DNA of 59,060 nucleotides. Origin: an uncultured Deferribacteres bacterium. Lineage in GTDB: Bacteria > Zhuqueibacterota > Zhuqueibacteria > Zhuqueibacterales > Geothermadaptataceae. The stretch lies in contig CAXHAT010000017.1 in NCBI GenBank assembly GCA_964014485.1, positions 1 to 59,060 of the forward strand. Direction: 5' to 3'. Positions 1 to 59,060 of this stretch are shown one piece after another. Position numbers and translations under genes: made by a program. Numbering within the stretch: position 1 is the stretch's first letter; every line of letters begins with the position of its first letter. Under the pieces are notes generated by a model. The model did no database searches, was not told where the DNA came from, and worked only from the letters and a program-made list of their open reading frames with translations.

Positions 1-2
1 AA

Positions 3-1064
3 GCCGTCGACTCCGTCAGATTTTCTCCGACTGCAATTTCGTCGGACGAATCGTCCACTGGTACGATCATGACGCGCCCTGCAGCAACGCCCGGGTTCTA
101 CAGCATTTTTATTGAAACAAACGGCCGGAAGGAAAGCCAACGCGACACAGTTGCTCTCGAGATTCTACCTCAACCCGATTTCACTTTGTCGGCTGCGCCG
201 GACAGTCGCACGATAACCGCCGGACAATCGGCGGCGTATCAAATTTCTCTCACGTCCATTGGCAGTTTCAATGAAAATGTCAACTTGAGCGTTCAAGGAT
301 TGCCGCAAAACGCTTCGGCGGCATTCGGCTCAGAGACTTTAACGCCGCCCGACAGTGCAATGCTCTCCATCATGACCAATCCGGAAACTTCAGCTGGAAG
401 TTATGCGCTGCTTATTTCAGGGACAAGCGGGGCCATCGTTCGCAGCGACACGGTTGCGCTGAATGTTGAAGCCGTCATCTTGCCCGGATTCGAACTGCTC
501 GTCTCGCCCCTGGAGCAGACCATTCGCGCCGGAGAAACGGCGAATTACGAAGTTTCAATTGAACCGGAGCAGGGATTTATCGACAGCGTCGCTCTCGAGA
601 TCGTCGGCGTCGACCTGTCAGCTTTGGGCGCGCCGCAACTTTTTCCGTCGATCATCAGAACCGATGAGACGGCTCAACTTTCCATCTCGACTTCATTACA
701 AACGAATCCTGCCGCTTACCAATTCGACGTTGTTGCCAACGGTGGTGGAATAACGCGTGACACAACCGCTACTTTGATTGTGGAAGCGCCGGAGCCGGAA
801 ACCGGCGTCCGGCCAAATCCTTTTACGCCCAACGGCGACGGTTTTAATGACGACGTGCGATTTAACATTCCCGGCTTGATCGATAATGGCGGCGAAGTGA
901 TGATCCACAATTTTCGCGGCAAACGTGTGCGACGAATGCTGGCGCAAAACAGTTGGAACGGCAGGGATGACGATGGGAAAGACCTGCCGCCGGGAGTATA
1001 TCTTTACTTTGTTAAAATCAACAACGAGATTGCGGCAAAAGGGTCGTTAACTTTGATTCGGTGA
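3..1064 (+). CDS. C-terminal part of a large surface protein with Ig-like repeats and a CHU_C/FlgD-like (T9SS type B-like) C-terminal domain; 5' truncated by the window edge
   Basis: Frame is open from base 3. Repeated PDFTLSAAP..TITAGQSA.Y / PGFELLVSP..TIRAGETA.Y modules. C-terminal PNPFTPNGDGFND...WNGRDDDGKDLPPGVYLY motif. Confidence 0.8.
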   Translation, partial: AVDSVRFSPTAISSDESSTGTIMTRPAATPGFYSIFIETNGRKESQRDTVALEILPQPDFTLSAAPDSRTITAGQSAAYQISLTSIGSFNENVNLSVQGLPQNASAAFGSETLTPPDSAMLSIMTNPETSAGSYALLISGTSGAIVRSDTVALNVEAVILPGFELLVSPLEQTIRAGETANYEVSIEPEQGFIDSVALEIVGVDLSALGAPQLFPSIIRTDETAQLSISTSLQTNPAAYQFDVVANGGGITRDTTATLIVEAPEPETGVRPNPFTPNGDGFNDDVRFNIPGLIDNGGEVMIHNFRGKRVRRMLAQNSWNGRDDDGKDLPPGVYLYFVKINNEIAAKGSLTLIR

Positions 1065-1078
1065 AGGAAATTCCATTA

Positions 1079-1114
1079 TGGATGGTTGGATTAGTGGAAT
1101 GTTGGATTGATTGA
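1079..1114. repeat. Degenerate 8-nt tandem repeat (TGGAnnnn x4)
   Basis: tggatggt tggattag tggaatgt tggattga between two genes. Confidence 0.55.
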
Positions 1115-1115
1115 C

Positions 1116-1496
1116 ATGCCTTCATTTCGAATCCGGGAGCGCGCAAAAAGTTTTGTTTACGCCTTTCGCGGCGTTAAAACGCTGGTTCAATCTCAGCACA
1201 ACGCGTGGATCCATCTGGCGGCGACCGTGCTTGTTGTTTTTGTGGGGATATTCTTCGAAATCTCAAGAAACGAATGGCTCTGGATTATTCTCTCCATTGC
1301 AATTGTCTGGCTGGCTGAAAGTTTTAACACCGCACTGGAATTTCTCGCCGACGCCGTTTCTTTAGAGCATAACGCCCTGATCGAAAAGTCAAAAGATGTT
1401 GCCGCCGGAGGCGTGTTGTTAGCGGCAATCGCAGCAGCCATTATCGGCATTCTTGTTTTCCTTCCTTACGTTTTGCGCTTCGTTCGACTCGCCTGA
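1116..1496 (+). CDS. dgkA: Diacylglycerol/undecaprenol kinase family protein
   Basis: SFVYAFRG, HNAWIH, AESFNTALEFLAD, KSKDVAAGGV motifs; three TM helices. Confidence 0.9.
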   Translation: MPSFRIRERAKSFVYAFRGVKTLVQSQHNAWIHLAATVLVVFVGIFFEISRNEWLWIILSIAIVWLAESFNTALEFLADAVSLEHNALIEKSKDVAAGGVLLAAIAAAIIGILVFLPYVLRFVRLA

Positions 1497-1617
1497 AATG
1501 AACTTCAAGCCAATCGCAAACTTTGTCGAAAAGTGTTTGTGAACGGCCGTCTTCAAATCTACTTTGCGCCGGATTTCGAATTCCAAAATACCGTGATTCT
1601 GGAAAAGGAGAAGCACA

Positions 1618-3195
1618 ATGACCCGCGTTTCTAAAGCAATATTCAGTTTTGTTTTCTTGCTCTATTTTGCCACTGTCTCGTTCGGCCAAAAACAGTTCGG
1701 CGACCTCGCCGAAGGCCCGTACAATCGACTGGTTATCCAAAACGTGATGGTGATCCCGGGGCACGGCGGGCCATTGGTCGGACCGTACGACATTGTGATT
1801 GAAGGCAACACCATCTCCCAAATGACGCCGTTCGATCCGGTGACCGCGGAGCGTCGCGGGGAAACGCAACGCGCTCAGGGCGACCGCGTGATTGACGGCT
1901 CCGGCAAGTACGTCATGCCTGGCATGATCGATCTTCACATGCACTTGCGCCAGGAGCCGATGGAAATCGAGTATGTTTACTACCTGAAATTAGCGCACGG
2001 CGTGACGACGCTTGTCCCGGCGCCGGATCGCGGCCTGGAAACGGCAATGTCTGAGGCGGGAAAAAGCGAAAGCAATGAAATTCTCGCGCCGCGCATGTTT
2101 CCGATTTGGGGCTGGGGACGCGGCACGTCTTTTTCCCGGCTTGAACTCGACGATCCGGCCAATGCGAGCAAAATCGCCAAAGAAATGATTGAGAAAGGCG
2201 CGCACGTGGTCAGCGTCGGCGGGCTGGGCTGGAGCCAGGAATTGTTTGGCGCGGTATGCAAAGCGGTTTACGCACACGGCGGGATAACGACCGTCCATTT
2301 GCCGCCTTCCACCAACGCCATCGTTCAGGCGGTTGACGCAGCGCGCTTGGGCGTGACCATGATCGAGCATCACTATGGCTATGCCGAATCTTCGCTGGAT
2401 CGTAATGTACAAAGCTTTCCGGGCAACTATAACTACAACGACGAAAACGCTCGATTCCGTCATGCAGGCAAAGTCTGGGTTGACGCCAATCGCGAGCGTT
2501 TGTTGACCGAAGTTGCTGATTCATTGGCGGCTTATGGCGTGACGATGCTGCCGACGCGGGTGGTTTATGAGGCCAATCGCGACATCATGCGCGCGATCAG
2601 TCTGCCCTGGCATGAAAAATACACGCATCAGGCGTTGATTAATTGGAATTTGCCGAATCCGGCTTATCACGGCTCTTACCACTACGACTGGACCTCGGAC
2701 GATGAATTCTATTGGACGTACGCGTTTGATCTTTGGGCAAAATTGATCTTCGAATTTAACAAACGCGGCGGGCGCGTGGCTTACGGCACAGACGACAATT
2801 ATATTTGGGCGACGCCGGGCTTTTCAAACGTGCGCGAATTGCAGCTTGTGCGGGAAAGCGGCATGCATACACTCGAAGTTTTGAAAGCTGCGACACTGAA
2901 CAGCGCCAAAACGCTTCGCCAGCCTAAACTCGGCCTCATCCGTCCCGGCTATCTCGCGGATTTGGTGATCGTTGACGGCAATCCTGCGGAAAACATGCGC
3001 TACCTCTACTCGTTCGGCGCGGTCGTCCGCGATGCTGACGGAACGATCAAGCGGACGAAAGGCATTCTTCACACGATCAAGGACGGCGTCGTTATCAATA
3101 ACAGCCGCTTGATGGAAGAAGTCGAAAAAATGGTGGCCAAATCCAAAGAAGGCGTTGAGCCGAACGTGGAGAACGCGCCGTTTTTGGTAAAATAA
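1618..3195 (+). CDS. Secreted metal-dependent amidohydrolase
   Basis: Signal peptide; MPGMIDLHMH (HxH), IEHH, GTDD, GLIRPGYLADLVIVDGNP; AAGGAG RBS. Confidence 0.88.
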   Translation: MTRVSKAIFSFVFLLYFATVSFGQKQFGDLAEGPYNRLVIQNVMVIPGHGGPLVGPYDIVIEGNTISQMTPFDPVTAERRGETQRAQGDRVIDGSGKYVMPGMIDLHMHLRQEPMEIEYVYYLKLAHGVTTLVPAPDRGLETAMSEAGKSESNEILAPRMFPIWGWGRGTSFSRLELDDPANASKIAKEMIEKGAHVVSVGGLGWSQELFGAVCKAVYAHGGITTVHLPPSTNAIVQAVDAARLGVTMIEHHYGYAESSLDRNVQSFPGNYNYNDENARFRHAGKVWVDANRERLLTEVADSLAAYGVTMLPTRVVYEANRDIMRAISLPWHEKYTHQALINWNLPNPAYHGSYHYDWTSDDEFYWTYAFDLWAKLIFEFNKRGGRVAYGTDDNYIWATPGFSNVRELQLVRESGMHTLEVLKAATLNSAKTLRQPKLGLIRPGYLADLVIVDGNPAENMRYLYSFGAVVRDADGTIKRTKGILHTIKDGVVINNSRLMEEVEKMVAKSKEGVEPNVENAPFLVK

Positions 3196-3260
3196 AGGAG
3201 TGCAAGGCTTGCCTTGCATTTTCCTGAACGTTTTTTTAGCAAAGCAAGCTTTGCACTCCT
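3196..3260. repeat. GGAG-type REP doublet (inverted pair)
   Basis: AGGAGTGCAAGGCTTGCCTTGC ... GCAAAGCAAGCTTTGCACTCCT directly after the stop codon; the same motif recurs at 15778, 15994, 16210, 38318 and 58396. Confidence 0.85.
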
Positions 3261-3321
3261 AAAATCAAGGGCGGCGTTGTGATTAACAACAGTCGTCTGA
3301 TGGAAAAAAGTTGAAAAATCT

Positions 3322-4425
3322 ATGAACATCCCGTTTCTCGACCTCAAAGCGCAGTACGCGCAAATCAAGACCGAAATTGACGCCGCCGTCAGCGCGGTTT
3401 TTGAAAAATGCGACTTCGTCGGCGGCGATGCCATCAGCGCTTTTGAAAAAGATTACGCTGAGTTTTGCCAAACAAAGCATTGCGCCGGGGTTTCCTGCGG
3501 CACGGATGCAATTTATCTAACTTTGGAAGCGCTCGGCGTCGGCTTAGGCGATGAAGTCATCACGACGGCCAATACGTTTATTGGCACGACGATGCCGATT
3601 TCGCGTACAGGCGCAAGCATCAAATTTGTCGACATTAATCCGAAAACGCTGAACATTGACGTTTCTCAAATCGAGCGCACGATCACGCACAGAACCAAGG
3701 CGATCATCCCGGTTCACCTTTTTGGCCAGCCCGCTGAAATGGATTACATTTTGAAAATTGCTCGCGCCCATGATTTGCTTGTGATTGAAGACGCTGCGCA
3801 AGCGCACGGCGCAAAATACAAGGGCAGGACGGTCGGGAGTTTGGGCCACGCCGGAGTTTTTAGTTTTTACCCAGCTAAAAATCTTGGCGCTTCCGGCGAC
3901 GCAGGCGGGATCGTCACAAACGATTCTGAGATGGACAAACGCATCCGCTTGATGCGCGACTGCGGTCGATCAAGCAAAACCGAGCACAGCGAAGAAGGCC
4001 CAAATCATCGCATGGACACGATTCAGGCGGCAGTCTTGCATGTCAAATTAAAACATCTCGACGAGTGGAACGCCGCCAGAAGACGAATTGCCGGACGTTA
4101 CGAGAGCTTGTTTTCGGATCACGAACAAATCCAAACCGTGTACGAGCCGGAAGGCGTCGAGGGCGTTTACCATTTGTTTGTTGTTCAGGTTAAAAATCGT
4201 GACAAGGTTAAAGAGAAACTTGCGGAAGTCGGTGTTCCGACCGCTGTACACTACCCGATCCCGTTGCATTTGCAGCCCGCTTATCGGCGGCTTGAGCATG
4301 AGAAAGGCGATTTCCCCGTCACTGAGGCCGTTTGCGAAAGATGTCTCAGCTTGCCGATTTACCCCGAAATGACCGACGAAATGGTAGACTACGTCGCAAA
4401 AAACCTCATCAAAGCCGTCCGTTGA
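3322..4425 (+). CDS. DegT/DnrJ/EryC1/StrS family PLP-dependent sugar aminotransferase
   Basis: IPFLDLK, IIPVHLFGQ, IEDAAQAHGA, SFYPAKNLGA motifs. Confidence 0.95.
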   Translation: MNIPFLDLKAQYAQIKTEIDAAVSAVFEKCDFVGGDAISAFEKDYAEFCQTKHCAGVSCGTDAIYLTLEALGVGLGDEVITTANTFIGTTMPISRTGASIKFVDINPKTLNIDVSQIERTITHRTKAIIPVHLFGQPAEMDYILKIARAHDLLVIEDAAQAHGAKYKGRTVGSLGHAGVFSFYPAKNLGASGDAGGIVTNDSEMDKRIRLMRDCGRSSKTEHSEEGPNHRMDTIQAAVLHVKLKHLDEWNAARRRIAGRYESLFSDHEQIQTVYEPEGVEGVYHLFVVQVKNRDKVKEKLAEVGVPTAVHYPIPLHLQPAYRRLEHEKGDFPVTEAVCERCLSLPIYPEMTDEMVDYVAKNLIKAVR

Positions 4426-5597
4426 ACCCGCCGAAATTACTCGTCATCAGCGAATTTTTCCCGCATGATCGTCATCCCCATGAGGGTATTTTTGTGCAGG
4501 ATCATCTCAATTTTTTGCCGGGCGGGAAATCCGCGACTGTGATTTCTCCAGCCATGCGCTACCCGCGTCTCCAGCGCTATCAAAAACTCCGCGAGCAAAT
4601 GGCGAGGGCGGGGTCATTTTCTCGAGAATTCTGCCAGGTTCATCGCATCGCACTTCCCTACGTGCCGAAAGTCGGAGAATATTTTCTGCCGCAACTTTTC
4701 TTCTCCAAAGCGCTCCGTAAAATCTCCAGGGAGCACACTGATTTTGATCTCATCCACGCCTTTTGGGCTTATCGCAGCGGGTACGTCGCGATGCGTTTAG
4801 CAAAAAAATTTAATAAGCCGTTCATCATTTCTGTGCTTGGTTCCGATCTGAATCAATGGCTCTATGAACGGAAAAAGCGCGCAAAAACCTTGGCGGGGTT
4901 AGAACAGGCAAGCGCGATCGTTGCCGTCAGTTCACATCTCAAGGAAATTCTTATCAGCGAAGGAATTTCGGAAACTAAAATCCATGTCATTCCAAACAGC
5001 GTTCATCTTGAGAAATTCTCACCTCGGCCAAGCTCTCTTTTAAAACAACGTCAAGATAAGTTCGGGCGCAATTTCGTGTTTATTTGCGTGGCTAATCTTT
5101 ACTTGGTAAAAGGCGTTGACCTGCTGATACGGGCTCTGGCCAAGTGTAAAAAAACAGCCAGCGTGATCATTTTGGGAGACGGCCCGGAGCGAAATAATTT
5201 GGAAAAAACAGTCGAAGAGCACGGCCTGCAAAACCGCGTCTGGTTTGTCGGCCGCCGTTCGCACAATGAAATTCCAGCGTGGATCAACGCTTCAGACGCG
5301 CTGGTTTTGCCTAGCCGCAGCGAAGGCGCACCGGCCGTCATTTTGGAAGCTTTGGCTTGCGGCAAACCGGTGGTCGCTACGGACACTGGCTTCACTAAGG
5401 ATGTGATCGATGAAACGCTTGGCCGCGTTGTGCCGGTCGAAGACGTACCAGCTCTTTCACTTGCTATGGATGAAATCGCTGGGAGTTCTTGGGAAACCGA
5501 AGAAATATCCCAAAAAGCTGAAGCGTTTTCTTTTCAACGATTCGAAGAAAGAATAAAAAACGTCTACAATGGCGTCTTGAATACATCGCAGATTTAA
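4422..5597 (+). CDS. Glycosyltransferase family 4
   Basis: KGVDLLIRA, LPSRSEGAPAVILEALACGKPVVAT; likely TTG start overlapping the upstream stop. Confidence 0.88.
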   Translation: MNPPKLLVISEFFPHDRHPHEGIFVQDHLNFLPGGKSATVISPAMRYPRLQRYQKLREQMARAGSFSREFCQVHRIALPYVPKVGEYFLPQLFFSKALRKISREHTDFDLIHAFWAYRSGYVAMRLAKKFNKPFIISVLGSDLNQWLYERKKRAKTLAGLEQASAIVAVSSHLKEILISEGISETKIHVIPNSVHLEKFSPRPSSLLKQRQDKFGRNFVFICVANLYLVKGVDLLIRALAKCKKTASVIILGDGPERNNLEKTVEEHGLQNRVWFVGRRSHNEIPAWINASDALVLPSRSEGAPAVILEALACGKPVVATDTGFTKDVIDETLGRVVPVEDVPALSLAMDEIAGSSWETEEISQKAEAFSFQRFEERIKNVYNGVLNTSQI

Positions 5598-5600
5598 CAA

Positions 5601-7994
5601 ATGCATTCAACCAATCCCCCCCGATATTCTCTCGTCCTCATCGCGACAGGGCTTATTGCATTCAGCGTGTTGCTGTTTGAACTTAGCTTGACGCGAATTT
5701 TTTCTGTAATGCTCAGCTATCATTTCGTCTTTGCGGTCATTTCCTTCGCACTTTTAGGATTGGGACTCGGCGGCTTTCTGCGCAAGACCGTCAAACGTAT
5801 GGCTGAAACCGGTTTGACTGTGTTGGCTTCTCTGTTCTCGTTGTCAATTGTCATTTCAGTCATCTTGATCATCCTCCTCCCCATCGACGACAGCGCATTT
5901 CTTTCCGGCGCAGGATTTTGGGTTTATATTCTTGTTGCAACCGTCCCGTTTATTTTTGCAGGAGCGGCATTGGCGGGCCTGTTTCATCGTTTCGCTGAGA
6001 GAAGCTCGGTGCTTTACGGCGCAGACCTTCTTGGAGCAGTGCTTGGAGCCGGTTCCGTAGTGTGGGCGCTCAATCAATTCGGACCGTTGCAAACGGTTTA
6101 CCTTGCAGGCTTCATAGCAGGAATCAGTGCATTTCTTTTGTTCTTCTCAGAGAATTTCGCTTTAAATCAACGCGTAACGATTTTCCCCGTCACGTCTCTT
6201 TTGATAGTTTCCGCCGCATGGCTCGGGTTTGAAGGAGAAGTCAAAATTGGCAAAAACCCGGAAAAAGACATGTACCGCATGCTGGCGAATCCGCTGGACA
6301 GAGCGGAAATAATCGAGAACCGTTGGAGCGCGTTTGGGCGGACGGATCTGGTCAAAAGCGCCTTGCCGCCAGACGACATGACAATCTTTGTCGATGGCTC
6401 CGCCGGCTCGCCGATGTACAATTTTAACGCTATTTCCGCCGACTCATCGCAATTTGCCCACGTCACACGGACGTTTGGGGCGTATTTCCCCTTTTATTTT
6501 TTGAAGGAAAATGAAAAAAACGAGGCCTTGATTATTGGCTCCGGCGGCGGGCGCGACGTGGTCATTTCATTGCTCGGCGGGGTCGAAAAAATTATCGCCG
6601 TCGAAGTTAATCCGGACGTTGTTGAGATCGTTCAGGATTACGCGGAGTTTAGCGGCGGCATTTATTCAGATCACCCAAAAGTTGAAGCCGTTGTTGCGGA
6701 AGGAAGAAATTTCATTCGCTCGCAAGATCAAAAATATGACTTGATCATGTTGGCTATTCCCGTCACCAAAAGCAGCCGCAGCGCGGAAGGTTTTTCGCTC
6801 ACTGAGAGCTTCATGTTTACCCTCGAATCGATGCGCGAATATTTGGACCGTTTGACGCCGGAAGGCCGGATCGTTTTGATCACACACAGCGCGCCGGAGT
6901 TGTACAAGTTGATTGGTTTGACGCTCGAGGTCTTTCGGGAAAAAGGCGTTTCGGAATCGGAGGCCATGTCCCACATTTATACCATGGCTTCGGGCAAATT
7001 GCCAACTTTGGTTATTAAGAAAACGCCGTTCCAACTCGCCGAGGCTAAAGAGCGTCTGGAAAAAATGATCGCCCTCGGCCAGGATACGCGTTTTTTTGTG
7101 CCGCACGTCGATACAATTCTTGCGGCGTTCGATAAGCGACTGCGCGATGACATTTTTCAACGCAAACTCGACCAAGTCCTTTTCGGCATTGCAACGAACA
7201 GAATCCGCTTCAATCAAGTGGTCGCAAATGCAGGAATCGATTTAAAGACAGTGACCGATGACAGGCCGTTTTTCTACAAATTTGAGCAGGGCATGCCCCA
7301 GCCTTTTCGCACTTTTGTGTTTTTGATTGTTTTATCGGCGGTCTTTATGGCGTGGCTTATATTTCTAAAACCGCCGGGGAAGAAATCGAAAAATCAATTG
7401 CGGCAAAAACTGACAATGACCGGCGAGCAAAAAAGATTGCTGCTCATCTTTTTTGGAATCGGCATGGGTTTCATGCTTGTTGAAATCGCACTCTTCCAAA
7501 AATTGACATTTTATTTTGGCGATCCGCTCGTGGCGCTCACATTGCTCTTGGTTTCGCTTCTCTTGGGCTCCGGGTTTGGAAGCTTTGCCAGCGCTTCTAT
7601 CAGTCGGCGACTGAATTCCGCCGTTTCTGTCTCAGCCCTGTCAACGGCGGCGTTGGTCATCGTTTACACAATTTTTCTGACTGAAATTTTCAGTCAGGAA
7701 GTTTCGCCAAACGTCATCAGCGCGACGATTTTGCTGCCGCTTGGTTTTTTTATGGGAATTCCTTTTCCAATTTCAATGCGCTTGCTTGAAAAGCACAACT
7801 GGCGCAGCGCCGCCCCGTTGATGTGGGGCGTAAACGGCGTCGCTTCAGTTCTCGGCTCCGCACTGACCATGATCATCGGGATTGCCGTCGGATTTTCGTA
7901 CGCCCTTATTTCCGGCGCTTTGCTTTATGGAGTTGTTGCGGCGCTGGCCCATTACGAGACAAAATCACAGACGTCTCACGCCGCAAGACCATGA
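5601..7994 (+). CDS. Membrane protein with central spermidine-synthase-like SAM-dependent methyltransferase domain
   Basis: TM blocks at both ends; LIIGSGGGRD, AVEVNP, EGRNFI, TDDRPFF motifs. Confidence 0.82.
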   Translation: MHSTNPPRYSLVLIATGLIAFSVLLFELSLTRIFSVMLSYHFVFAVISFALLGLGLGGFLRKTVKRMAETGLTVLASLFSLSIVISVILIILLPIDDSAFLSGAGFWVYILVATVPFIFAGAALAGLFHRFAERSSVLYGADLLGAVLGAGSVVWALNQFGPLQTVYLAGFIAGISAFLLFFSENFALNQRVTIFPVTSLLIVSAAWLGFEGEVKIGKNPEKDMYRMLANPLDRAEIIENRWSAFGRTDLVKSALPPDDMTIFVDGSAGSPMYNFNAISADSSQFAHVTRTFGAYFPFYFLKENEKNEALIIGSGGGRDVVISLLGGVEKIIAVEVNPDVVEIVQDYAEFSGGIYSDHPKVEAVVAEGRNFIRSQDQKYDLIMLAIPVTKSSRSAEGFSLTESFMFTLESMREYLDRLTPEGRIVLITHSAPELYKLIGLTLEVFREKGVSESEAMSHIYTMASGKLPTLVIKKTPFQLAEAKERLEKMIALGQDTRFFVPHVDTILAAFDKRLRDDIFQRKLDQVLFGIATNRIRFNQVVANAGIDLKTVTDDRPFFYKFEQGMPQPFRTFVFLIVLSAVFMAWLIFLKPPGKKSKNQLRQKLTMTGEQKRLLLIFFGIGMGFMLVEIALFQKLTFYFGDPLVALTLLLVSLLLGSGFGSFASASISRRLNSAVSVSALSTAALVIVYTIFLTEIFSQEVSPNVISATILLPLGFFMGIPFPISMRLLEKHNWRSAAPLMWGVNGVASVLGSALTMIIGIAVGFSYALISGALLYGVVAALAHYETKSQTSHAARP

Positions 7995-8493
7995 TTCGGA
8001 CTGTTTCGGTTCCGCAATCGGTCTAAAGTCTATAGACTGGCTCTAAATAAAAAATGCTGCATTCATGGCCTCATGTTTCAGAGGAAATCCACAAATGCAG
8101 CATAGGAGGGAGGTGTGTGCGAAAGTCGGAAATACGCTCGATGTAGTGCTATGGCGTTGTTGCGCTAAAACGATACTGCCTGTTTTAGCGCGTCCCTGCG
8201 TATGTCCAACTTCACCCTTTATTTATTCAGACTATGTTCCTGAGCTTCTTTTTCTCGCCGTCCTGGCAATTTTTTCGTCCTTGCGCTCAGTCATCGTTGC
8301 GCATGCTTATACAATTCGGGCGCCAATTCACTAACTCCGGTCATTTTTTTTGTAAACGCTTGTTTTTAAAGAACGATCTTAAATTAACATCAAGTGCTCG
8401 CGTCTAAAATCATTCACAATTGTTGTCTCTCGGTGATACATTGTCTTTCATCAAAACGAGATTGAAACGCCGTTTCGAGTTTGGAGGTAAAAA

Positions 8494-10023
8494 TTGTCTG
8501 TTCGGTCAGTCCTTTTGCTTTTGAGTTTTGGTTTGCCCGTCACCCTCGCCGCACAGCAACCGTTGATTCAGGAAAATTTTAATGATAAAACGCTGGTCGA
8601 AAGCGGGTGGTTTGCCACGCCGAGCGTTGTGCGAGATTCAACCAACGCTAAGAGCGGACCGTTCAGCATAAAATTTTCAGGCGAACAGGCCATACTTATG
8701 GCCAATTTTCAAGTGCGTGATCCCGGTCTGCTGGAATTCTGGTATCGCGCACCGGAAGGTTCTGCATCTCTAACCGTTGATATTGAAGTTTCCCGTGACG
8801 CCGCATTGTGGCAGCGCATTTCAACCGGCGAATTGGACGAGCAAGAAAGCGGCGCGGGCTATCGAGCGCGAATCGTAAGCATCGACCGCATTGGCTCCTA
8901 CTACTTGCGCTGGCGCGTTAGCACGGGCAACGGCGAAACGTTTTTCATCGATGACGTTAAACTCGAAAAGATCACGGAACAGGCGCGAGAACGTCGACAG
9001 CGCGAGCAAGTGAGCGCGCAGGTCAGGAAGGAATTGATTGAGCTGAGCAATCACGAACAGACGCTTGTGACTTTCCGCTCAATCGGCGAATCGTATCGTG
9101 AAGAAGTCAACACGATTTTAACGCTAATTCGCCAGACCAGCGGCGTGCTGACGATTTCGTCATCGATTCAAGCCGTCTCGATTCGCAACCAGATGGCGAA
9201 CCCCGTAAAGTACGACAAATTCCACGAAATCGTGGCTTCGCTCAACAACGTACTTCCGGAAACCAAGAAAATGCGTTTGACCGATCTCGTCAAGCCGTTT
9301 GGCAACATCGTCACGCGCGCCACGAATTTTGTCACCGGCGGCATGTTGGGCAACCTGGTTGAAAACTTCAAAACGCTGCTCGCCGACGGTTTCAGCCCGA
9401 ACAATATTCACTCCGTTTTATTGAACAAAAAAGCGCGCGAAACGGCTAAAAAAATTGGCCCGGAACTTTACAAGCAAAGCTCGGAGTTTTTCGTCAGCAT
9501 TGAAGGGGATTTTGCGCGCGTCGATTCTCTTGACCAGCAAATTCGACTTGTGCAGGCGGAAGCGGCGGCGCTGAAAGCGGAAATTGAAAAATTTCTGAAG
9601 GATTACATCCAGTTTGTTGAGATTGACGCCAATGACGGATTTATTCGCGATCTCAAACGCGGAGAATCCGCGAAGCTGACCGAATTGAATGAAGACATCA
9701 AGCAGTTTTTCACCCGAAAGGTCGGCAGCGAAAAATCTTTTAAGACCCTCTCTCCCCTACTTGTTCAAACGCTGATCGACGCAGCTTCCAATCAAAAGCA
9801 AATCGAGTCCTACGTTTCGAACTACTTCGATCTCGCTTCGAATATGTTGACCTATTACCGGAATTTCGCCAAAAGCCTCGACGAAGGGAACAATCCGTTT
9901 CTGATCCAGGACGCAGCTTCGGCGCAGCAATGGAACGCGCAGCGGGAAACGGCCCTGGAATCCATTGCAACTGCGGAACGTGAATTTAGGGAATCATTCG
10001 TCGATATTGTGATCGGAAAATAG
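8494..10023 (+). CDS. Hypothetical secreted protein: N-terminal beta-sandwich-like domain, coiled coil, long helical C-terminal domain
   Basis: 509-aa ORF, GGAGG RBS before TTG start, signal-peptide-like N-terminus, FFIDDVKLE end-of-domain motif. Confidence 0.75.
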   Translation: MSVRSVLLLLSFGLPVTLAAQQPLIQENFNDKTLVESGWFATPSVVRDSTNAKSGPFSIKFSGEQAILMANFQVRDPGLLEFWYRAPEGSASLTVDIEVSRDAALWQRISTGELDEQESGAGYRARIVSIDRIGSYYLRWRVSTGNGETFFIDDVKLEKITEQARERRQREQVSAQVRKELIELSNHEQTLVTFRSIGESYREEVNTILTLIRQTSGVLTISSSIQAVSIRNQMANPVKYDKFHEIVASLNNVLPETKKMRLTDLVKPFGNIVTRATNFVTGGMLGNLVENFKTLLADGFSPNNIHSVLLNKKARETAKKIGPELYKQSSEFFVSIEGDFARVDSLDQQIRLVQAEAAALKAEIEKFLKDYIQFVEIDANDGFIRDLKRGESAKLTELNEDIKQFFTRKVGSEKSFKTLSPLLVQTLIDAASNQKQIESYVSNYFDLASNMLTYYRNFAKSLDEGNNPFLIQDAASAQQWNAQRETALESIATAEREFRESFVDIVIGK

Positions 10024-10032
10024 AGAAGATTT

Positions 10033-11163
10033 ATGAACGCAAGCCCAGTTGAAGCGCCGCCGTCCCTGGACGAAATCGCGAATATTGTCGCTATTGAGAA
10101 CCCGATTGAGCGCAATTTGCAAATCACGCGAGCTTACCATCGAATCAGTGTTGCGCTCTCAAAATTGCACGGCGGCGCCAACGCCAATTGGTGTACTTTT
10201 GCAGTTTGGGCTTCGAAAACGGCGGGCGGGTTTATTCGCAAGGAAAATGTCGAGGCCTTGAGCCAGGCGCTTGTCAAGAAAGCCGATTACATTGAAAAAG
10301 GACTGTCTTTGCTGCGCTTGATTCTTTCCTGGTTTGCCAAAGACGCGACGCTTGACAATCGCTTTATCGCCAAAATCATCGAAGAAATCACCGACGAAAT
10401 TGCGGAGAACATTTCTCACGGCAATACCATCGTTTTTAAAGAAATCGCCGAACTATTTGAAAAATTTCGCCAATCTTTTCATGACGAAAACGCGCCAAAT
10501 GAAGAAGCCGTCAACGCCTTCCTTACTGATATTCCTCATACCGACAACAACGCTCAGGATGCGCTTGCGACGGCATTTCGAAATTACTATTTGGCCATTT
10601 TTGAGAAAGACGAGAAGGCTCAAGCGGAGCAAGTTTTATTGGCGAACATCCTGATCGGATTGCACGAACAGATTCGCTTGCAACCGTCAATTGCCAACTC
10701 TATGAATGCGCCGCTGACACAGGACTTTGTCAACTTTTTTGTCAAAGCGTTTTTTGAACTATTAGGCAAGACGGCCCCAAGTTTTCTGGCCAGGGTCATT
10801 GAATTTTTATGGACGGGACGGCTGGAAAAGATTGCCGCAAGAATCGCCGAAGAATGGCGCGAAATCTCGACCGACTGGTTTATGATTCTCGAACTGCCGG
10901 AAGAAACGCTGCGCTTGGGCAAGGACGTGCCCTCGCGGATGCCGGGCAGGATGTTTCCTGAATACTTGCAGAATTTACAAAATACGAATTTATTGAAAGT
11001 GCTCAGTAAGTTCGACAGAACGCCCGACACAACCACGGGAAGCGCTGCTCATGATTGGGCGATTCTCGAAGATCGCATGAACTTCATCGCCGACCTGTTT
11101 CGATCACGCCAACAAGACCCGACACTTTTTCAGCCGCCTTTGTCTGAAACTACAATCACATAA
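10033..11163 (+). CDS. Hypothetical helical protein (NLQITxAYH / ANWCTFAxWASK / GLHEQIRLQP motifs)
   Basis: 376-aa ORF 9 bp after the previous stop; typical codon usage. Confidence 0.75.
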   Translation: MNASPVEAPPSLDEIANIVAIENPIERNLQITRAYHRISVALSKLHGGANANWCTFAVWASKTAGGFIRKENVEALSQALVKKADYIEKGLSLLRLILSWFAKDATLDNRFIAKIIEEITDEIAENISHGNTIVFKEIAELFEKFRQSFHDENAPNEEAVNAFLTDIPHTDNNAQDALATAFRNYYLAIFEKDEKAQAEQVLLANILIGLHEQIRLQPSIANSMNAPLTQDFVNFFVKAFFELLGKTAPSFLARVIEFLWTGRLEKIAARIAEEWREISTDWFMILELPEETLRLGKDVPSRMPGRMFPEYLQNLQNTNLLKVLSKFDRTPDTTTGSAAHDWAILEDRMNFIADLFRSRQQDPTLFQPPLSETTIT

Positions 11164-11200
11164 TTTCTCGGTTCTTTTACACTCAAACAAGGAAAGATTT

Positions 11201-12700
11201 ATGAAGCTTTTTCGTACAATTATGCTCCCGCTGCTCCTATTGGCCGGATTCGCTTTTTCCCAAGATCGCGCACTGCTGCCGGACTCAACCGTCGTAACGC
11301 AACACCAGGTCACGGTCAAGGGCGAGCGATTCCCCTATCGCGCCACAGCAGGAACGCAGCCGGTTTGGAACGCTGACGGTGAAGTGATCGCATCGCTCTT
11401 TTACACTTACTATGAACGCACTGACATCCAAGATCGTGCGTCGCGACCGTTGATGATTTCTTTCAACGGCGGGCCCGGCTCGGCCTCCGTTTGGATGCAC
11501 GTTGCCTACACCGGCCCCAAAATTTTGCAAATCGATAACGAGGGCTATCCTGTCCAACCCTACGGCGTGCGCGAAAATCCGCATTCCGTTTTGGATGTGG
11601 CGGACATTGTTTTTGTCAATCCAGTGAATACCGGCTATTCCAGAATTATTCCCAAAAAGGACGGCAAGAAAGAGCCCGGAAAAACGTTTTTTGGCGTGAA
11701 CGCGGACATCAGGTATCTGGCGGAATGGATCAACACGTTTGTCTCGCGCTACAACCGTTGGCCGTCCCCCAAATACTTGATCGGTGAAAGCTACGGCACG
11801 ACGCGTGTTTCAGGACTGGCGATGGCGCTGCAAAATTCTCACTGGATGTACCTGAACGGCGTGATCCTGGTCTCCCCCACTGATATTGGCATTCGACGCG
11901 ACGGCCCGGTTGAGGCGGCGTTGCAACTGCCTTATTTTACCGCCGCCGCCTGGCACCACAAAGCACTGCCGTCCGATTTGCAGAACAAAGACCTCGACGA
12001 AATTTTGCCGGAAGTTGAGGCGTACACTGTCAACGAGCTGCTCCCCGCAATGGCTAAGGGCGGCTTTATTGATGAAGCTGAAAAGAAAAGCGTCGCGGCA
12101 AAGATGGCCCGTTACTCGGGAGTTTCCGAGAAAGTTTTTGTGCAACACAACCTCGACGTCCCGGCTTCCTATTTTTGGAAAGAGCTTTTACGAGACAAAG
12201 GCTACACTGTTGGCAGGCTGGATTCACGTTACTTGGGAATTGACAAAACAGAAGCTGGCAGTCGTCCGGATTACAGCGCCGAATTGACCTCATGGCTGCA
12301 TTCGTTCACGCCGGCGATCAACTATTATTTGCGGGAAGAGCTGCAGTACAAAACCGACGTGAAGTACAACATGTTCGGCCCGGTGCGACCCTGGGACAGA
12401 GGCGGCAACAACACCGGAGAAAACCTTCGTTTGGCGATGGCCGAAAATCCATACCTGCACGTCATGATTCAGTCAGGCTATTACGACGGCGCCACGCAAT
12501 ATTTCAACGCAAAATACACGCTTTGGCATCTTGACCCAAGCGGCAAAATGAAAGATCGGCTGCGATTTGAAGCCTATCGCAGCGGGCACATGATGTATTT
12601 ACGTGCGGAAGATCTGGCGAGCTCGAACGAGCATTTGCGGGAGTTTATCGTGCAATCCACGCCGAAGAACGGTGCGTCTGCGCAGTACAAAATGAAGTGA
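11201..12700 (+). CDS. Peptidase S10 serine carboxypeptidase
   Basis: Signal peptide; FNGGPGSAS, GESYGT (catalytic Ser), SGHMMY (catalytic His). Confidence 0.93.
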   Translation: MKLFRTIMLPLLLLAGFAFSQDRALLPDSTVVTQHQVTVKGERFPYRATAGTQPVWNADGEVIASLFYTYYERTDIQDRASRPLMISFNGGPGSASVWMHVAYTGPKILQIDNEGYPVQPYGVRENPHSVLDVADIVFVNPVNTGYSRIIPKKDGKKEPGKTFFGVNADIRYLAEWINTFVSRYNRWPSPKYLIGESYGTTRVSGLAMALQNSHWMYLNGVILVSPTDIGIRRDGPVEAALQLPYFTAAAWHHKALPSDLQNKDLDEILPEVEAYTVNELLPAMAKGGFIDEAEKKSVAAKMARYSGVSEKVFVQHNLDVPASYFWKELLRDKGYTVGRLDSRYLGIDKTEAGSRPDYSAELTSWLHSFTPAINYYLREELQYKTDVKYNMFGPVRPWDRGGNNTGENLRLAMAENPYLHVMIQSGYYDGATQYFNAKYTLWHLDPSGKMKDRLRFEAYRSGHMMYLRAEDLASSNEHLREFIVQSTPKNGASAQYKMK

Positions 12701-12711
12701 TTTGAGTTAAG

Positions 12712-12743
12712 TTGTAGGGGTTCAAATTTTTGAACCCCTACAA
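12712..12743. repeat. GTAG-type REP palindrome; may also act as terminator between convergent genes
   Basis: TTGTAGGGGTTCAAA-TT-TTTGAACCCCTACAA; related copy at 50428-50455. Confidence 0.75.
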
Positions 12744-12796
12744 TGTAGCATGTCTGGCATTCGGAGGCCGTGTACGGGCACGGCCCCTAAAACTCT

Positions 12797-14524
12797 CTAT
12801 TTCTTAATCCGACCAACGCCCCAAACCATCATTCCTAAAACAAAGACGTTCCCAAACAAAACCATCGCCTTCTCGCCCGGCGTCTCTGCACTTGCAACGC
12901 TAACTCCTGGGCCGCCGCAACAGCCGCCCTTTCCGGGCTGGCGAATTCGGAATAAAGAGGTCGGCGTTTGAGACTTGTTGCCGTCATTATCCGTCGCTTC
13001 GATGTAGTAACTGATCTTCGCATCGCGCGCCTGCCCCGGAATTCCGGCGCTGAATGTGTCGCCGCCGGAATTTTGCATGTTTTGCGATTGCGCTTGGCCG
13101 TCGTTGACCGTGTAAAAAAGCGTCATGCTTTGGATCGAGACATCGTCCACGGCGTCCGCCTGAACCAGGTACGGCCCCTCCGTATCAAGCGTATCTTTCT
13201 TGTCCGTCACAAAAGCGATCAACGGGTTGGTTGAAAGCGGTTTGTGCGCGTTCAAACGCCCGCTGGTCATGAGAAATCTTTTGTAACCGGACTTGTAATC
13301 AACGCCGCCGTACATTCTCGTCTGAACCTGCCGATAAGTCAAGCCCGGATATTGCCCCAGCACGAGCGCCGCAACGCCGCTGACGTGCGGGGCGGCCATT
13401 GAGGTGCCGTCGAATTTGCTGTAGCCGTCGTTGGGCGTTGTGCTCAATATTGCCACGCCGGGGGCGGCCAGATCAACCGTTTTGACGCCTGTGTTGGAAA
13501 ATCCGGCGAATGAATCGCTGCCGTCCGTCGCTGCGACGGAAATAATATTGTCGTGCTCGTAACCGGACGGATAATGCGCGTAGAGATCAGTGTCCCGGTC
13601 ATCGTTTCCGGCGGCGGCGACAAAAATCACATTGCGATCGCGCGCATAAGCAATGGCGTCGCTCAAGGCTTGAGACGGCTGGTTGCTGCCCCAACTGTTG
13701 TTCAAAATATGCGCGCCGTTATCGACCGCGTAAATGATCGATTTGATCGCGTCGTCCGTGGTTCCCGAGCCCGTCGGCGCAATGAAGCGCATGGCCATGA
13801 TCGAGACCTGCCAGTTCACGCCGACGATGCCTTTTTCATTGTTTCCAACCGCGCCAATAGTGCCGGAAACGTGCGTCCCGTGACTGTGCGGATCCGTCGG
13901 GTCGTTGCTGCCGCGCTGAAAATTCCAGCCGTAAACGTCATCGACAAAGCCGTTTCCATCGTCGTCTTTTTTGTTCTTCGCTTTGTCCTTGCCCTCCGCA
14001 TCCGTGCCGGTCTCCCCGGGATTGCGCCACATGTTGTCGCGCAAGTCCTGGTGATCATAATCCACGCCGGTGTCAATCACCGCAACGATGACTTTCTTGT
14101 CGCCTTTTTGCACCGCCCAGGCTTCAGGCGCGTCAATGTCCTGATCCGTGCGATTGTGCAACCCCCAAAGGCTCTTGAAACGCTTGTCGTTCGGAAAAAC
14201 CTGATCATCGGATTGCCGGTCGAGAAAAACCAGGTAGTTTGGCTCGGCGTATTCAACGTTGTCGTCACTTCTGCAAGCGGCGACGGCGTTCTGCACGGAA
14301 GCCTGGTTCGTAATATTGCAAACATACAGACCAAGCTGGCTGATAAAGCTGGTCTGCGCGAGGCCAGCGTCGGCGAAGGTCTGCTGCGCCTGAACGTCTT
14401 GTACATTGCTTTTGAATTTGACTATCACCTCGTTTGGAGCAAAGGAAATCTGCTGCGAAAAAACGGTGTGGGCAAAAAATACAAACGAAGCAATCACGAG
14501 TGAAATTTGAAGCGGCTTTTTCAT
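12797..14524 (-). CDS. Subtilisin-like S8 serine peptidase with C-terminal Gly-Gly-Cys-Cys plus TM sorting-like tail
   Basis: VAVIDTG, HGTHVSG, GTSMAAPHVSG triad. Start reassigned to MKKPLQ (signal peptide). Ends GKGGCCGG...hydrophobic helix-RIKK. Confidence 0.93.
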   Translation of the reverse strand: MKKPLQISLVIASFVFFAHTVFSQQISFAPNEVIVKFKSNVQDVQAQQTFADAGLAQTSFISQLGLYVCNITNQASVQNAVAACRSDDNVEYAEPNYLVFLDRQSDDQVFPNDKRFKSLWGLHNRTDQDIDAPEAWAVQKGDKKVIVAVIDTGVDYDHQDLRDNMWRNPGETGTDAEGKDKAKNKKDDDGNGFVDDVYGWNFQRGSNDPTDPHSHGTHVSGTIGAVGNNEKGIVGVNWQVSIMAMRFIAPTGSGTTDDAIKSIIYAVDNGAHILNNSWGSNQPSQALSDAIAYARDRNVIFVAAAGNDDRDTDLYAHYPSGYEHDNIISVAATDGSDSFAGFSNTGVKTVDLAAPGVAILSTTPNDGYSKFDGTSMAAPHVSGVAALVLGQYPGLTYRQVQTRMYGGVDYKSGYKRFLMTSGRLNAHKPLSTNPLIAFVTDKKDTLDTEGPYLVQADAVDDVSIQSMTLFYTVNDGQAQSQNMQNSGGDTFSAGIPGQARDAKISYYIEATDNDGNKSQTPTSLFRIRQPGKGGCCGGPGVSVASAETPGEKAMVLFGNVFVLGMMVWGVGRIKK

Positions 14525-14661
14525 CAGAACTCTCTCTTTGGTTCGCAATTTATCAGGGCTTTTTTGCAATGACGACAAAAGAGAGATTCCATCCCGTAAT
14601 TTTTGGCGACATAGATTATAGAGTTCGGCTCGCAGGTTTTCGAAATGAACTCGCCAAAAAG

Positions 14662-14695
14662 CTTTGCACCTTTGTCTCTTTGCTCCCTTGTCCCT
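14662..14695. repeat. Degenerate 8-nt tandem repeat (CTTTGnnn x4)
   Basis: ctttgcac ctttgtct ctttgctc ccttgtcc. Confidence 0.5.
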
Positions 14696-15011
14696 GATTT
14701 TATAATCCTTATTTGAGCGAAAATCAACCATTAACCGCTGCATCGAATTTTCTGAGAAAATTTTCCGAATCCGGGACGATGTGCAAGTATTGCAATAGCG
14801 GAAATGTCGAAAACGAGAGCCCTTCTCAAAAGGCATTGTGCAGATTTTCGCTCTTCCGATTCCAACGCATTCGCATCACCATCCTGAGCTGAAAATCTCT
14901 CGCGGCGAGTCGCCCGGTCTGCTTACATTTCCTGACTCGTTGCCATGCCGGCGCTTCCTTCAAAAAGAAAAACACCCGGAAACCACAGCACAAATCGTTG
15001 GGAGCGGTACT

Positions 15012-15764
15012 ATGTTGCAAAACGAAGTCACTTGCCCGAATTGCCAGACGATTATTGAAATCCCCAAACATGCGCTGAACGACATGCGCTATATTTGCCC
15101 CGATTGCCTGTCCTCGGTCAACATTCCGGACAGAGTCGGCGAGGCGTTAAAGTGGGTCACCGTCCATTATCCTGACAATACGCAGGAGATGGAAGCCATT
15201 AAAACCAAGCTGCAGCAAGAAGGCCTGGATGTGCAAAGCAAGAAAGGCGGCGCCCGAAGAGGCGGCGCTTCCAGCGGCGGACGCACCGGCTTTAGCGTGC
15301 TCTCCGGCCCAGTCCAAATCCAGACGACGCAGGAAAACGCCCGAAAAGCAAAGCGCGTCGTCAGCGAATTTCTCAGCGAGCAAGAACAGAATCGCAGAGA
15401 GACCATCCCTGAATACTGCCCAACGTGTCATTCGGCGACGCAATGGCGGCCCGAGTGTCCGGTTTGCGGCTGGGATCTGGTCAAACATCCGGTCAGCAAT
15501 ACGCAGACGGACGGGTACAATTTCCGTTCGAGCCGGGAGATTCAGAAGTCCGTGAATTTGAAAATTTTGTTTTCCACGTTTTTTTGCGCCGCCTGGCTTT
15601 GGGGCGCCGGAGCGATTTTGGGGATTTTCTTCTCGCTGGAGGCGTTCTTTATGATAAAAGCCGCGCGCGGCAGACTGCGCGGCCAATGGCTCGCCATGAT
15701 TGGTCTCTCCATCGGATTCGTGGAAATTCTCTACACCATTCACTACTGGTTTGAGCGGCTCTGA
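15012..15764 (+). CDS. Hypothetical membrane protein with two zinc-ribbon motifs and a DUF4190-like C-terminus
   Basis: CPNC/CPDC and CPTC/CPVC pairs; RGRLRGQWLAMIGL TM hairpin; GGAG RBS before ATG 15012. Confidence 0.75.
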   Translation: MLQNEVTCPNCQTIIEIPKHALNDMRYICPDCLSSVNIPDRVGEALKWVTVHYPDNTQEMEAIKTKLQQEGLDVQSKKGGARRGGASSGGRTGFSVLSGPVQIQTTQENARKAKRVVSEFLSEQEQNRRETIPEYCPTCHSATQWRPECPVCGWDLVKHPVSNTQTDGYNFRSSREIQKSVNLKILFSTFFCAAWLWGAGAILGIFFSLEAFFMIKAARGRLRGQWLAMIGLSIGFVEILYTIHYWFERL

Positions 15765-16330
15765 CAAAAGACGAAACGGAGTGCAAAGCTCGCTTTGCCT
15801 TTCGTTCGGCTCAAATGGCTGAACATAATTTTTTCCGTGTATTTGGTAAAGTTTAAGGAAAGCCTGCGATTGGGTTGCAAGGCAAGCCTTGCACTCCTTT
15901 TCCCCGCTCACCACATCACCATCTCAACCGGATTCGTGGAAATTCTCTATACCATTCATTACTGGTTTGAGCGGCCCTGACGAAAGGCGAAACGGAGTGC
16001 AAAGCTCGCTTTGCCTTTCGTTCAGCTCAAATGGCTGAACATAATTTTTTCCGTGTATTTGGTAAAGTTTAAGGAAAGCCTGCGATTGGGTTGCAAGGCA
16101 AGCCTTGCACTCCTTTTCCCCGCTCACCACATCACCATCTCAACCGGATTCGTGGAAATTCTCTATACCATTCATTACTGGTTTGAGCGGCCCTGACGAA
16201 AGGCGAAACGGAGTGCAAAGCTCGCTTTGCCTTTCGTTCAGCTCAAATGGCTGAACATAATTTTTTCCGTGTATTTGGTAAAGTTTAAGGAAAGCCTGCG
16301 ATTGGGTTGCAAGGCAAGCCTTGCACTCCT
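15713..16330. repeat. Tandem repeat, 216-bp unit, about 2.9 copies, each with a gene 3' end and a GGAG REP doublet
   Basis: Units start at 15713, 15929 and 16145. Copies 2 and 3 are identical over their shared length; copy 1 differs by 6 transitions. Confidence 0.95.
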
Positions 16331-16764
16331 ATCCAATCTCCCACTCACCACTTCACCCTCTCTCCGACTCCCCCAATCTCCCTCTCAAATCCTCAACTTC
16401 CCCATCCCGACGATGATACCCCGTCTCCTCCACCAACGCCGCCGCCTGCTCCAAATGCCCCTGCGCCTGCCGTATCTTTTCCTCCGATCCCCGTCCTCTA
16501 TCCTCCGCCATGCAAAGCCTGCACGCCTCCAAATGAAAATCCGTTAAATGCAGCCGCATTTCCCCGCGCTCGGCGATTTCCTGCGCTTCGTTGAGATCTT
16601 CCCACGCCTTGGTGAAATGCGTCTGCACGCGATACAGCGCCGCCCGGGCGAGAAGACCCCACGGCAAATTATGCTGCGTCCCAGCTTCCCGCAGGCCCGC
16701 CACTGCCTGGTTGAGATGGTTTTCGGCTTGGGCAAGGAAATCGTTTTGTTGGGGAACGTCTGTT

Positions 16765-16808
16765 ACATCCCCCTTAGCCCCCCTTCGAAGGGGGGACGGG
16801 GGGGATGT
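16765..16808. repeat. 44-bp C/G-rich hairpin insert inside the TPR coding region
   Basis: ACATCCCCC-TTAG-CCCCCC-TTCGAA-GGGGGG-AC-GGGGGGGATGT; the reading frame shifts at or next to the 7-base run. Confidence 0.75.
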
Positions 16809-16839
16809 CTCGCGCAAGCAAAAAGTGCGCTCGACCTAA

Positions 16840-16972
16840 TACCATTTTCCGTGATTTTGTGTACATAGCTGGCCTGCCATTCAGGAGAATCTATGTCATC
16901 GCGAGCATTGGACGACATAGATTCCTTCTGAATGACAGGCCAAGTGTGGACGCCAAACTATGGAAATTGGTA
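16840..16972. mobile_element. 133-bp MITE with 3-bp TAA/TTA target duplication and internal REP-like palindrome
   Basis: TIRs TACCATTTTCC / GGAAATTGGTA (10 of 11 match); TAA at 16837-16839 and 16973-16975; removal restores ...NDNLS-L-GRAH. Confidence 0.9.
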
Positions 16973-19492
16973 TAAGGAGAGATTATCGTTAGCGATATCC
17001 AAAATCGAATCGAAAACTGGATTCCATTTCGGGAGTTTGCGCCACTCAAAAATTGCTTCGACACGCCCCAACACCTCCCGCGCCTTCCCCCGGCTCAGCA
17101 GCAGCTCGCAGTACCGGAAGCCTTGCAGGGAATAGAGATAGCGATAGTCCGGCTGTCTTTCCTGTTGCATGGCTTCGGCTTCGCGGTACAGTTTTTCGGC
17201 TTCGTCGAGCGCGCCGGACTGGTGCAGGGCGTCGGCATGGGTGGTGCGCTTGCTTTCACGCTGAAACGCATCCCCGCTGCGGTCGGCGAAGTCCACGCTT
17301 TGGCGGGCGTAATCCGTCGCTGGCCGAACCTCGCCCAGGGTCAGGAACAGCTCGCTGAGATTGCCGGCGCCAATTGCAGCTTGTTTCCAATTTTCTTGTT
17401 CAATTTGCATTTCCAACCCCGCCTGCATGGGCGCGGCCGCCTCGCGCAAACGCCCCAGCGCCCGCAAGCCAAAACCGGCCCAACTCAGGACAACGGCTTT
17501 GTCCGCATCGGTCAATCCCGCCGCCGGTCGCCGCCAGGGCGGATCGAAAAAATTGGACAGCGCCGCCAGATCAGCGCCAAATGCGCCGAGTTTGTGAACG
17601 CTGTACTTTTCATTTTTTCGATAAATTCTTTCATAGAACACATCATCCAACGCTTCCTGGTGCTTCCCTGCCAAACAGCCGTGCGTCACCGCCGCAAACA
17701 ACGGCTCCATTTCTTCGAGGGTGTCAGGCAGTTCTTTTTCCGGCAGGTTTTTGTAGTAATTGTACAAACGGCTGTGCGCTTCCGTCCAGGCTTCGGGGAA
17801 TTGTTGCTGCAAACGCTCGCCAAAATGCTCCCGCATCAGCGGGTGGCAGTCGAGCGTATCGGGCTTGTCTTGTTCTTCTGCTGCCAGCAGTCGCAGGTCG
17901 CGCAGGCTTTGCACGGCAAACTGCCGCTCGTCGTGCCCCAGGTTTTGCAGTTTGTCCGTCAAGCCGTGAATGGCCGGTTCTTTTCTCAGCGCGTCCAGCG
18001 CGCCCTTCGCCGCCGGGCGGTCGAACAAGCCCATCAGGTAGAGAATGTTCAATTCCGGCGTGTCTTTCAGCCATTTTTCGTAAGACTGCATCACCCGCCG
18101 CGCCTGGCCGCCCTGTTTTCTGTCCTTGCTGAGTTTGGGAATCAAGTCGCGCTTGCGGATTTCGCCCCCGTGTACGGTTTTCAAGTAACTGCCCAACAGA
18201 TTGAGCGCCAGGGCGTGGCCTTCAAACTCTTTTGCCGCATCTCGGCGTTCTTTTTCCGTGCCTTGCACGCCGAGCTTTGCGAGCAGTTGCGCGCCAGCTT
18301 CGGGCGTGAGATTGTCCAGATCGAGTCGTTGGCTGCCGCGGCCTTCGGTCGGCTCCAAATCTTCAATTTTCAGGCGGGTGGAGATCACGCACAGGCCCGG
18401 ATTGCTGCGCGCCAAATCCTTGAGCAAGGCTTGCATGCCCTGGTCTTTCAAGCGGCCCTGCATTTCGCCGGGCGGGTATTGCAAAGGCTCCAGACCGTCG
18501 AGGATGAGCAGACTGCGTTTTGCGCGCACCAGTTCCGCCAGTTTCTTGCCCTTGTCCCAGGGCGAGAGAATGGGGTCGCCGGTGTAGCCAAACCACTTCA
18601 GCGCGTCGTTTAAAAATTCGTCCGCCGAGACCTGGCGTTCTTCTTTGGTTCCCTGGCTGTAGAACGACCAGCCGTAGACCCGTTGCGCGCCGCGATAGTT
18701 GTCGCGCTCCATCTCATTCAACCAGGCGTTCACCAAAGCGCTCTTGCCCACGCCGCCCCAAGCCACGAGGGAGAAAACATTGACGTGCGGTTCCGCCCAG
18801 GCTTGGTCGAGCATGGCAAGCTCGTTCTCGCGGCCAAAGATTTCATGGTCGGTGATCGGGAGTTTGGCGAGGTGAAGCTTGGGCGGGCGAAAATCCTGTC
18901 GGCGCTCTTTCGGCGGCAGTTTTTTCAGTTTTCCGAGTCCAGGTTTTTCAACTTTGGGTTGGTTGGTGAGTCGGCGGTAGAGGTCTTCGTAGCCATCGTC
19001 GCCGTCGAGAAAATAGCGTGTGTAGCCCTTCAAATATGTTGGCAAGTGCGCTTCATCTTCCGGCGAGAGCAGCACAGGAATGAAACGCTGATTTTCAGCA
19101 TCGGCGTCGTAAATATGGTTGCGAATCAAGCCGCCTTCCCATTTCACGCCGCGCCCCTTGCCCGGTTTTTCCTCCCCTTTTACGCGGCGGCAATAGATTT
19201 CGGTGCAAATCATCAGCACGAAATCCATGTCATCGATTTGCTCTTCCATCCAAAGCGGCCAGCCTTTTGGCGGGTGCGGTTCGTACTGATCGAGAATGCA
19301 ATCCACGCCCTCGGCGCGCAGACGGTTGGCAAGCGCCAAAACCCGGTCGATGTGTTCGTCCGAGTCGTGGCTGTAACTGATGAAAGTTTTGGTTGCGCTC
19401 ATGAATTCCCCGAGTCGTCAATTAAAAGCCAGCGATACTGCGCTTTAATTTGGCTTCTTTTTGCGCAATTTGAAAGGAAAATCATAGTGTCT

Positions 19493-19722
19493 GATGTTAC
19501 GCACCTGCCCCAAAACGAATCGGCTTGATAAAAATATTGCGTTTACGTCATTCCCGTGGAGGCGAAAATCCAGGGGAATGGGCGCCATTTTCTGGATTCC
19601 CGCCTCCGCGAGAATGACCGGAACTAGCGTTCCGGAGTTTGGGCGGTTCCAGTTTCAACTGTAATTCTCGGCTTGCGAAAATGGCAAAACACCACATTCC
19701 GTTTTGGGCGATGAGCAACATC
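19493..19722. mobile_element. Putative MITE enclosing a CGTC-type REP doublet
   Basis: Imperfect TIRs GATGTTACGCACCTGCCCCAAAACGAAT and (rc) GATGTTGCTCATCGCCCAAAACGGAAT; internal CGTCATTCCCGTGGAGGCG...GGATTCCCGCCTCCGCGAGAATGAC; no clear TSD. Confidence 0.55.
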
Positions 19723-19752
19723 CGTTATTATGTAGATCGTCCCGGATTCTGT

Positions 19753-20205
19753 CTACGCTTCTGCGCCAACCTCGTTTTGGCTTTGCGCAATGGCGTCGCT
19801 CTTGTCGATGAAATCTTCCACGGTCATGGAAACGGGGCGATTGAACAGCGGGTAGAGCGTGGTCATCAGGCTGCCTTCTTCGTCGAGCTGGGTGACGATG
19901 GTCATTTGCGCATACTCAACCATAACAATCGCCGCGTCTTCGCCCTTGCCGATTTTTGTTTTCTTCTGCTTCACATTGAACGGCTTCACCGTGCCCGCCG
20001 CCAGACTGAGCGATTCCCCGGTTTCGTGGTGTGTAAAGGTGAGTTTAACCAAGCCTCTCACCATGCTAGTGAACAAATGCCCGACTTGCAGGCTGTTGTC
20101 CAGCTCCGCTTCAATTTGAATGTGCAGCAGCGGCATAACGTCGCCTTCTTTGTTCTTGTCCTCAGCCGGCCAGTATTTTTTGATGATTGAATTTTCAAAC
20201 GTCAT
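19753..20205 (-). CDS. Hypothetical cytoplasmic protein
   Basis: 150-aa ORF with GGAG RBS and normal codon usage; no motif recognised. Confidence 0.75.
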   Translation of the reverse strand: MTFENSIIKKYWPAEDKNKEGDVMPLLHIQIEAELDNSLQVGHLFTSMVRGLVKLTFTHHETGESLSLAAGTVKPFNVKQKKTKIGKGEDAAIVMVEYAQMTIVTQLDEEGSLMTTLYPLFNRPVSMTVEDFIDKSDAIAQSQNEVGAEA

Positions 20206-20468
20206 TTTGACTCCATTGCATTATGATGGCGAATTTCGAAAATTACGGCGCGAATTATAACAATTTCTTCGCGACGGCGCAAGTTCTGAATCGATGCAGA
20301 CCATGAATTTTGTTCGTCAACGAACATCTTTGTGCTGCAAGCGGATAGGCTATGGTCAGAGAAGCTTGCGGAGAAAGTGAATTTGAATATCAATCTTGTT
20401 CTGGCACAAATGTTGGGTCAATTTCTCTGAGTTTAAACCCAAATAAGTGGCGAGACCGCCGTAAATCA

Positions 20469-20540
20469 CGTCATTCCCACGCAGGCGGGAATCTACTGGC
20501 TTCACACGTTTGACTGGATTCCCGCCTGCGCGAGAATGAC
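20469..20540. repeat. CGTC-type REP doublet
   Basis: CGTCATTCCCACGCAGGCGGGAATC ... GATTCCCGCCTGCGCGAGAATGAC. Confidence 0.85.
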
Positions 20541-20605
20541 AAAACGAGCGCTTTTTTGTGTTATGGGGCGTCCCGGTACGTTTTGTTAAATTTGAGGAGA
20601 GGAAA

Positions 20606-22978
20606 ATGCTCACGAGTTATTTCAAGATTTTCATTCGCAACTTGGCCCGCCAGAAGGGCTTTGGTTTTATCAATATTTCGGGACTGGCCGCCGGGCTGGT
20701 GTGTGCGATCCTGATTATGATGTGGGTGCGCAACGAGTTGCGGTACGACGCTTTTCACCAGAATGAAAACATCTACCGCATCACTTCGGAATGGAAAGAA
20801 AACGACCAAGTGACCGCACGAACCCCCGGCAAACTTGGCCCGGCGGCGTTGGCGGAAATTCCGGAAATTGTTCGTATGGCGCGCATCATGCAAAACTCCA
20901 AAAGCGCGTACCACTACGGCGACAAGATGTTTTATGAAGAAAAAAGCGTGCTCGTCGATCCCGAGTTCTTCGAGATATTTTCATTTCCCGTCATTCAGGG
21001 CGACGCTGAAAATCCTCTTCCTGACACCGAAGCGATAATCCTGAACGAGGCGGTTAAGCAAAAGTATTTTGGCGATGAAAACGCGCTCGGTAAAACGCTC
21101 AATTGGAATAACTGGCGAGACTTCCGCGTCTCCGCCGTAGTCGAGAATCCACCGCCGACCTCCACGCTGAAATTTGACTTTTACATCACGCACGAAGGCA
21201 CGAAAAGGAGCTGGCCCGGCGGCTACACCTGGGGCAATGCCATTCACGAAACATATGTTCAAATTCAGCCCGGCGCAGACATTGGCGCGGTCGAAGAAAA
21301 AATGAACGCGTTGGTCATGAAGCACGCACCGCAAATGGAGCCGTATCTCAAGCGCTTCGGCTTGCAGCCGTTGTCGGACGTTCATTTAAATGCAGAGATT
21401 GTCAGCGGAATCGGTGACACGGGCGACCGGCGCTACATTTACGTTTTTTCGATTATCGCGGCCTTTATTCTTCTCATCGCTTGCTTCAATTTCATGAATC
21501 TTTCCACGGCAAAAGCGATGCAGCGCGCCAAAGAAGTCGGTTTGCGCAAGACAGTTGGCGCCAAACGCACTCAACTCATTTTTCAGTTTTTCGGCGAGTC
21601 TCTCCTGCTCTCTTTCATCGCCTTCTTGTTTGCGATGATCATTGTTGAAATGACCCTGCCGTATTTCAACGTCTTGGTCGACAAAGAACTACAAGTCGTC
21701 TGGTTTGACGGCGGGTTGGTCACAGGCTTTTTGGCGCTGACGCTGCTAACCGGCTTCATCGCCGGCTCGTACCCCGCGCTTTATCTTTCGGGCTTTAACC
21801 CAATAAAAACAACACAGGGCGGTCTTTCACTCACTGGCGGCCGTCGGTTTAGAAACATACTCGTGACGGTGCAATTCTCGCTTTCAATTCTGCTGATTAT
21901 TGGTGCGCTTGCGGTGCAGTCGCAACTTGATTTTATGCGCACCAAGAATTTGGGTTTTGAAAAGGAGAACGTGGTTTATTTTCCAGCCAAGGGACAAATC
22001 GGGTCACAATTCAACGCCGTCAAAAGCGCTTTGTTGAGCCGTTCCGGCGTATCCGGCGTCACTTTGAAAGGCTCCCTGCCTATGAACGCCATCAACAACA
22101 GTAATTTAATCTGGCCCGGCAAAGACCCCAATGTTGAGTACGTGATGGAGAACGCCGCCGTCGATTATGATTTTATGGAGTTTTTCAGTCTGAATCTTCT
22201 CGAAGGACGCGGTTTTTCTCAGAAATACCCGTCGGATGCACACGACGCGTTCGTCATCAACGAAACGGCCGCGAATGTCATCGGCAGAGAGAAAGCTTTG
22301 GGACAGCGAATCAGCATTCAAGGCAAAGACGGCGTTGTTATTGGCGTGGTTCAAGACGCACATTTTCAATCGCTGCATCACAAAATCGGCGGACAGGTTT
22401 TCTATATTTTGCGCGACTATACGACGGCAATCATCGATCTTTACGGTGTTGTCATGGTGAAGATTGGCGGGCAAAACGTCCCCCATACCTTGGCGGAAAT
22501 CGAGGGCGTCTGGCGCGATTTTAACCCTAACGCACCTTTTCAATATCATTTTCTCGACGAAACGATTGACCGCCAGTACGTTTTCGAAAAGAAAATCAGC
22601 ACTATTGCCGGGAATTTTACCCTCTTGGCCATTTTCATTTCTTGCCTCGGGCTTTTGGGCTTGAGCGCATATTCCGCCGAACGGCGCACTAAGGAAATCG
22701 GCGTTCGAAAAGTATTGGGCGCGAGGGCGATAAGCATTGCGTCTTCGTTCGTACGCGAGTTCGGCCTGCTGATCATTATCGCCAATGTTTTCGCTTGGCC
22801 AGTGGCTTGGCTTGCTTTGCAAAATTGGCTTGCGGGCTTTGCATATCGAGCCGAATTGAGCTTTTGGAACTTTGCGTTAGCTGGCGCATCGGCTCTGGTC
22901 ATCGCCATTCTGACCATCAGTTACCAGGCAATTAAAGTTTCGTTGGCAAATCCGGTCAATGCCTTAAAATGCGAATAA
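20606..22978 (+). CDS. ABC transporter permease, duplicated MacB-PCD/FtsX type
   Basis: INISGLAAGL, IACFNFMNLSTA..RAKEVGLRKTVGA, ERRTKEIGVRKVLGA, ANPVNALK; GAGGAG RBS. Confidence 0.93.
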   Translation: MLTSYFKIFIRNLARQKGFGFINISGLAAGLVCAILIMMWVRNELRYDAFHQNENIYRITSEWKENDQVTARTPGKLGPAALAEIPEIVRMARIMQNSKSAYHYGDKMFYEEKSVLVDPEFFEIFSFPVIQGDAENPLPDTEAIILNEAVKQKYFGDENALGKTLNWNNWRDFRVSAVVENPPPTSTLKFDFYITHEGTKRSWPGGYTWGNAIHETYVQIQPGADIGAVEEKMNALVMKHAPQMEPYLKRFGLQPLSDVHLNAEIVSGIGDTGDRRYIYVFSIIAAFILLIACFNFMNLSTAKAMQRAKEVGLRKTVGAKRTQLIFQFFGESLLLSFIAFLFAMIIVEMTLPYFNVLVDKELQVVWFDGGLVTGFLALTLLTGFIAGSYPALYLSGFNPIKTTQGGLSLTGGRRFRNILVTVQFSLSILLIIGALAVQSQLDFMRTKNLGFEKENVVYFPAKGQIGSQFNAVKSALLSRSGVSGVTLKGSLPMNAINNSNLIWPGKDPNVEYVMENAAVDYDFMEFFSLNLLEGRGFSQKYPSDAHDAFVINETAANVIGREKALGQRISIQGKDGVVIGVVQDAHFQSLHHKIGGQVFYILRDYTTAIIDLYGVVMVKIGGQNVPHTLAEIEGVWRDFNPNAPFQYHFLDETIDRQYVFEKKISTIAGNFTLLAIFISCLGLLGLSAYSAERRTKEIGVRKVLGARAISIASSFVREFGLLIIIANVFAWPVAWLALQNWLAGFAYRAELSFWNFALAGASALVIAILTISYQAIKVSLANPVNALKCE

Positions 22979-22992
22979 ACACCAATACCTCG

Positions 22993-24297
22993 TCACGATG
23001 TTCGGGATTCATCTAAGCGGATCATAGGCAAGACATGCTTCTTGAGTAAGTAATGCACGATAAATGAAGCAAGGATACAAAACGCAACTTCTGAAACAAA
23101 TCTATAGCGCGCTTTTCCCCAAAAAATCCAAGCGTATCCTACCCAGTTCATAAAAACGAGACCGTACAAACAGAACCATGTTTTGAATAGATATTTTTTA
23201 AAAAATATCCATGAGAGAATCGACAAAAGCAGGATAGGCAAATACAACAAAGTGACCCACTTGAGCGGTTGAATGCCCGAAAGGCTTTTAGCTGGAAACG
23301 GCATATCTGGCTCTATGTTTGGTAATCGCGTGCTCCAATGGACGGAGTAAGTTCCCGGATAAAGATAGAGTTGCGCAGTCCCCAAGGCAAGGTCTTTCAA
23401 AATGTCGAATATGTCGGCGCGAGCGAGATATTCAAAGCCAAGGCGGTATAGAATTTTTTGCTGCTCCGCTTCGTTTTTTTCTTCCAGCAAGCTCCCTTCT
23501 ATTGAATGCCAGCCATAATGGTTTCCATTGTGCGCGTAATAAAAGTTGACTCCTCCCGAAGTCGACAAACCCGAACCGGGACCGATGACATGATAATTAC
23601 GAATATACCACGGCGCAATAACCATCGTAAACGACAACAAAGGGATGAGAACCAGAGTCTTTTTACCAGAGACTTCCTTAAGACTGAGGTAACTTGCGCC
23701 CAAAACGACGGGAAGGTAGAAAAGGTTGTCCGCGCGCGTCAGAACCGCCGCTCCAAACAGAAGACCAGCCAAAATCAAACGCCCTGCGCGTAGTGATGGT
23801 TGCTTTGATTTTTCCAAGATCAGTACAAGAAATACGGAGACTAACAATAGTATACTCAAGTGTTCTGAAGCAAGAACCGGTGAAAAGAAAATGAAGGTTG
23901 GATTAAGTGAACAAATCAATGAGGCGATTCCCGATATGGGTCTTTCTAAAGTGAGTTGAAACGCCAATTGATATACAAAGTAAATGAGCGCAGTGGAGAG
24001 AATTACACTGACGAACCCGAGCCAGGCGGTTGATTCGTTTATCGCAATCAATAATGCGAGGAAAGATGGGTACCCGGGGAGACGATAAGCTGTTGGAGCC
24101 GGAACGCCGAACTGACCGTGCTCTAAAATTCCTTGTGCTAACAAACGATAAGTCTCAAAATCCGAGACGGGAACCGGCTGAGCGTAAGCCCACCAAATTA
24201 TTCGAAGCGTAAAACCCGAGAGAATAATGAAAAGCAAGCTTTGCCTGCTATCCAAATGAATCCAAAGCCGATTTGCAAAATTTTTGAACAACTTCAT
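22993..24297 (-). CDS. GT-C fold glycosyltransferase (ArnT/PMT, family 39-like)
   Basis: SDFETY, YRLPGYPSFL, LASEHL, PWYIRN, ARYRF; many TM helices. Confidence 0.8.
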   Translation of the reverse strand: MKLFKNFANRLWIHLDSRQSLLFIILSGFTLRIIWWAYAQPVPVSDFETYRLLAQGILEHGQFGVPAPTAYRLPGYPSFLALLIAINESTAWLGFVSVILSTALIYFVYQLAFQLTLERPISGIASLICSLNPTFIFFSPVLASEHLSILLLVSVFLVLILEKSKQPSLRAGRLILAGLLFGAAVLTRADNLFYLPVVLGASYLSLKEVSGKKTLVLIPLLSFTMVIAPWYIRNYHVIGPGSGLSTSGGVNFYYAHNGNHYGWHSIEGSLLEEKNEAEQQKILYRLGFEYLARADIFDILKDLALGTAQLYLYPGTYSVHWSTRLPNIEPDMPFPAKSLSGIQPLKWVTLLYLPILLLSILSWIFFKKYLFKTWFCLYGLVFMNWVGYAWIFWGKARYRFVSEVAFCILASFIVHYLLKKHVLPMIRLDESRTS

Positions 24298-24318
24298 CCC
24301 CACCTCTCGAACAGAATG

Positions 24319-27300
24319 TCATTTTAAAAAATCCAAAACCGCTTTTATAACTGAACGCCTTGCCCTTGTACTCAAGATCGTCTCGAAAGGAAAGCCGAAA
24401 GCGACCACACGGTACTTCCCGCGATAAGCAACGCCTGCACTGGTGTTGTTGGCCGAATAACGAAAAATACGCTTGGCGTTTTCATCATTCGGCTCAATCG
24501 CGTCCGGTGCTTCGACGGCGTAGATTTTCGGGCCTAGTTCAGTCTGAAAAGTAAAATTCAGCATCTCGCGCGAAAACGTCGAATCAACCTGGTATACGCC
24601 GCCAGTGTTGGCTGCGTGATTCGTGCGAAACTTGATTTTCAGAACGTTTTCGATGAAAAAACGATCCGGATGTTCGTCTGACTTGCCTTCGCATAAGTCC
24701 GAACCAATATAACTCCCCGAAACGAAAAGGTTGCCGCCGTTTTGCAGGTATTCCGTCAAACGATTTTGCATGACCTGAGGAAAAGTTTGGAATTGTTTCT
24801 CCCGCCCCGGTTTCGGCCAATCCGTTTCTTTTTCTTCGCCTAAAATGAAATCGACAATTCGATAATCTCCTAAACCAACAGCCCCTTCCTCGACGACTTC
24901 ATCGCTGACGCTCACAAACGAATACCCGGCGCTCAAAATCGCGGCGCCGTGAATTTTGGGAAAGTCAAAGGTGTTTCCGGCTATAATCGTGGTTTCCTTG
25001 TCGCTGTGACTGGCGCCGTGTCCGGGGGCGTCATCATCCAGCCACGGTGAATTCTTGTCAAAATCATACTGCCGTCCAACGTAGCTCAAATCGCGAATGT
25101 ACGGCACGCCTTGATCCCAAAAATCGGCGAACCCGGAATATTCTTCCGTCTCAATCGCAGCAGGCGGCGCGATTCGGTCAAACCCGTTAATGACGAGAAC
25201 CGTTCCCTGGCTTGAATCGGCGATTCCAACGGAAAGAATTTCAGAGGGAAAGCTCTCACCGCCGCTGTTGACCGCCGTGACTTTGTAGCTATAAATTTTG
25301 CCGATATCGAGGCTGTCAAAAGTAATTTCGGCATGATTCGTCAGCGCGCCGTTATCAAATCCGCTGCTGTCAACGCGCGTATAAACCACGAATTTCTCGG
25401 CAACGGCGGACGACTCGAGAGAATCAGCTTGGGCGCGCCATTTCAAAGACACTTGATTTTGGCGGGAAAAAGTCGCCTGGAAATGCGTCGGCGGCAGCGG
25501 CTGAACGACCGGCTCAAAATCGTTTTGGAAGGCGAGAAACTTGAGCATTGCTTTGTAAATGCCGCGTCCAACGTCGAATTTGAAGCGCGGGTCATGCGCA
25601 AATTTCATATCGAGAAAATTCTGATGCGACAACAATTCCAACAAAGCGCCGGGCACGTTTGGTCGAAAAGCTTCGCTGTATTCTTTATCCCAAATTGGCC
25701 GCCGCGACCAGATCGGATCGTACTTGGCGCGAATATCTTCGACCAACTGCGTCTGCAAAATATCGGCGAAATCGCGATTGGCGAAGCGCGATCCGCCGTC
25801 CGGGAAATCGCGCAAAGTGTCGGCTCCGGGACTGCTGTAAATCAAAAGCGTGCCGATGGTGGTGTCCGAGCGGGTAACGCCGGCGTCTGTATGGAACGCC
25901 AGAGACAGATCAACCGGAATTCCCAAGCCTTGCGTCTCACGATCTTTGTTCGGGCCGTAGGGCGCGCCGCGCAAATAGTTGACCCATTCGCCGCGCGATT
26001 TGTAATCGTCTTGATAATCATTGACTTCGGAAACCTGGTAAACGAGCGTATCCGGCATGCCGGCGTATTGCAAATAATAGCGCGCCGCTTCCACAAATCG
26101 CGGTCTGCCGCCGGTTTTGCCGTTGCGTGTGACGGAGCCCATCCCGCCGCCAAACCGTACGGCGTCCGCGCTGACGTTTAAGCCCGTTGTACGACTTTCA
26201 TTGCTTAGAACAACGCTGCTGCGTTCCGAATTCTGTCCTTGATCAAACTTAAAAGTTCCAAGATAAATCCACGTACCGCCGCCCATTTTTTGATTGACTC
26301 GAAATTCAGTTTTTCCGCCGGCATGATTAACCGTGTAATGCGCGTCATCGACGTTTTGCGCTGTCGAAGCGTAGCTGACGTAAACCGCATACTCTCCGGA
26401 TTGCGGAATCTCCGGGCTCCAGCGCACCTCGGCGCTTTTGGAAGTCTCAGAAGTAAAATGCCGCGAAGTTCCAGCTTCGAACGGTTTGAAGGAATCATCA
26501 AAAATAGACGAAGGTTGGGCAAAACCGGGAATCGGGGCTGTACTCCACCCCAGCGTGTCGCTCGCCGACCACTCCTGATAGCTGAGAGAATCGGCGCCGT
26601 CGTTATCAACGACCACTTCGTGAATTTGCGGATCGCGCTCTCGCGGCAGAAAAACGGAAGCTCCGGCGTTTTCAAGCATCGGCGCGACGTAAGGTAAAAC
26701 GAAGCTCATGGGTAGCAAATCTTCGATGGTTTGAAATAAGCGCGCTCGCTGCCATTCCCAACGGTCGAGGCTCGCTTCGTAGTACCAACCGTGACTATGC
26801 CACAACGCAATGTGTCGGTTTTGCAAACCGTTGGTTATTTTGTACGGCTTGCTCAGATTTCGAGTAATTTGCGGCTTAGGCGGGATGGTCTTAAGCTTTC
26901 TGGCAGGGTCGATTTCCGCCGGATCGGATCGGTAAATATTAGGAATTAGCGCTTCGATTGGCTGGGAAAGGGTGAAAACTTTTGGTTGAAACCTCCGATA
27001 TTTTTTTCGAAGCCGCATCGATAAGTCAGCGTAAATCGAAGCGATTGATTCTTCGCGGAAAGGGATGTACCCGAAATCGTCGTTCAAGAATATTTCGACG
27101 GTTTGCTTCTCTTCGTTAATAATAACCGTGTCTATTTTCGAAACGCGCGATATTGCGACCGGAGTGCTGTCAGAGATGCAACTTTGAAGAAATTCATGAA
27201 CGGCAAAGTACGCCGCCCTGCTTTCCTTTGGCGCAAAAGGAAACAAAAGCGCTTCGGCCTTGCGTTTTGGGGCGAAAATTGAGCAGCCTGAAGCCAGTAG

Positions 27301-27345
27301 AATCGCCGGAAACAAAATAGCTTTACATCGAAAAAAAAATCTCAT
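24319..27345 (-). CDS. Lipoprotein with amidase_3-like, golvesin/xanthan-lyase-type and FN3 domains
   Basis: LASGC lipobox; HIALWHSHG, SLAFHTDAG, LLELLSH; VSADAVRFGGG; YSYKVTAVNSGGES. Confidence 0.8.
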   Translation of the reverse strand: MRFFFRCKAILFPAILLASGCSIFAPKRKAEALLFPFAPKESRAAYFAVHEFLQSCISDSTPVAISRVSKIDTVIINEEKQTVEIFLNDDFGYIPFREESIASIYADLSMRLRKKYRRFQPKVFTLSQPIEALIPNIYRSDPAEIDPARKLKTIPPKPQITRNLSKPYKITNGLQNRHIALWHSHGWYYEASLDRWEWQRARLFQTIEDLLPMSFVLPYVAPMLENAGASVFLPRERDPQIHEVVVDNDGADSLSYQEWSASDTLGWSTAPIPGFAQPSSIFDDSFKPFEAGTSRHFTSETSKSAEVRWSPEIPQSGEYAVYVSYASTAQNVDDAHYTVNHAGGKTEFRVNQKMGGGTWIYLGTFKFDQGQNSERSSVVLSNESRTTGLNVSADAVRFGGGMGSVTRNGKTGGRPRFVEAARYYLQYAGMPDTLVYQVSEVNDYQDDYKSRGEWVNYLRGAPYGPNKDRETQGLGIPVDLSLAFHTDAGVTRSDTTIGTLLIYSSPGADTLRDFPDGGSRFANRDFADILQTQLVEDIRAKYDPIWSRRPIWDKEYSEAFRPNVPGALLELLSHQNFLDMKFAHDPRFKFDVGRGIYKAMLKFLAFQNDFEPVVQPLPPTHFQATFSRQNQVSLKWRAQADSLESSAVAEKFVVYTRVDSSGFDNGALTNHAEITFDSLDIGKIYSYKVTAVNSGGESFPSEILSVGIADSSQGTVLVINGFDRIAPPAAIETEEYSGFADFWDQGVPYIRDLSYVGRQYDFDKNSPWLDDDAPGHGASHSDKETTIIAGNTFDFPKIHGAAILSAGYSFVSVSDEVVEEGAVGLGDYRIVDFILGEEKETDWPKPGREKQFQTFPQVMQNRLTEYLQNGGNLFVSGSYIGSDLCEGKSDEHPDRFFIENVLKIKFRTNHAANTGGVYQVDSTFSREMLNFTFQTELGPKIYAVEAPDAIEPNDENAKRIFRYSANNTSAGVAYRGKYRVVAFGFPFETILSTRARRSVIKAVLDFLK

Positions 27346-27348
27346 CTC

Positions 27349-28560
27349 TTAGTTCGCTTCTGATAAAATTTGCGGTTCTCGGCGGAATCGTCCGCGCCTC
27401 GTTTTCATCATGTACCTTAAAAGATAGACAAGTGCGATAAATGCGCAAAGCGCGCTCAACCAGAACGCGAACTTGAAGTTTTCCGCCGCGTTCGCGTAGA
27501 CCAATCCGCTGATAAAAGCGCCGCTGCCAATGCCGATTTCCAGCGCGATGTAAATCGTCGCCATCGCCCGGCCAATGTGCTTCCGGTCGCCTAAGTCAAT
27601 CGTCCATGCGAGAATGGTAGAAGCTGTATGCCCGGCGAAAATGCCCATTGAGCAGGCGCACACGATGAGCATAAATCCGGAATCCGCCATCCCGGTGATG
27701 ACGAGCGTGATAATGGCGCCGGCCAGCGAGCAGGCAATCACGGGTTCGCGTCCGTAAATATCGGAGAATCTTCCAAAAAGGAGCCTGGAAACCATCGAGC
27801 TGAGAGTAAAAAATGCAAAATAAGCGCCCTTATTGGCCAAGCCCAGATGTTGACTGAAATCAGGCACGAGGGTGAGCACCATGCCGAAAGGATAGGCGCC
27901 AAACATCATCACAATCGCCGCCGGCAGAACGCGCGGCGTGTAGACGTCCTGACGTTTGATTTTGAGCAATTTGAACGAGAACTTTTGTTTTTGCTGCAAA
28001 GTCTCGTTCATGTTCGCGATGATGACAATGGAAAGAAAAGCGAAAACCGTTGAGGTGTAAAAGACTGCGTCCACGTTCCAGCGCAGCGCAATTTCTCCAC
28101 CCAGGTACGGACCGAGCGCCAGACCGACCATGTTGAAAAAACCGAGGTAGCTCATTGCTTCCCCTCGCCTGTCTTCCGGCGCAACATCGGCTACAAACGC
28201 GGCTGTGCCAGTTGGTTTAAATCCCGTTGAAATACCGTGCAAGAACCGTAAAAACAACAATGCAAAAACGGTATTAACCATTGGGTAAAGCAGCCCGCAG
28301 ACGACGCAAACGCTGACGCCAATGATCATGACCGGAATCCGCCCAATCGAATCGGCGAGCTTGCCGCTGAAGGGGCGAGAAATGCCTGCCGTCAGCGTAA
28401 AAAGTGAAATAATGAGCCCCTTGAAATCTTCCCCGCCCATCGAGCTCAAGTAGTTTGGCAGCTCAGGGATAATCATGTTGAAGCTGGTGAAAAACAACAG
28501 GCCGCTGAGGCAAAGCTTGGCAAACGGCATGTTGGCCAGAGGATGTTCTTTAAATCGCAT
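27349..28560 (-). CDS. MFS transporter
   Basis: GKLADSIGRIP and GRFSDIYGRE motif A; about 12 TM helices; start uncertain. Confidence 0.9.
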   Translation of the reverse strand: MRFKEHPLANMPFAKLCLSGLLFFTSFNMIIPELPNYLSSMGGEDFKGLIISLFTLTAGISRPFSGKLADSIGRIPVMIIGVSVCVVCGLLYPMVNTVFALLFLRFLHGISTGFKPTGTAAFVADVAPEDRRGEAMSYLGFFNMVGLALGPYLGGEIALRWNVDAVFYTSTVFAFLSIVIIANMNETLQQKQKFSFKLLKIKRQDVYTPRVLPAAIVMMFGAYPFGMVLTLVPDFSQHLGLANKGAYFAFFTLSSMVSRLLFGRFSDIYGREPVIACSLAGAIITLVITGMADSGFMLIVCACSMGIFAGHTASTILAWTIDLGDRKHIGRAMATIYIALEIGIGSGAFISGLVYANAAENFKFAFWLSALCAFIALVYLLRYMMKTRRGRFRREPQILSEAN

Positions 28561-28725
28561 TCCGCCCGTCGTTAAAATGAATTTTGAAGGCTGGAATAAA
28601 CGGACTTTTGACGGGACATAAAACGCTTTTCGCGCCGCTTCTGAAAATTTTAAAAATTGCTCTTTACGCAAACGGATTCATTTTTTATATTATACTTGTG
28701 TCCACCATTTTGAGTTGAGGAGAAT

Positions 28726-29142
28726 ATGAAATCGATTCAAAAGATTATGCGGCAAACGGATGTGCAACGCCGATCAAAACGACAGGAAGTCATTCGCGGC
28801 AAGAGGAGTCTGAAAATGTACGTCTATGAAAAAATTGAAGTGAAAAAGCCTATTCGAGTGCTGGCGCACTGTCACGGCAAAGTCGTTGAGCCTTTGCGTA
28901 TTGAAATTGAGGAGCGCGTGCTAAAGGTGACGCAAATCAATTTGTCATGGCGTGAAGAACAAAGCGCTTCGCCGAAAGTGCATTACTTTGTGATTCTTGA
29001 AGATGAGCATTGGGTTGAGCTGGTTTTCGATTTGAACAACTTGAGCTGGAAAATGTACCAATCTCTCAAGAAAGAAACGCAAAAACCAGTGCGTGAATAT
29101 TTGAAAGGTTCACAACGGCGCTTGAAGAAAAAAGCAGCCTGA
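28726..29142 (+). CDS. Small hypothetical protein, possibly DUF6504-like
   Basis: GAGGAG RBS; PIRV...PLRI...W...HYFV...ELVFD...W pattern; alternative start at MYVYE. Confidence 0.6.
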   Translation: MKSIQKIMRQTDVQRRSKRQEVIRGKRSLKMYVYEKIEVKKPIRVLAHCHGKVVEPLRIEIEERVLKVTQINLSWREEQSASPKVHYFVILEDEHWVELVFDLNNLSWKMYQSLKKETQKPVREYLKGSQRRLKKKAA

Positions 29143-29218
29143 ATCCCACTCCAGAACAAACGTTTCATTCAGGATTCCATCACCCTGACAAGCGTTTTTT
29201 AAAAACGGACGATCCGCT

Positions 29219-29382
29219 TCAATGCTGGTTGTGGTCACGAGAGTATTTGCGGCCATCAGCATCTACGATTTTCCATTTCTCGTGGTTGAGATCTGTGGGA
29301 TAGCATTTGGAAATCATACCACAAAGCTTCAAAAAGCTTGGCTCAAAGTATAAGGGAAGCTGACTGCCTTTTAAACTGCTTC
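29219..29382 (-). pseudogene. Probable IS5-family (IS1031/IS427-like) left-end remnant
   Basis: Minus strand TTA-GAAGCAGTTTAAAA end, then a short ORF 29317-29219 MISKCYPTDLNHEKWKIV resembling the YP(S/T)DLxxxxW transposase N-terminus. Confidence 0.5.
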
Positions 29383-29470
29383 TAACGGGAAGAATCTACT
29401 TTGATTATGATGATGGGAAATATTCTTTGAGGAACCAGTGAAACGAGGACTCAAAGAAAACTTGTTACAA

Positions 29471-30637
29471 ATGAAGAAATCCTTCAAAATTCTGCTCGCC
29501 CTTTTGATACTTCTCACACTACTCTTTTTCTTCGTCGCCCCTACCCTGCTCGAACGCGTCGCTAACAAAGTCATTTCCCAAGAAACGCAAAAACTATCTG
29601 CAAAAGCCGCTGAATTGCACGATCAACTCTGGATCGCCGACCTGCATGCCGACGCCTTGCTTTGGAATCGCGATTTGTTGGAACGTAACGATCACGGTCA
29701 TGTTGACGTGCCGCGGCTTATTGAAGGCAATGTGGCGCTGCAAGCGTTTACGGTTGTTTCCAAAATTCCGAACGGGCTCAACTTTGAGAGCAATCCCGCC
29801 GACAATTTTGATTTGATTACGCTACTCGGAATCGCCCAACGCTGGCCTTCCGAAACGTGGCGCAGTTTGCGAGCGCGTGCGCTTTTCCAAGCAAACAAGT
29901 TAAAGAAAGTTGAAAAGAATTCAGGCGGTAAGTTTAAAATCATTCGCACGCAACAAGATTTAATCAAGTACAATTTAATGCGTCGCAGCAATCCCGGCAT
30001 GACCGCTGGTTTTTTGGGTTTAGAAGGATCTCAAGTCCTGGAAGGCGAACTTGGAAACGTGCAAGTTTTGTTTGACGCCGGCTTTCGAATGATGGCGCCG
30101 ACGCATTTTTTTGACACCGAAGTCGGCGGTTCGGCGCACGGCGAGAAAAAAGGCGGGCTGACGGAATTCGGAAAAAAAGTCATCCAGTACATGCAGCGCA
30201 TCGGCATGATCGTCGACGTTGCGCACGCTTCGCCTAAAACCATCGACGATATTCTCGATATGTCGACCAAGCCGATTTTTGTCTCGCACACCGGCGTGCG
30301 CGGCACATGTGACAACGTGCGCAATCTTTCCGACGAACATCTCAAAGGCGTGGCCGCAACCGGCGGCGTCATTGGAATCGCCTTTTTTGAACAAGCGACC
30401 TGCGGTGAAGACGTTGATTCCATCGTCCGCGCCATTCAATACACCGCCAACCTCGTCGGCGTCGAGCACGTCGCCCTCGGCTCCGACTGGGACGGCGCCG
30501 TCGCCACACCTTTCGACGCAGCCCATATTTCACATCTCACGCAAGCCCTCCTCGACGCCGGATTCGCCGGCAGCGAAATCGCATTGATCATGGGCGGGAA
30601 CGTGCAGCGCCTTTTACTCGAAATTCTCCCACACTAA
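29471..30637 (+). CDS. Membrane dipeptidase, peptidase M19
   Basis: DLHAD, GLEG, VDVAHAS, VSHTG, RNLSD, ALGSDWDG. Confidence 0.93.
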   Translation: MKKSFKILLALLILLTLLFFFVAPTLLERVANKVISQETQKLSAKAAELHDQLWIADLHADALLWNRDLLERNDHGHVDVPRLIEGNVALQAFTVVSKIPNGLNFESNPADNFDLITLLGIAQRWPSETWRSLRARALFQANKLKKVEKNSGGKFKIIRTQQDLIKYNLMRRSNPGMTAGFLGLEGSQVLEGELGNVQVLFDAGFRMMAPTHFFDTEVGGSAHGEKKGGLTEFGKKVIQYMQRIGMIVDVAHASPKTIDDILDMSTKPIFVSHTGVRGTCDNVRNLSDEHLKGVAATGGVIGIAFFEQATCGEDVDSIVRAIQYTANLVGVEHVALGSDWDGAVATPFDAAHISHLTQALLDAGFAGSEIALIMGGNVQRLLLEILPH

Positions 30638-31116
30638 TCTGTAAGTGCCAAAAGCGCATTTTTCGCAAGCGAGAACCTTGTTCTGCAGGAAGCGTTCTTT
30701 CAGAATCTGTCTTCCAAAGCTGTAGGAAATTTGCGGTTTAGCTGGTTCAAGAATCGACGGAAACAACAAAGTTTTCCGCAGATTGCCTTGATAACTGTAG
30801 ATTTCAATTAAAGAAGCGAGACAAGCAAGTCACACTTCTGAGGTGGAGAGACAATCACCTCGAAAATTATTGGGGGAATGGGGCAATCGCATCGGGTATC
30901 ATCGCTACAATTCTCCTCCATTCCTGATATTTCCGTTTCAATGTGGAAGTATTCCGCATTGACTCTCCTTTCTCAACGTTGCCAGGGACGGCTTTGGGTA
31001 ACGTTGCGCATTACTTCACAGACTTAAGATTTGAATGAGCAAGTACTATTCAAGTGACTTTCTGACAAAATCTTAGGTTATCTCATCAAACACTCTTTTA
31101 CAAATGGAGGTCGCAG

Positions 31117-34100
31117 ATGCAATCAAAAACCTGGGGTCCTATCTTTCACATTTCTAAACTTTCAGTTGTTTTATTGGCGCTTTTGTCTTCAAACATGGTT
31201 TTCTCACAGGACCAGCCGATGACTAATTTCATAGAGGCAGTCAGATCTTCGCCCTTTGATCCGCCCGAAGCGGATGACGAAAATTTCATTATCGACGATG
31301 GACCATTTCTGGATACCGGATGCACATTTCGTAGCGGTGGACCGCTGATTATTCAGTTCGAAGTTACCAGATTCGTCGGCAAAACCAAAGGAGACAACAC
31401 CTTAGATGACGATGTGCTCAAAACTTTACTGGATAATAAACTCATCTCAGAATTTCTTTCATTAGAGATGCCTGCTTTTGATGTTGATTTCTTTGCTCAA
31501 GTCAGTGGATTTCAACCGGAAAGAGATGATGTCTATTTCAATGATAAGAAAGTCGGTCAGCTTACGGGGGAAAACAACACCTGGATCTACAATACATTCC
31601 CGATACACATTAGTGATGTCAAATTTCCAAGCGCTCCAGCGGAAGGCGGGACAATTACTCCGATGGTCAATACGATAAGAATTGATATAGATGTAGCAAA
31701 TGCTGGAGTTGGGGAGTTTTGGTGTACAGCAATTGACTGGGTGTTGTTGCGAGGTCTCAAAGCATGGCGCCCGATTCTTCTTTTACACGGGTTCAATAGC
31801 AGTCCTGATATATGGGAAGACTTATGGATACCAAGGTTGGATGGACTTGAAATTCGCAATAATGCAGTTCAACTCGGCGGAACAGCTACGATTCAAGCGA
31901 ATAGCCATCAGGTGGGTGAAGAAGTCGAAGCGCTTAAGAACAGATATGGTGTATCGAAGATCAATATTGTCGCACATAGTAAAGGGGGGGTAGATTCACG
32001 CCGATATATTACGAATAACAACGATATTGAAGTCTTGTACCAGATCGGGACTCCCAATGCGGGAACACCAGTTGCAGAAAGATGGTCGTCAAGAAGAAGC
32101 TTTCGGCCAGGAATTCTCGATTTAACTCCAGATGCGATGGCGAGATTCAATCTGGCAAATGGCCAAAATCCTAGCACTCATATTATCTCAATGGCATGTG
32201 ATTTTACAGGAAATCGTGTACTATACGACTTGCCTTTCGCCGATGACGAGATCGTTCAGGTTTTCAGCGCGCATTCATTGAGCTATGCTACAAGGTTTCA
32301 ACTCACGTCTAGTGAAACAACTTGTAGGCATTTCAGTGTTCCGCTATTTGGAGGGGGGGTGTACAATTCGGAAGACATTTATAATACTCTACTCCCTTTT
32401 CTCGCCCCATTCAGACAAACCACTACACCGGTTCTTGCAACAAGCGGTTCGAATTATCAAATAGCTTCGATAGCGCAAGCGAGTAATAGCAGCTTTGGCG
32501 GGGTAAGAGCAGAAATGACATCGACAGAAGAAAACCCCCTAGGAAGGTTGGAACACACTAAAAGCTTCTCTGCCGAAATAGCGCACGGAGCTACAAACAC
32601 ACATTCTATAGCGCTTGATCCCGCTTCTCAAGCGTCTTTCCAGATATTATGGGGAAACGCAGATCTGGATTTGGTTTTAATTGATCCCGACGGGAACAGA
32701 ATTGATCCTTCTTTTGCTCAAAACGACCCGAATATTGAGTTCGCTTCTGTTCAAATCTTTGATGACTTCCAAGCAGAAACCTATTTTATCCAAAATCCGA
32801 AAAGCGGGAGTTGGACGACTGAAGTAACTGGCGCTAATGTGACTTCTCCTAACGGAGAATCATATTCTTTAACCGCATTCGTCAAAGAAACGGCTTTTAC
32901 TTACTCAACGAATACCAACTTAAGTTTCTATAGTAACGGTGCGCAGATTGAAATATCTAGCGAAGCCAAGGAAAATGGTAGTCCTGTAACAGGCTCTAGC
33001 GTCACCGCTACAGTCACATTACCGGACGAATCCACACAAACAATAACATTGTTTGATGACGGGACAAACGGAGACCCAGTTGCCAATGATGGCGTATACT
33101 TCAATGTTTTCTCCAATACAACTCAATCAGGCACTTACAGCATACGATCCACTGTTGAACGAACTACATCCGTCAAGTTTTCGCGAGAAGTCTTAAGGAC
33201 GGTAACGGTTTCTCAAAGCGGCTCGGAATTTGATGGGGCATTCAATGATGCTGGGCACGACAGCAATGGCAATGGGTTGTTCGAAGAACTTAGAATCGAA
33301 ATTGGAGTTGATATCGACACCGAAGGCGAGTACGCCGTAACAGGCCTACTCAAAGATTCTAACGGCAATATAATCGATATTTCCACGACTTCGTCTACTC
33401 TAGGAGTCGGAAGCCATACCGTGAATCTGTCATTCGACGGTCGTCTTATCTTTCAAAACGGCGTAGATGGTCCATATAGCATTGAGCAACTCGTTCTTAC
33501 TGAGATAACGACGCAAGAGCAACTCATTGTTGATTTCATTGCCAATGCTCATACAACATCAACCCATAAACCGAGTGACTTTGAACGACCAGAAATATTT
33601 CTGACTGGCGGTTCAGGGGACTTTGGCACGGATACAGACAACAACGGTTTGTTTGATCTTTTAACAGTCCAGACCGAAGTGAACTTACTGAAGACCGACT
33701 TTTATGAATGGAGTGCAAAGTTGGTCGATGGCAACGGCAACGAGATCGATTTTGCGGGAAACTCATCCACATTGAACGCAGGTGTTGTCAATATTGACTT
33801 TGTATTCGAAGGTATAAAGATCGGCGATAACGGTGTCGACGGACCATTCTTCGTCAAAGATCTGCTAATCTTTGGAAGAGGTGGAGCCAATCTAGTTGCC
33901 AATGATGTCGCTGCTACCCAAGCCTACGAGTTCTCTCAATTCGAACGATCCGTCACCCCTCCGACGGCTGATGCAGGCGAAGATCATGGTATTTGCTTAG
34001 ACGATTCCGTCACCATCGGCGGGGCGCCGACGGCGACGGACGGGACGCCGCCCTATTCGTACAGTTGGACGCCGGTCGACGGCTTGGATGATCCGACTGC

Positions 34101-35535
34101 CTCGAATCCGAAAGCGGCTCCAGACGCGACGACGGAATACACTGTTGAAGTCACGGACGCTAACGGCTTGACCGACACCGACGCTGTCACAGTGACGGTG
34201 CTGCCGTTGCCGGTGGCGGACGCAGGCGATGACGCTGCGATTTGTGTGGGCGAGTTGGCCACGATTGGCGGAGTTGTCACGGCTTCCGGCGGCACTGGAC
34301 CGTACGCTATTTCCTGGTCTCCGGAAATCGGGCTGGACGATCCGACTGCGGCCAATCCGGTTGCGGCGCCGAGCAAGACCACAACTTACACAGTTACGGT
34401 CACAGATGCTAATGGCTGTTCGCAGAGCGATGAAGTCACTGTCACGGTACACGATTTTGTGTTTCTTGCCGACGACGACGTTCGAATCAACAAATATCGC
34501 CCTTCCACCGGCAATATTCATTCAAACGGTCGCATCGCCATATACCCGGGTCATCCAAGTGAAATGGTTGGAAATTTGACGGCAGGCATTTACGCCGCAT
34601 TGGGGCCGTTTAATACACTCGACGGTGACGTGACTGCCGGCGATTCCGCACGCGTTGCGCGTTCCGCCGTTGTCACTGGCACAGTTACAGCTCCGGCAGA
34701 AGTGGCACTCATTTCAATGCCGGTTCTTGACTTCACCGCTGGCGGTGACGATGTTCTCGTCCTCAAACGTGGCGTGGTCGATCTAGCGCCAGGTTCTTAT
34801 AATCGGGCGGGTCTCGAAGCGTTAGCAACTCTGAACTTGCGAGCAGGCGATTATTACTTCAACAAGCTTGAGGTCGGAACGGGCGCAACGCTTGCCGCCG
34901 ACGTCACCGACGGCCCGGTACGCATTCATATCGTTCATCAGATGGAAATGAGCGATTTTTCACAGGTCGTCATCTCTCCAGACGCAGAAGCAAGCGACCA
35001 AGTGATTTTTAAGTCAATGCAAATCGGCAGTTTGCACATTGGTGAACGCGCTTCTATTCGCGGGGCGATTCTCGCGCCAAAAGCTATCGTGAAATTTGAA
35101 GAACATTGTTCTTTCAAAGGATCGATTTGTGCGTATGCAATTGGCATGGAAAAAGGCATGACTTTCACCCGCCATTTTCCGGAAGATCTGGACAATAGCG
35201 CCGTCGAACTCGCGAGAGCCAAGAATGATCTGAGTGCGGTCACCGAAACGGTTGTCACGAATTTTGAATTGGCGCAAAACTACCCGAATCCATTCAACCC
35301 GAGCACGACAATTCGTTTTGCCATTCCGAGAAGCACTGATGTTTCCCTGGCGATTTTCGATGTCAGCGGCAAACTCGTCCGAACGCTTGTCGCGCAGTCC
35401 ATGCCCAGTGGACGACACAGCGTCGTTTGGGACGGCACAAATGAAACCGGTGCGAAAGTTTCGAGCGGTATTTATATCTATCGCTTGCAAGCCGATGATT
35501 TTGTCGCTCGGAAAAAGCTGATTTTGGCAAAGTAG
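31117..35535 (+). CDS. Large secreted alpha/beta-hydrolase (lipase/esterase-like) with choice-of-anchor-X-like, repeated Ig/PKD-like and FlgD/T9SS-like C-terminal domains
   Basis: GGAGG RBS, signal peptide; LLHGF, VAHSKGG, IGTPNAGT; LFDDGTNGDPVANDGVY; 2x DxxxNGLF modules; 2x ADAG..W.P..GLDDPTA; FELAQNYPNPFNPSTTIRF. Confidence 0.85.
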   Translation: MQSKTWGPIFHISKLSVVLLALLSSNMVFSQDQPMTNFIEAVRSSPFDPPEADDENFIIDDGPFLDTGCTFRSGGPLIIQFEVTRFVGKTKGDNTLDDDVLKTLLDNKLISEFLSLEMPAFDVDFFAQVSGFQPERDDVYFNDKKVGQLTGENNTWIYNTFPIHISDVKFPSAPAEGGTITPMVNTIRIDIDVANAGVGEFWCTAIDWVLLRGLKAWRPILLLHGFNSSPDIWEDLWIPRLDGLEIRNNAVQLGGTATIQANSHQVGEEVEALKNRYGVSKINIVAHSKGGVDSRRYITNNNDIEVLYQIGTPNAGTPVAERWSSRRSFRPGILDLTPDAMARFNLANGQNPSTHIISMACDFTGNRVLYDLPFADDEIVQVFSAHSLSYATRFQLTSSETTCRHFSVPLFGGGVYNSEDIYNTLLPFLAPFRQTTTPVLATSGSNYQIASIAQASNSSFGGVRAEMTSTEENPLGRLEHTKSFSAEIAHGATNTHSIALDPASQASFQILWGNADLDLVLIDPDGNRIDPSFAQNDPNIEFASVQIFDDFQAETYFIQNPKSGSWTTEVTGANVTSPNGESYSLTAFVKETAFTYSTNTNLSFYSNGAQIEISSEAKENGSPVTGSSVTATVTLPDESTQTITLFDDGTNGDPVANDGVYFNVFSNTTQSGTYSIRSTVERTTSVKFSREVLRTVTVSQSGSEFDGAFNDAGHDSNGNGLFEELRIEIGVDIDTEGEYAVTGLLKDSNGNIIDISTTSSTLGVGSHTVNLSFDGRLIFQNGVDGPYSIEQLVLTEITTQEQLIVDFIANAHTTSTHKPSDFERPEIFLTGGSGDFGTDTDNNGLFDLLTVQTEVNLLKTDFYEWSAKLVDGNGNEIDFAGNSSTLNAGVVNIDFVFEGIKIGDNGVDGPFFVKDLLIFGRGGANLVANDVAATQAYEFSQFERSVTPPTADAGEDHGICLDDSVTIGGAPTATDGTPPYSYSWTPVDGLDDPTASNPKAAPDATTEYTVEVTDANGLTDTDAVTVTVLPLPVADAGDDAAICVGELATIGGVVTASGGTGPYAISWSPEIGLDDPTAANPVAAPSKTTTYTVTVTDANGCSQSDEVTVTVHDFVFLADDDVRINKYRPSTGNIHSNGRIAIYPGHPSEMVGNLTAGIYAALGPFNTLDGDVTAGDSARVARSAVVTGTVTAPAEVALISMPVLDFTAGGDDVLVLKRGVVDLAPGSYNRAGLEALATLNLRAGDYYFNKLEVGTGATLAADVTDGPVRIHIVHQMEMSDFSQVVISPDAEASDQVIFKSMQIGSLHIGERASIRGAILAPKAIVKFEEHCSFKGSICAYAIGMEKGMTFTRHFPEDLDNSAVELARAKNDLSAVTETVVTNFELAQNYPNPFNPSTTIRFAIPRSTDVSLAIFDVSGKLVRTLVAQSMPSGRHSVVWDGTNETGAKVSSGIYIYRLQADDFVARKKLILAK

Positions 35536-35570
35536 TTTCTTGAAAAAAGTCACACTTTAAAATCGATTGT

Positions 35571-35606
35571 CAAAAACGGCAGCTTCATTTGGAGCTGCCG
35601 TTTTTG
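35571..35606 (+). terminator. Intrinsic terminator-like hairpin
   Basis: CAAAAACGGCAGCTTC-ATTT-GGAGCTGCCGTTTTTG after the stop. Confidence 0.75.
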
Positions 35607-35705
35607 TTTGTAACAACCGCAGTGCGATTCCCTTTGCTCCAGACTTGAGACGCGTTTAGTTTTCCAATATTCTGATTTGGACATGACTCGGGTGGAGGAA
35701 AAGTA

Positions 35706-38303
35706 ATGACTCGTCGGTTGTTTGTAGTTTTTTTTGTATGCCTGTTTGCCTGCCAGCAGGAGCCGCAGCCAAGTGAATTCCAGGGTCACTGGCCTGCACA
35801 TATTGAACGTGTTTGGATCGGGCCGGAGTATTGGGCGAATCGGTTGCAGGATTGGCGAATCGCAGACGGCCGTCTGGAATGCGTTTTTAGCGGCGAAAAT
35901 CGCAGCGTAAATCTCTTAACGCGCGAACTTTCAACGAAGCCGGGCGATTTTTCCGTTCGCGCACGGGTTGGTCTGTTGTCGCCAGAAAGTGCCGAGATAA
36001 AAGACGCCTGGGTTGGATTCCGGCTGGGCGTAAAAGGGCGATTTGATGATTATCGCGACAGCGCCGTTCACGGCGTTGGGTTCAACGCCGGCATTTCCAC
36101 GGAAGGCGGATTATTTTTGAGCGAAAATAGTGTCCGGCACGCTGAAGCAGATCTGCTCGATAAATTGAGCGGCTCTGGAATTGAACTCGCATTAGAAGGA
36201 ACTGCGCGAGAAAATCAATATCATCTGAAATTGCAAGCTCTCCACCCTGCGAACGGCGCAGTGATTTCGGAAATTGAGCGAGGGCGCGTCCCATTAGATT
36301 CACTGGCGGGATTGTTTTCGCTTGTCAGCCATTTCCCGACAAAAGATAATGCACGTGAAAAGCCGTCTGCCTGGTTTTCGGATTGGCGCATCACAGGCGA
36401 AAATATTGAAGCGCACGAAGATCGAACGTTTGGGCCGATTTTGTGGGCGCAGTATACGTTGAGCAAAAACGTGCTGAAATTGACCGCGCAAATGCCGCCG
36501 CTTTCCGTTGAAGACACTCAGGTCGTAAGACTACAAATTGAGCAAAACGGCGAGTGGAAAACAGCGGCGGAATCAGACATTGACGCTCTTGCAAGAACAG
36601 CGCATTTTCGGTTGGAAAACTGGGACGGCGGGCAACGAAAGAAATACCGTTTGGCGTATGATCTTTCCGTTGGTGAAAACAAAACGAAAACGTATTTTCA
36701 CGAAGGCGTTTTTCGGCGCGAACCTTCCGACAAGAACGATTTTACGATCGGCGCCTTGACCTGTAACAACGATTTGGGCTTTCCGCAACAAGAACTCGTC
36801 GCCAACCTAAAAAAACATGACCCCGATATTTTGTTTTTTGCCGGAGACCAAATTTACGAAGGCGTTGGCGGTTACGGCGTTCAACGCGCACCGTTTGAAA
36901 AAGCGCAACTAGATTACTTGCGCAAGTGGTACCTATTCGGATGGGCTTTTGGAGACATTTTGCGCGACCGGCCGATGATCGCGATTACTGACGATCATGA
37001 CGTGTATCACGGCAATATTTGGGGGCAGAGCGGCAAGGCGACCGGCACGGACGGAACGCAGTCGGACATGCAGGATACCGGCGGCTACAAGATGTTTCCC
37101 GAGTGGGTCAGGCTGGTCGAAAAGACGCAAACGAGCCACCTGCCCGATCCTCACGATCCGTCGCCGATCGATCAAGGGATCGGCGTTTATTATTGCGAAG
37201 TGAATTACGGCGGCGTGAGCTTCGCTGTACTGGAAGATCGAAAATTTAAGTCCGCGCCAAAGCCGTTGCTGCCCAGAGCGAAAATCTGGAACGGCTGGCC
37301 GCAGAACCCGGATTTTAACCCAAAAACCGAGGCCGATCTCCCCAATGCAAAACTATTGGGTGAGCGACAACTCGACTTTTTAGAAAAATGGACGGCTGAC
37401 TGGTCAAATGGTACGTGGATGAAAGTGGCGCTTTCGCAAACCATTTTCACCAATCTCGCAACATTGCCGCATGACGCTACCAGCGATCAGGTCGTGCCGG
37501 GAATGAAAGTTTATCAACTGGGCGAATATGCTGAGAACGACAAAATGGTCAGCGATTTTGACTCGAACGGCTGGCCGCAAACTCCGCGCAACGATGCTTT
37601 GAAAATCTTACGCAAAGGATTCGCCTTTCATATCGCAGGCGATCAACATCTCGGAAGTACAGTTCAATACGGCATCGAAAATTGGAACGACGCCGCGTAC
37701 GCTCTCTGCGTTCCGGCAATCTCGAACATTTGGCCGCGACGATGGTTTCCCCCGCCTTCTTTGGGTAAGAATCGCAAGCCGGGTACGCCAAAATACACCG
37801 GTGAGTTCGAAGATGGTTTTGGTAATAAAATTACCGTTCACGCCATCGCCAATCCGCGCCAGACGGATCGAAAACCGGCGCGGCTTTATGAGCGTGTTCC
37901 GGGTTACGGCATTGTGCGCTTGAATAAAGAAACGCGCAACATAACCTTTGAAAATTGGCCGAGCTGGGTTGATCCGTCTGGGCCAAACGCCCGACCGTAC
38001 GCCGATTGGCCGGTCGTTTTCAACCAAAACGACAATTTTCCACACACACGCGACGCCAATTATTTACCTGGGTTCAAGGTCAGCGGCATAAAAAATCCGG
38101 TTTTACAAGTGATCGATGAGACGAACGGCGAGATCGTGCAAACGTTGCGAATCAGCGGGGATTATTTTAAGCCAAGAGTTTTGAAAGACGGAAAGTATAC
38201 AATTCGAATCGGCGAGCCGGGGACGGAAAAAATGCAGGAATTTCGAAGCGTTTCAACCAGACCGGATTATGCAAAGTCTGTCAGGCTTGTTGAGTTTGAA
38301 TGA
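35706..38303 (+). CDS. PhoD-like alkaline phosphatase D family lipoprotein
   Basis: LFAC lipobox; FAGDQIYE, DDHDV, EDRKFK, DSNGWP, AGDQHLG. Confidence 0.85.
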   Translation: MTRRLFVVFFVCLFACQQEPQPSEFQGHWPAHIERVWIGPEYWANRLQDWRIADGRLECVFSGENRSVNLLTRELSTKPGDFSVRARVGLLSPESAEIKDAWVGFRLGVKGRFDDYRDSAVHGVGFNAGISTEGGLFLSENSVRHAEADLLDKLSGSGIELALEGTARENQYHLKLQALHPANGAVISEIERGRVPLDSLAGLFSLVSHFPTKDNAREKPSAWFSDWRITGENIEAHEDRTFGPILWAQYTLSKNVLKLTAQMPPLSVEDTQVVRLQIEQNGEWKTAAESDIDALARTAHFRLENWDGGQRKKYRLAYDLSVGENKTKTYFHEGVFRREPSDKNDFTIGALTCNNDLGFPQQELVANLKKHDPDILFFAGDQIYEGVGGYGVQRAPFEKAQLDYLRKWYLFGWAFGDILRDRPMIAITDDHDVYHGNIWGQSGKATGTDGTQSDMQDTGGYKMFPEWVRLVEKTQTSHLPDPHDPSPIDQGIGVYYCEVNYGGVSFAVLEDRKFKSAPKPLLPRAKIWNGWPQNPDFNPKTEADLPNAKLLGERQLDFLEKWTADWSNGTWMKVALSQTIFTNLATLPHDATSDQVVPGMKVYQLGEYAENDKMVSDFDSNGWPQTPRNDALKILRKGFAFHIAGDQHLGSTVQYGIENWNDAAYALCVPAISNIWPRRWFPPPSLGKNRKPGTPKYTGEFEDGFGNKITVHAIANPRQTDRKPARLYERVPGYGIVRLNKETRNITFENWPSWVDPSGPNARPYADWPVVFNQNDNFPHTRDANYLPGFKVSGIKNPVLQVIDETNGEIVQTLRISGDYFKPRVLKDGKYTIRIGEPGTEKMQEFRSVSTRPDYAKSVRLVEFE

Positions 38304-38317
38304 AAACGGGGTTATTA

Positions 38318-38426
38318 AGGAGTGCATGGCTTGCCTTGCTACTATTGAAAGCTTCCCCGGACATTTCGTCGGTGCTTGAGCTTCTTTTCGCTGTCAGCAA
38401 AAAAGCAAAGCAAGCTTTGCACTCCT
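38318..38426. repeat. GGAG-type REP doublet between convergent genes
   Basis: AGGAGTGCATGGCTTGCCTTGC ... GCAAAGCAAGCTTTGCACTCCT. Confidence 0.85.
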
Positions 38427-38434
38427 GAATGCGA

Positions 38435-39451
38435 TTAAATCCACACATTAAATCCCTGATTGCAATTGCGGCAGATTTCGATCTCGTCGCGTTGGTTGAG
38501 CATGTTTTTTCGAAACGCATTGTATTCGTTTTTACTCCAAACCTGGACGAATTTTTCTCCGTTCGTTGTGTCGCCCATCGTATGTGCGCCATTCTTGTCG
38601 AAGCAGCAGGGGACGACCGTTCCATCCCAATTCATGAGCGTTGAGAGCCACGGACGCGGACAGACGCTACGCCCGTTTCGCCGCACTTTGATCGCATCTT
38701 CCAGGACTTCGTAGCGCTGGAAATTTTCATTTTTAGGCATCCACTCCAGCGCTTCGTCATGCGTTTCCACTTGAATATTCTTGAGCAACAGACGATCTAT
38801 TTCCAGCTCTTTGGCCACGCGTTTAACTTCTTCAATTTCATGTTCATTGTGCCGCATGACCAAAAATTGCAGCAAAATATACGGCGTTTTGCTTCCGGCT
38901 TTCTTCTTGGCGGCGACCAAATTGCGCACTCCTGAAAGCACGCGCTCAAGTTCTCCTTTCACACGATATTTTTCATAAGTCTTCTGCGTCACGCCGTCCA
39001 GCGAAACGATCATTGCGTCAAGTCCGGCTTCGACGGTACGCTCGGCGTTCTGCGGCGTCAAATAATGCGCATTCGTGCTCGTTTCAGTATAAAGCTTGTG
39101 CTTTTTAGCATATCTCACGCAATCCAGAAAGCCGTTGTTCAAGTATGGTTCGCCTTGGTGATAGAGAATTACGTACCAGATTTTATCGCCGATTTCATCG
39201 ATCACGCGTTGAAATGTTTCCGGGTGCATTCGGCCTTGCGAACGCGTCAGTTTGCCGCTACCTGTCACGCAAAGTGGGCAATCAAGGTTGCAGTAGTTTG
39301 TCGGTTCAACCGTGAGAACCGGCGGAAGCCCCCAGATTATTGGACGGCGCAAGGCAACGGAAGCGGCGAAACCGCCGATTGATTGAGCTACATTTATAAA
39401 GCGGCGCGGTGTAAACGATTTCAGCGCTTGGCTGATGATGAAATCCTGCAC
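38435..39451 (-). CDS. Radical SAM protein with SPASM/twitch domain
   Basis: CNLDCPLC motif; C-terminal CPRPW...VPCCFD...CRNC. Confidence 0.92.
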   Translation of the reverse strand: MQDFIISQALKSFTPRRFINVAQSIGGFAASVALRRPIIWGLPPVLTVEPTNYCNLDCPLCVTGSGKLTRSQGRMHPETFQRVIDEIGDKIWYVILYHQGEPYLNNGFLDCVRYAKKHKLYTETSTNAHYLTPQNAERTVEAGLDAMIVSLDGVTQKTYEKYRVKGELERVLSGVRNLVAAKKKAGSKTPYILLQFLVMRHNEHEIEEVKRVAKELEIDRLLLKNIQVETHDEALEWMPKNENFQRYEVLEDAIKVRRNGRSVCPRPWLSTLMNWDGTVVPCCFDKNGAHTMGDTTNGEKFVQVWSKNEYNAFRKNMLNQRDEIEICRNCNQGFNVWI

Positions 39452-39460
39452 TTTTCAATT

Positions 39461-40276
39461 CTATCCAAATTTTGTGTTAAACTTTTCTCGAAGCCGCGTC
39501 GCTTGCCAATCACAAATATCGGACAGATTTGCAACCGGAACATTTGTGTGAGGCAACGTGTGTAGGTACATAGGCGGGCCATACTCGGGAGTCAAGGTGG
39601 AAACGGCTTGATTCCGTTCATTTTGTGAGGTCCAAATGACGTCCCACCATCGCTCATGTGCCTGGACAAACGGCTGATACTCCGGCGCTCGCGGATCCGG
39701 AACTTGAGGCCCTTCCGGAAAACCAACGCGAGCGTGAAGATGAATGGTTCGTTCCGCGCATTGCCGGATGATTTCGATCTGGTCGTCGATAATCCGCTCG
39801 CAGACGCAAACCCAATGGCTAAAATCGCTGCATAGTTTTAAATCGACAAAGTGATCCAGCAATCGCGAAGTGATCCACGGATTGTAGAGAATTCGCCCGC
39901 GATGCGTCTCGTGTGCAACCGGCGTTTCCAGGTCAGCTTCTATTTGCAATGCTTCATGAAAAAACTGAACGCTCTCTTCGTGTGAGAAAGCGTCTTTCCC
40001 GCTGTGACAATTGATCATCATTGGGCGAAGTTCTGAAGCGACAAAAGCTTGTTCGCGGAACGATTCGATATGTTCCTTCACAGAATCGCCGACAGTGTAG
40101 ATCATCTGAATCGATTTGAAATCGTGCCGCTCCATCTGCGCATGAAACGCCTGGGCGTCTTCGACTTGGGAGAGCGAAATTTCAATGCCGTCGTATCCCT
40201 TCGCCGCGGAATCAGCATAATGCGCGTCCCATGGCGGCTCAACGCCCCAAACGTGGCGAAATATTAGAAGCTTCAT
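39461..40276 (-). CDS. Sugar phosphate isomerase/epimerase, TIM barrel family
   Basis: GYDGIE, HETHRGR, DFSHW, HLHARVG, TPEYGP. Confidence 0.88.
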   Translation of the reverse strand: MKLLIFRHVWGVEPPWDAHYADSAAKGYDGIEISLSQVEDAQAFHAQMERHDFKSIQMIYTVGDSVKEHIESFREQAFVASELRPMMINCHSGKDAFSHEESVQFFHEALQIEADLETPVAHETHRGRILYNPWITSRLLDHFVDLKLCSDFSHWVCVCERIIDDQIEIIRQCAERTIHLHARVGFPEGPQVPDPRAPEYQPFVQAHERWWDVIWTSQNERNQAVSTLTPEYGPPMYLHTLPHTNVPVANLSDICDWQATRLREKFNTKFG

Positions 40277-40499
40277 GAATTTTTCCTTCCAGTCCTTTCT
40301 TGCGAAAGTTTTGTTTCCATTCGCAAATGTACAAGGCTATTGAAACGGAATCTCTTTGTCCGCGATTTTTCTTGCGCGCGATGATTTTCAATGTAAAACA
40401 GGAAGTGCTAATTTAAGCCGAATCATATGAGCTGAGAATACGATGCGCCTTTTTACACTTACATTTTTTGGGGGAATCGCTTTCAACTATTCCCCAAAC

Positions 40500-40745
40500 A
40501 TGGCTCAGAAGAACCCGGCGTTTACAAATCTATAGACGGCGAGCAAACGTGAAAAAAAAGCTTCAAAGGCATGGATCGTCTCGACGTTCGCTCAATAGCG
40601 GTTGCCCCTACGAGTTCCGAAAGTCTATGCGGGAACGCTCGGCGGCGGCGTTTTTCGATCCAATGACGGCGGTCAGACGTGGAAGTACGCCGGTCTCCGC
40701 AACGGCTATGTGGATGATGCTCAAAATCTTCTAAAACGCCCGTGA
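40500..40745 (+). pseudogene. Remnant of a BNR/Asp-box beta-propeller gene
   Basis: GVYKSIDGEQT*KK..GMDRLDVRSIAVAP, frameshift near 40620, then VYAGTLGGGVFRSNDGGQTW. Confidence 0.75.
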
Positions 40746-40761
40746 TCTGGGCAAAGAAGCT

Positions 40762-41922
40762 CTATAAAAACTCCGCGCAAACTCTGTCGCAGAGCAAAAG
40801 GCCTTCGCGGGTGAGTTGAAGTTGATCTTGGGTAAATTTGAGCAGCGGCGCTGGAGCGTTGATCAGTCGTTTTATCTGCGGGGCGTAGTCTTCGAGAAAA
40901 TTGGCGGAAAACTTTTCATCAAACTCAGGAATATTGACGCCGATATTCCGTCTCAAACCGAGAAAAATTACTTCGAAACGATTCTGCTTTTCGGTGAGAA
41001 CTTCTTCGTTTTTGATTGGCAGCGCGCCTTTTTTCAGCTTGTCGATATAATGCACGTAATTGTCGATATTCCAAAAACGACGCTTGCCGTCGAAGGAATG
41101 GGCCGAAGCGCCAAGCCCGAGGTAATGGCTGCCGTCCCAATATTTCGTGTTGTGCCGACTCTCGGAGCCCGGTCGCGCGAAATTCGAGACTTCGTACTGC
41201 TCGTACCCGTTTCGCGCCAGAAAATCGATGGTAAAATTATAGACCGGCCTTTCTTGCCGTTCCGTCAATGGCTTGACTTTTCCAGCTTTCAATAATTTGA
41301 AAAGCGGCGTACCGTCTTCAATTGTCAGATTATAAGCGGAAATATGGTTTGGCTTGAGCCCGACGGCTTGTTCTAAATTGTGTTTCCATCGCGAAGGTTT
41401 TTGGCCGGGCAGGGCGAAAATCAAATCGATAGATATATTTTCGAACTCTGCGTCACGTGCATCAGCAACGCTGCGGTGAATATCGTCAACCGAGTGTTCA
41501 CGGTCAACTTGCTGCAGCTCGTCCGGCCAGAATGACTGCACGCCGAGACTGACACGATTAACTCCGGCGCGGCGATAGCCTTGCATCGTTTCTCGCGTTG
41601 TCGTGCCCGGATTCATTTCCATCGTTATTTCCGCATCGCTGGAAATCTGAAAAGACCGTTTCGCAGCGGTCAGAATTTTATCGATCTGCTCAGCCCGCAA
41701 AAGCGACGGCGTCCCCCCGCCGAAAAATATCGTTGAAAAAGTGCGTTCTTGCCAATGATGATTGTCAGCGTACAGCTTGATTTCTTGCAGAAGAGCTTCA
41801 ACGTAGGAAGGAATGGCGTTGCTTCGTTTGGCAACCGTATAAAAATCGCAATACGAGCAACGCTTTTCGCAAAAAGGAATGTGAAAGTAAAGCGCGGATT
41901 CTTGACTGGCAGACTGAGTCAT
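40762..41922 (-). CDS. hemW: Radical SAM heme chaperone HemW
   Basis: LYFHIPFCEKRCSYCDF, FGGGTPS, YEVSNFA, HNTKYW; follows lepA-lepB. Confidence 0.93.
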   Translation of the reverse strand: MTQSASQESALYFHIPFCEKRCSYCDFYTVAKRSNAIPSYVEALLQEIKLYADNHHWQERTFSTIFFGGGTPSLLRAEQIDKILTAAKRSFQISSDAEITMEMNPGTTTRETMQGYRRAGVNRVSLGVQSFWPDELQQVDREHSVDDIHRSVADARDAEFENISIDLIFALPGQKPSRWKHNLEQAVGLKPNHISAYNLTIEDGTPLFKLLKAGKVKPLTERQERPVYNFTIDFLARNGYEQYEVSNFARPGSESRHNTKYWDGSHYLGLGASAHSFDGKRRFWNIDNYVHYIDKLKKGALPIKNEEVLTEKQNRFEVIFLGLRRNIGVNIPEFDEKFSANFLEDYAPQIKRLINAPAPLLKFTQDQLQLTREGLLLCDRVCAEFL

Positions 41923-41947
41923 TGAAAATTAAGATCGTGAACGACAA

Positions 41948-42898
41948 TCATCGAATTGGGTTGGCCAAGCGGCCCCAGCGAATTTTTTTGTGCAGTTCCC
42001 AAAGCTCCGGCCCCTTGTCCCATGACCAATAAATGATCAAGGCTTCCCCAACGACATTTTCGCGCGGCAGCAGTCCCCACTCGCGGCTGTCTGAGCTGTT
42101 ATCCCGATTGTCGCCCATCATGAAATAATAATCTTGAGAGAAGGTGAACTCAGTAGCGGGCTGGCCGTCCACCAGCACGGCGCCGCCGCTCATCGACAAC
42201 GTACGTCCTTCACGCTTGGTTATAAGCCGCTGATATTTTCTTACGTTTTCCGGCGTGAGCTCAATTGTGTCGCCTTCGCGCGGAACATATACTTTCGCAA
42301 AACTTTTATTGGCAAAGCGCTTGTCTTTGAAAGTGCGGATTTGATAGGTCTGCCCGCCGTCACGGGTGATTTTGTAGTAGTCGCAAAACGCTCCGTCCCC
42401 CGGATCATATTTTCCCAAATTCGGCAAAGGCTCTTTCTTTCCTTCAGGTTTGCCGTCCACGAAAACATTGCCGTCGATCATTTCAATCGTTTGTCCCGGC
42501 CCGGCGATGCATCTCTTGATGTAATCCTGTGTAGGATCGTCGGGGAATTTGAAAACGACAATTTCTCCCGGCTCGGGATTTTTAAAGGCGGGAAGTCTCA
42601 GGTAAGGCAAGAGAATGTCTGTAAAAGGAATTGAATCCGGCGTTCGGGCGCCATAAATGAATTTGTTCACGAGAAGAAAATCGCCGACAAGCAACGTGTC
42701 TTTCATGGAGCCCGTCGGAATGCGAAAAGCTTGTACGACGAATGTACGGAGAATCAATGCAAAAAAGAGCGCAACGAGAATCGCTTCACTGAATTCGCGT
42801 ACTTGACTTTTGGACTGCGCTTTCTTGCCTGATGCGATTGGCTTGGCGTTAAATCGCTTATTCTTTTTAGATTTTTTATCTTTGGTCAAGGTTGACAT
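41948..42898 (-). CDS. lepB: Signal peptidase I
   Basis: IPTGSM, GDFLLVNK, YIKRC, GDNRDNSSDSR. Confidence 0.96.
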   Translation of the reverse strand: MSTLTKDKKSKKNKRFNAKPIASGKKAQSKSQVREFSEAILVALFFALILRTFVVQAFRIPTGSMKDTLLVGDFLLVNKFIYGARTPDSIPFTDILLPYLRLPAFKNPEPGEIVVFKFPDDPTQDYIKRCIAGPGQTIEMIDGNVFVDGKPEGKKEPLPNLGKYDPGDGAFCDYYKITRDGGQTYQIRTFKDKRFANKSFAKVYVPREGDTIELTPENVRKYQRLITKREGRTLSMSGGAVLVDGQPATEFTFSQDYYFMMGDNRDNSSDSREWGLLPRENVVGEALIIYWSWDKGPELWELHKKIRWGRLANPIR

Positions 42899-42901
42899 CC
42901 A

Positions 42902-44698
42902 TTACTCCACTTTAAGCACCGCAAGAAAAGCTTCCTGAGGAATTTCTACACTCCCCAACTGCTTCATGCGTTTCTTGCCTTCTTTTTGTTTTTCCAACAA
43001 CTTGCGTTTTCTCGAAATATCCCCGCCATAACACTTCGCTGTCACATTCTTGCGCATCGCTCGAACGGTTTCGCGTGAAATAATCTTTGAGCCAATCGCG
43101 GCCTGGATGGCAACTTCAAACATTTGGCGCGGAATCAAATCTTTCAGCTTCTCACAAATTTTTCGCCCCCACTCATAAGCCTTATCTTCATGGACGATGT
43201 GAGAGAGCGCATCGACTTTATCGCCGTTAATTAAAATATCCAATTTCGAAAGCTTTCCTGGGCGGAACTCGAGAAACTCATAATCAAAAGAGGCATAGCC
43301 GCGCGTCATGCTCTTCAATTTATCGTAGAAATCAAAAATGGTTTCATTGAGAGGGAATTCATAGGTCAAATCGGCGCGCGTAGGATCAAGATACGTAGTG
43401 TTTTTATAAATGCCGCGACGGTCTTGCGCCAACTTCATAATATTGCCGATATATTCGTTCGGCACGATGATTTGAGCTGTGATATACGGTTCTTCAACCT
43501 TGTCAATTTCGCCGCGTCCAGGCAAGTCGGACGGATTATCTATCGAAACAATTTGTCCGTCTTTTTTCTCGACAATGTACTGCACGTTTGGCATCGTGGT
43601 CAAAATATCAAGGCCGTATTCTCTCTCGACTCTTTCTTGCACAATTTCCATGTGTAGCAAGCCGAGAAACCCGACGCGAAAACCAAAGCCTAACGCAATT
43701 GAGTTTTCAGGTTCATAGACCAGTGATGCGTCATTCAAACGCAGCTTTTCCAAGGCTGTTCGCAGTTCCTCATAATCTTCATTATTCGTCGGAAACATCC
43801 CCGCGAAAACCATCGGCTTGACTTCGCGATAGCCGGGAAGCGGCTCTTCCGCTGACTGTTTTGCATCCGTGATCGTGTCGCCGACGCGCGTTTCCTGAAC
43901 GTCTTTGATGCTTGCAATACAATAGCCGACTTCGCCGGCTTTGAGAACGTCTTGCGGCACTTTTTTCAGACGCAGAAGCCCGACCTCGGTCACCTCGTGT
44001 ATGCGACCTGTGGTAAAAAATTTAATTCTCTGCCCTTTTCGCAGTTCGCCTTCTACTACCCGCACATAGGCGATTGCGCCGCGGTAAGCATCATACATTG
44101 AGTCAAAAATAAGTGCGCGCAAACGTTTATTTCGTTCACCGCCAGGCGCGGGCGTACGCTCAATCACGGCGTCGAGAATTTCCTTAACGCCTGTCCCCGC
44201 TTTGGCGCTTGCCAGCAAAATCTCCGACTCATCACAACCGATGAGTTCGATGATTTGCGTCTTGACGGCGTCAATTTCCGCGCCGGGAAGGTCAATTTTG
44301 TTGATCACGGGAATGATGACCAGGTCGTGCTCGATGGCTTGGTAAAGATTGCTGATCGTTTGCGCTTCAATGCCCTGGGAAGCGTCGACCACAAGTATCG
44401 CACCTTCGCAGGCGGCCAAGCTTCGTGATACTTCATAAGCAAAATCAACGTGCCCCGGCGTGTCGATTAGATTGAGCGTGTAGTGATTGCCATTGTCTGC
44501 GGCGTACTGCATCGTAATCGCGTGCGCCTTAATGGTGATGCCTCGCTCACGTTCCAGGTCCATGTCATCTAGAACCTGATCCATCATTTCATTTTGGGAA
44601 ACAGTGCCCGTCACTTCGAGCAGGCGATCGGCAAGAGTCGACTTACCGTGATCGATATGAGCAATAATGCAGAAATTGCGGGTATTTTCAGAAGTCAT
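42902..44698 (-). CDS. lepA: Translation elongation factor 4
   Basis: [49 protein letters not shown]. Confidence 0.99.
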
Positions 44699-44941
44699 AA
44701 AATCTATATTGAAAACGTAATTCGAATCGAAATTTAAACAAAAAATTGAGTTGTCGTTCTATTGCAAAACAAGCCGAGACGGCATTTTGACGAAAAAGCC
44801 GAATATATGGATTTCCATAGGGTTAAGCAATAAAAAACAAAGACGCAGACGCGATTCAATCGGGCGTTTTCCGAAGCGTTTTTCACAAGCAGGTAAGCCT
44901 GAAAATCAGCGCCGCACAAATGGCCGCCCAGCCCAAGTTTC

Positions 44942-44970
44942 TTGACATACCTTATGGTTTTTGCTATACT
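44942..44970 (+). promoter_or_regulatory. Sigma70-type promoter
   Basis: TTGACA-17 bp-TATACT, 64 bp upstream of the symporter start. Confidence 0.8.
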
Positions 44971-45034
44971 TCCGCCGCTTTTTGGTTCTAAAAAAACTTG
45001 TTAGCACTCCAAACGAACGAAGAGGATTGGTTCT

Positions 45035-46468
45035 ATGTGGGAAGCGTTTCAAAAATGGGTTCCGATTATTGCCGACGATTATATGTGGGGCTGGGGGCCG
45101 GAATTTCTCGGCGGCATTCCGCTTATGGTGATTCTTCTGCTAGGCACCGGCGTCGCACTGACGCTTTTCACGGGCTTCATTCAAATACGAAAATTTCGTT
45201 CCGCTTCTTCGCTTGTTTTGAGCGGCGCTTTCAAAAAGGACGATTCTTCGAAAGAGAAAGGTGATATTACACCCTACCAGGCGTTGATGACCGCGCTGTC
45301 GGCAACCGTCGGCAACGGGAATATTGCAGGCGTTGCCAGCGCAATCGCTCTTGGCGGGCCAGGCGCTGCATTCTGGATGTGGATCACCGCGGTTTTCGGC
45401 ATGGCGACAAAATATGCCGAAGCCGTGCTCGGCGTTAAGTACCGAAAAGTGGCTGAAGACGGAAGCATGTCCGGCGGCCCGATGTATTATTGCGAGTACG
45501 GAATTGGCGGCAAACTTGGCAAAGGCCTTGGCATTTTCTTCGCTGTTTGCGGAACCATCGCTTGCCTGGTTGGAACAGGCAATATGTTCCAAACAAATTC
45601 GATCGCTGTTGCGGTCAATCAGCAATTCAGCATTCCGCAATGGATCACCGGCGCAGTCGTCGCGACGCTTGTTGGTCTCGTCATTATTGGCGGCGTCAAG
45701 CGCATCGCTCAGGTTGCTGAAAAGCTGGTTCCTTCCATGATTGTCATGTATTTTGTCGGCGCACTGTTTATTATCATCTGGAAAATCGCTGACGTTCCGG
45801 CTGCAATAGCCCTAATTTTTGAATCGGCGTTTTCCCCGCAAGCAGCGCTGGGCGGGGCGGTTGGAATTGGAATTCAGCAAGCGATTAGATTTGGTGTTGC
45901 TCGAGGCATTTTGAGTAACGAATCTGGTTTGGGAAGCGCGCCAATCGCCCACGGCGCCGCTAAAACCAAAGACCCGGTCAAGCAAGGGCAGATTGCCATG
46001 ATGGGAACGTTTATTGACACTATCATCGTTTGTTCTCTCACTGCAATCGTCATCACTGTCACCGGCGCTTACAAGATGAGTTCTCTTTATATTAGCGATC
46101 CCGATCAAGCTCTGCAAAGCATCGATATTACGATGCACGCCTTTAACACCGTTTTGCCCGGCGGCAGCACGATAATCGTTATTGGGTCATTGCTATTCGG
46201 AATTACCACTCTTCTGGGCTGGTGTTATTACGGTGAAAAATGCGTCGAATACCTTGCTGGCGTAAAGACCAAAACCGCTTATCGGTGGACTTTCATTTTG
46301 CTCATGTTTCTCGGCGCCTTGCCTACTGCTGACGGTATCGCGACCGTTGTCAAAATCGGCGACATCGGCAACGCCTTAATGGCCGCGCCAAATTTAATCG
46401 CGTTACTCCTGTTGTCGCGAGAGGTGGGACGGATCACCAAAGAATATCTCGCTAAGAAAAACGGGTAA
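45035..46468 (+). CDS. Sodium:alanine/glycine symporter (AGCS family)
   Basis: ATVGNGNIAGV, GGPGAAFWMW, GGPMYY, RGILSNESGLGS, FIDTIIVC. Confidence 0.95.
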   Translation: MWEAFQKWVPIIADDYMWGWGPEFLGGIPLMVILLLGTGVALTLFTGFIQIRKFRSASSLVLSGAFKKDDSSKEKGDITPYQALMTALSATVGNGNIAGVASAIALGGPGAAFWMWITAVFGMATKYAEAVLGVKYRKVAEDGSMSGGPMYYCEYGIGGKLGKGLGIFFAVCGTIACLVGTGNMFQTNSIAVAVNQQFSIPQWITGAVVATLVGLVIIGGVKRIAQVAEKLVPSMIVMYFVGALFIIIWKIADVPAAIALIFESAFSPQAALGGAVGIGIQQAIRFGVARGILSNESGLGSAPIAHGAAKTKDPVKQGQIAMMGTFIDTIIVCSLTAIVITVTGAYKMSSLYISDPDQALQSIDITMHAFNTVLPGGSTIIVIGSLLFGITTLLGWCYYGEKCVEYLAGVKTKTAYRWTFILLMFLGALPTADGIATVVKIGDIGNALMAAPNLIALLLLSREVGRITKEYLAKKNG

Positions 46469-46561
46469 GAGAAATTGGAGTGTTGGAATGGTGGAATTCT
46501 ATAGTCTTTCGATGAATCTCCAGGTTGTAGAATCCAACAATCCAGCACTCCAATAATTCTC
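46469..46561. repeat. Inverted pair of 8-nt periodic tracts forming a long hairpin
   Basis: ATTGGAGTGTTGGAATGGTGGAATTCTA ... TAGAATCCAACAATCCAGCACTCCAAT. Confidence 0.7.
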
Positions 46562-46604
46562 ACTTCAAACTTATGACGGCCTACAACCGGGCGACTCACC
46601 TGAA

Positions 46605-47234
46605 ATGCGAAAAATCTCTAAATTCTTCTTCACTCGTCTTCAATACACTTCCGGCAACTGGAACACCGACCAGCGGATGCCCTCGAATCTGCTAAACTCA
46701 CTCATCGAATACACCACCATCGAAGTCGACGAACGCGAGCGGATTATCCCGCTTGGCGATAAATCGATGCTTCATTCGCCGTTTTGTTATTTGTCCGGCC
46801 ACAAGCTAGTCCAATTCAACGCGCAAGAACGTGAGAATTTTGAGACGTATGTCCGCAACGGCGGTTTTGTCTTCGTCGATGATTGCAACCATGATATTGA
46901 CGGGCTTTTCGCGCGGTCTTTTGAGCGGCAAATGAAGGAAATTTTTGGCGAGCAGGCGCTGCAAAAGCTCCCCAACGATCACGAGATTTACAGCGCTTTT
47001 TTCGAATTTGAAAACGGGCCGCCGACAACGTCATTTGAACTCAACGGCTGGGGCGACGACCTCGTGCACGACTATCTGAAAGCGATCGAAATCGACGGCA
47101 GGATTGGCGTTCTTTACAGCAACAAGGACTACGGCTGCGAGTGGGATTACGATTATAGAAACAAACGTTGGCTCAGCGTTGACAACACTCGCTTCGGCGT
47201 AAATATTGTCGTTTACGCCATGACGGCCATTTGA
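46605..47234 (+). CDS. DUF4159 family protein
   Basis: FFFTRLQY.SGNW, NGGFVFVDDCNH, YSNKDYGCEW, FGVNIVVYAM. Confidence 0.85.
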   Translation: MRKISKFFFTRLQYTSGNWNTDQRMPSNLLNSLIEYTTIEVDERERIIPLGDKSMLHSPFCYLSGHKLVQFNAQERENFETYVRNGGFVFVDDCNHDIDGLFARSFERQMKEIFGEQALQKLPNDHEIYSAFFEFENGPPTTSFELNGWGDDLVHDYLKAIEIDGRIGVLYSNKDYGCEWDYDYRNKRWLSVDNTRFGVNIVVYAMTAI

Positions 47235-47237
47235 AAC

Positions 47238-49070
47238 TTATTCCGTTTTTTGCTTATCCGCTTCCTGCGCCGCAAGACGCTTCACGGCGGCTTCAACTTC
47301 AGCGGCTTTTGAACTTGGCGGCAGCGGCTCGCCGTAAGTAATTGTGACTGGATAGGGAATTCGTTTCGGCCATTTCCACAACACTTTTCCGCCCTCAAAA
47401 CTGAAAATACTTCCCCAAACATTCTCCATATAAATCGGGATAATCGGCGCAGTCTGTCCTTCCATGACCGTTTCCAATCCAGAGCGAAATTCCTGCAATT
47501 CACCGTCGCGCGTAATGCCGCCTTCCGGAAAAATGCAAACGACATGACCTTCGGCGAGCTTTGCTCTCGCTGTTGCAAGACTCTTCGCGACCGATGCTCT
47601 CCCTTCTTTTGGAGCAATCGGAATCGCATCCATAATTTTGAAAAACCAACGCACCCCCGGAACATCATAAAAATCCTTGATCATAATAAAGCGCACGAAT
47701 CGCTGGATCGTCGCACCAATCAAAAAAGCGTCGGCGTAGGAAGCGTGATTTGGGGCGAGTAAAGCCGGCCCTTTAAGCGGCACGTTTTCCGCACCGTTGA
47801 TTCGAATTTTATAAAACGTGTGCGTCAAAAGCCAAAAACAGAATCGGATAAAGTACTCTGGAATTACGGTGCAAATGTAGATCACGGCGCCAATCGTGAG
47901 CAAGCCGATGATGAGATAAATGTCATCGGCGGAAAGGTCGAGGAAAACGGCCAGCAGCCAATAAACGCCGCTGCCCATAACCAGGAAAATACCGTTCAAA
48001 ATCCCGGCGGAAGCCATAACGCGACCCTTTTCGTGCTCTCCTGCGACGAACTGCAAGTAAGCGTAAAGGGGTACAATAAACAGCCCCCCCGCTACTCCGG
48101 CCACCGTTAAAATAATCGCGGAAACAACGTAACTTGAAGTTGTGAAAAACAAAGCAATCCCGCCAAGCGCCATGCCCATTCCGCCAAGAGGGACAAGTCC
48201 CAGCTCGACTTTCTGCCCAGACCACCGACTGGCAAGCATTGACCCTGAGCCGATGCCAACGCCCAAAAAGGCAGGCAGCAGCGAGATCAAAATAGCTTGA
48301 TCCTCGCCCAGCCCGATTTGGTTCTTGCCATAAAGTACAATATTTGTTGAAAAGATGAGCCCGAGCTGCCAAAAATAACTGTTCGCAAGACTTGCGAGCC
48401 AGACGCCTTTTCTCCGCCTCAAAAAATTCAAATCGCGAACAATCCCGGTAAGCGGATTCCAGGGAAAAGACTCTTCCGCTCCTTTCGCCGTGGTGACCGG
48501 CATTCGAAATGAAGTCAGAGTTCCAATAACAGCGAACCCGATACAAAAAAATGCGACATAAAACGCATTATTGTCAAAAACGCTCAGCAAAGGGCCGACA
48601 ATCGCCGTGCCGAAAATGACGGAAACAAAAGTTGTCATTTCTATCCAGCTATTCGCCTTCGTGATCGATTCAGGATCGCAGATTTCAGGGACGTAGCCGT
48701 ATTTCGCCGGTGAAAAAAACGTACTCTGGGTAGCCATGAGAAAAAGGATAAAAAGCAGAAACCAGATATTGCCGCTGAAAAAAGCGACGACTCCCAACGC
48801 CATGACGCCGATCTCGAAGAATTTGATCTTCCGCATCAAAATGTGCTTCGCATGCTTGTCGGCAAAATATCCGGACCAAGGTCCGAAAAGCATAAAAGGA
48901 ACAGTAAAAACGAGGTTGGCAGTGGCGATGATCGATTTTGACTCGGCCTCAGTAAGTTGCAAAACCACGAAAAGTTGCAGCAACATTTTGAAGACGTTAT
49001 CATTAAAAGCGCCGAGCCCTTGAGTGAGAATAAAAGCGTGGAATCGTTTCGGGAGCGAGTGTTCCGCCAT
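47238..49070 (-). CDS. LplT-like MFS transporter fused to a PlsC-type acyltransferase (Aas-like, no AMP-binding domain)
   Basis: TQGLGAFNDNVFK, FSPAKYG; NHASYAD, IFPEGGIT. Confidence 0.9.
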   Translation of the reverse strand: MAEHSLPKRFHAFILTQGLGAFNDNVFKMLLQLFVVLQLTEAESKSIIATANLVFTVPFMLFGPWSGYFADKHAKHILMRKIKFFEIGVMALGVVAFFSGNIWFLLFILFLMATQSTFFSPAKYGYVPEICDPESITKANSWIEMTTFVSVIFGTAIVGPLLSVFDNNAFYVAFFCIGFAVIGTLTSFRMPVTTAKGAEESFPWNPLTGIVRDLNFLRRRKGVWLASLANSYFWQLGLIFSTNIVLYGKNQIGLGEDQAILISLLPAFLGVGIGSGSMLASRWSGQKVELGLVPLGGMGMALGGIALFFTTSSYVVSAIILTVAGVAGGLFIVPLYAYLQFVAGEHEKGRVMASAGILNGIFLVMGSGVYWLLAVFLDLSADDIYLIIGLLTIGAVIYICTVIPEYFIRFCFWLLTHTFYKIRINGAENVPLKGPALLAPNHASYADAFLIGATIQRFVRFIMIKDFYDVPGVRWFFKIMDAIPIAPKEGRASVAKSLATARAKLAEGHVVCIFPEGGITRDGELQEFRSGLETVMEGQTAPIIPIYMENVWGSIFSFEGGKVLWKWPKRIPYPVTITYGEPLPPSSKAAEVEAAVKRLAAQEADKQKTE

Positions 49071-49078
49071 GCGCAGAC

Positions 49079-50134
49079 CTAAGTTAATCCTTGGCAAATT
49101 TCATGGTGTATGACAAATATTCGGCTAATGTAAGTCGCTGTTTCATCGAAGTTTGGGACTCGGCCGTACGGTTTGTATATTCCTCTGGCTATCGTGCGAC
49201 TCAGCCCGGCGTTATAGCCCGCAGCAGCAGCGAGAATGTTTCCGTTTCTCGCTCGTAGCGCGCGTGCAATCATCAAGACCATCCCGTAGACCGGCTTTTT
49301 GTAGGTAAATCGCTCATCGAATTTCAAAATAAACTCAAGGTCGTTGCGATTGAAAATATCCCGGCCTTCGATGTTCTTTCTTAAGAAATCACGATACGCG
49401 TTTCTTGCCGCTGAGATTTGGTCGTCGTAAGCCACAAGTTCCTGTTTGAAAGCAATATTCTGTTGCGCCGCCGTTTTCAAAGCTATTGCGTTTCCTTTTG
49501 CCACAGCTTCCAATAACTCATCGAGCGTGAGCATTTTCGACGGCTGATTGTTCCGACGAAATCTTCGCTTCGCGCGACGCTGCCTTTGATACTCGCCTTC
49601 CTGCGCGGCGTTTCCCGGCAGCTTAAACGGCGCACGAAGGTGTGTGGCGGCGTCTCCGCCGCATAGCATGTCATACTCTCGCGCCGTCGCGTTAACAAAC
49701 TGACAAATACCGGCTGCAAGCGCACTTGATACGGCGAATTCATAGAAATAACTTTCGTGGAGCATTTGCGCCATTATCCACGACGGATCAACCGGGTGGA
49801 TATTGTGGTGCATCTTGACGCCCTTCATCACCCAATAAACGATGTTCGTGACCCTTTTTTCAAAATCGATGGTTTCGTAGGGTCTTCGCCAAATCGGAAC
49901 GCGCTTGCCGCGATAGCTTTTCTCTAAAAAATCCAGAACGGCGCGAGAAAGTTTATGCGGATAATTTGGCGAACGCACGTCGCCATAGGGCGGGTTGTAA
50001 TCTTTTGGAACGATGACGTTGATTGGAGATGAATAATTTGAAGCGCCGGATTTTGCTTGCAACAACGGCGGCAAAGTCGTTAAAGCGGCCGCTCCAAAAA
50101 GAGATTGCACAAACTCCCTCCTGCTGTTCGTCAT
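49079..50134 (-). CDS. Tat-exported lytic transglycosylase (SLT)-like protein
   Basis: SRREFV Tat motif; MLHES, AGICQF, AAAGYNAG, ETATYI; AGGAGG RBS. Confidence 0.78.
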   Translation of the reverse strand: MTNSRREFVQSLFGAAALTTLPPLLQAKSGASNYSSPINVIVPKDYNPPYGDVRSPNYPHKLSRAVLDFLEKSYRGKRVPIWRRPYETIDFEKRVTNIVYWVMKGVKMHHNIHPVDPSWIMAQMLHESYFYEFAVSSALAAGICQFVNATAREYDMLCGGDAATHLRAPFKLPGNAAQEGEYQRQRRAKRRFRRNNQPSKMLTLDELLEAVAKGNAIALKTAAQQNIAFKQELVAYDDQISAARNAYRDFLRKNIEGRDIFNRNDLEFILKFDERFTYKKPVYGMVLMIARALRARNGNILAAAAGYNAGLSRTIARGIYKPYGRVPNFDETATYISRIFVIHHEICQGLT

Positions 50135-50379
50135 CAATTTTCCTCCTAAAATGTTAGGTTAAAGCAAGCGTGATTTTCACGTTGGCAAGCCGCAAACGCC
50201 AAAGAGACGAGCGATTCGAACAAATGCGCGAAAACAATATAATACCGCCGCTTACTTTCGCAAGCCGGAAACGACTTTACCGCTTTCCGCACCGAATTCA
50301 ATTGCAATCTATTCCCATTTCGATAGATTTACGGCTTTTCGCTTGTGACCGAAAATGACGCCGAGCTTTCGTCATTCCG

Positions 50380-50500
50380 GGATTGTCTAAAAACATTGCC
50401 TCTTAGTAGTAAAAGACATCCAACGTGTAGAGGTTCAAGATTTTGAACACCTACGACACGCTGTATTGCGCTCTAACAATATTATGTTTCAAGACAGCTC
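50380..50500. repeat. GTAG-type REP palindrome (50428-50455) inside weak terminal inverted repeats
   Basis: GTAGAGGTTCAAGATTTTGAACACCTAC flanked by GGATTGTCTAAAAACAT and (rc) GAGCTGTCTTGAAACAT (12 of 17 match). Confidence 0.5.
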
Positions 50501-50618
50501 GTTTTGCAATTCTTATGTTTTTGGGCAGTCACTTAAGAATCTAATTTGGAAGCCGCCTAAACGCTCTCACCAAAACAAGATGAGCGTTTCTGTAAGGCAA
50601 CTGCTAAAAGAGAATTTC

Positions 50619-51725
50619 ATGATTCACAATATTCAAAAACTCGCCTCGTGCGTTTTTTGCCTGTTTTTTTTTCTGACATTTCCATCGAATTCCGGCGCTC
50701 ACCAGAGCCAGACAAACTACATCGTGGTAACGGTCAAACCAGACACGCTGCTTTTGACCTTTAAGTTTGACATCACGGATTTGGAACGCGTTTTCGCGCT
50801 GGATACAAACAACGACGGCACCGTTCAGCGGGAAGAGTTGTTGGCGAAAATGCCGGAAATGTTTGCAAAAATTGAGGCGTCGTGCGTTGTCCGGCTCGAC
50901 TATCTCTCGCCTGATTTACAGCGGCAAGAGGGCGGATTCGAAAAAGATCAGTTGGGCAATCTTTTCATCCTCTTCCCTTTCAAAGCTGTTGGAATCGGCG
51001 CCCCGGGCGCGCTAACGATCGGCGTTGACTATTTTGAAGATTTCGGCCCAAGGTTTAGAACGCTCGGGCGCGCTAACTTCGATGACAAAATCGAACAATT
51101 TATCTTATCAGATTTTTCTGACAGCGCAACGCTCGAACTGGACGCGGACGGCGTCAATCCATTCAAACAAATCTACGCATATATTGTGCAGGGAATTTGG
51201 CACATTTTTGAAGGTCCCGACCACATCATGTTTTTGCTTGGACTTTTGCTTCTCGGCGGTCGTTTCGTGGATCTTATAAAAATCGTCACGTCATTTACGG
51301 TTTCGCATAGCGTCACGCTGGTTCTCGCGTCATTGAATATTATCATTCTGCCGGTGTGGCTGGTTGAGTCGGCGATTGCCTTGAGCGTGGTTTATATCGC
51401 AGTTGAAAATTTCTATGTGGAAGGCGTTGAAAAACGGTGGCTTGTGACCGGCTCTTTCGGTTTTATTCACGGTTTTGGTTTCGCCAACGTTTTGGGCGAT
51501 CTTGGTTTGCCGACAAACTACCAGGTCCCAACGCTTTTTGCCTTTAATCTCGGCGTTGAAATTGGGCAAGTTGCTATTGTAGCCGTGATTCTGCCAATCG
51601 TCTGGCTAGTGGCGAAAACGAAATACCACAAATATCTTATTTGGGCGGGATCAGCGATTATTTTGATTTTTGGCGCCACCTGGTTTCTGGAGCGCGCTTT
51701 CGGCTTGCCCGTAAGTTTGATGTAG
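50619..51725 (+). CDS. HupE/UreJ family membrane protein with periplasmic N-terminal domain
   Basis: GIWHIFEGPDHIMF, TSFTVSHSVT, FGFIHGFGFA, FNLGVEIGQ; EF-hand-like DTNNDGTVQREE. Confidence 0.88.
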   Translation: MIHNIQKLASCVFCLFFFLTFPSNSGAHQSQTNYIVVTVKPDTLLLTFKFDITDLERVFALDTNNDGTVQREELLAKMPEMFAKIEASCVVRLDYLSPDLQRQEGGFEKDQLGNLFILFPFKAVGIGAPGALTIGVDYFEDFGPRFRTLGRANFDDKIEQFILSDFSDSATLELDADGVNPFKQIYAYIVQGIWHIFEGPDHIMFLLGLLLLGGRFVDLIKIVTSFTVSHSVTLVLASLNIIILPVWLVESAIALSVVYIAVENFYVEGVEKRWLVTGSFGFIHGFGFANVLGDLGLPTNYQVPTLFAFNLGVEIGQVAIVAVILPIVWLVAKTKYHKYLIWAGSAIILIFGATWFLERAFGLPVSLM

Positions 51726-51767
51726 AAAGATGAGTCGTCCATGTTCCATTTTCAACTCGACGATGCT

Positions 51768-53510
51768 TTACTGTTCTAATTCTTTTCTGATTTCTTCTTG
51801 CAAAATTCTATGAAAATCGGCGTTTTCCAGGCGATTCGTTTTTACTTCAATTATCGTGTGGTTCCCCGATTTTTGCGCATCCAGGTACGCTTTCGTAAAT
51901 TCACTCATCGTCTCCGGTAAAAAATATTCCAGCCCAAACATTTGCGCGGCATTTTCAAAATGCAAACCGTGAGGCGTACCAAAGCATTTTTCGAAATGAT
52001 TCTTGAACTGCGCAACGGGCAGGAAAGAAAAGATGCCGCCGCCATCGTTGTTCACCACGACGATCAGCATTCTTGGAATTGATGAGTCAAGCAGAGCGAG
52101 AGAATTAAGATCGTGGAGAAAAGTTAAATCCCCGCAAAATAGCGTCACTGGCTTGCCCAGTCCTTTTGCAAAACCAATAGCTGATGCGATGTTGCCGTCA
52201 ATGCCGCTGGCTCCGCGATTAACGCCAATTCTTACCGATGGGCCGCTTGGAGATGCAAACATATCCATATCTCGCACCGGCATGCTGTTGCCCAGAAAAA
52301 GCCCTGAATCGGGAAGAATGTTTTGAGAAATACTACGTGCAATTCCCGGTTCGGAGATATTGTCGCGCTGCTGTAGAAATCGGTCAATGCATTCATGAAC
52401 TCGCCGCGAATAATTGAAAAGGTTCGCAGAAAAACTGTTTTGAGACTTATTCTCTTCGATTCGGCAGCTTTGCACAAATGTCTCAGTCGAGCAGAAAAAC
52501 CGTTGCGTTACACGATGCGAAGGATCGTCCCGATTGTCGTGCCCAGCAACAAAAATGTATTCGCTAAAGTCAATTTTTTCAATAAACTGCAACAGCCGTT
52601 TGGAAACGATTCTCCCGCCAAATTGTAGAATGATTTCCGGCTGTATTTGCTCCGAAACTTGGTCGGACAGCAAAATCTGATCATAATAATGGACAACCTG
52701 TTTCTCGCTCGTGCCGATTCTCAATCCTGAAGCAATATCTGGAAAAATCGGCCACATCAACCGCTCGGCTAATTTCACAATGGCCTTTACGCCAGCCTCT
52801 TCAACTTGCTTGCCTACTACGATCATTCCACGTTTATTAGCCACGATTGACATCGCGTTTTTGTGCGGATCAAGTAGACTCAGTTCAATAGTTTCATGAC
52901 GTGTGTACGGCGCTCGACTGCGTCTCCATTTGTGGATAGACGGGCTGGCTGTTTTATGATCAAATTTCTCATCAACCGGCGCAAGCGGCTCGCGGAACAT
53001 GAAATTTAGATGAACAGGGCCGTTTTTCGCCCGATGTACGGCGTGATCAATCGTTGTAAGCACAGTTTCCAATGGAATCTTTTCGTCCGGGCACGGAAAA
53101 TCGAATGCCCACCGTACGTACTCTCCAAAAATTGCAGGTTGACGAATCGTTTGGTTCGCCCCTGTTTCTCGAAGCTCAGGAGGTCGATCTGCGCTGAAAA
53201 TGAGCATGGGAATATTGTCAGTGGCGGCTTCAACCACGGCTGGAAAGTAATTCGCGAGGGCAGAACCGGAAGTGCAGATCAAAACGCCCGGAAGACCGGT
53301 CGCGCGGGCATAGCCAAGAGCGTGAAATGCAGCTCCCCTTTCGTCTAAACAAATGTGAATTTGAGAATTTGGGTGTTGGGCTGCGGCAAGCGTTAAGGGC
53401 GTTGAGCGTGAACCGGGCGAAATGCTAAAATGATTGACCTTATGACGGCAAAGCTCTTCAATAATTGTGGAAGTCCAGAGATAATTCAGGTTCGGCGCAT
53501 GAGAATTCAT
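51768..53510 (-). CDS. menD: SEPHCHC synthase
   Basis: SPGSRSTPL, DERGAAF, ADRPPEL, NRGASGIDG, GDLTFLHD, NNDGGGIF. Confidence 0.97.
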   Translation of the reverse strand: MNSHAPNLNYLWTSTIIEELCRHKVNHFSISPGSRSTPLTLAAAQHPNSQIHICLDERGAAFHALGYARATGLPGVLICTSGSALANYFPAVVEAATDNIPMLIFSADRPPELRETGANQTIRQPAIFGEYVRWAFDFPCPDEKIPLETVLTTIDHAVHRAKNGPVHLNFMFREPLAPVDEKFDHKTASPSIHKWRRSRAPYTRHETIELSLLDPHKNAMSIVANKRGMIVVGKQVEEAGVKAIVKLAERLMWPIFPDIASGLRIGTSEKQVVHYYDQILLSDQVSEQIQPEIILQFGGRIVSKRLLQFIEKIDFSEYIFVAGHDNRDDPSHRVTQRFFCSTETFVQSCRIEENKSQNSFSANLFNYSRRVHECIDRFLQQRDNISEPGIARSISQNILPDSGLFLGNSMPVRDMDMFASPSGPSVRIGVNRGASGIDGNIASAIGFAKGLGKPVTLFCGDLTFLHDLNSLALLDSSIPRMLIVVVNNDGGGIFSFLPVAQFKNHFEKCFGTPHGLHFENAAQMFGLEYFLPETMSEFTKAYLDAQKSGNHTIIEVKTNRLENADFHRILQEEIRKELEQ

Positions 53511-54913
53511 ACGGACATTGTGGCGTTCACAAAACAGTTCATTTTGTTTTCAATTTCTGACCATTCAGCGGCTGAATTTGAACCTGCGACAATCCCGGCT
53601 CCCGCAAAAAGCGACAGTTTGTTTTTTTGCGCAAGCCCCGACCGAATCCCCACCGCGAATTCCGCCGCATCTTTCGCGACCCAGCCCACGGGAGCGGCAA
53701 ACAAGCCGCGATCAAAAGGCTCAATCTCCTGGATAAGATTCAATGCAGTCTGTTTTGGGAAACCGCCAACCGCCGGCGTTGGATGTAACGACGCAATGAT
53801 TTCCCCATCGTTGACCTTTTCTTGCAACACCCCTTGCATACGGCAAAGCAGATGCTGCACACGACTGAGTTGAAGCACATCGAATTGATCATCGATGTCT
53901 GTGGTCGAACAAAACGTTTGAAGATTATTCTGAATTTCATCGACGACAAACCTGTGTTCCCGGAGGTCTTTCTCAGAATTCAAAAGCTGAGCTTTCAATT
54001 CGGCGTCTTCGGATAAGGTTGCGCCGCGAGGGCGCGTTCCAGCCAACGCTTCGGTTTTTATCAGTGAATGTTGACGGCTGTATAGCCGCTCTGGCGAAGC
54101 TCCCAGAAAAGCGTTGTGCTCATTCAACTGGAAGCAGAAATGGAATGCCGCAGGAGATGATGATTTCAGTCGTTTAAGAATGGAAAGCGGCGTGAGGTTA
54201 TGAGAAAAATGGAAATCAGTTTTTCTTGACAAAACGACTTTTTTCAACAAACTCTTTTCGAACGATTCTAAAGCAGCCGAGACGTTTTCTTGCCATGTCG
54301 CGAATCCCGGTAAGTCTCGTCGCGACAATGGCGTCAATAATTCGCTGAGCCGGGCTTGCGGATCCGGGTTTAAAGATTCTAAAATATCAAAGGTGCGGTA
54401 AATTGACGCCGAGTTCAGAAAAAAAATGCAGGCAAGAAATACCCCGCGGGAATTTCTATACAGCTCTACACTGGGCAAAATAAACCTTGAAACGCCAAAC
54501 GGTTGCCATTCTTCCGCCAAGCAATTTTCATGAAATATAACGTGACCGTAATACCGTATCGGCAGGGTTGAGCGCTTTAACCGAATATCCAGTTTCCTAA
54601 AAACGTCAGCACGAGCTGCAGTTTTGATTTGATCGGAAATTTCGATGCCAGCAACTTCAAATTCACCATCCCGACCGCGCCAATAGACTTTCGACTCGAA
54701 TGGCTGATTCTCGAGCCAGCCCAAAATTTCAACATCAGAGACTTGCACTTCGATTCTTTTTAGCGTTCTTCCAGTCGATAGTGGGTTGTCAGCATCAATA
54801 GTTGGAAGGACGTTGATCAATTGATTTTGCAAGGCTGCGTAAGCCTTCCGTAACGTTTCGCAATACTCAATCTCTGAGCGAGTTTCATCAAGCGAAAGGG
54901 TATTGTAGGCCAT
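53507..54913 (-). CDS. menF: Isochorismate synthase
   Basis: KVVLSR, GASPERL, ALAGT, EHRFV, LHPTPAVGG, FAGAGIV; overlaps the menD start. Confidence 0.93.
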   Translation of the reverse strand: MAYNTLSLDETRSEIEYCETLRKAYAALQNQLINVLPTIDADNPLSTGRTLKRIEVQVSDVEILGWLENQPFESKVYWRGRDGEFEVAGIEISDQIKTAARADVFRKLDIRLKRSTLPIRYYGHVIFHENCLAEEWQPFGVSRFILPSVELYRNSRGVFLACIFFLNSASIYRTFDILESLNPDPQARLSELLTPLSRRDLPGFATWQENVSAALESFEKSLLKKVVLSRKTDFHFSHNLTPLSILKRLKSSSPAAFHFCFQLNEHNAFLGASPERLYSRQHSLIKTEALAGTRPRGATLSEDAELKAQLLNSEKDLREHRFVVDEIQNNLQTFCSTTDIDDQFDVLQLSRVQHLLCRMQGVLQEKVNDGEIIASLHPTPAVGGFPKQTALNLIQEIEPFDRGLFAAPVGWVAKDAAEFAVGIRSGLAQKNKLSLFAGAGIVAGSNSAAEWSEIENKMNCFVNATMSV

Positions 54914-55125
54914 AAGTTGGTATCAAGCTAAAGACCAAGGGTTGTCGTTTTTGGCGTAAATATATTAACAAAAACGGAAAAAGCAAGATAAGTCAAACTG
55001 TTTTTTGAACGCGTTCAATCGCAATGCGTGAGTTACCGGACGAGTTTGACAGCCGCTTGCTCAATAGTTTGGAAGAAAAATAGAAGGTGAGTTTTTGCTT
55101 CGCACCAGGCGAAACCAAAATGTGT

Positions 55126-56247
55126 TTATTTCGGCTGATACTCGAATGGCAGCATGTCCGCAACACGTTCCCAAGCCCAGTAGCCGTGTTTATTAATTGG
55201 TGAAGAACTGTGATAACGACCATAGGGCCCGATCTTCACGACGTTCCCGGGGATTTCGATCCATGATTCTTGAAATCGCGCTTGTCTCTGCGTGATTTTA
55301 TGAAAACTGATATAGCCTTGTGACTCGTATTCTTTTTCGTAAATGACGCCCAAGTAGCCCGTGAAACTTAACAAGATTTCATCATCTCTCTCCCCCGGCT
55401 TGAGGTACAAGTTGATGTTCGTTTTGTTATTTGTCCGTCTGCTTTCACGCTCCCACGAGTGCTGGAACGCATAAACGTCAAAGCCTTCTCGTTTAAGCGC
55501 CTTGCCCATGTCGCCGTTCATGCCTTCATGAATCGTCGCAAGAAAATGGCGCAGGGAGCCGCGCCACGCATTTAAACGATTCTTCCGCCAAGACTTTGCC
55601 TCCTTAGTTGACTTGGCCTCCAATTCTTGAAATCTCACAAACCCTTTGTATCGCAGATTCTCCTTGCTGGCCCTGAAGTCTTTTAAGAAAAAGTCGATTC
55701 TGTACCCGAGAGCACGATTTTCTATATGAATCGGGCCTTCGGCGAAAACGCGAAATTCGCCGTCCACTTCGCCTTCCAGCAACAATGCGTCCGGGTTCAA
55801 AACATGCATTTTTGAGGCAAATTTTGTATTGCTGAATAACAGGCGCTTAAACCGATCGAACCTGGAATCTCGTTTTGCCAAATCGGATGCTTTGACGACG
55901 ACCTCCGGGGCGTCAAGAATGCGAGGCTCTAAGCTCAAGAGAATTTGTTGATCCGCTGGCTGTGGAACGACGATTTCAATCTTTTCAACTTCGTAGCCAA
56001 TGACCGAAGCGACCAACTCAAAAGTCCCCGACGGAACGTGCTCCAATTTGAACACTCCGTCCCGATCGGAAGCGTCGCCAATCATCGAATTTGCGATGAA
56101 CACATTCGCGTCAGCAAGAGGCTTTTTTGTTCTTTGGTCAATTATTTTGCCTGTGACTGTGTAATCTTCTGCGGCCAGCGCACTGCGAACAGCGGTACAG
56201 ATCAAACAAAAGAGCGTCAGTGTAAGAAAAACGTTTTTTTGCAACAT
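55126..56247 (-). CDS. Secreted protein with carboxypeptidase-regulatory-like N-terminal domain
   Basis: VTGKIID..TKKPLADANVFI, ASVIGYE, ENRALGY, DMLPFEY. Confidence 0.8.
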   Translation of the reverse strand: MLQKNVFLTLTLFCLICTAVRSALAAEDYTVTGKIIDQRTKKPLADANVFIANSMIGDASDRDGVFKLEHVPSGTFELVASVIGYEVEKIEIVVPQPADQQILLSLEPRILDAPEVVVKASDLAKRDSRFDRFKRLLFSNTKFASKMHVLNPDALLLEGEVDGEFRVFAEGPIHIENRALGYRIDFFLKDFRASKENLRYKGFVRFQELEAKSTKEAKSWRKNRLNAWRGSLRHFLATIHEGMNGDMGKALKREGFDVYAFQHSWERESRRTNNKTNINLYLKPGERDDEILLSFTGYLGVIYEKEYESQGYISFHKITQRQARFQESWIEIPGNVVKIGPYGRYHSSSPINKHGYWAWERVADMLPFEYQPK

Positions 56248-56259
56248 CTTTCTGCCAGC

Positions 56260-56724
56260 CTAATTCTTTTCCGGCGGAGCGGTTTTGCCTTTGTTATTCC
56301 ATTTCCACACCACGAAGGTCAGCGGCTTGTCACCGGTGTTTTTGATTCCGTGAATGTCCCACGGCGCGGCATAGAGCATGTCCCCTTTTGTAGCCTTGAA
56401 ATCCTTGCCGTTTACATGCCACTCTCCCTCACCTTCCGTAACCATCAAGTATTCTTCTTCTGCATGGCGATGCGGTGGATGAATTTCCTGACCTGGCTTT
56501 ATCACTGCAACGCCAGTTAAAACGTCCTTCGTACCAAACGTTTCGCCAGAGAAATAAGTATGAAAATCGCCCCACTCAGCGCTATCCTTATTAGCGTTTT
56601 CAAATGTGACAACGCCCGTTTTGGCCATGCCGCTTTGTAAGTTTGCGAAAATAGCACCGGTCAGAACACCAAACAGAAGCGCAAAACCGATGAGAAATTT
56701 GAGAACTTTAGAATTATTAAGCAT
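56260..56724 (-). CDS. Cupin domain protein, exported
   Basis: HPPHRHAEEE, GDMLYAAPWDIHGIKN. Confidence 0.88.
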   Translation of the reverse strand: MLNNSKVLKFLIGFALLFGVLTGAIFANLQSGMAKTGVVTFENANKDSAEWGDFHTYFSGETFGTKDVLTGVAVIKPGQEIHPPHRHAEEEYLMVTEGEGEWHVNGKDFKATKGDMLYAAPWDIHGIKNTGDKPLTFVVWKWNNKGKTAPPEKN

Positions 56725-56741
56725 AGATTTATCGAGGTTGC

Positions 56742-56771
56742 GGCGGTAAGCTCAGAAGCGAGCTTACCGCC
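56742..56771. terminator. Hairpin (terminator or REP-like)
   Basis: GGCGGTAAGCTC-AGAAGC-GAGCTTACCGCC; no clear U tract. Confidence 0.4.
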
Positions 56772-56788
56772 ATGAAGATTAAATGATT

Positions 56789-58240
56789 TTACAAAGACCA
56801 GCCGTCGCGATACTCGCGTTTCACGTATTGGTTAGCCTCTGGTACGTTAGTAACTTCCATTTTTACGCCGTCCCATTGCAGACGTTTTCCGGCGCCGCGA
56901 ACAGCAAGATTGCCCATTAAAACGATCTCGGAAAGCGGGCCGGACACTTCAAAATTAGAGCATGCCGGCGTGCCGGTCTTGATCGATTCGATGAAATCTG
57001 TGTAAATGCTTTCCACTCTCGGAATCGTCTTCTCCGGCCGCGTGTACGCCTTCATCGCGGTTTCGGGAATAATGCGCGGATTGTTGCCGTAAGTGCCGCA
57101 CAAAAGCTTTCCCTTACTGCCGATCATCAAAACGCCGCTGCCGTCTCCCATGCGCCGCCCGTCTTCTAACTCTTTGGGACGCGGCGGGGTCAAGCCGCCT
57201 TCATACCAATAGAGATCGACTGCAGACAAGCCTTCACGTGCAGGAAATTCATAGTGAACAGTCGAACCGACAGGGCCGGTTTCATCGTTAAAAGGCGTTG
57301 CGCTAGCGTAGACGCTAGACGGATGAGTCAAATTCAAAGCCCAGACCGGCGTATCGAGAATGTGGCATCCCATATCGCCCAAAGCGCCAGTGCCGAAGTC
57401 CCAAAAGCCTCGCCAATTGAACGGTACGTATGCAGGATGATAGGGTCGCCACGGCGCAGGGCCCAGCCACTTATCCCAATCCAAAGCCGGCGGAACTGAT
57501 GGAATAGACTCCGGGCGACCAACGCCTTGCGGCCAGTAGCCCCAGGGTCTGTTCGTCCAGGCATGTACTTCCTTCACCTCTCCAATAGCGCCGTCCCGAA
57601 TCCATTCAACAACCAGCCGGTTGCCCTCGCCTGCGCGTCCTTGATTGCCCATTTGCGTCATGACGCCCGCTTTGCGTGCCGCCAAAGTCAGTTGGCGCGC
57701 CTCCCAAACGTCGTGAGTGAGCGGCTTTTGGCAATAAACATGCTTCTTCTCTTTAATGCCGGCCATTGCCGCAAACGCATGGAGATTGTCCGTTGTGGCA
57801 ATAGAAATGGCGTCAATGTCTTTATGCTTGTCGAGCATCTCATAAAAATCAGTGAAAGCATCACAGCCTTTGTAGCTATTCTTTTTGCCGTTAGTCGCGG
57901 CCTTTGCATAGTGTTCGTTGACAAGCTGTTGCGCAGGTTCCCAGCCCTTAAAGCCGCCAAAGTAAAACTTGCTGTAATCGCATTTTTTGTACACGTCACA
58001 AACAGCCACGACCTGCACATCTTCATTTTGCAAAAAATTCGACATATCAAACGTGCCTTGCCCTCCAACGCCGATCATTGCGAGGTTAACCTTTTTGCTC
58101 GGCGCGACAAAGCCCGGCCCGCCTAAAACGTGACGCGGTACAATCGTGAATGCTGCCGCAGCAGCGCCGGTTGCGCCCAGAAAATGACGACGTGTCATAG
58201 CATTTTCAGGCGGCTTGTTTTGCTTCTCCCTCTTGCTCAT
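56789..58240 (-). CDS. Tat-exported Gfo/Idh/MocA oxidoreductase
   Basis: TRRHFL, IGVGGQG, YCQKPL, TQMGNQ, GALGDMGCH. Confidence 0.93.
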   Translation of the reverse strand: MSKREKQNKPPENAMTRRHFLGATGAAAAAFTIVPRHVLGGPGFVAPSKKVNLAMIGVGGQGTFDMSNFLQNEDVQVVAVCDVYKKCDYSKFYFGGFKGWEPAQQLVNEHYAKAATNGKKNSYKGCDAFTDFYEMLDKHKDIDAISIATTDNLHAFAAMAGIKEKKHVYCQKPLTHDVWEARQLTLAARKAGVMTQMGNQGRAGEGNRLVVEWIRDGAIGEVKEVHAWTNRPWGYWPQGVGRPESIPSVPPALDWDKWLGPAPWRPYHPAYVPFNWRGFWDFGTGALGDMGCHILDTPVWALNLTHPSSVYASATPFNDETGPVGSTVHYEFPAREGLSAVDLYWYEGGLTPPRPKELEDGRRMGDGSGVLMIGSKGKLLCGTYGNNPRIIPETAMKAYTRPEKTIPRVESIYTDFIESIKTGTPACSNFEVSGPLSEIVLMGNLAVRGAGKRLQWDGVKMEVTNVPEANQYVKREYRDGWSL

Positions 58241-58395
58241 CTTGGCGTTCTCCAAAAATTCGTTAATTCCTAAAATTGGATAAGTTTTTCTGTGAATTGA
58301 TAATAGTTTTCGCAAGTTATATTTGCAAATCATTTGGCGCGATTAAAACGTTTAAACTGACTCTTCGCATTTAGCTAAAGTTCAGCAACGCTTGA

Positions 58396-58417
58396 AGGAG
58401 TGCAAGGCTTGCCTTGC
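58396..58417. repeat. Single GGAG-type REP
   Basis: AGGAGTGCAAGGCTTGCCTTGC, identical to the left arm at 3196. Confidence 0.75.
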
Positions 58418-58449
58418 GATTCTCCCATCGGCGAAATTCACTTCTTATC

Positions 58450-59014
58450 ATGAACCAAACATTCCCGATACTTGAATTCGACCCATCCCGTGACGCAATC
58501 ATCAACCCTGAGCGCGTCAGCAAAAAAGTTGACGTCCCGGAGCATTGCGTCATCTGTTTCTTTCAAGAAGTTATTTCCAAACTCGTTCAAGATAAACTTG
58601 CCGTGCGCGTCGCACGTCAATTCACGGAAATTGGCGCTCACCCCGTTTATAAAATCGCCAATAAAGGAAAACCGTTCGCTCTTTTTCACCCCGGAGTGAC
58701 CGCGCCAATGTGCGCTGCATTGCTTGAAGAAGTGATCGCGCGCGGCTGCAAAAAATTCATCGTCTGCGGCAGCGCGGGCGTTTTGGATTCGAGCATCGCG
58801 ATGGGAAAACTCATCGTTCCAGACGCTGCGATACGTGACGAAGGGACGTCCTACCACTACATTCCCCCCGCTCGAGAAATTTCTGCAAACGCCGAAGCCG
58901 TCGCTGCAATTGAAGCGACGCTGAAAGCTCGGAACATCGATTATCTGCGAGCAAAAACCTGGACAACGGATGGTATTTTCCGCGAAACGCCGGACAAGAT
59001 CAAGATGAGAAAAG
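58450..59014 (+). CDS. Nucleoside phosphorylase (PNP/UDP family), 3' truncated; absent from the ORF track
   Basis: Hand translation: MNQTFPILEFD...CGSAGVL...AIRDEGTSYHY...TWTTDGIFRET; no stop before the adapter. Confidence 0.88.
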
Positions 59015-59060
59015 CTGTCTCTTATACACATCTGACGCTGCCGACGAGCTTCTTGGTGTA
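59015..59060 (+). other. Nextera sequencing adapter contamination
   Basis: CTGTCTCTTATACACATCT-GACGCTGCCGACGA, 8-nt index GCTTCTTG, then GTGTA. Confidence 0.98.

Follow-up and report, generated by a model that had tools for sequence, protein, structure and literature searches.

The window analysed here, i.e., the whole 59,060-nt stretch of DNA, carries a pseudogenised SEFIR-STAND-TPR gene that belongs to a known and very common family. With a probability of roughly 70%, this locus is a recently inactivated single-gene NLR-like sensor that was broken by a MITE and a frame-breaking hairpin within one and the same loop, and that is most likely dead while two intact paralogs are relied on. The surviving reading frame (ORF A; Table 1) is neighboured in the window by a subtilase, a zinc-ribbon membrane protein and a MacB-type permease. 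As the initial annotation had pointed out, the gene is richer in GC than its neighbours (0.573 in ORF A, 0.595 in the C-terminal remainder, vs. 0.48–0.52 in the 5-kb flanks, 0.496 in the window and 0.502 in the genome). An Rfam scan of positions 15500–19800 gave no match at E up to 0.1. Each of the 216-bp units listed in Table 1 holds another dispersed inverted-repeat element, and the same unit is also present after the stop of a paralog on contig C136.

Table 1. Features of the interrupted SEFIR-STAND-TPR locus (positions in the window).
Feature	Position	Strand	Details
ORF A	16958..19402	-	814 codons and stop; surviving SEFIR-STAND-TPR reading frame
SEFIR domain, residues 1–150	18953..19402	-	Pfam, PDB 5y8e, VIA; conserved D38 (19289-19291) and E89 (19136-19138)
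STAND NTPase module, residues 175–535	17798..18880	-	Foldseek, VIA, motif conservation
Walker A, GGVGKS	18740-18757	-	G216–K220
Walker B, LLILDGLE	18488-18511	-	D302/G303/E305
TPR-like helical repeats, in frame, residues 536–810	16973..17797	-	Helices in the model; VIA
MITE insertion	16837..16975	.	133-bp core 16840-16972; TAA target copies 16837-16839 and 16973-16975
Ten orphaned codons, GRAHFLLARD	16807..16836	-	Between the two lesions; match the start of the family's conserved LSLGRA... loop
G/C-rich nested hairpin repeat	16758..16810	.	45 nt (16762-16806) between GTCT direct repeats
ORF B	16353..16817	-	154 aa; open frame downstream of ORF A
C-terminal remainder, out of frame	16353..16757	-	134 codons and stop; contains the conserved EIAERGEM...GYHRRD end of the family
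Three tandem copies of a 216-bp unit	15706..16353	.	Abut the stop of the gene

The architecture of SEFIR head, STAND NTPase and TPR repeats proposed in the initial annotation was borne out by Pfam, PADLOC, Foldseek and VIA fold comparison, and the motifs it quoted (GVKWE in the SEFIR head, and Walker A and B) are real and conserved among family members. The profile searches it had called for revealed SEFIR (PF08357, STIR clan) at residues 5–132 of ORF A (E 7.3e-15, 56 bits vs. a cut-off of 23) together with TIR_2 (E 1.3e-13), while the PADLOC bSEFIR model (PDLC03957) matched the N-terminus at residues 1–163 (E 2.1e-57), with positions 35–198 of its 412 positions matched and nothing aligned beyond position 198. 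A sequence search moreover matched the SEFIR head to PDB 5y8e (E 9.2e-13), and VIA superposed it on the SEFIR domains of Act1 (Z 16.5, 149 aligned, rmsd 6.0), IL-17RA (Z 14.3, 145 aligned, rmsd 2.8) and BcSEFIR (Z 13.6, 143 aligned, 31% identity). Across 108 aligned family members, D38 is conserved in 103 and E89 in 105, and the three E89 exceptions fit three alignment rows that have no SEFIR motif. On the basis of this conservation, E89 may be the catalytic residue of the head. According to the accessible parts of the two reports concerned, a Bacillus SEFIR protein protects against phi29 (10.1101/2022.05.11.491447), and a SEFIR single-gene system uses up NAD+ by means of the SEFIR domain at its N-terminus (10.1101/2024.02.11.579819). 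The SEFIR head of ORF A would probably be an effector of this NAD+-depleting kind.

The NTPase part was recognised by structure. A predicted model (mean pLDDT 80.9), which followed the structure-prediction check suggested earlier, superposes on solved STAND proteins, with Foldseek matches to 6mfv (1.9e-13), Apaf-1 (1.5e-10) and RPP1 (9.1e-10), and with VIA Z-scores over residues 176–694 of 20.8 for MalT, 20.2 for 6mfv, 20.1 for NRC2 and 19.2 for Apaf-1, so that the scores of MalT, the archaeal STAND-TPR protein 6mfv and the NB-ARC proteins differ by about 1.5 Z at most. Pfam matches at residues 188–340 of ORF A were sub-threshold (AAA_16, 22.7 bits vs. a cut-off of 32.6; NACHT, 20.0 vs. 26.7; NB-ARC, 15.4 vs. 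23.5), and in a sequence-profile search of the PDB with the NTPase part, STAND structures were absent at E up to 0.01. Besides Walker A and B, the module contains Arg343 in STR, GHALAL at residues 395–400 and D518-C-H520-P521, which we take to be the sensor Arg, the GxP-like and the MHD-like motif, respectively. All of these (i.e., G216–K220, D302/G303/E305, R343, G395–L400 and D518/H520/P521) are each conserved in at least 103 of the 108 homologs, and the P-loop, Walker B, sensor Arg, GxP-like and MHD-like motifs occur in STAND order.

The repeats that follow resemble the TPRs of LGN/Pins (VIA Z of about 17 over residues 536–790) and gave sub-threshold Pfam matches to TPR_12/TPR_MalT at residues 636–750. 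They are 55–68% identical across phyla, which is unusually conserved for a pathogen sensor. Originally, the repeat region would have comprised about 420 residues of a 954-residue protein. The first 810 codons of the gene are undamaged, as had been claimed; residues 811–814 (YQFP) and the stop are encoded by the inserted MITE. Truncation had thus been recognised correctly in the initial annotation, while the loss it estimated at the last ~160 residues amounts to 144 of the inferred 954. These 144 residues were not deleted, since their codons persist downstream out of frame, i.e., the 10 orphaned codons and the 134 codons of the C-terminal remainder, which shares 79% identity with the end of paralog P0004. 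They include 22 positions conserved at 93% or more in the family, among which the EIAERGEM and GYHRRD blocks.

The element at 16840–16972 is a MITE, with inverted ends, a variable target duplication and dispersed copies. Its terminal inverted repeats, TACCATTTTCC and GGAAATTGGTA, agree at 10 of 11 positions, the element and its reverse strand match at 74% over the whole length, and its 133-bp core is too short for a transposase gene. Five further full copies, 82–95% identical to the one in the gene, bring the genome to six, flanked by 3-bp TNA target duplications (TAA, TTA, TCA, TAA, TTA and TAA), and partial copies are found on other contigs as well. The eight other copies, full or partial, all lie clear of ORFs of at least 100 aa. 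A search for an autonomous transposon sharing the MITE ends returned 58 end-like matches, without an inverted pair at insertion-sequence spacing in this fragmented assembly. Within the gene, the last native codon (TTA, Leu810, at 16973–16975) doubles as the target duplication.

The second lesion lies 30 nt away in the same inter-repeat loop. Compared with the family frame, the hairpin site holds 49 extra nt and places a TAA stop in the incoming frame. Each of the two lesions on its own takes away the conserved last 134–144 residues. Paralog C194 carries two CCCTTCRAAG cores exactly 29 nt apart with the reading frame kept, whereas the window's gene (C17) has a single core and is 29 nt shorter; homolog L016, from another genome, has an in-frame double hairpin at the equivalent site. 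The 45-nt hairpin is most likely a derivative of such an in-frame double hairpin by a 29-nt deletion between its two cores. A fresh 49-nt insertion with duplication of GTCT was considered less likely than this deletion. When translated, the double hairpin gives the peptides IPL.PFEGG and SPLRRGAGGDV, which were found in five PKS-like frames (1,278–2,752 aa, two of the five being checked by Pfam) and in one NLR paralog.

Together, both repeats separate the frames of ORF A and the C-terminal remainder by 185 extra nt (136 + 49), which rules out a simple frameshift as the cause. Likewise, the frame directly after the MITE (ERTFCLRE) could be discarded as the counterpart of the family's GRAFLLEA, since GRAHFLLARD, in another frame, continues the protein. 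When 16837–16972 and 16758–16806 were left out by coordinates, a reconstructed frame of 954 codons with a terminal stop only was obtained, which aligns end to end with homologs of 936–964 aa. This frame deviates at only 2 of the 173 columns that are conserved at 95% or more (vs. a median of 4 and a range of 0–22 among 107 intact homologs), indicating that inactivation was recent. That the hairpin state arose by deletion is inferred, as is the sequence in which the two lesions occurred.

A second, 814-aa database record, on a 42,968-nt contig, ends identically at the MITE-derived stop and differs by one residue, i.e., His433 where the window has Gln; this His is conserved in 106 of the 108 family members. 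A run contig of 616 nt, which shows 27 differences, extends across both the hairpin and the left MITE junction, with its five gaps elsewhere. At the right junction, a run contig has only 29 letters on the MITE side, which is below the 31-letter rule. No empty-site allele was found among the run contigs, which are short and fragmentary, as none of them joins across the MITE. The sole joint among the run contigs runs from 17468 to 17651, with a 22-letter side.

Two intact paralogs are present in the genome, one TIR-headed and one helical-headed. The paralogs were also seen to exchange segments. SEFIR and TIR heads swap on nearly identical bodies, both within the genome and in relatives. For the helical head of P0004, Pfam revealed nothing at E up to 10, and a protein-atlas search yielded sub-threshold leads only (NNH2, 0.84) with no structure above TM 0.5; its AlphaFold model, built from four sequences, had a pLDDT of 43. 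The family counts at least 5,169 database proteins, with 586 matching stretches in a collection of species-representative genomes. It occurs in many phyla with SEFIR, TIR or helical heads, and is common in Anaerolineae, Desulfonema, cable bacteria and Polyangia, which are filamentous or socially complex. No experimentally tested member with the SEFIR-STAND-TPR architecture was found in the literature.

The stand-alone, single-gene organisation put forward in the initial annotation is supported by the absence of a conserved partner gene, as neither the 150-aa upstream ORF nor the 308-aa zinc-ribbon ORF has a homolog in 80 related loci. At E 1e-5, PADLOC matched 10 of the 114 neighbour ORFs of 30 homologous loci (a count that omits one ORF encoding the split-off SEFIR head of the gene itself) vs. 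4 of 35 in a small control made up of ordinary ORFs of the window alone, and the matches in both sets were largely to the same generic models (mad2, pVip and PDC-M51A). The earlier proposal of an anti-phage defence sensor fits the domains, yet finds no echo in a defence-gene excess among the neighbours of homologs, so that a defence role of the family would follow from domain logic only.

On the preferred reading, the ancestral protein of about 954 residues would have combined a SEFIR effector with a STAND switch of the Apaf-1/NB-ARC/MalT fold and a TPR-like ligand sensor. If it worked like Avs proteins and plant TIR-NLRs, the NTPase would be set free once the repeats bind their ligand, upon which the protein would oligomerise and gather its SEFIR heads, which would in turn degrade NAD+ and stop the growth of the infected cell. 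In the window's copy, the 133-bp MITE has entered the TTA codon of Leu810, adding four foreign codons and a stop, and the G/C hairpin contributes its 49 extra nt, most likely through the 29-nt deletion between double-hairpin cores.

It seems extremely improbable that the interruption is an assembly artefact, in which repeats were mis-joined in a metagenome bin while the real gene is intact. The genome is indeed assembled in 465 contigs, the two lesions are both made of repeats, and errors come easily in G/C hairpins and homopolymer runs; nevertheless, the MITE is cleanly flanked by a 3-bp duplication, with the duplicated codon in keeping with the family alignment, the second record stops at the identical position on another contig with one residue different, and the 616-nt run contig reaches across the hairpin as well as the left junction. 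Presence of the truncated allele in two assembly records could also be taken to mean that the 814-residue product still works, be it as a hypomorph, constitutively primed or altered in specificity, and perhaps aided by a separate C-terminal piece. Its 810 native codons are whole, with E89 and all conserved NTPase motifs present, and loss of repeats can deregulate the NTPase switch in other STAND proteins. We nevertheless consider a functional product quite unlikely, as the missing residues hold the 22 highly conserved positions, selection would act against a head that degrades NAD+ constitutively, and a separate C-terminal piece would have to start from a TTG within hairpin-derived sequence (cf. 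ORF B). Moreover, the near-invariant His433 has become Gln in the window allele and is still His in the other truncated allele, which fits relaxed constraint, although it is a single change. Among the fates named in the initial annotation, a dead product thus fits best with the lost positions and the changed His433, and a deregulated product or one of altered specificity fits less. Finally, and with very little likelihood, the G/C double hairpin of this TPR loop could be a recurrent, slippage-prone in-frame cassette that serves as a reversible frame switch (contingency locus), with the 29-nt state being OFF; PKS and NLR proteins of the lineage would then have adopted this cassette as a domesticated linker. 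If true, a potentially suicidal NLR gene would have been turned off reversibly rather than have decayed.

Also unlikely is that the family is not directed against phages, and instead provides a module for regulated cell death, kin conflict or signalling whose SEFIR head is an adaptor and not an NADase. The lack of defence-context enrichment around homologs and the prevalence in filamentous or socially complex groups would agree with such a role, and eukaryotic SEFIR domains are adaptors, with bacterial SEFIR initially proposed as an interaction domain as far as the partly available literature goes. On the other hand, exchange of SEFIR and TIR heads on one nearly identical body is the pattern of interchangeable killing domains, and the one tested bacterial SEFIR protein is described, in the accessible text, as defending against phage and depleting NAD+.

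As one dead copy of a very common family, the locus alone matters little. Under the preferred reading of recent inactivation, it nevertheless offers a dated example of the loss of a bacterial NLR-like gene through a MITE hit and a repeat-mediated deletion, and the segment exchange among paralogs resembles the turnover of plant and fungal NLR repertoires. With its size, swapped heads and unusually conserved sensor, the family is a good target for finding a conserved trigger.

With regard to known systems, the bSEFIR protein of Bacillus sp. NIO-1130 (Millman et al. 2022, 10.1101/2022.05.11.491447; PDLC03957) shares the N-terminal SEFIR domain and, as far as the accessible text describes it, the single-gene organisation. 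The remainder of the bSEFIR model is here replaced by a STAND NTPase and TPR repeats, and sensing and activation must therefore differ. The family conserves the counterpart of Asp37 in the solved B. cereus SEFIR structure 5y8e, and the Glu of the GV..E block, which is aligned in 5y8e as well, is conserved too. This Asp would probably correspond to the one mutated in bSEFIR (D40A), which is described as an interface residue and is the sole bSEFIR mutant found in the partly available literature.

Avs/AVAST and other defence STAND NTPases (PMC13581612, as far as accessible) have a comparable layout of effector head, NTPase and alpha-helical repeat sensor, with interchangeable heads, and Foldseek indeed also retrieved Avs3 (8dgc, 4.7e-07) and the Avs5 filament (9nc9, 1.3e-06). 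Compared with Avs, however, the protein described here has fewer residues (about 954 aa) and repeats that show far stronger conservation between phyla, and a PADLOC-DB 2.0 search at E up to 0.1 returned only bSEFIR and a weak SAVED-TIR match, with no match to Avs1–5 or bNACHT. The STAND clade of the family may already be listed in the clade tables of PMC13581612, whose STAND tree comprises 589 clades. Insertion-sequence inactivation of CRISPR-Cas (PMC10359306) likewise involves a mobile element that disables an immune gene; compared with the case described in the accessible part of that report, the present one concerns a non-autonomous 133-bp MITE, an NLR-like gene and a second, independent lesion.

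Among NLRs proper, the NTPase superposes on Apaf-1, on the plant NB-ARC proteins RPP1 and ROQ1, which are TIR-NLRs, and on MalT (VIA Z 19–21 over ~320–420 residues), and the SEFIR head mirrors the TIR-superfamily head that plant TNLs carry on an NB-ARC-like switch. The protein differs from NB-ARC NLRs in its Pfam NB-ARC score, which stays under the cut-off, and in its sensor, which is TPR rather than LRR/WD40. Finally, Rickettsia palindromic elements are short palindromic repeats that are inserted in frame in coding genes and tolerated inside proteins, to which the double hairpin in the PKS and NLR genes can be likened. The hairpin is much shorter and G/C-rich, is not known to be mobile, and in this gene has a frame-breaking length. 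The in-frame hairpins in PKS and NLR genes of the lineage present a phenomenon akin to Rickettsia palindromic elements in a distant phylum.

The SEFIR-STAND-TPR gene of the window is pseudogenised, and its break was caused by two repeats rather than by a point mutation. When the window's genome was queried with 16740-16990, many copies of two different repeats were retrieved. One of these, a 133-bp element, has six full copies (on the window copy's contig C17 and on C52, C69, C6, C438 and C97), with the termini TACCATTTTCC and GGAAATTGGTA and with 3-bp direct duplications that vary but are always TNA (TAA, TTA, TCA, TAA, TTA and TAA). By its dispersed copies, its termini and these varying TNA duplications, the element is a MITE. 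IS5/Harbinger-type transposases typically leave a TNA duplication; no autonomous partner was found in the genome search. The eight further copies, full or partial, all lie clear of ORFs of at least 100 aa. In the gene's sense, the target was the TTA codon of Leu810, after which YQFP and a TAG stop are supplied by the MITE sequence; the initial annotation was right that the 814-codon frame is truncated.

When the MITE and one TTA were left out, the next ten codons read GRAHFLLARD, as in the start of the family's conserved loop, and the frame then ran into a TAA that belongs to the second repeat, a nested G/C hairpin. Leaving out 16758-16806 as well gave 954 codons with a terminal stop only, and this read-through aligned with homologs of 936-964 aa up to the last residue. 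Since the inserts measure 136 nt (MITE) and 49 nt (hairpin), either one alone shifts the reading frame. In the intact paralog on contig C194, exactly the same loop holds a longer hairpin version that keeps the frame and has two CCCTTCRAAG cores spaced 29 nt apart; the window copy, with a single core, falls 29 nt short of this version. A double hairpin also sits in frame at this site in L016, a homolog from another genome. A fresh 49-nt insertion is therefore a less likely origin of the window's hairpin than a 29-nt loss, which would have occurred by slippage or recombination between two cores. The inter-repeat loop that holds both lesions is permissive: among 66 homologs fitting a motif pattern (out of 120 proteins), it measures 17 residues in 34 and up to 62 in the others, several of the longer ones carrying hairpin-coded peptides.

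Features of the window and of related contigs in the same genome (G000)
Feature	Location	Length	Strand	Remarks
814-codon frame	19402 to 16958	814 codons	minus	
154-codon frame	16817-16353	154 codons	minus	downstream of the 814-codon frame
MITE	16840-16972	133 bp		repeat copies, inverted termini, 3-bp duplications
Nested G/C hairpin repeat	16762-16806	45 nt		between GTCT repeats
Tandem repeat, three copies	15706-16353	216 bp per unit		
Family copy 1	window			SEFIR head; broken
Family copy 2 (P0004)	C136:192-3011	940 aa		all-helical head, no known family; intact
Family copy 3	C194	994 aa		TIR_2 head; intact
Frames with in-frame double hairpin	C114 6355-11166, 12922-21177, 21915-25748			
Frame with in-frame double hairpin	C159 3989-11029			
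Frame with in-frame double hairpin	C269 3-5801			
Frame with in-frame double hairpin	C194 4198-7182			

Elsewhere in this genome, the G/C double hairpin lies in frame within long open frames on four contigs, always encoding SPLRRGAGGDV together with a peptide of the IPL.PFEGG type, whichever comes first. Of the six frames, five resemble type I polyketide synthases, the sixth being the TIR-headed NLR paralog. Two of the polyketide synthase-like frames were examined with Pfam and both contained KS, AT, DH, ER and KR domains; one of them had the hairpin inside its split DH domain, the other in a linker. In-frame palindromic elements occur in Rickettsia, and the double hairpins described here are similar.

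The inactivation is recent by the conservation of the read-through: of 173 columns with at least 95% conservation across 107 full-length homologs, it departs from only 2 (median of the intact homologs 4, range 0-22), and every NTPase motif is retained, as are E89 and D38. A second record of 814 aa shares the 90% cluster of the window's 814-aa protein; it comes from another contig, 42,968 nt long, and has the identical MITE-derived end, so that the MITE allele is present in two assembly records. They differ once, the second record having His433, as do 106 of 108 family members, and the window Gln. The window allele thus altered this near-invariant residue after the break, and the loss of His433, a single change only, fits relaxed constraint. 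A contig from run X1 (616 nt, 27 differences) reaches across the hairpin into the MITE, of which it includes 76 nt; its five gaps all lie elsewhere, and run-contig coverage of the right MITE junction has just 29 letters on the MITE side.

The 814-codon frame comprises three parts, i.e., a SEFIR head, a P-loop NTPase and TPR-like helices (Pfam). The head scored 56 bits with Pfam SEFIR (cut-off 23, E 7.3e-15) and matched TIR_2 (E 1.3e-13), the PADLOC bSEFIR model (residues 1-163, E 2.1e-57) and the solved B. cereus SEFIR domain 5y8e (E 9.2e-13 by sequence, 4.4e-17 with a family profile). For the NTPase part, AAA_16, NACHT and NB-ARC all scored below the Pfam thresholds. An AlphaFold model was built from a 25-sequence alignment (mean pLDDT 80.9). 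Its middle part matched STAND proteins in Foldseek, i.e., the archaeal STAND-TPR protein 6mfv (1.9e-13), Apaf-1 (1.5e-10) and plant RPP1 (9.1e-10), and more weakly MalT (1.3e-07) and Avs3 (4.7e-07). VIA-align scores were tied among MalT (Z 20.8), 6mfv (20.2), NRC2 (20.1) and Apaf-1 (19.2), so the NTPase was given no STAND clade. The same tool aligned residues 1-160 with the SEFIR domains of Act1 (Z 16.5) and IL-17RA (14.3) and with BcSEFIR (13.6), and residues 536-790 with LGN-type TPRs (Z ~17). The SEFIR head and the STAND NTPase with TPRs, both proposed earlier from the sequence, were thereby recovered, and the GC-richness noted with them is borne out (0.573 in the frame vs. 0.502 in the genome).

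Of 8,000 candidates scored in a database search, at least 5,169 proteins matched at E ≤1e-3; outside the lineage, the top homologs are 930-990 aa long and 55-68% identical over their full length, and 586 stretches in a species-representative genome collection encode relatives. Named records span many phyla, with two to four copies in several genomes; the window's genome has three. From residue 168 onward, most 90-column windows show 78-96% DNA identity between the window copy and its C136 paralog (falling to 0.64 at residues 766-825), whereas upstream the two are unrelated; the head was therefore swapped at the linker. The C194 paralog is ~50-70% identical to both others over most of its length, but residues 527-586 reach 88-94% and the C-terminal part 78-92%, and this mosaic suggests segment exchange between the paralogs. 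At the best five loci from relatives, four heads are TIR and one is helical. In one Bacteroidia locus (L047), the SEFIR head of a homolog (8001-8792, 264 aa) abuts its STAND-TPR body (8792-11650, 952 aa) as a separate ORF, through a frameshift or because the gene is split. The all-helical head of the C136 paralog also occurs in homologs P0095 and P0114 and at locus L096. It spans ~180 residues, hydrophobic helix first, and had no Pfam match and a poor predicted structure; a language model gave the sole lead, a weak resemblance to 'NACHT N-terminal helical domain 2', and the head could be a membrane-acting head as in CC-type NLRs.

Across 31 genomes (30 related ones plus the window's own, the unpublished G023 counted in), 14 had a family match at E ≤1e-20, with 0-5 matches each. 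Several matches were fragmented or contained stops, so loss of family genes seems frequent in the order; copies in pieces or with in-frame stops lie at G008:C1:223717-225701, G009:C218 and G014:C42.

The gene is stand-alone. Its neighbours in the window include a subtilase and a MacB-type permease, and neither the upstream 150-aa ORF nor the convergent zinc-ribbon ORF had a homolog in any of 80 related loci. At 30 homologous loci (at most two ORFs per side of the gene, ORFs >1,300 aa excluded, E 1e-5), PADLOC matched 11 of 115 ORFs, or 10 of 114 without the gene's own split-off SEFIR head, vs. 4 of 35 ordinary ORFs of the window, where the same generic models recurred. No enrichment of defence genes next to homologs was thus detectable against this control, although a few neighbours (HerA, a DEDDh-WYL protein and a nuclease) do look like true defence genes. 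Directly after the gene's stop lies the tandem repeat, each copy of which includes a duplicate of the convergent zinc-ribbon gene's final ~59 nt, while unit positions ~62-197 form another dispersed inverted-repeat element with arms on >20 contigs. The unit also follows the stop of the C136 paralog (C136:1-177), where it is 93% identical, i.e., more alike than the genes.

A Bacillus SEFIR protein is described as protecting against phi29 (10.1101/2022.05.11.491447), the SEFIR system as depleting NAD+ via its N-terminal domain (10.1101/2024.02.11.579819; 10.64898/2026.09.04.749371), and STAND proteins with TPR sensors as binding phage proteins and oligomerising (PMC13581612). In the intact ancestor, the repeats may have sensed a conserved ligand, upon which oligomerisation through the NTPase would have activated the SEFIR heads and depleted NAD+. 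The present allele, without 144 conserved residues, is probably inactive; inactivation of immune genes by mobile elements is already described (PMC10359306). The SEFIR-STAND-TPR family is neither tested nor named in the literature found, and the supplementary tables of PMC13581612 may list it. With bSEFIR the gene has the effector in common, but the remainder of the bSEFIR protein is absent here. Although the gene falls under both the NB-ARC and NACHT Pfam thresholds and its product matched none of the PADLOC Avs and bNACHT models, its way of working would be similar to that of Avs and TIR-NLR type sensors.
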